Source: Bigelowiella natans CCMP2755
Taxonomy: Eukaryota; Protista; Cercozoa
Assembly: GCA_000320545.1 (NCBI GenBank)
Contig: ADNK01002806.1
Span: 1-34,632, forward strand
Reading direction: 5' to 3'
DNA: 34,632 bases
Of the stretch, positions 1 through 34,632 are shown piece by piece. The first letter of the stretch is position 1. The number at the start of each line of letters is the position of its first letter. The translations under genes and the position numbers were made by a program. The notes beneath the pieces were generated by a model. The model was not told the DNA's origin. It was given only the letters and a program-made list of their open reading frames with translations, and ran no database searches.

Positions 1-641
1 GCCCCTCCTCCACGCTCGCACAGCAGTTTTGCAGGCTAAAGCACTGCTGCATTGTCCACGGCCTTCGCCGACCTCCATCATCATCACCACCAGGACGATG
101 GAGAAACGTCTCTCTCTGCTGCCCCTTGGAAGACTCCTCGTTGTTGTTGTTGATGTTATTGGCATTCTTGCTCTTCTTCGCCGTTCTGCCTAACACGCCG
201 CTGGGTCGGCACAGCATGATGAGATCCGAGAAGAGATACACGCGGCATGACCCCGCATACGACGCCGACGAGACTATCTTCCTGCAGCCTCTCGGAGATG
301 TTGTTGTTGGTGATGATGATGATGATGATGATGATAATGTCGTAATAGATGCGCTCGAGGAGGGTTCCAACGCCGATGAGCCACCATCATCATCTAACCG
401 ATCTTGGCGGGGGGGAGGGGACTGAGGAGAGACGTCCTGTGTGATCAGCGGCATCGACTCCAGAAGGCCCTCGCACACCAGCGAGCGCCCAGTCTTGAAT
501 AGTGCAATCATCACATTCCCTGCAACCTGTCGTGTCGGTGTTTGATTTCCATATTATTAGTCACAAGACGGCTGCAGCAAGAGGAGGAGGAGGAGGAGGA
601 GGAGGCTTTTGTGGTATCAACAACACCGCGCACGAACCAGC

Positions 642-679
<38 letters not shown>

Positions 680-2558
680 TTCTTTTTCTTCTTCTCCTCC
701 TCCTCCTCCTCCTCCTCCTCCTCTCACCTCGTGCTGTATCCTGGCCATAACCTCCATGGCCTTCTGGTCGTTTATCGCTTTGTTAATGCACGTCAGCGCC
801 TCATCAACGGCCGCACAGGCCTCTGCTAAAGGCTCGTAGTCCTGGTGGAACTTGGGCGTGGCTGCCTTCAACTCTTGCAGCAGCAGTCGATAGCGGGGCA
901 CACGCTGAATAGGCAGGATCAGCAAGCTCATCGCCCCCCCCTCCCCGACGATGTAGTGCCGCTCGCTGTCGGCCAGCACCTTCCGATAGCGCGCATTAGA
1001 CCGCAGCGTCTGCAGCACCCGCGCGTAGTTGGATGCATAATCGCGATACAGGGTGAAGAGGGGGCCGAATTGGGCAAACACGTCCCCGAGAGGCTGCTGA
1101 TGGTACCAGTGGGCGAGGCGGGAGGACAAGGTAGAGAGCAGCCGGAAGTTGAGCTTGAGGATTTGCCGTGCGGCGACGAGGAATACGTGAAGATGCGGGG
1201 GAAGGCCCAGGCGGGTGGAGGAGCTCGCATCGACGTACATGACCCGGTTGCACACGTACCTTTTTATATATATACACATAAATTCAAAAATACTCTCACC
1301 CGAGCATGAAGTCAGAAAACGACGTGCTCACCACACAAGCTGCTTGAGCCCTTCCACGTATGTGATTTCCGTCTCCTTTATCTCGGAAGCGACGAGGAAG
1401 CGACGGTTTGCCTTGCTTCTCTTCGCAGCACCCAACAAGGCTGGGTGCTTGAAATCAGAGGAGGAGGAGGAATAAGCGTGCTGCTGCTGCTCGGTTTTTC
1501 TTTCTCTCTGAGTGCTCTTTCTCTTGAATCGAGCATTTGGATTATGACGCGCGTCGCTGGCCTCGGCTTTGGCGCTATTGTTGTTGTTTGTGTTGGCGCT
1601 GCCAATGCTGGTGCGTCGATTCTGTTGGTTTGAGGGGGAGGGGCAGCTCCTTCGCCGCGAAGGGGGAGATGAGAAGGCAGCTGCTGCAGCTACTGCTGTC
1701 TTAGTACACAGTTGTAGTGCTTTGCCGTTCGTGTGCTTTGCTCTCAGTTTTCTCTGGGTCGTGGTCTTGTTCTTCCCCTTCTTATCTTCGCTGCCATCCC
1801 TCTCCCTCTGTGCTTTCTTCGAGTCGACTAGTTTCACGTTATTCTGGGTGGTAGCACTACTGCCTTGAGCGCCACCACTCCCCATGCCCTCCCGGTGCAC
1901 GGCGCTGCTTTTTGACTTATTATTTGCCTTGGTTTTGGGCTTTACCGCACCCCCTCCTCCGTTTCCTCTCTCCACGGGATTTTGCCTCTTCGCAGTCTTC
2001 TGCTGCCGTGAGCCCCCCCCCCCCCTCTCGGGCGGCATCACGATGTCTTTCTCTTCTCCGGACGCCCCCCGCAGTGGGCTAGCACCGAGCATTTGTGAGT
2101 AGCACTTATCGCACACTCGATCGCCCCCCTCCTCGTCTTGTAAAGGAAAAAGAACAGCGGAAGGCCCTTGTGCTCTTCCTTTATCTGCACTCACACTCTT
2201 TGCCGTCGTCGCCATCGCTGCTGCTACTGCTGTATTTGCTACTGCTGAGGAGGAGGAGGAGGAGGAGGAGGAGGAGGAGGACGATGATGATGATGATGAA
2301 GAGGAGATTATGCGGAGAAGAGCTTTTCGATTGACTTTATGCGATGAGCATGCGCCGCACACGCACTTTCCACACTTCCTGCAATGGTGGCGTCTGGTAC
2401 CCAGGAAGATAATGCCGAACGCCGCACCGCACAGCTCACAGGCAGCTGTGTTGGTGCTCCATATCGGGGCGAAGCTGCTTTTTGACGGCACGATTTTCTG
2501 GAACAGCCGCTGCCTCTCGCCGTCGCTCATCTTCGGCTGTTGTTGGGGAAACAATCAT

Positions 2559-2625
<67 letters not shown>

Positions 2626-3165
2626 ACACACGAATGCGCACAATCCTTTGCGTGCCCTGCGTCTCTAATATTGTATTCAGCGCTGCACCTTCTCCTTTCC
2701 CTCCCCCCGCTCTCCTTCCTTCGCTGCCAATCCCCCAGCGCAGTAATAAGCGTTGGCGCTGTCAAGAGGAGAGAGGCCTCCCCTGTCGCCTTGTCGTCCG
2801 CAGCAAGGTGTTTGCGCTGCCACCGCACCAGCTGTGCGTTCTTGATTGTCCCTCCGCTCAGGGTCATCGCTGGTGAAGAGCCACTATTACTAGCGATGTC
2901 GGCGTTGTTAGGGGGGGGGAACAGCGCCACGCGAGAGGCGATTATCCTCTCCTCGAGCAATCGCAGCCATCGTAGGCCTGAGGTAAATGGAGAGAAGGTG
3001 TTGTTATTGTTGTTGTCATTACTATAGGGAGGGAAGATAATGATGAAAAGGAGAAGTTGATTGGAAAGAAGCTCTTTTCTCTATGGGAATAACTAAGTCC
3101 GCATACGATTAGGTCGCTGCTCTTATGGTTTGTGCTCGTTTCGCAGATAATTCGTAGTTGTGCAA

Positions 3166-3196
<31 letters not shown>

Positions 3197-3814
3197 ATAA
3201 TGATGATGGTTGGAGATGGTGTACCCCTCTCTCTCCCATCCCCCCCCCCCTCCCGATTATTTATTACAGGTTGAATGGTTTTCGAATATCATCTCGAACG
3301 AGTACTCCGGGGAGCGAAACTGAATCGTCTTTGTTTTTAAATTGCTTGGCAGCGACGATGAGGATGATGATGATGAGGAGGAGGAGGACGTTTTGGCCTC
3401 GCCAGAACGGTCCCCATCACCCTAATACGGCATTCATATTGTTAGTTAATGGAATGTCCCTTTTATCCGCACACGCACACGCACACGCACACGCACACGC
3501 ACACGCACACGCACACGCACAAACGGCCGTTTCACGCCTCAAAATGAACGAGTCTTATCGCCAGTATATGTAACAGTCCTCATAGATTTACTACCGGGTC
3601 AACCCTGCAACGATGAAGAGGAAAGACCCCACGTGAGGTGATCCTTCCTCCGCCCGCATCGTCGCCGTAAACCTAGCATGGAGAGCAAAAAGAGGAGAGG
3701 GGGGAGGCGGGGGGTGGGGGGGGGAATGGCTGGTGTCACTACGCAAAATGCTGCAGCACAAAGGATATTGAGGCATTGCTCTCGGCGCAACTTTTAGATA
3801 ACACTAGTGCTTCA

Positions 3815-3856
<42 letters not shown>

Positions 3857-4122
3857 CTGCGAACATAATTTTTGAACGAGGTTCTCCATTCAGTCGGCTT
3901 TATGACAACAGCGTTGTTCTCTTCTTACCATTAGATCCGAGAGCAGGAAAAACAGGCAACTGCGCTCCTGGCGATGGCCTCGGCGACGCAGCCAACACGA
4001 GGTCACGAGCCGCCTCCCAGGACTTGCCAGCACTATACAAGCTTCACGGTGAAATCGGCGTTGTAGAGTTATCTAAGAAAGAGGGCCAAAAAAAGGTGAC
4101 AACCAGATAATGAGTCCCTTTC

Positions 4123-4153
<31 letters not shown>

Positions 4154-4472
4154 CCCCCCCCCCCCCCTCTCTCGTGAGAAGAGCGATGTAATCTGATGCA
4201 TATTCGATACCAATTCGTCTATCTGCACATGCTCCTTCATCGCAAGCTCGATGCGACGAGCTGCTCGGTCTGCACGCGAGAGAGCCGCCCCGACCCCATC
4301 ACGGGAGTTGTGATTGTCCGGAAGGCATTTAAGCAGCTCACGAAGCAGCAAGGGGTACCGAGGTACCTAGGAACATAACCCATCCATTTGGGAGAAGCAA
4401 CGTGGAAGGCAAAAAAGAAGAAGAGAAGAATGATGAGGAGATGACATGAACATAACAGGACGTGAGCGAAGA

Positions 4473-4511
<39 letters not shown>

Positions 4512-4975
4512 TTATATATTTATATATACATGCCAATGACTCCCGAACCAATATCAGTTTTCTGATTTAGATGCTTACTCGTTGTATTGGCATTATCAGG
4601 AAGCTTTGAAGAGTGCGGCCAGAGCAGCGCGAATCCGCCGCAGCAGCTGCTAAGAATCGCTTGAGGCTTGGAGAGGTTGCCTCATGGTTTTGAATACGAG
4701 CCCTCACATCGTCGAATGTTCCTGCGTACTGCATGTATGGATGGCGAGTGAGTACGAAATAGCTTTAGAGTATACAATCCAAGGTCAAGAAGAAGAAGAG
4801 AGAAATAGAGAATGGAATAGGAAAGTAATAAAACGAACACCACAGAGTGATGGTAAATAACATGCGTGGGATATGGCGTTAGTGTGTTTGTATACCTCGC
4901 AGTACAATTCAAGCAAGGGGGCATATCTTCGGCGACCAGATAAACACACAAACACACGCAAACACACAAACACAC

Positions 4976-5013
<38 letters not shown>

Positions 5014-5715
5014 ACACACACTCATATGTGCAAGAATGCGCGCTATGGCCACGACCCGAATAAAAATGTAATACCCAAATCATGATCCCTCCTCCCCACC
5101 CCACATCCCCTTTTACACTCAGATACTTTGTAAAAATTTCCCCTATGGGTTCAACAGCCTCGGGTTTTGATGGATCTTGCCAGGACTGCAGCCTTTGCGA
5201 CAAGTCTTCTGCAAATTTAGCATTTAAAGCCGAGATCTGGGACACGTTGCTGCGGGTTGTAAAGTTTTACATTAGATTGAAGACATGGGTGAGGGAGAGG
5301 TGGGGGAAAAGGGGAGGGGGGAGGGGGCGACGAACCTAAAGAAGACAGTAATGAGGCCATCTTTCAACATCGAACTTTTCTGCACCTAATGAAAGAGGAA
5401 AGCGTCATTGGATACTACCTGCGGCGCAATAATGCTGCAGCCCTAGAACTGAGAAAAACCTTTACCCCGTCTCTAACATTTCATCACCCTTCTCTATAAT
5501 GTCGAATCCCTCCCGACAAGAGCACCGAACACGACGGTGTTGGGTGCTGCCCTCTGCGCTGCCGCCCCACCCTGATTTCTCTGTACCTGCAAAGGCCGGT
5601 AGTAGAGTTCTATCAATGTATTGAGATGGTTAACATAGCGTTCCTCCGTATCGCAAATCTCCCTTACGATCCGGTAGTGCTTGCACGGGGAGCGGACGGG
5701 CGGCTCGGCCGCCAT
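1..5715 (-). CDS. Multi-exon RhoGEF with apparent DH-PH-FYVE-DH-PH architecture (FGD-like); runs off the left window edge
   Basis: DH1 pieces: [21 protein letters not shown] (~5680-5590), [16 protein letters not shown]...IGEIFTKY (~5245-5120), [13 protein letters not shown] (~4365-4325). FYVE: W..CELC...[17 protein letters not shown]...RVCDKC (~2460-2100). DH2: [19 protein letters not shown] (~1410-1345) and [19 protein letters not shown] (~925-865). PH-like frame [10 protein letters not shown]...[14 protein letters not shown] (~520-200). GT-AG introns carry (CA)n/(GA)n. Exact exon borders are only partly resolved, and it could be two adjacent genes. Confidence 0.8.
2246..2298 (-). repeat. 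(GAG)n(GAT)n tract encoding poly-Ser within the FYVE region
   Basis: In the 408-aa minus-strand ORF it translates as a run of ~18 Ser. Confidence 0.8.
3469..3520. repeat. (GCACAC)n hexamer microsatellite, probably intronic
   Basis: About 8-9 perfect tandem copies visible. Confidence 0.9.
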
Positions 5716-6189
5716 GACTTCTTTCTTTCCCCAATGTTGTTGTGGTTTTGTTGTGAGTCGTACCCGGTTTTCAGCTCCGAAATGCCTGGTACATATTGTC
5801 GCAATATCCAATTTGCCATCGCATCCTCCTCATGCGACAAGATGAAATGTGTGTCGCCTCAGGCTGTGAGCTCTTTCTGGTGCGCTGCCTGTCGAAAGAG
5901 GTGAGTCGGGGAAGAAATTCCCTGAAATTCATCCGAGTTCGGAGGCAATTCTTACCACAATGTCCTGAGTTGTCGCAGGGTGAAAATCTACGATCATCGA
6001 TTTTTTACGACAACAAGTATGACGCAGGGAGAAATTGGCCTACGTTTTTAGGTACGCCTACCATCGCGTCACCTCTCGTTCGGAACGGACGGGGGGGGAT
6101 AGATAGATCTAATGGATGCAACTGTATGGTCGATCTGAGAGAGTGGAGCCAGGCTTCCCCCGGTTAGCGGAGCTGGGGCAAGGTCGAAT

Positions 6190-7032
6190 ATGGCTAGGCT
6201 CTACCAAGTGGCTGGGGTTCTGTTTGCTTTGATTATCCTCCTCCAACTTCAGCAGCAGCTCCCCCCTATTACGTGGAGGACAGGTCACCGATAACACCGA
6301 CGACGAAGCTGACTGTGAGCCCTCAGGAGCTAGTTACCGTGTGATTTGAAACTTACTGAGTATTACGTTTGCCTTTATAATCCATTATCCCTTTACACAG
6401 GCCCGCTTCGGGTCTTACCTAGCGATGTTGCTGGAAATGAACCACTTGGAATAGATACGGAGATCCAAAGGCTCGGGTTTGAAAATAAGGAAGTGGAGGA
6501 CGAGAGCGAAAATAGCGACCGAGATCACAATCATAGCAAGAACATATCCCAAAGAGGAGAGAATCCAAGTAAAGCTAATAGCCTTGACGAATTCCATGCA
6601 ACAAAGGAAAAAGAGCCTGATCCCATTGCGGGGAAGGAAGACAGGGTGGCTTTCCTCGATGGTGCTAACTCAATTCCGAATGATGGCAGTGATGAACTCC
6701 CATACAATATTAGCCAAGCCATTTCCTCGCTCGAGCGCTCTGACCTCTACCGATCAAGTCCGAAGGAGACCAAGTTGCATCGATTTGTAAACAGTGGGGA
6801 GCGAGGAGGACTGCTGTGCCACGCCGTCTGCGTTGTCGGGATACCGAGAACTTTGATAAATAAGCCCGTTTACGCTGGACTAAGAGACAACTTTGTTGCC
6901 TCCCTGAAGCCCTGCGTTGATGGTCCATATCTACTAGAGGAAGAGCAAGAAGAAGAAGAAGTTTTACCGTGAACATCACCACTACAACAGAGAACAATTA
7001 TCATATTCTTTAGCATATCACTGCCTAACGAG

Positions 7033-7080
<48 letters not shown>

Positions 7081-7923
7081 TGAAAATTAGTTTACTGGGC
7101 GATTGAGACGGAAGGGACTGGCCATCGGCCTGGAATACCAGAACTTCCCACCACCTACGCAGACTTGATTCCTGCCCTGCAAGCGACAAAACCCGTATTC
7201 ATCCAAAACGCTCCCGGAGGTTGGCGCCAGAAGTTCCGCAAATGTGTTGCAGCCGCAAAAATAGTCGAAGCATCAATAGTACCATCTGCCTCCTCCTCTT
7301 CTCTCTCCCCATCCTCCAGTCGCCGTCACTTCTACGACATAATTCATCGAGTGCGCCCCGACTTTTTATTTTATAAGCAAATCGACGCTGGAGCAATATA
7401 CCCCTCCCCAGCAGGGGGGGGGAGGCCAAGGCACTACTTCTCAAATATCTTCGACTTCTACGAGGCATTCTCTCAGCCGAAACTGCCAGGGACTGCCGTG
7501 GTTGTAGTAAGATTTCACAGAATACGATACAAAGCACCCGGCCCTGTCCGACATTGATATGCATTCGCTTGTGCGCGCGTGATGTAATATGGAAGGTCTC
7601 GCACTCTGTGGACTTTCCGGGAGCACGTATATGTCGGCCCGATCCACGTAGCCAGCGGATCCTTGATGCCTTCGATCTCATGTGGCAAAACCTTCTTCCC
7701 CTCTCCAAGGTAATGCTATTGAACAATGGAAAATACAAAACACAATGACCGCCCTAGTGCACGGTATCCCCAGATACCTTGCGTGCTTGAAGGGGCGTCT
7801 ACCCTGATCCTCCGCCTTATTTGTGCAACAACAACAACTTATTTGTTCGAACGAAAAGGACGCTCCAAGATGGGTGAACATGGTTCCTTCCTCTATTCGG
7901 CCGGCGCGACAGTTTGGTCGTAG
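6190..7923 (+). CDS. Type II membrane protein, putative glycosyltransferase-like (3' exon structure uncertain)
   Basis: ATG 6190 gives MARLYQVAGVLFALIILLQ (signal anchor). Phase-compatible introns 6284-6400 and 6923-7090 give an acidic stem, then HAVCVVGIPRTL...NFVASLKPCVDVYWAIE and KFRKC...YDIIHRVRPDFLF, a motif layout resembling algal GT-like proteins. The frame after ~7540 is unresolved. Confidence 0.6.
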
Positions 7924-9933
7924 CGGGCAAGCGAAAGAGGATATAGCCTTCCGCACATTCTCCGTGTTTTGCTACCGTTTCGAATTGCTAGAGCTCGAGC
8001 TGGATGGGGAGGAGCATGAGCAGTGCGAGACGTGTAGGGAGGTTGGTGGCGTATGACACTAATACGATAAAAGCATTTTTCTATATAATTTCGACTGCGA
8101 AAACGAAGAAGACAGTGCCGAGGGGCAATTGCTAAATCCGAATCCGTTGTCACTGTTCACCGATTTTGAATGTTTCAAAGCACCATGTTCGTAATCCATG
8201 ATCGCCAAGAATATTGTGTAGTCATCATTGTCGCTACTGTTATCGATGGTGATTAGGATGCATGTGGGGGCCCTCCACGGGAATGGTCATTTCACAACCA
8301 CCATCTTCATGTGAAAGGCCAGAAAGAGCCGGAACAACGCTGCGCTCTTGCACAGGAGCTCCTCTGGGCTCTTCGGCAAAGCAATGATGGCGGCGATTCC
8401 GGGAAGCACGCAGCAGAGATCATCACATATCTCTATCACACCGCCGAGTTCCTTGTGGAAAACTTCTCCCGTTTGCACAGGTAGGAATGAATGATTATGG
8501 CGAGGACGGCTAAAGTGATTATGATTATGATGGTGGTGGTGATGATAATTACGATGATAATGGTGGCGATAATGATGACATGACGATGACGATGCGGCAC
8601 AGAGCTGCCCCTACCCCTGCCCTTACTGTATTCTATCCTTTGCTCCCCGCGGGTAATGCTCTTTCACCATCTAAGACTCGAGAGAATACGAGGGAGCGGT
8701 CATGTATAGAAGATTTATCTTGAACAGATAGTAAAGCTTATGTAAAATTTCGCTTCATCACACCCTAAAAGGCAGTTTTGGCACATCCATGAGACCTGTC
8801 GCCATTTTCGTACGGAATTGGCAGACTCATCCATTGCTCCAAACAACGACACGCATAAGGACGAAACGGGAAGCGGGCAGGACAACGAGGGGGGGGACGC
8901 GAAGGGCAACGATGGCTCCCAAGTCCAAAGGCATTTTAGCATGCTAAATTACTACGATCACAGTTCTATCGAATGCGATTCGTCTGTCACACCAGCAACT
9001 GCTCGCCTCGCACGCCAGAGCTTCGTTAGGGAATCAATCCAACGCCTTGTGCACGTGCTAGATGAAAGTCGAGAGACGCTAGCAGCGGTTGCGGCGGCAG
9101 CAGGAGAGTCAACGACGGCAAGGAAAATAAAGCGGGATGCAGATGGAGAAGTAGGGCAACAGAACCTCGTTGTTGCGCGTAACGGTAGTAGTAACAGAAG
9201 CTATATCGGCAGCGGCGAAAGTATTGGAAATAGCTCGGACAGGGGTTCTGAAGATCGATCGGGGTCCCTCTCTAAATCCGGTTACTCATTGGGGACTTCC
9301 AAACAACGTAACGGGCGGGAGGCACAGAGAGCTGGAGCAATATGGGCGCGGACGCACGCAGAACTTGCGATATTCTGCGACATTTACCGTTACCAGTTGG
9401 ATTTTCTCAGCAGCGGTACCAGTGGCGGCGTTAGTCGCAGCGAGCGCCATGAAGGGATTAGTGACGCCGATTTTAATAATGATGATGAAGATGCCGATGA
9501 CGGGCACAACGGTGGTGGTGGGGGTGTTGCTATTCGTAGCAACCGTGGTGGGAATGATGATGATCACGATGGCGACGAGTATACATTGGTAGACGTAGCG
9601 AACAGGTTTAAAGTTCTTGATGCTGCTATGAGTGAAGGACTCCTGAGTAATCGCTCTGCAGAAGCTGATAAAAACTATGTTAGACATAGTATCGTGAATA
9701 AGAATTCCAAGGCACTTGCTAACGATCCCATTCTCAGCGGGGCAAGTATGAGCTCGATGCGGAAGATCATCGAACAACTTACTCAAAAAGTAAGCAGTAG
9801 CGTTACCAGCAAGAAGATAGGCACGAATAATGATAGAGATATAAAGAATACAGAGGAGCATGATATTTATAAAACTCTTTGCGACGAAATAGTGCTATTT
9901 GACGGTTTTCGATGCAGGACCGCTAATGACTAG
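7880..9933 (+). CDS. Hypothetical protein (multi-exon; 5' end uncertain)
   Basis: 371-codon open frame 8818-9933, open back to ~8772. An open exon-like segment at ~8258-8480 (DACGGPPREWSF...VENFSRLHR) ends in AG|GTAGG, phase-compatible with an acceptor at ~8771. A possible first exon lies at ~7880-8040. No recognised domain. Confidence 0.55.
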
Positions 9934-11397
9934 CAGCAACTTGGAGAGCAGATGAAAGTCCATCCTCACTTGTCCCTTGCATGACCATGTCATTAGCGTC
10001 CGAAAAAAGCATGGAAATCGCTTACAAGCTAGCAAGTTGAAATTTCATTTTGGCTTGTTGCGCTTTGCACATCATTGCAGGATGATGAGCTTTCACATGA
10101 TCGCTGTGCATTGCTCATTGCGTCTGCTGCAATGCTCGCACACTCAGAGACACTAGTTTCCAGAGACTCAGTGTGAATGTCATGCTAGCTGGCATGATCA
10201 TTCATTCTGCTAGCATGACACATGGACACAATGCTAGAATGACATGGCGCAAAATGAGGCAGCAAGCTAGCAACCGCTGTGCGTGTGATGCATGTTGAGT
10301 GATGAACATGAAATTGTTGTCATTGTTGTGACCGACAACACGTGCACACAGTGCAAGCACACCCATCGCAAAGCGACACTGCTGCATTCCAGCATTGTGC
10401 CATGCTAGCATGCACTGTGTCGTGCCACTGCAGTGTTTCACTGCTGACTGCATCACATTGCATCATCATGCTTGTGCTTTCTAGCTTTGCAGGGGGGCAC
10501 TTTTGGGGGAAGGGCTAGAGAGGGATGCACACGAGTGCAAAGCATTGCAAACGTGACACACAAACATGCCAGCTAGCCAGCATGACACATTGCACATGCA
10601 TGCCAAAAAAAATGTTAACAACTGCCCTCTTTGCTAGTTTTGCCCTGGGGCGACCTTGAAACGACACGACAAAGTCTCGCACTTCACCAAAACAGCAGAG
10701 CAGTCCTTCACACCCCTGAGCAATGCTTTGCGGTCCACAGGTAGCGCTTGCACAGCGACTCTGCCTTTCCGCACCACGTCGGTCCCACACAACACATTCG
10801 AACACCTTCGGAATTTCCAAGAGACACAATAATCTTCGGACACATTCGGACACATCGGACTATTTCACAACACCCAAGGGTCCCTTTCCTTTCCTTGCTC
10901 TCCTCCATGATGCAGCCAAGGGTTTCTCACTCCCCTGGAATCCCGGCAGGCATGCGCGGATTCCACTCCAAACTTTCACACATGACCCCTGTGGACCATG
11001 TGAGGGCCCTAGGACCCTCAGGGAAGCAAAAAAAAATGTTTTTTGGAAAATCGAAAATGGGCAGGGCACAAACTTTGAGTGCTCCGGAAACGCCCCTGAC
11101 TTCGCCTCCTTCCACAAAAACCATGCCAAAGTGACAGGTGCAAAAAGATCTTTCTTCTCTCAAATTTTCACAACTCAAAACACAAAATTGAACATTTCCG
11201 GAGCAAAATTGCGCGCGCAGGCACACTTTTTTGCAGTTTGTGGCAGGCGCAGCGCGGCGCAGCGGGCTCACCAGTTCATTTTTCACTGGTCAAAATTGGC
11301 ACATTTCTTCTGAAATGATTCACAGTTTCAAAATGACATGTTCAAATTCGACAGCGAGTGATGAACGAAGAAAAAGTGAGCCACGATGCACACGTGC

Positions 11398-11497
11398 ATG
11401 GTGTGTGCGTGTGTGTGTGCATGTGCATGTGTGCATGTGTGTGTGTGTGTGTGCACGTGTGTGTGTGTGTGTGTTGTCGTGTGTGCATGTTGTGTGC

Positions 11498-11563
<66 letters not shown>

Positions 11564-11615
11564 ATGTGTGCATGTGTGTGTGTGTGTGTGTGTGTGTTGT
11601 GTGTGTTGTGTGTGA
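11398..11615. repeat. Interrupted (TG)n microsatellite inside the TIR element
   Basis: About 215 bp of TG repeats, interrupted mostly by GCAT/GCAC and never by GTAT/GTAC. Confidence 0.9.
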
Positions 11616-11688
11616 ACATGCAATCAAACACCACGATGCCAGCTCTGGAGGGTTGTGTGTTCCGGATCTGCACATGCATCTTGTGTGG

Positions 11689-11961
11689 TCAGCACACAGG
11701 CATGACTGCATGGCACACATCCTTCAAACCATCCTCCTTGCAGCTTCTCCTGATGTGACGCCATTCGTCCTTGGCAACCGAGAACGTTGCCTCAAGTTCT
11801 CCCCAAGGACGTGTCTTCCCGTCCAGCCTCCTCGTCACATGTCCCCAACCGCACTTTGGCAGAGAAATCACACTGTCGTGTGCAACTACGACTCCGTTGT
11901 GTTCATGATGCACCCTCACATGACTCCCGTTCTTCAACACAAAATTCTCTGAATTTGACAT
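11689..11961 (-). pseudogene. 90-aa Tyr-less, His/Cys-rich ORF in the element; likely a hypermutated cargo gene or fragment
   Basis: MSNSENFVLKNGSHVRVHHEHNGVVVAHDSVISLPKCGWGHVTRRLDG... has 0 Tyr, 8 His and 4 Cys, but otherwise a globular-looking composition. Confidence 0.45.
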
Positions 11962-12349
11962 GAGGGAAAGAGGGCAAGGAAGGTTGGTGTGGTGTGCTGG
12001 GGTTGGCCCCAATGAGCTCGTGTGAAAAAAAGTTGCGAGCGTCACCAGAGATTTCACGTCAATTTCGGCCAAAGAAATCCATGGATGTTCACACATGAAA
12101 TTCGATTTTTCACAAGGAAATCTTCGTTTTTAGTTCAAATCCTAAAAAAATTTTCGGCTGCCGCCGAAATGAGGCACACCTTAAAAGTCCGCGCATCCCT
12201 GCCGGGATTCCCGGGGAGTGAGAAACCCTTGGATGCATCTGCTCTCACATGTATGTAGAAAACTCACAATCTTGGCGCTACAGCTGCCGCTTTGCACTGC
12301 AAGATAGCTACATTGGACTGACCACTCTAGTATTGGAGAAATGCATTCA

Positions 12350-12507
12350 TTTCATAACATCTGTCTCATATATTATTACCATTGAACGAATTCAATTTAT
12401 TCATTACATCCGTCTCATATACACATTGAAGCACTGTAACCGCAGCTATGCACAGCTACATGAGGATGGCTGTTGAAAAATATGAGCATTTCATTACATC
12501 TTTCTCG

Positions 12508-12511
<4 letters not shown>
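12350..12511 (+). repeat. Three imperfect ~22-bp direct repeats (TTCATWACATCYKTCTCRTATA)
   Basis: Copies at ~12351, ~12400 and ~12490, followed by a (TA)n tract. Confidence 0.65.
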
Positions 12512-12554
<43 letters not shown>

Positions 12555-13037
12555 ATATGTAAATATTAATGTAATAAAACGACTGAGATACAGATTCGTA
12601 TTTAGTGGATATTTGCACCAGAAAATTTATAGCCAAAGTATCAGTAATGAATTGAATAGTGTCTAACAATCAAATGTTGTTCAAATATCGACGATGGTAT
12701 GGTCTTACAATGATATTCTTTCTCGAGCTACTACTACTACTGTACCAACTTTATAAGTTGTGCCGCCAATCATCCTGGCATACGGCATCAACTGTTCTCC
12801 TTCTTCTCTGTATCAGATAAATTCGAAAACGATGCCGCTGCAGCGAATGATGAGGACCAGCAGCAACGTTCATTAAGAACGCAGTTACGACAAGTAGTAA
12901 TCCAAGTCGCCCCCGATTGCTACAGGTGAAAAGGGATTTTTCATCAAGGTGCAGGTCTTCCCGGTATTTGAAGTAGATCTTATTATCTGCAAGTAGTAAA
13001 AAGGGAAACAATCTTCGTCACCCCCTCAAGCTGAAAA

Positions 13038-13626
13038 ATGGAACCTTCTTCTGACGAGAAAAGGAAAGCGGGTGGGAAGGAGGCTAACCCCCCACCCTTC
13101 TATCCCTGGTCCGGGAATGTGAAAGATCGAGAAGAGGTCTCTGAGATTCTCGATGGGCAGCTTTTCCTCACAAATTGGCGATCTGCGCAAAGCGAAGAGA
13201 AGTGCCGGCTGTCCGCTATCACGCACATTGTTTCTGTGGGGGAAGAATTTAAAGAAGAGACACCTCTATCAAAGCCTCTTGGGATTAAATATCTTCAATT
13301 AAATGTAACAGATGATGAAGAGCAGGCTCTGGTGATGAAGAAGCGCCTTGGAGTTGGGATTAAATTTATCACAAATGCTCTCAAAAGTAGCAAAGATGCT
13401 CGCGTATTGGTGCACTGTGCAGCAGGTGAATAACAATACAAGGGGGGTACATGGCAAGTATTATTAAAATCTTGAGAGTTCTGCTGAAAGGAATTGGTTT
13501 GCAACAGCATGAAGTCATTAATTTTTATCTATCTGCAGGAATATCGAGATCTACGACGGTCGTTCTCAGCTTTCTAATGAAGCACAAAAGATGGAGATTG
13601 GTAGTAGACGTAACATCAACTTTGAT

Positions 13627-13697
<71 letters not shown>

Positions 13698-14173
13698 TAC
13701 TACTGAATGCGTGTAAACTAAAAAACTAGAGGGATATTTATGAAAATAGTATGCTGATGACGACGACATCCACTGAGTTCTACTCTTTTGTTCAGAGAAA
13801 GTCCTTCGAACACACGTACAAGAAAAGGAGAGTTGTATGGCCCAATAACGGGTTCATGAAATTACTCATTGAGTACGAAAAATCCGTCTTTGGGACGTCC
13901 CATATACCCAAAGCAAATATGTTTAAAAAAAAAGTTCCTCTAAAGAAGCAATTTCCTGCTGTCTCAAAGACAGCTTCACGTGGCAGGGCTTCACGTGGCA
14001 CGAGAACTCTTGTGTACCCTGGATCACGCCCGAGGTCGAGGTCACCTGCATCCCGGGCAAAGGAAAAGCCATCATATAAATTCACCTATACCATGAGCTT
14101 GAAAGAGTATAAAAAATGGGGAGAGTTCGACATAGAGCAGTACCAAGCTGCGCGAGTCGTTGATCGTTCCTAG
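13038..14173 (+). CDS. Atypical dual-specificity protein phosphatase (3 exons: 13038-13425, 13539-13600, 13796-14173)
   Basis: SEILDGQLFL, ITHIVSV, the acid loop VTDD, a spliced catalytic motif VLVHCAAG|ISRSTTVVLSFLM, and RRVVWPNNGFMKLLIEYE. Both introns are GT-AG and phase-compatible. Confidence 0.95.
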
Positions 14174-15002
14174 CACGCTAACATCTAAAATTTCGCCGTA
14201 TTGCAACGTCAGATAGAGACAGGGGCGGCCAAGCATGTGATTATGTGCCAAAAAGTCGCTTTGATGCACATGTGCACGAGGCGATCAAAACGTCTAAATG
14301 ATTTTTTAATATTTAATGCTCCTCAAATTGTTAAAAGAATAGAGTTGGCCTGAGCAAGTCACTCGTTGGACTTTTCTATATACTTTATAACATGTTCTTA
14401 ATTTTAAAATATATACAGCACCCGCTACGCATTGTACGCATTTTTTTTGGTGCATGATGTTTGTTGCATCATTATGCTAGCTAGCTTTATAGCTAATTGC
14501 ATGCTGCTCTTAGCCCAGCTAGCCAGCCAGTTGTTGCATATGCGATCGGCGGTATGTATGTGTTACTTGGTGCAAAACAAAAGCCACGCCTAGTGCTATG
14601 CAAGCTACAAATCCAAAACCGTATCTGTAGCCTCAACAGCAAAGCACTAGAGCAGCGAAGATGCCGTTTGATGAGTACTAGAATATCGCGATGAGCTGGT
14701 TCATCATGAAAAAGAATTCGCCAGGAAAGAGTACTACGCCGTGCTAGCATGCGCGCACATGCATTCTTGTGATAATAATAAAAAGTGTAAGTTAAATGTG
14801 TAATAGTCTGATACTTATCAGTGCATGCTCAAGTTGAAAATACTCTTCGTCGTGGTACGCTGATGCTATCTCACTAGAAGAAATTTGATCTGTGCAGTAA
14901 CTTAGACGATTCACGATGTAGCAATAAAGAGAGGGTTCTAAAATATGCGTGAATTGTCACTAACAAGTCACCGCAAAGATCGAGGCGGTGTGGTTCTTCC
15001 CT

Positions 15003-16486
15003 CTACCTGCGCTGCATAGATTTACCCTCCTCATTTGACGACGCAGCCACCACATCTAGATCGAGAGGAAAAGCCTCTTCTCTGTCTCCTCCAGATATCC
15101 GCGGTTGTCTTATGCCTCGAAGATGCGTTTGAGGTGTGTTTTTTAGACCGAAACGCGGTGGCGAAACCGGCTCAAACCCGCCGCTAATGGATGATGACTT
15201 ACGTCTATTATGTCGCATGCCAATGCTGGCTACTACAGTACTGGTGTCCAGTTTATAGTCTGGAAACAGGAGAGCGATCGCTGGATATCTGAGAAGTTGT
15301 ACACAGATCAATAAATGGCTAAATCGCGCGTGCACTCACTCACTCATTCCCTCAAAAACACACACGAACACACAAAAGAGGGGAAAGAGAAGAGGGAGGA
15401 AGACAGCAAGGGAGATTCGGAGAGATGTGATATGAAAGGGAAAAGGGGACGAAGTGCTCGCACTTCCACAATGTTGGTATTGCTGTCGCTGTTGTGTTTT
15501 TCCTGAATATATGTTATTTTGATTCAATTACAATGCGCTTCCCAGCACGAAATTAGTGAACACAACAACGCCGAGAGTCGTCGTAGTGACTAAAGACGCC
15601 TTTATCTTCCTGCCGCGCCACACCAAGCACAACGCGTACGAAACGGCCCCGCGGATACCGGCAAGGTTGAGAATTACTTGCTCCCTGTCGAGAGCACGCA
15701 GAGACAAACAGAACGAGCCCAGAACGCCACCACATTTACCATTATCACCGTCACCCAGAGACCAAACGTAGAGAGAGAAAAACATGCTGGAAGAAACTTT
15801 GTGTTTCCAGTGCTGTTAACCCTCACCCTCTTCTTCTTCTTCTTCTTCTTCTTCTTCTTCTTCATTGTTCTAGTAGTAAACATACCTCCAACCCAATTTG
15901 TGTTGTGTGACTTGGCTCACAAGGAAACACATGACGGAAACCACCAGCCCACGACACAGTAACTGAAAGAAAGACAACATCACCATGATGAATAACCCGT
16001 AGAGTAGCAGCAGCAGCAGCATAGCAGCAGAAAACAGAAGGTGCATCTTAAAGTGGATGTCGTCATCTCGATGTTAGTCTTCATATGACATATGATTAGA
16101 GCGGTGACAATGGTAAGAATGAAAAATGAACGACGTTTAATCAACACTTGCGATAATTATCGCGTACTGACAGTTTGGAATGAACAGTTGCGATAAATAT
16201 CGCGTTCTGACAGTTCCTATTACCATTACGACCACGACGAGTGAGATGAGCGGCATTGCTCGCTCCCAGTACGGCCTGTTGCTATAAACGCTCACGCTGA
16301 ATATAATTCCCATTTGGAAGTAGATGAACCTGCATAGAGATAATACGATGATGGTATTGATGAGGCATGATGAAGATGTGGCGAGTAGTCTCGTATTATT
16401 CTTAGTAATATCCGTAGTACGTGAAAGAGGCCCATGAAGCACTTTTGATCATTGCCTTTGCAGTGACCTAAAGGAATAAGAAAAGA

Positions 16487-16533
<47 letters not shown>

Positions 16534-18317
16534 CTGAATGAGGCTAGGAAATTCACAGCAGCCAAAGAACAACCCGCTGACTTTTGCTGACCTTGGAGAC
16601 ATTGGACAGATTCTTAAAGTTGTAATGCGCAAGAGCGAATCCACATGAATATCTGTATGTATAGAAGGCGCATTTAAACGTATTTGTGCATGTGTATGTG
16701 CACGCGCTCTCATGCCTAAGTGAAGACAGAATCGAATTAAAAACAATTCCTTATTGATATACTGCTGCAAATTGGGAATTTTAAGACATTTTTTTTTTTT
16801 AAAAACAATAATGGGAAATAGCGTAGACTTTGTTTTAAAAATATCCAGCGACTGACAATGAAACGAGTTCGTTGATGAAAGAGGCCTCGGTGAACAGGAA
16901 GTATGAAAGAAGTGCGAAGGACATGCTAATGAGAAACTCCATTTGCGGGTGCCGCTCCATGTCCAGGTGCTTTGTGATCATTGAGCAAACTAACGCCACG
17001 CTGATGCCGGCGACGCATGAGAGTATAAAATAAAATGGGACGGTTATCTGAAGGGAAGGGAAAGGAAGGGTAAAGGATACAACATATTAGATTTTCAGCA
17101 AGGATGGGAAGAAGATGCTGATGATGACAATGGCGACGATGAAAAATCCAGTCATATGACAAAACTGCGTTATTGTGTGCGCGGAAATGTTCAGATTGTC
17201 TCCCGCGGCTCCTCATTCGCTCTTCCCCTCCAATTTCCTCTCCTCCTAATCACCTGATTCACAAACGCGTATGGCTCCGCAGTCTGCGCAAGCTTCCAAA
17301 ACATCACGAGCCCTACACCATTATTGGCCAAGCTTTCGCCTATCACAATGGAAGTTAAGACTCCTGTGCGTGTTTTGGAACTCGCATCAGCCAGTCTGTG
17401 TTGAAGATGCTCTGGCAAAATGTTCGTAAAGATACGAAGCAAGGCTGTCGCATCCGTTGTCAGAAAGATTGCACCCAGACGTACACACTGAAAAAAATAA
17501 TGATATATAGATGACCATAGTTGTTTTATGATGCAGCACATCATTAGGAGGACGCGCGAAAAGGTATAGGAGAACTATAAAGAAGAGTCGCGGATGGGGC
17601 TATTTGTGATCTTTGTATCTCTTAAAGCACCTGCTGAAAATTTATCGGCACATCCAGTCCGCAGTCCCACAAGTTATTCAGCGCGTAGTAGATGCAACTC
17701 GCAAATAACATCACGGAACAGTATGTGCCCATCACACCGAGGATAAGAATGGCGGTATTGTGGTTGAAAAACATGTGCCTATTCAAGCTGTATCCCGCCT
17801 CCAGAAACAATGGAGGTGCAAGAGCCATAAAAAAGACCTATGAATTTTAGGAGAGGGTTGCGCGCAGGGAGGGCACTCATTAGTTGCCGGACGCGATTCG
17901 CTTCAAAGAATGCGCATCTGCATATACAGTAGGAGGGAAACCTTTTCGCTGAACTCCAGAAAGTATATTCGCTTCTGCACGACCTCCTCCTCACCCCCCA
18001 CCAGGCACGCTGCAGCTCCTACCAACATGCCGAAGCACAGGATGGCTAAATGCTCCAGGAGGTACCGTTGTGTGGACGCCAAAACCTGGAGTAGTAATAT
18101 TTGCTTCACTTATATTGAGTCTGTGCAGTTCAGGCCCAACTGTAAGTCTCAATCGTTAAGGGAACGAGAAAATCCCTCTTTGTGAAGACGACCCCATACC
18201 CTATCGCCTTGCAAAAGATGTAATTCAACGTGTCTCCCACAAAAAGGTTCAATTTACCTCAAGCAGAAAGCACACCAGCAACAAAGCCATCACCATAGCA
18301 ATTTTAAGCTCCAACAT
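15003..18317 (-). CDS. CPA1-family Na+/H+ exchanger (NHE/NHX-like), divergent, multi-exon
   Basis: YLLEHLAILCFGMLVG, LAPPLFLEAGYSLNRHMFF, GAIFLTTDATALL, IVIGESLANNGVGLVMF, FIYFQMGI, LAGIRGAVSYAL and TTTLGVVVFTNFVLG occur in NHE order. The start codon is tentative. Confidence 0.88.
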
Positions 18318-18979
18318 ATTATTGAGCGATTATTTCTCGTCCAGTATCTAGAGCTTCTTCGGCCGAACTAGGCGGCGATGGGTAGAGCTGACTCCATTCC
18401 CGAAGAATTAAAACTGCAATCGGTAATACGATGAGATTTGAGGGTATTTTTCTTGTGCGACGTGATCGAAAGGCGGGAAATTTCGTAATTGCTTTTAGCT
18501 GCTGGCTGCCAAGAACATTTGACGAAATTCTAGGAAAAAATCGAAAAAATTCATTAGAAACTACTATTTTCTAGGATCACAACGAAATGCATTGGAAAGT
18601 CTCGAGAAAGCGCCTCGATTTTCTTCAAAGAGAATATGTTGCAGAAAGCACTTCCAGCAATTTAACCCGTTCCGCGGGAGATTGAACTACCAATGAAGAA
18701 AAGTTAGATCAAAGATCGACAAGAATTTTCCCAGCTTCGTTGTCTTACCTTCTAATTGTTGTTAAAATCGAATGTCGTTTTGGTTAAATCGCACTATGTT
18801 TTTGCTTAGATTGCCAGGGTTTGGACTTCAGGTTGTGAAAAGTGTAACTGGCAACGTTGCAAGGAAGGAAGGCAATCCTCGAGTCATTCAAGGGAAAACA
18901 CAGTGCAAAGTAAAGAGGGGGGAGAATTAATAAGAATACAAGATCGAGCTAAGCTGACCTTGGAAATTTACACGACGGA

Positions 18980-19609
18980 ATGGAAGGTTCCTGGGAAAGG
19001 AGGAATCATCCTCCTTGTCGAAGGGGTGATTTCTGTGTTCATGGTTCGGAGAGAAGATATCGATTACATGCTGCTCGAATAGCAAAGAGGAAAATTTGCT
19101 TAGAACGTCTACGCACCTCGGAGACGTTAAATAGAAGGTTTCAAAGTCTACTGAGAGCCAGAATTCGGGCCTATGAAGCTGGACGTTTTTGTGAAGATCC
19201 GAAGAGGAGGAGGTCTTCGGATTTAAAGGAAATACTTCCTCGCGTGGTACTCCCTTGCGTGACACAGAAATTTAACACAAGAGAAACCGAGGGTCAGAGT
19301 TCGCGGAAGTCTTCGTACTTACTACGAAGAGCTGTAAGGCATTCTCCCCGAAATCCAAATCCTTCTAAACCCATAAGGAAATATTCCTCTCGTGCGCCAA
19401 TGTTTTTATCATACCTAGCTATCTGGAACAAAGACAAAAAATCCTTTCGTAATAGAATCTTACACAGACGTCTAAAGATAGCTGCTTTCAAAAGTCGAGG
19501 AAAATCTCTGCTTCAGAACATCGTCTTTCATGTGACTAGCTCTCAACATAAAATACGTCGGTTGAGTCGCTCTAGTTTATGCGCTGGTCGTCTACGTTCG
19601 CACAAGTAA
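18980..19609 (+). CDS. Hypothetical basic (Arg/Lys-rich) protein
   Basis: 209-codon ATG-initiated, non-repetitive ORF between two other genes. No recognisable motif. Confidence 0.35.
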   Translation: MEGSWERRNHPPCRRGDFCVHGSERRYRLHAARIAKRKICLERLRTSETLNRRFQSLLRARIRAYEAGRFCEDPKRRRSSDLKEILPRVVLPCVTQKFNTRETEGQSSRKSSYLLRRAVRHSPRNPNPSKPIRKYSSRAPMFLSYLAIWNKDKKSFRNRILHRRLKIAAFKSRGKSLLQNIVFHVTSSQHKIRRLSRSSLCAGRLRSHK

Positions 19610-20450
19610 ACTTTAGATATTCAAATATTTAGTTCATTATAGGAATATATGATAAATAAAACTCATCTGTTCCGTATTCTCCTTATAAATTTATCGACAT
19701 GTACATATCAACTATAGAGACCCGCGGACTTGGAGCACAGAAATTATTGATCGTATTTAAAAAAATGCGTGGTTGACAGTGGTCGACGATGTAGCTGTCT
19801 ATTGTCTATGTAGACAAACCGTGATGTTTAATATAAAAAAAGTTAAAGTGTGCAGGCAACTAAGGCATCGCATGTGTCGTCTCACTGTGTCGCTGGACGG
19901 CTCATGCTATCTTTCAACATGCATCACAGGCTGCATACATGTGCAAGCGTCAAAATGTAACATGAATAAAAGTATGTGTTTGTGTGTGTGGGTACATGAT
20001 TGCAATGACTAGATAAGGCGTTACATGCGTTCTGCTCGTTATCACCAAGTGCTGCGTATTGACTAGCTAGCTAGCTACGCACGTGCAATTGTTGCTAATC
20101 GTGTGAGAAAACTATTGGAAATAGTTGAATGCAAAGCTCCTTGTATGTACCAATGCACGAAAACAACGAATTTGAACCGTACAATGTGCAAAATTTGACT
20201 TCACATTTCACTAAAGTTAGATAGATTATTTTACTACGATTGGTATATTTTACTAGTTGACCAAAATACGCATCTACTGGCAGGCTAATACACATCACGC
20301 GACGTATAGCTAACTTGCACAGTTGTTAGCCATAATCCGCTTGTAGCTTATGGGCGTGAAACGCATTTTGACATTGAAAATAATTTTAGACTAAGTTGAA
20401 CATACGCATATTCTCCGTGAAGTGTTTAAAAAAACGCATTTTAAGTTACA

Positions 20451-22100
20451 CTAACCATTGACGTTTCGTACATACGCATAGTGTTGAAATACATATATTC
20501 CAATGGTTAAAAGGTAGTGAGCGAAGTCTGTAAGAGGGTTATATCTTTCAGATTCCTTGTTGCATCGATCAGCATATAATTCAGTACTCTGAATCTCACG
20601 GACCCCATAAAAATACTCGGAAGGAACAGCAGCAGCAGTAACAACACCAAAAACCACAATCATTCTTTTCAATTTGTTGACAGATGCTTTCACGCGACGG
20701 ATGTGCGATTCTGGCACATAAACGAAACTTGTCGCCCTCTGGCTATCGGAGAAACTCTCATGTGAAGACGATCCATCGAGTATCGACCCGCCTGAATGAC
20801 ACAAGAATCGATGATTCTATTATAAGCATATAGAAAAGGGGAAGGAAATACAGGAATACAATGAAGATTGTACCATCTTGTCGACGCTGTAACGAGCGAA
20901 TGCCGTTACTAGATGCTGATGGATACTTCTGATCATGCAAGGATAATCCTCTCGATTTATCGCTGGTATGATAGTCAGAACCGAAAGCATCGATGGATAC
21001 TTTTGATCTAATATCTTGCTGCTTTATAAACGGTCTTGTTTGACATGTGGAAGAGGAGGTCTCCTTAGCCTTGTACGGCTGGCGTGAATTGGAATCGCTA
21101 GCTCTGTCGCTCAGCCGATGATAATAACCACCACTTTCCTCCTCCCGATGCTGCTGCTGTGAAGAAGACGAGTCTCGTATTGGCATCCCACTCCCCCTCA
21201 TCGAGGACGATGATGTCAACTTCGAAATTGATTGCTCGAGGACCCCGCGGATATGGTACAGTGCGAGACAAAAATGAGAGCCTGTGAGTAGTATCAGAGT
21301 CGCAATACCAAAATGCTTGATCGCTGCATACTTAACACTCCCAAATATGAACACCAGCACAACGCTGACGATAATTGAGGCCTCGCACATAATGGCATAT
21401 ATGCTGAAAAGGCGCGATGCCCATCCCGGGAAAGTGTTGATAATACGGTCAGACGAATACATTAAAGCAGTATAATGGGCGCTTGCAATGAGATAAATGA
21501 TATAGCATGCTTCTATCGTGAATATCATCTGTGATATTATGGAGAAAGATGAGTTATGTGCCGATGACGAGAGGAAAATGCGTCTTTTCATTTGAAAAAG
21601 AACTATGGCAAAAGACTAAGGTCGATGATTACCAAAAGGGCGGCGTTTAGGATAATGAACACCTTCCAACCAAGATACAGGGGTTGATGTGCAAACTTAA
21701 CATAGTATATGAGTAGAGGTTGGGTCTGAGAACGTTTTCAGCACTTTTGATATGTGCTTCTGTGTTAATCGCAAATAAACAAGCATCTTCGATAGCTTTC
21801 ACTTCTTACCAGATTGAAGAAAATTCCGACACTGGCAGAAAGAAAACACGCCCTGTGTATTTTAGTCAAAGTGTTAATCGTACGCAGATTTTGCTCATCC
21901 ATCGTAGACATCAGAGTCAATGTTTTATTTACATCTGAATTCTCCGAGCATTTTTAGCGCTGGTTTTAAGAGATCGGAGTTGCGAGATGGCAATATAAAT
22001 TTGAGACATGCACATCACGATGCGTGCGAAGTCTGATACCATCCACATGATAACGACTCGGCGAGAGTTCATCGTACTAGTGCTCCTCTCGTACTTCCTC
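20451..22100 (-). CDS. Multi-pass membrane protein with a long Ser-rich loop (possibly 7TM/GPCR-like); 5' end approximate
   Basis: Hydrophobic helices MIFTIEACYIIYLIA, LFSIYAIMCEASIIVSVVLVFIF and HFGIATLILLTGSHFCLALYHIRGVL, a long polar loop, then KLKRMIVVFGVVTAAAV and FAHYLLTIGIYVFQHYAYV. Further hydrophobic exon-like frames lie at ~21630-21720 and ~21935-22090. Confidence 0.6.
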
Positions 22101-22716
22101 TATTGTCTGTGATTAGTTCTTTAAACCGTGACGTTTGGGTTAGGCTTGCTCTTCATCTGGTGCGAATTTAGGCAAATCATCAAGGATTCCATGCTCCCGA
22201 AACAGAAACGCACGACATTTCATTAAACGAGGCAAGATTGAAGGATTTATTGTTCTCGCTCAGAAGGTGTCTTCCGAGTTTCATTCGAGCTAAAAAGAGC
22301 TGGGTTTTGAGGCCCGAACTTATTAGGAAAAACGAAAGCAAAATTACCACCGTCTTTTACCCTGCGTCAAGAATTTTCTTTGTCGTATCATCAAAAGGGA
22401 ACTTCGAGTGCCATGGAGTTATCTGTGTTCATTTCAACAATAGCAACGGCAATTTTTGACAATTTATTTAGATACTTCTTGGATATTTTTATATCAGTAT
22501 GTATTACTGACCTCTGGAATGTATATATGTATATAATATATATTGATAGGTTCATATTTATCAAAGTAATGTAGGATATATTGTGCTTTATTTTCTGACT
22601 AAATCCTATTACTTTGCAGCCCACAGTGCCCCTACCCCACCCCACCAACCCATTTCCTGACTGGCAAATTGCCTACGAGGCATCTTAGCCTTCACTCTAC
22701 CCCCCAGAGATTTATC

Positions 22717-25707
<2,991 letters not shown>

Positions 25708-26593
25708 TAAGTAGATATATATCAGGCTCAGCGTCTAAAACCTCGCACCCATTTTATTAGCAGTTTGGTAGCGTTCATTTAGTCATCGTGTACGTCGCGC
25801 CAGACACAATATGTAGATACCTTGATATACAATCATGAATTGTTGGCGTGAATTTAAATTTCCGTTGCAAAGCGCTGAGTTGTGACCGGTCACTGGCGGG
25901 AACGAATGATCGAAAGGTCATCAATTGTAGCGCAAGCTAGCAAGGTCAGACATGCTAGGCATGCCATGCCTGTCTAGCTGTACGTGCTTATATTACTCAA
26001 TAAGTCGATCGCTGTGTACGTACGTTTACGGTGATGCGCAGCTTATACCACCGCCCAACACTTGAACGCACGATCGATTGAAATCACAGCTGCTCTGGGT
26101 GCTCTTATGTATTATGCCATAAAAACATAGTCTATATACCTGGCTAGCAAGAAGCTTCTTGCAGCGTATAATCTCATGACTATATGCGTTGCAAAGACAC
26201 AGTGCATTGTTGTATCCTACTCTAGCCGTACGTATTATGCATCATGTATGTGACGAGTGGCGTCATCTGTGATACACAAATGCATGGCTATCTATAAACA
26301 ACACATAAAGGCGTCTATTGCTTGGTAGAAGTTCTTTATTACTTTTAAGCATATACTTGATAGTAGCACTGCTAATTCGATTTCTTTTTCTGATACTGGC
26401 CCAGCGCTATCTATGCACTGACTTCTAATCTATCTGGAGGAATCTTCTTTGTGGCGATCGATTGACTTTCCAATCCCTATAACGGGCGACTAGTTTACAG
26501 TCAGAGTTTTTTCCTTCACCTACGCAATAATGAGAGATTTTCCTAGTTATCATGGCCGCCCTCGCCCCTGTTTCCAGTCTGATTATTTACTTA

Positions 26594-28803
26594 TTAATCG
26601 ATTTTGATGGACGAGTAAATCTTAACCACGAAGAGGTATGTGGCAGAGAAGCCAATCGTTCCTGTCAGGATGAAGAACCCGAGCGATATAAGACTCATGT
26701 AGCCAAAGTACAAGGCCGAGGATACAAAGTGGTCAATTCTCATCTTAGTGTAGTAGTACATTACAGAGTACAGGAATAGATATATTGCAGAGAACCCAGA
26801 GGTACAGAAGGAGCGCCACCACCAGTGATAATCCTCGTAGCAGAGTTGGAAGTATGTTGCGACGATGGAGATCTCAGCGCAGGTTATCGTGAGGATCACG
26901 AAGACTATGAACAGAAACCCGAACATGTAGTAGAATTGATGCATCCACACAGAAGACATTATGAAGAAGATTTCGATGAAGCACGCAGCAAAGGGCAGAA
27001 TACCGCCGATCAAAGCCAGGAATGGCGCCTGTGCGTACCAAACTTGCTCAGGAATCTCGTTCGGAAACTTCTTAACCTTCATCGGCAGCTCAGGGGCTGG
27101 CCTTTTCGAGGAAATGTAAGCTCCAATGTAGACTAGAGGCACGTTCATCCCAAACCAAAGCACAAGCAGCGCAATCAAAGTACCAAACGGAACTGCTCCG
27201 GAGCTCTTCTCTCCCCACACCATCGCGTTCAAAATGAAGAAAATCCCGAAGCAAACGCCAGGGAATGCGAAACTCGTGGCGAAGCTGAGCTTTCTCCAGT
27301 CGTCCAGGCCGAGGACCTTCCCGAGGAGGGTAGAAGCAAACCCGGCAAAGATCCCCATGAGAACAAAGAGCAGCAGCATGCTAGTCATCAGCCCCCCACG
27401 ATTAGCGGGAGAAAGGAAGCCAAGCACCGCAAAGAAAAGGGTAATGATGGACATTCCAATGAGCTGGTACCCGGTGCCTACTAGCACGCAGAGCGCATGG
27501 CTGAAGACGGGAGGCCTAAAGACGTCTCCATGGATCAACTTCCAGCCGGTTTCTTCCTGAGCTTCCTCCCTTTCTTCTGGGCTGTTGTATCTAAGGAGGT
27601 CTCGATGCAAGGTGCGGGTGACAATCATGGCGACCATAGCGGAGAGGAAAAGCACCACCGCAATCGAGTTGATGATAGAGAACCAGTGGACCTTAGAATC
27701 AGTCATCTTGAAGTACACATCCCATCGTGATGCCCACTTGATGTTGGAGGACTCCCATTGCACATCGTACGTCCAGAAGATTTCTTCCTCATCAGATCCT
27801 GACACAGGTTGAGGCGCCTGGCTTCTTCGCACGGGGCTGAGCGGCGTGCACGTCTTCAATTTGTTTCCATCTGGGTGGTCTCTATCCAACTCATGCTTCA
27901 CGCTGAAGGCCTCGACTTCGAACGCGACGATCTGTGAACGAAGCAACATCATGAAATCGCAATATCGATATCGAGAAACCAGAAGAGAATTTCATTATGT
28001 AAGGAATCTTACTCGATATCCCAAGAAGGACGCCAAATCTTGATGATAATGGAGGATAAGACGTGCATGATTATTTATGTATGCAATGCCAGTTTCAGTG
28101 TCATCTTGAGGATCCTCTTCGGTTGCAACGAATCCAAGAGCAAACCCTTTAGCGTAGTGAGCTTCGTATTCGCTCTCCCCGTTTTCGCCGATCTAACCAA
28201 CACAAAATACACAGAGGTCGTCTTTACAAATACCGCCTCACACTGCTATGTGTACGATACCTCTTCCGTGTAGTACTTTGTCGCAGCAGGAAGGTTATCG
28301 ATGATCCAATTAACATGGTATTCATCACGGATCTTTGACTCGAATTGCTGCAGCTCATGCTTGCTATATTTCTTGCTGAGAGATTACAATGGATGTTGAT
28401 TTCTTTGCATGGTGAAGAATAAATTTTTTTATAATATATAATCGGGAATGTTAATGTGTATCAACGGCCTAAATAATTTTAGCAAAAGAATGAATACTGA
28501 TCTCCATCTTCACAACCTGCAAAGAATTTTGCAAGACTCGATCATCTTCATGTTGATCTTGTAAAGCGAATTTTCAATCATATCCCCAGAGAGAACTTCC
28601 CCCAGGTTTTCAGCAGACTCGACAACATGACTGGGCTTGCAGAATGGCAGAGAGTAGTAGTCGTAGGGTAACTGCGTCCTCACAGAATCAAGTTTGTTTA
28701 CTTTCAGTGTGACGTTTTCGCCATACTCATAGTTCCTGGGCGATACACCAGGAAGGTAGAAGGCATCAACGATCGTAAGGGAGAGAAGTAACGATATCAG
28801 CAT
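26594..28803 (-). CDS. Transmembrane 9 superfamily (nonaspanin/EMP70, TM9SF2/4-like) protein
   Basis: Signal peptide plus AFYLPGVSP, VNKLDSVRTQLPYDYYSLPFC, ENLGEVLSGD, WASRWDVY, VHWFSIINS, EETGWKLIHGDVFRPP, EDYHWWWRSF and C-terminal KIYSSIKID. Confidence 0.97.
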
Positions 28804-29382
28804 CTTTTTTGGAGTTCTGTTGAACAAAGGGGAAGCGTGCCGTGTGTGTTTCTTCAGAATGGCTCCACTATCTTGTGCCTGTGTTGACGTTCTCTTGTTA
28901 CTCTCTTTCCTCTCTCTCGCCCGTTATTTATATATCCATTCAGCGCATATTTTACTGTATTTCTCCTTCCTTCTATCGATTTTCCAGGGTTAATTAGTTG
29001 TCGTACTTAATATCTTGGAACCCTATCTCTCTTTTATATCTCTCTCTCGAACGATCCAGGCCACGCGGGCTTTCTTACTGGTCCAAACGTTCTAGGAGAA
29101 TCCAACGATGACCTCATAGATCATCTCCCGAGAAGGGAAATCGACCTGAATTCTAGTGCAATTTATGGAAGAGACACTAAAATATGAGGGATTTGTAAAG
29201 TTAACAAAATTTGGTTTGTTCTTATATTTGCGACATATAATATAATTTGTCGCTTGTGTCGCATTAGAGTTGTCTTTCAGTAATCTTCCCAGATTGCCTC
29301 CCCACCCGATCATCGACGTGACGGTGGGTTATTCTAGACTTCTAGTAAATGCCCACACCTTCGAGCCTTTGATATTATCATA

Positions 29383-31344
29383 ATGGTAACCGCCACTCGG
29401 GGCACCTCCTCCTTGTGGAGCTGCACACTGTATCAGAGCCAACGTACTCTAACTCGACGAAGATCTGCTTTCACCTTCCTCGCTTTCATATCGCTCATCC
29501 AGTGCGCCACCAGTCACTACAATCCTCATGATTACCGTCAAGACCACATCCATGATGACAACTTGCAACATGGATTGCTCCTAAGAAGCCATCCAGGACA
29601 GTTCTTCCCTGTCCCTGAGGTGACGTACGATGTTGCTGCTGCTGCTGCTGCTGCTGCTACTACTTATTTACTATTAATACTACTCCTTCATGAAGCTGAC
29701 ACTTTGTTGACTATCAGCCAAACCAGGGCACCTTACGCAGTGCCAAACTGCATCGTGAGTTGTCTCTCCGAGAACCAGCTAGAGAGCGATCATGGAATCC
29801 GACAGCACGAAAACAGCAGTTTGACGAGGACAACGACGACGATCTTGGAGGACTTCAGATCGTGCTTCATCTTAACCAAGGTAGTAGGATGACAAATTCA
29901 TCGTCGACCTCGCTAGACCTGCTATCCTCTAGCTAATTGGATCATAAGAGAATGATATGATGCACAAATCAGGTGAAACTGCGAAGACAGTTGAATTGCT
30001 CCGAAAGAAGGGCTTCGAGATCGCAGGCTACATTCCGCACAATGCCGTTTACCTGCACATCACGAACCCCGAAACGCAACTCTTTGTGATTGAAAGCACC
30101 GTACCCAACATCCGATGGATTGGAATAATGTACGCACGTGTACGTAGTGATTACCATGGATATGAATCATCTCGATATTGCTCTCATCGAACCATTCTTT
30201 ATTATACAGGAGGGAAGAGTGGAAACACGACAGCCACTTATTACTAGAATCAGAAGTAGTCACTGGACACGATCCAAGCATTCGTGATGAGCATGTTGCT
30301 TACGCGGCGAACCCCTTCCTCCATTTTACCATCTTACTCTGCAATAGTAAAGCTTCTGCGATTGTCCGGAAATGGAACGAGAAAGCAGAGAGAGTTGCTG
30401 CTGTCACAACTAGTACTAATCCTGCTACTTCTGACGACGATTCTACCACCGCCTTTCCGCGTAGTATTCGCGCTATTGATGTGAGACGCAATGTGATACA
30501 TGCAAGGTGATAAGTATTCATTTTTACCGTTGCCATCGATCTTGCAGTTTTCGTTTACGGCGGTTGATATTGATGATGACGACGACGACGATGACGATGA
30601 TGATGAAAGCTTAGTGCTTAATTGCAACCACTCCTCATCCCTGTCCCTCCTCCCCTCCCCTCCTCGTCCTTTCAACACAGGGTTGTTCGTGCTGATGCCC
30701 GCCTATTCTTGGCAATGGCGCGGAAGTTGCATTCAGTACATTGGATTGAACGTAGATATCCCAAGAAATTCCACAACTACCAAGCAGCTAAGAGCATCCT
30801 TGGGGAGGAGAGGGGGGGGGGTAGTGATGACAACGAGTCCCATAATCTCATCTGGGAGAAAGGAATCAATGGATCAGGCCAAATTGTTGGGATTCACGGT
30901 ACAAACTATTATTTTCCATTGTACCGCCTTTGATTGAGTTTCGCAAGCTGTGTGCGATTGGAGAGCAGCAGCAGCAGCAGCAGCAGCAGCATGCATGCAT
31001 GCTGACACTAGATAAACAGGTCTGTGTGAATTGGCCATTGATTCGTTATTTTGCAATGGTATGGCCTTCCGTGCTATTATGTAGACACCGGGCTAGACAC
31101 ATCGCATTGCTTCTTTCGGGATCAAGGAACACAGCAGCAGACGAACAGCTCTCCCACCGAGGCCATCAGGTAGAACTAGTGGTATTAGTAGCAGTGTGTA
31201 TATAGTGGTAGTGGTGATGATGATGATGATGATGATGATGATGGGGTGATGACGACAGTGACGGAGATGTGTTTGTCTCACGAACTGCTGCTGCTGCTGT
31301 GTATGAGCGCGTAATAATAACAGTAATAATGATGATAATAATGA

Positions 31345-31375
<31 letters not shown>

Positions 31376-32032
31376 ACCGACGATGCGAATGGTGACCATC
31401 AACCATCAGGTGCAAAGAATGTCCCTTTTCAGCTTTCTTTGAGCCGAGCAACAAGCTCGCAAAATCGGCCATGAAGGTGATTCAATTGTGACAAAGAAGC
31501 GTTTGTTAGCACAATTCTCGAGGATATCTGTAAGTGTTACGCGAGGCTAACCGCTGTCCTCCCCCCCTCCCCCTTCTGTTATTGTTTTTCGATTACTATT
31601 GCTACTGTCACCACATATAAAGGCGATGAACTCTACTATTTGCAATGCAACGCTACTAGATTATCCGATAAAGGTTCCTTGATAATAGTAAAAATGCATA
31701 AAATTACGAACGTGGGGGGCGGCGGGGGGGGGGCATTGGTAACGACGATAATCGTTATAGTAGAAGTAATTACGATAGTAGCGCGAACGATGTTCTTTCC
31801 TGTTTTATGTTGTTTTGTATGTCCAAGATGACAAGATCGTAATATTTATGATGATGATGATGATGATGATGGTGATACTGACCCACCAAGATGGTGACGC
31901 TGAGTTGTGTCTTCATTCTTCTCAGGGGGGAGCACACTACACGCCATATATAAACTTGACAACGAAATGGACAAGGTGCTGCTGCTGCTGCTGCCAAACT
32001 AAGATGCTGACGAATATCAATTACGATGATGA

Positions 32033-32066
<34 letters not shown>

Positions 32067-32323
32067 GATCAAGATGGACGACTTATCTATAAACGGTGTT
32101 CCTTCATCTTCCGTTCACGTTTCTTCTTATACTTTTCCACTCGTTTATGCTTCGACTCCTGCTCCTGCTCTCTGCTCCTCCGTGGTTCTGCTCATTATTC
32201 ATTTACTCGATGCAGAAAGGCCAACGTCTCCCTCGCATATGATGTCAAATACTTCTTAGCTGCGCTAACAGGTGGTGGTGGTGGTGGGGGGGGGGGGGGG
32301 GGTGGTGGTGGTAATAGTAGTAA

Positions 32324-32355
<32 letters not shown>

Positions 32356-33322
32356 ATAGTCGTAGTAGGAGAGATGGGGGGTGGTGTAACCTCAAGAAAT
32401 GTGTGAATCAACTGTTCTTATCATGACTCAAAAAACAGCATTGTTCGCTACAAGTCGAGAAAAAAAAAATGATGGTCGTTGTAGTAACTATTATGACCTA
32501 CTGCTTGAATACTTCAGGAAATGAGAGTCTGAGGCAATCTCCCACCCAAGACCTCGTGGATGAGTTCTGCCCTCTCTTTTCGTCGTCATCTGGAGAGGGG
32601 GAGGGAGAGCGTAATCTTCAAGACGTTTGCTGTGGAATGGACCCTTACGGTAACGAAGGTGGCTAATGATGAAGAAATGGGGGAGGAGAAGGGGGTGGGG
32701 GATGGAGGGGGGTACAGGAGCGACTAGGATGCAATCGATTAAATGTTCTTCATTAAAAAAAGGAAGAATTAGATGAGGATGATGAAGATGATCTATCAAC
32801 GTTGTTGCTGTTATTTGCCATTCCTCGTGGAGAAGCATTTCCCTGATGGAATGTCGCAGCAGCAGTAGAGTATGGATGGACAAATGATTTCCTCCCTCTT
32901 CTTCTTCGCCTTGTTGTCAGGCAATTCATCAGTTATGGCGCAAAAAGGATTTGACCTTCCGCTGAGGACTCGAGCATTGGCACTAGCGCTACTGCACAAC
33001 GGTATATGTGCATTATCGCCAGCACCATCATCATCATCATCATCATCAACAACAACAACAACAACCGCAACAACAACTACAACACTAGTAGCGGTGTTAT
33101 TCGTTGTCGCCATCCATCACCATGCTTTCGCACAGCATGTTTCAGGCTCTTCTACTACATGTATGCTTAGATTGAAGTATTACTTGTCGATGACTCCGAT
33201 GTTGTACCTTCCTTCCTTTCTCTCATCATGTTCTCATCAGGGATTACGTGCTGCCCCAATTCAAAGAGTCTCGAAAACATGGACTACACGGTAGTGGGGA
33301 GGGGGTCACGATGATAATACAC

Positions 33323-33382
<60 letters not shown>

Positions 33383-34632
33383 TACATAGTTAGACGATGA
33401 TGATAATGGTGCACCATGCATGCTGTGCATGTCACAATTACACAAAATGGTGATGACTCATGATCTCGATGAGTGATGAATAACAATGATGCAGAAGGAT
33501 GCTACGAAAAAAGAGTGCTGGAAAAAGTGTAAGGTACTCGTTATGAAGCGTTGTGAACGATTGAGGTGCACGTTCTTTTGCTGTTTGTCGCTCAAATTCA
33601 TCTACTCGCTGCACGTTCTTTTGCTGTTTGTCGCTCAAATTCATCTACTCGCTGATCTGCTGCTGCCAGGTGCGCAGCACTCGATCCAGGAAGGTCCTTG
33701 CCTACTGGTACTGCTATCGATGCATCGTTATGATGATATTTTGAGCAGCTGCTGCTGGGAAAAATGAGATGGAGTGAGAAGGGGGGGGGGGGGGAGAGAA
33801 GGAGCAATATGCATTTATGTACCATACAATCTCATATCCATCATCATCATGACCTTGAGCACTCATTACCAGCCTCAATTAAGGGTCGTTATCCCCCTCT
33901 CATAAATAACCATTCTCATCTTAACGCAAGCGAAAAAATAATCTTCTTGCGTTGTATCATCATGTTTGTTTTTTAACTCGGCCACCCCCCTCCCCCCCCC
34001 CCCCCTTTTTTCCCAATAGGGAGTTTGCGGACTCTGGTGATCGTGTGGATGGCCATGGCACTCATGTCTCAGGGTGAGTGACGACGACGATAACGATGAT
34101 GATGGTGATGATGATATGATAAATATAATTACCAACCTCTCCTCCTCCTCCAGGTCAGTAGCAGGATATGCTGCAGATCCATCAGCTCCTATCAATAAAT
34201 ACAAGGGAATAGCGCCTGGTAGTTGTGGATGCAACACGGATCAGTAGCACTCAATGCTATTGTTTGAGTCATTATAAGACAAGTTTATTCACAATGTCAC
34301 TTGAAGAAGAAGAAGAAGAAGATGATGATGATGATCGTTTATTTCCATTCAAAAACATAAATATATTGAATGATTACTTAGGCGCGCGCATCGTATTTAG
34401 TGACGCGTCGACTCGCAAAGGGTACCACAGGATAGGAGGGGGGGGGGGGGGGGGGGGGGCAAAAAGAACACCTTGGGTTTTTTTTTTTTTCTTCCCCCCC
34501 CCCCCCATGGGATTTTGCAGGGGGGTTTTTGGGGTTTTTTTCCCCAAAAACCCTTTTTTTCTAAAAAGAAAAAAATTTATATAAAAACCGGCGGGGGGGG
34601 GTTTTATTTGGTTTCGGGGTGGGGGGGGGGTT
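29383..34632 (+). CDS. Subtilisin-like S8 serine protease (KP-43/TagABC-like), many exons, truncated by the window end
   Basis: Propeptide GYIPHNA and VHWIE. IWEKGINGSGQIVGIH|DTGLDTSHCFF has its catalytic Asp codon split by intron 30899-31084. Then RKVLAYW|EFAD...DGHGTHVSG|SVAG (His at 34054-34056) and KGIAP|GARIVFSD. The catalytic Ser lies beyond the window. Confidence 0.88.
33567..33652 (+). repeat. Exact 43-bp tandem duplication, probably intronic
   Basis: TGCACGTTCTTTTGCTGTTTGTCGCTCAAATTCATCTACTCGC at 33567-33609 and 33610-33652. Confidence 0.9.

Follow-up and report, generated by a model that had tools for sequence, protein, structure and literature searches.

An island of low TpA content in the genome of Bigelowiella natans is best seen as the long-term scar of TpA hypermutation on an intergenic patch that contains a transposon and is probably heterochromatic (probability about 0.8). 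It lies within a stretch of 34,632 nt that was analysed as a whole, referred to here as the window. Mettrop et al. (bioRxiv 10.64898/2026.01.13.699255) have already described such hypermutation in B. natans, in NCLDV and virophage DNA integrated into the genome, and the idea put forward in a sequence-only reading of the window was therefore right in outline, the process itself being already published. Added here, through copy-level evidence on a DNA transposon, are the independent loss of TA among copies, CA<->TG flips, a second class of target at ApT, protection and resupply of CTAG, and a pattern of targeting that follows the locus and not homology.

In the mutation-accumulation lines of Mettrop et al., two viral regions were found to be hypermutated approximately 1,000-fold, nearly only by TpA>TpG/CpA changes, with 230 of the 231 de novo changes in the hot regions being A>G/T>C transitions. 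Most of the mutation there falls on a 186-kb virus that is present as a single copy, and it occurs in lines kept clonally. That preprint also identified 124 low-TpA clusters, found DDE and reverse-transcriptase domains to be enriched among low-TpA genes, drew the analogy with RIP, and named an ADAT2 candidate, Bn78255. Its direct evidence comes from viral inserts, with transposons being called 'potential' targets, and its text does not contain CTAG, trinucleotide contexts, MITE, CA<->TG flips or an ApT class. The process described there and the island share the same species, a both-strand TpA>TpG/CpA spectrum, and a similar fold excess. The 'potentially transposable elements' of the preprint now have copy-level support from a class II element, the copies bearing a pattern which shows TpA hypermutation to act on DNA transposons too and not only on integrated viruses.

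The island and the element within it

The assembly searched was that of B. natans, with 91,405,885 nt in 3,736 contigs. The window also encodes a TM9SF protein that is 88% identical to its closest match, from the chlorarachniophyte Amorphochlora.

The interval 9900-12250 holds 24 TpA, the expectation from base composition being 151 (rho 0.16), and this count has a Poisson P of approximately 6e-27 when tested against 0.8 times the expectation. TpA rho is far higher in the flanks (0.83 and 0.94) and in the remainder of the window (0.81). Both CpA (rho 1.75) and TpG (1.86) are raised about 1.8-fold. The near absence of TpA over some 2.3 kb, the contrast with TA-rich flanks, and the richness in CA and TG had all been claimed from the sequence and are borne out by these counts. 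The claim that CpG persists is not, as CpG is mildly reduced in the island (rho 0.61 versus 0.86-1.09 in the flanks). It had also been argued that fungal RIP does not fit, and rightly so: TpA has been lost and CpA and TpG gained, rather than TpA having been made by C>T.

The maximum-likelihood borders of the island (Table 1) have 22 TpA between them. A TpA-free gap of 877 nt between 11010 and 11887, seen by eye as running from about 11012 to 11886, is the longest in the window, the runner-up being 244 nt, and the five TpA reported inside the 1.32-kb TIR element proved to be the exact count. Depletion throughout the block holds for the element but not to the same degree for the left 1 kb, where it is weaker (17 TpA). 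Over half of the TpA that survive between 9900 and 12250 are within CTAG (13 of 24). The (TG)n microsatellite was considered as the source of the depletion and excluded, rho TA being 0.07 once the microsatellite is removed. By the composition thresholds of the preprint (rho TpA of 0.43 or less and CpA+TpG of 1.52 or more) the island is low in TpA and high in CpA+TpG, and its length of 2.3 kb is below the three-window cluster rule used there.

The island is not an artefact. A contig from an independent run covers 8800-10848 with no differences from the assembly (this being one contig, and reads on the element mixing copies), and raw-read depth is even across the left border, based on reads over 8800-11385 with the microsatellite left out. 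Mis-assembly and contamination are therefore excluded.

Table 1. Features in and next to the low-TpA island, with positions in the window
Feature	Position	Strand	Remarks
371-aa ORF	8818..9933	+	No Pfam match; stop codon coincides with left border of island
Low-TpA, CpA/TpG-rich island, whole feature	9932..12250		TpA counts, maximum-likelihood borders
Left island part: mostly single-copy DNA, short repeat fragments, CTAG insertions	9932..10916		rho TA 0.27
NNNN-CTAG-NNNN scar (CTAG within exact 4-nt direct duplication)	10025..10036
NNNN-CTAG-NNNN scar	10230..10241
Decayed scar, core CCAG (TA>CA)	10385..10396		Exact 4-nt duplication around core
NNNN-CTAG-NNNN scar	10401..10412
NNNN-CTAG-NNNN scar	10477..10488
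NNNN-CTAG-NNNN scar	10569..10580
Fragment with relative in TA-rich locus L017	10706..10786		TA of L017 is CA (2) or TG (2) in the window
98-nt small dispersed repeat	10781..10878		Missing at paralogous site (joint 10780>10879)
Left 8-bp target-site duplication	10909..10916	+	7/8 match to right copy
Non-autonomous TIR DNA transposon, 1,315 nt	10917..12231	+	TpA at 11010, 11887, 12131, 12143, 12182
Left terminal inverted repeat, about 44 nt	10917..10960	+	Starts CAAGGG
(TG)n microsatellite with CATG interruptions	11390..11620	+	Within element
90-aa cargo ORF, without Tyr	11689..11961	-	No family match
Right terminal inverted repeat	12188..12231	-
Right 8-bp target-site duplication	12232..12239	+	TA-rich DNA again 20 nt past element

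Roughly 0.8 kb of the island's left part is single-copy, with only short matches elsewhere in the genome and with a read depth, as far as 10713, of 1.1-1.4x that of the flank. Its short repeat fragments lie near 10650-10910. Relatives of these at TA-rich loci, including L017, retain TA and thereby fix the direction of change as TA to CA or TG. For the 98-nt repeat, relatives in TA-rich loci have TA where the window has CA, at 2-5 sites per pair, and the repeat is TA-rich or TA-poor depending on the locus in which it is found.

The TIR element is present in 11 copies that are 95.6-99.4% identical, and every copy is TA-poor. The 8-bp target duplication is exact in nine of the 11 copies, including two that are split over contig pairs and one that is exact after a solo LTR is discounted. 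CA..TG termini are fixed at all 22 element ends. In its TIRs, 8-bp duplication, CA..TG ends and lack of a transposase, the element resembles the MITE-like, non-autonomous TIR elements of hAT or P type; it has no linked autonomous partner and its superfamily is left at hAT or P-like. The genome has hAT-dimer sequences at three loci and a broken P-like sequence at one; the contigs that carry these lack the TIR pattern. Tc1/mariner was excluded, since the target duplication is 8 bp, differs in sequence among copies, and is not TA. Among the sequences recovered there was no TA-rich master copy. For the cargo ORF, Pfam gave no match and the Atlas hits are all sub-threshold, but it is 34-38% identical to the ORF of a sister element that shares the CAAGGG ends. 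One copy of the sister-element ORF has Tyr where three copies have His.

Substitutions among copies and their context

The copies were analysed using tip-level counts and parsimony step counts, with polarity assigned through majority and singleton logic and the few relatives that keep TA. All 14 TA sites among the 11 copies are variable and none is fixed, compared to 17-55% variable for the other dinucleotides. Five sites carry TA, CA and TG among the copies, with 3-6 changes each on the tree. There are seven CA<->TG doublets confined to a single copy, where approximately 0.1 would be expected from independent hits. In the sister family, all four copies of which are TA-poor, 17 such doublets are found among three copies, polarity being weak there. 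The simplest route to a doublet would be an ordinary CA>TA transition followed by a fast TA>TG change; four new TA of the CA>TA type are still present among the copies. The per-strand rate estimated from the doublets is roughly 640 times baseline C>T (interval 200-2,800), on the assumption of equal numbers of unseen reversions and flips, and would be in line with the 1,000-fold of the preprint. Most of the depletion is common to all copies and is therefore older than their spread. Aligned and tabulated in this way, the copies have lost TA to CA or TG independently, and together with the published de novo mutations they support the proposal that, on both strands of a transposon and the DNA around it, A 3' of T was converted to G.

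Outside of TA, 16 of the 20 A>G singletons are at ApT, which makes up just 21% of the non-TA sites (16 at 113 ApT sites versus 4 at 425 sites elsewhere; P=1.3e-8). These always follow A or C, with 10 in AAT (41 sites) and six in CAT, and there are none at the 162 AAA, AAC and AAG sites. Six further A>G changes at ApT are found in the sister family. Table S2 of the preprint contains four T>C changes at ATG or ATT in the viral region, the text putting all changes on TpA. The ApT class is weak, since ApT is hardly depleted in islands (0.94 versus 1.05).

Context was counted over approximately 128 kb of loci picked by repeat searches, which is a small sample and not a genome-wide estimate. In this sample, survival of TA relative to background is 0.77 for CTAG, 0.12-0.18 for CTAA, CTAC and ATAG, where TA has C or G on one side, and 0.04-0.10 for other contexts. 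CTAG is often flanked by an exact 4-nt duplication in the islands (34 of 86, versus approximately 1% for control 4-mers), as are CCAG and CTGG, the decayed forms of CTAG (26 of 289). Within the element family, four 8-nt CTAG insertions could be polarised, one of them decayed. With the scar-like sites left out, survival of CTAG is 0.55, so that CTAG is resupplied as well as partly protected; 'CTAG sparing' is thus to be taken with caution, as it partly reflects resupply from insertion scars. The scars look like the excision footprints of some transposon. An intact element having CT..AG ends and a 4-bp duplication was sought by brute force, yielding a single weak candidate of low complexity that was discarded, and a literature search on footprints of the NNNN-CTAG-NNNN type found no paper.

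Targeting and mechanism

A rival reading sees the island as the product of a true adenine RIP, in which duplicated DNA would be sensed through homology and both copies mutated, with some spread into the flanks. The sequence-only reading had proposed a repeat-targeted adenine counterpart of RIP as a candidate. All 11 copies of the element and four of its sister are TA-poor, as are 15 of the 22 element flanks, which have four or fewer TA in their first 200 nt where about 12 are expected. Other element borders are sharp, such as the right border of the island in the window, so spreading cannot be separated from nesting in old debris. Homology sensing is nevertheless unlikely. Single-copy DNA is mutated, both in the left part of the island and in the 186-kb virus that is the chief target in the preprint's clonal lines, while a 326-nt LTR with 100% identical copies at four loci retains its TA (rho TA 1.23). 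One of these spared LTR copies sits within a low-TA element, and the LTRs may have been spared merely through youth. In the 98-nt repeat, TA is kept at TA-rich loci and is lost from copies within islands. Taken together, the mutated single-copy DNA, the spared LTRs and the locus-dependent repeat suggest that targeting is by locus or chromatin domain rather than by repeat identity. The process is RIP-like in its effect; RIP-type homology sensing is unsupported.

A single chromatin state with H3K9me3 and H3K27me3 covers TEs and silent genes in B. natans (bioRxiv 2025.03.17.643675). Among unlabelled ChIP runs, X21 and X22 have a depth of 33-43x on the element and X23 has 11x, which is about its copy number; the roughly threefold enrichment is a lead only.

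The hypermutation reading of the island can be set out as a series of events. A non-autonomous TIR element with its 8-bp duplication lies at the right end of older repeat debris. In such patches the T:A of TpA is changed to C:G on one strand or the other, time and again and separately in different copies, at hundreds of times the rate of ordinary transitions, with any new TpA from C>T at CpA being removed again to give the CA<->TG flips. On the statistics, ApT is a second target, though a weaker one, the process is slowed by a 5' C or 3' G, and CTAG is additionally resupplied through the 8-nt insertion scars. The chromatin domain, and not repeat pairing, probably sets the targeting. Adenine deamination is plausible as the chemistry, and the version slightly favoured is one in which a TadA/ADAT-type enzyme with a preference for T beside A converts adenine in DNA to inosine. 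A role in defence and a side effect of silencing are about evenly balanced.

Deaminases of the kind invoked in the sequence-only reading are encoded in the genome, a profile search having identified six CDA-fold deaminase loci (PF00383) and one A_deamin locus (PF02137). These loci are candidates only, since they could equally be accounted for by the usual enzymes of tRNA editing and nucleotide metabolism. A more specific version is held tentatively, at clearly less than even odds: a DNA adenine deaminase recruited to heterochromatin, with a motif of TA >> (A/C)AT slowed by flanking C/G, acting on all silenced DNA including DNA transposons and producing a CA<->TA<->TG cycle. If this is true, the enzyme would be a natural chromatin-guided adenine base editor acting on its own genome.

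Sequence alone cannot separate A>G from T>C on the opposite strand. Oxidised T of the TET/JBP type (5-hydroxymethyl- or 5-formyluracil) beside A could pair with G and give T>C; 5-formyluracil mispairs with G, and TpA and ApT are both cases of T beside A in which the damaged base cannot be assigned from the sequence. Such thymine-centred chemistry is seen as rather improbable, with no Tet_JBP match in an exon-by-exon search of the genome, which does not demonstrate absence. There is also a low probability that the changes come from error-prone repair synthesis in silenced DNA, by a polymerase-eta-like WA>WG activity, or from the decay of methylated adenine, with 6mA at ApT and another methylase acting at TpA. 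Pol eta prefers TA and AA, and the 10 singletons in AAT would suit it. ApT is described, in summary accounts, as the canonical eukaryotic 6mA site, but these also describe 6mA at ApT as a mark of active chromatin. A search of the genome for MT-A70 had no match, being blank but uninformative. Both of these explanations fit less well, because AAA, AAC and AAG are cold compared to AAT and CAT and the de novo changes of the preprint are, with one exception, pure transitions. Finally, there may have been no local process at all, the TA-poor composition having been inherited from a master copy or TA having been counterselected as a Tc1/mariner target. This would account for a depletion that is largely common to all copies and older than their spread, but it is very improbable given the independent TA>CA and TA>TG changes by lineage, the excess of doublets, the polarised flank fragments, and the 26 exact decayed scars in islands. 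For the B. natans genome it is refuted by the de novo mutations measured in mutation-accumulation lines.

The ApT class, the protection of CTAG and the domain pattern provide concrete predictions, which bear on the enzyme search and on the distinction between deamination and a thymine lesion.

Related systems

Fungal RIP (RID/DIM-2) likewise consists of dinucleotide-specific transitions on both strands of selfish DNA, at about 1,000-fold and with some effect on the flanks. However, RIP changes C>T at CpA, makes TpA, and requires paired repeats and a sexual cycle, whereas the B. natans process changes T:A>C:G, removes TpA, affects single-copy DNA, and runs in clonal lines. TadA/ADAT2-3, ADAR and adenine base editors likewise convert A to I (read as G) and, according to the preprint, prefer a 5' U/T. 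The natural substrates of TadA/ADAT2-3 and ADAR are RNA, and editing of genomic DNA in B. natans is only putative. A literature search for the same TpA signature in other organisms found no paper. Within the B. natans genome, the recurrent CA<->TG flips distort transposon ages and trees.

TA-rich LTR copies and a sister TIR family

The 326-nt LTR has termini TGT..ACA and a 4-bp target duplication, and sequence comparison found it to be TA-rich and 100% identical at four loci of the B. natans genome. The 'insertion' in line 13 at scaffold_8:334281, listed in Table S2 of the preprint on mutation-accumulation lines (bioRxiv 10.64898/2026.01.13.699255), is the final 12 nt of this LTR, and ACA also terminates several further insertions in that table. 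Some of the Table S2 indels may be new LTR-retrotransposon insertions, in which case this family may be active.

Members of a sister TIR family are about 1.8 kb long and have CAAGGGG ends and an 8-bp duplication, with approximately 15 additional matches to the ends elsewhere in the genome. The family's ORF, judged by eye, may resemble a small beta-barrel.

Features of the window and of compared loci (L-numbers)
Feature	Locus	Position	Strand
Sister TIR family	L069	C3670:39702-41542	
Sister TIR family	L070, L071, L072		
326-nt LTR	L009	C1799:15553-15878	
326-nt LTR	L008/L049	C640:47680-48005	
326-nt LTR	L024	C554:44235-44560	
326-nt LTR	L040	C1798:1315-1641	
50-nt inverted repeat pair (82%, arms 1.9 kb apart)	window	32402-34293	
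NNNN-CTAG-NNNN scars	window	14519, 14647, 25937, 25974	
TM9SF/EMP70, ordinary host gene	window	26594-27952	-
Dual-specificity phosphatase exon, ordinary host gene	window	13038-13433	+

Contig joins and a possibly spared repeat

The contig pairs C2321/C2320 and C1799/C1798 each hold the two halves of one copy of the window's TIR transposon. Their matching 8-bp duplications show that the contigs of each pair are genomic neighbours, broken at the microsatellite or LTR. The DNA holding the inverted repeat pair has normal TA (observed/expected 0.73) and is possibly an old element spared by TpA hypermutation.

CTAG scars and de novo changes

Scars, in which CTAG lies between exact 4-nt direct duplications, are present in the low-TpA islands of all loci and likewise in TA-rich DNA (18/200 CTAG). 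The duplicated 4-mer favours C/A at its first position and G/T at its last, a base preference similar to that of integrase targets. A brute-force search for an intact element with CT..AG ends and a 4-bp duplication did not find their source.

In the viral region, Table S2 lists four de novo T>C changes at ATG/ATT rather than TpA, contrary to the preprint's own text. Ten TpA changes in the table are located outside the two regions that the preprint names.
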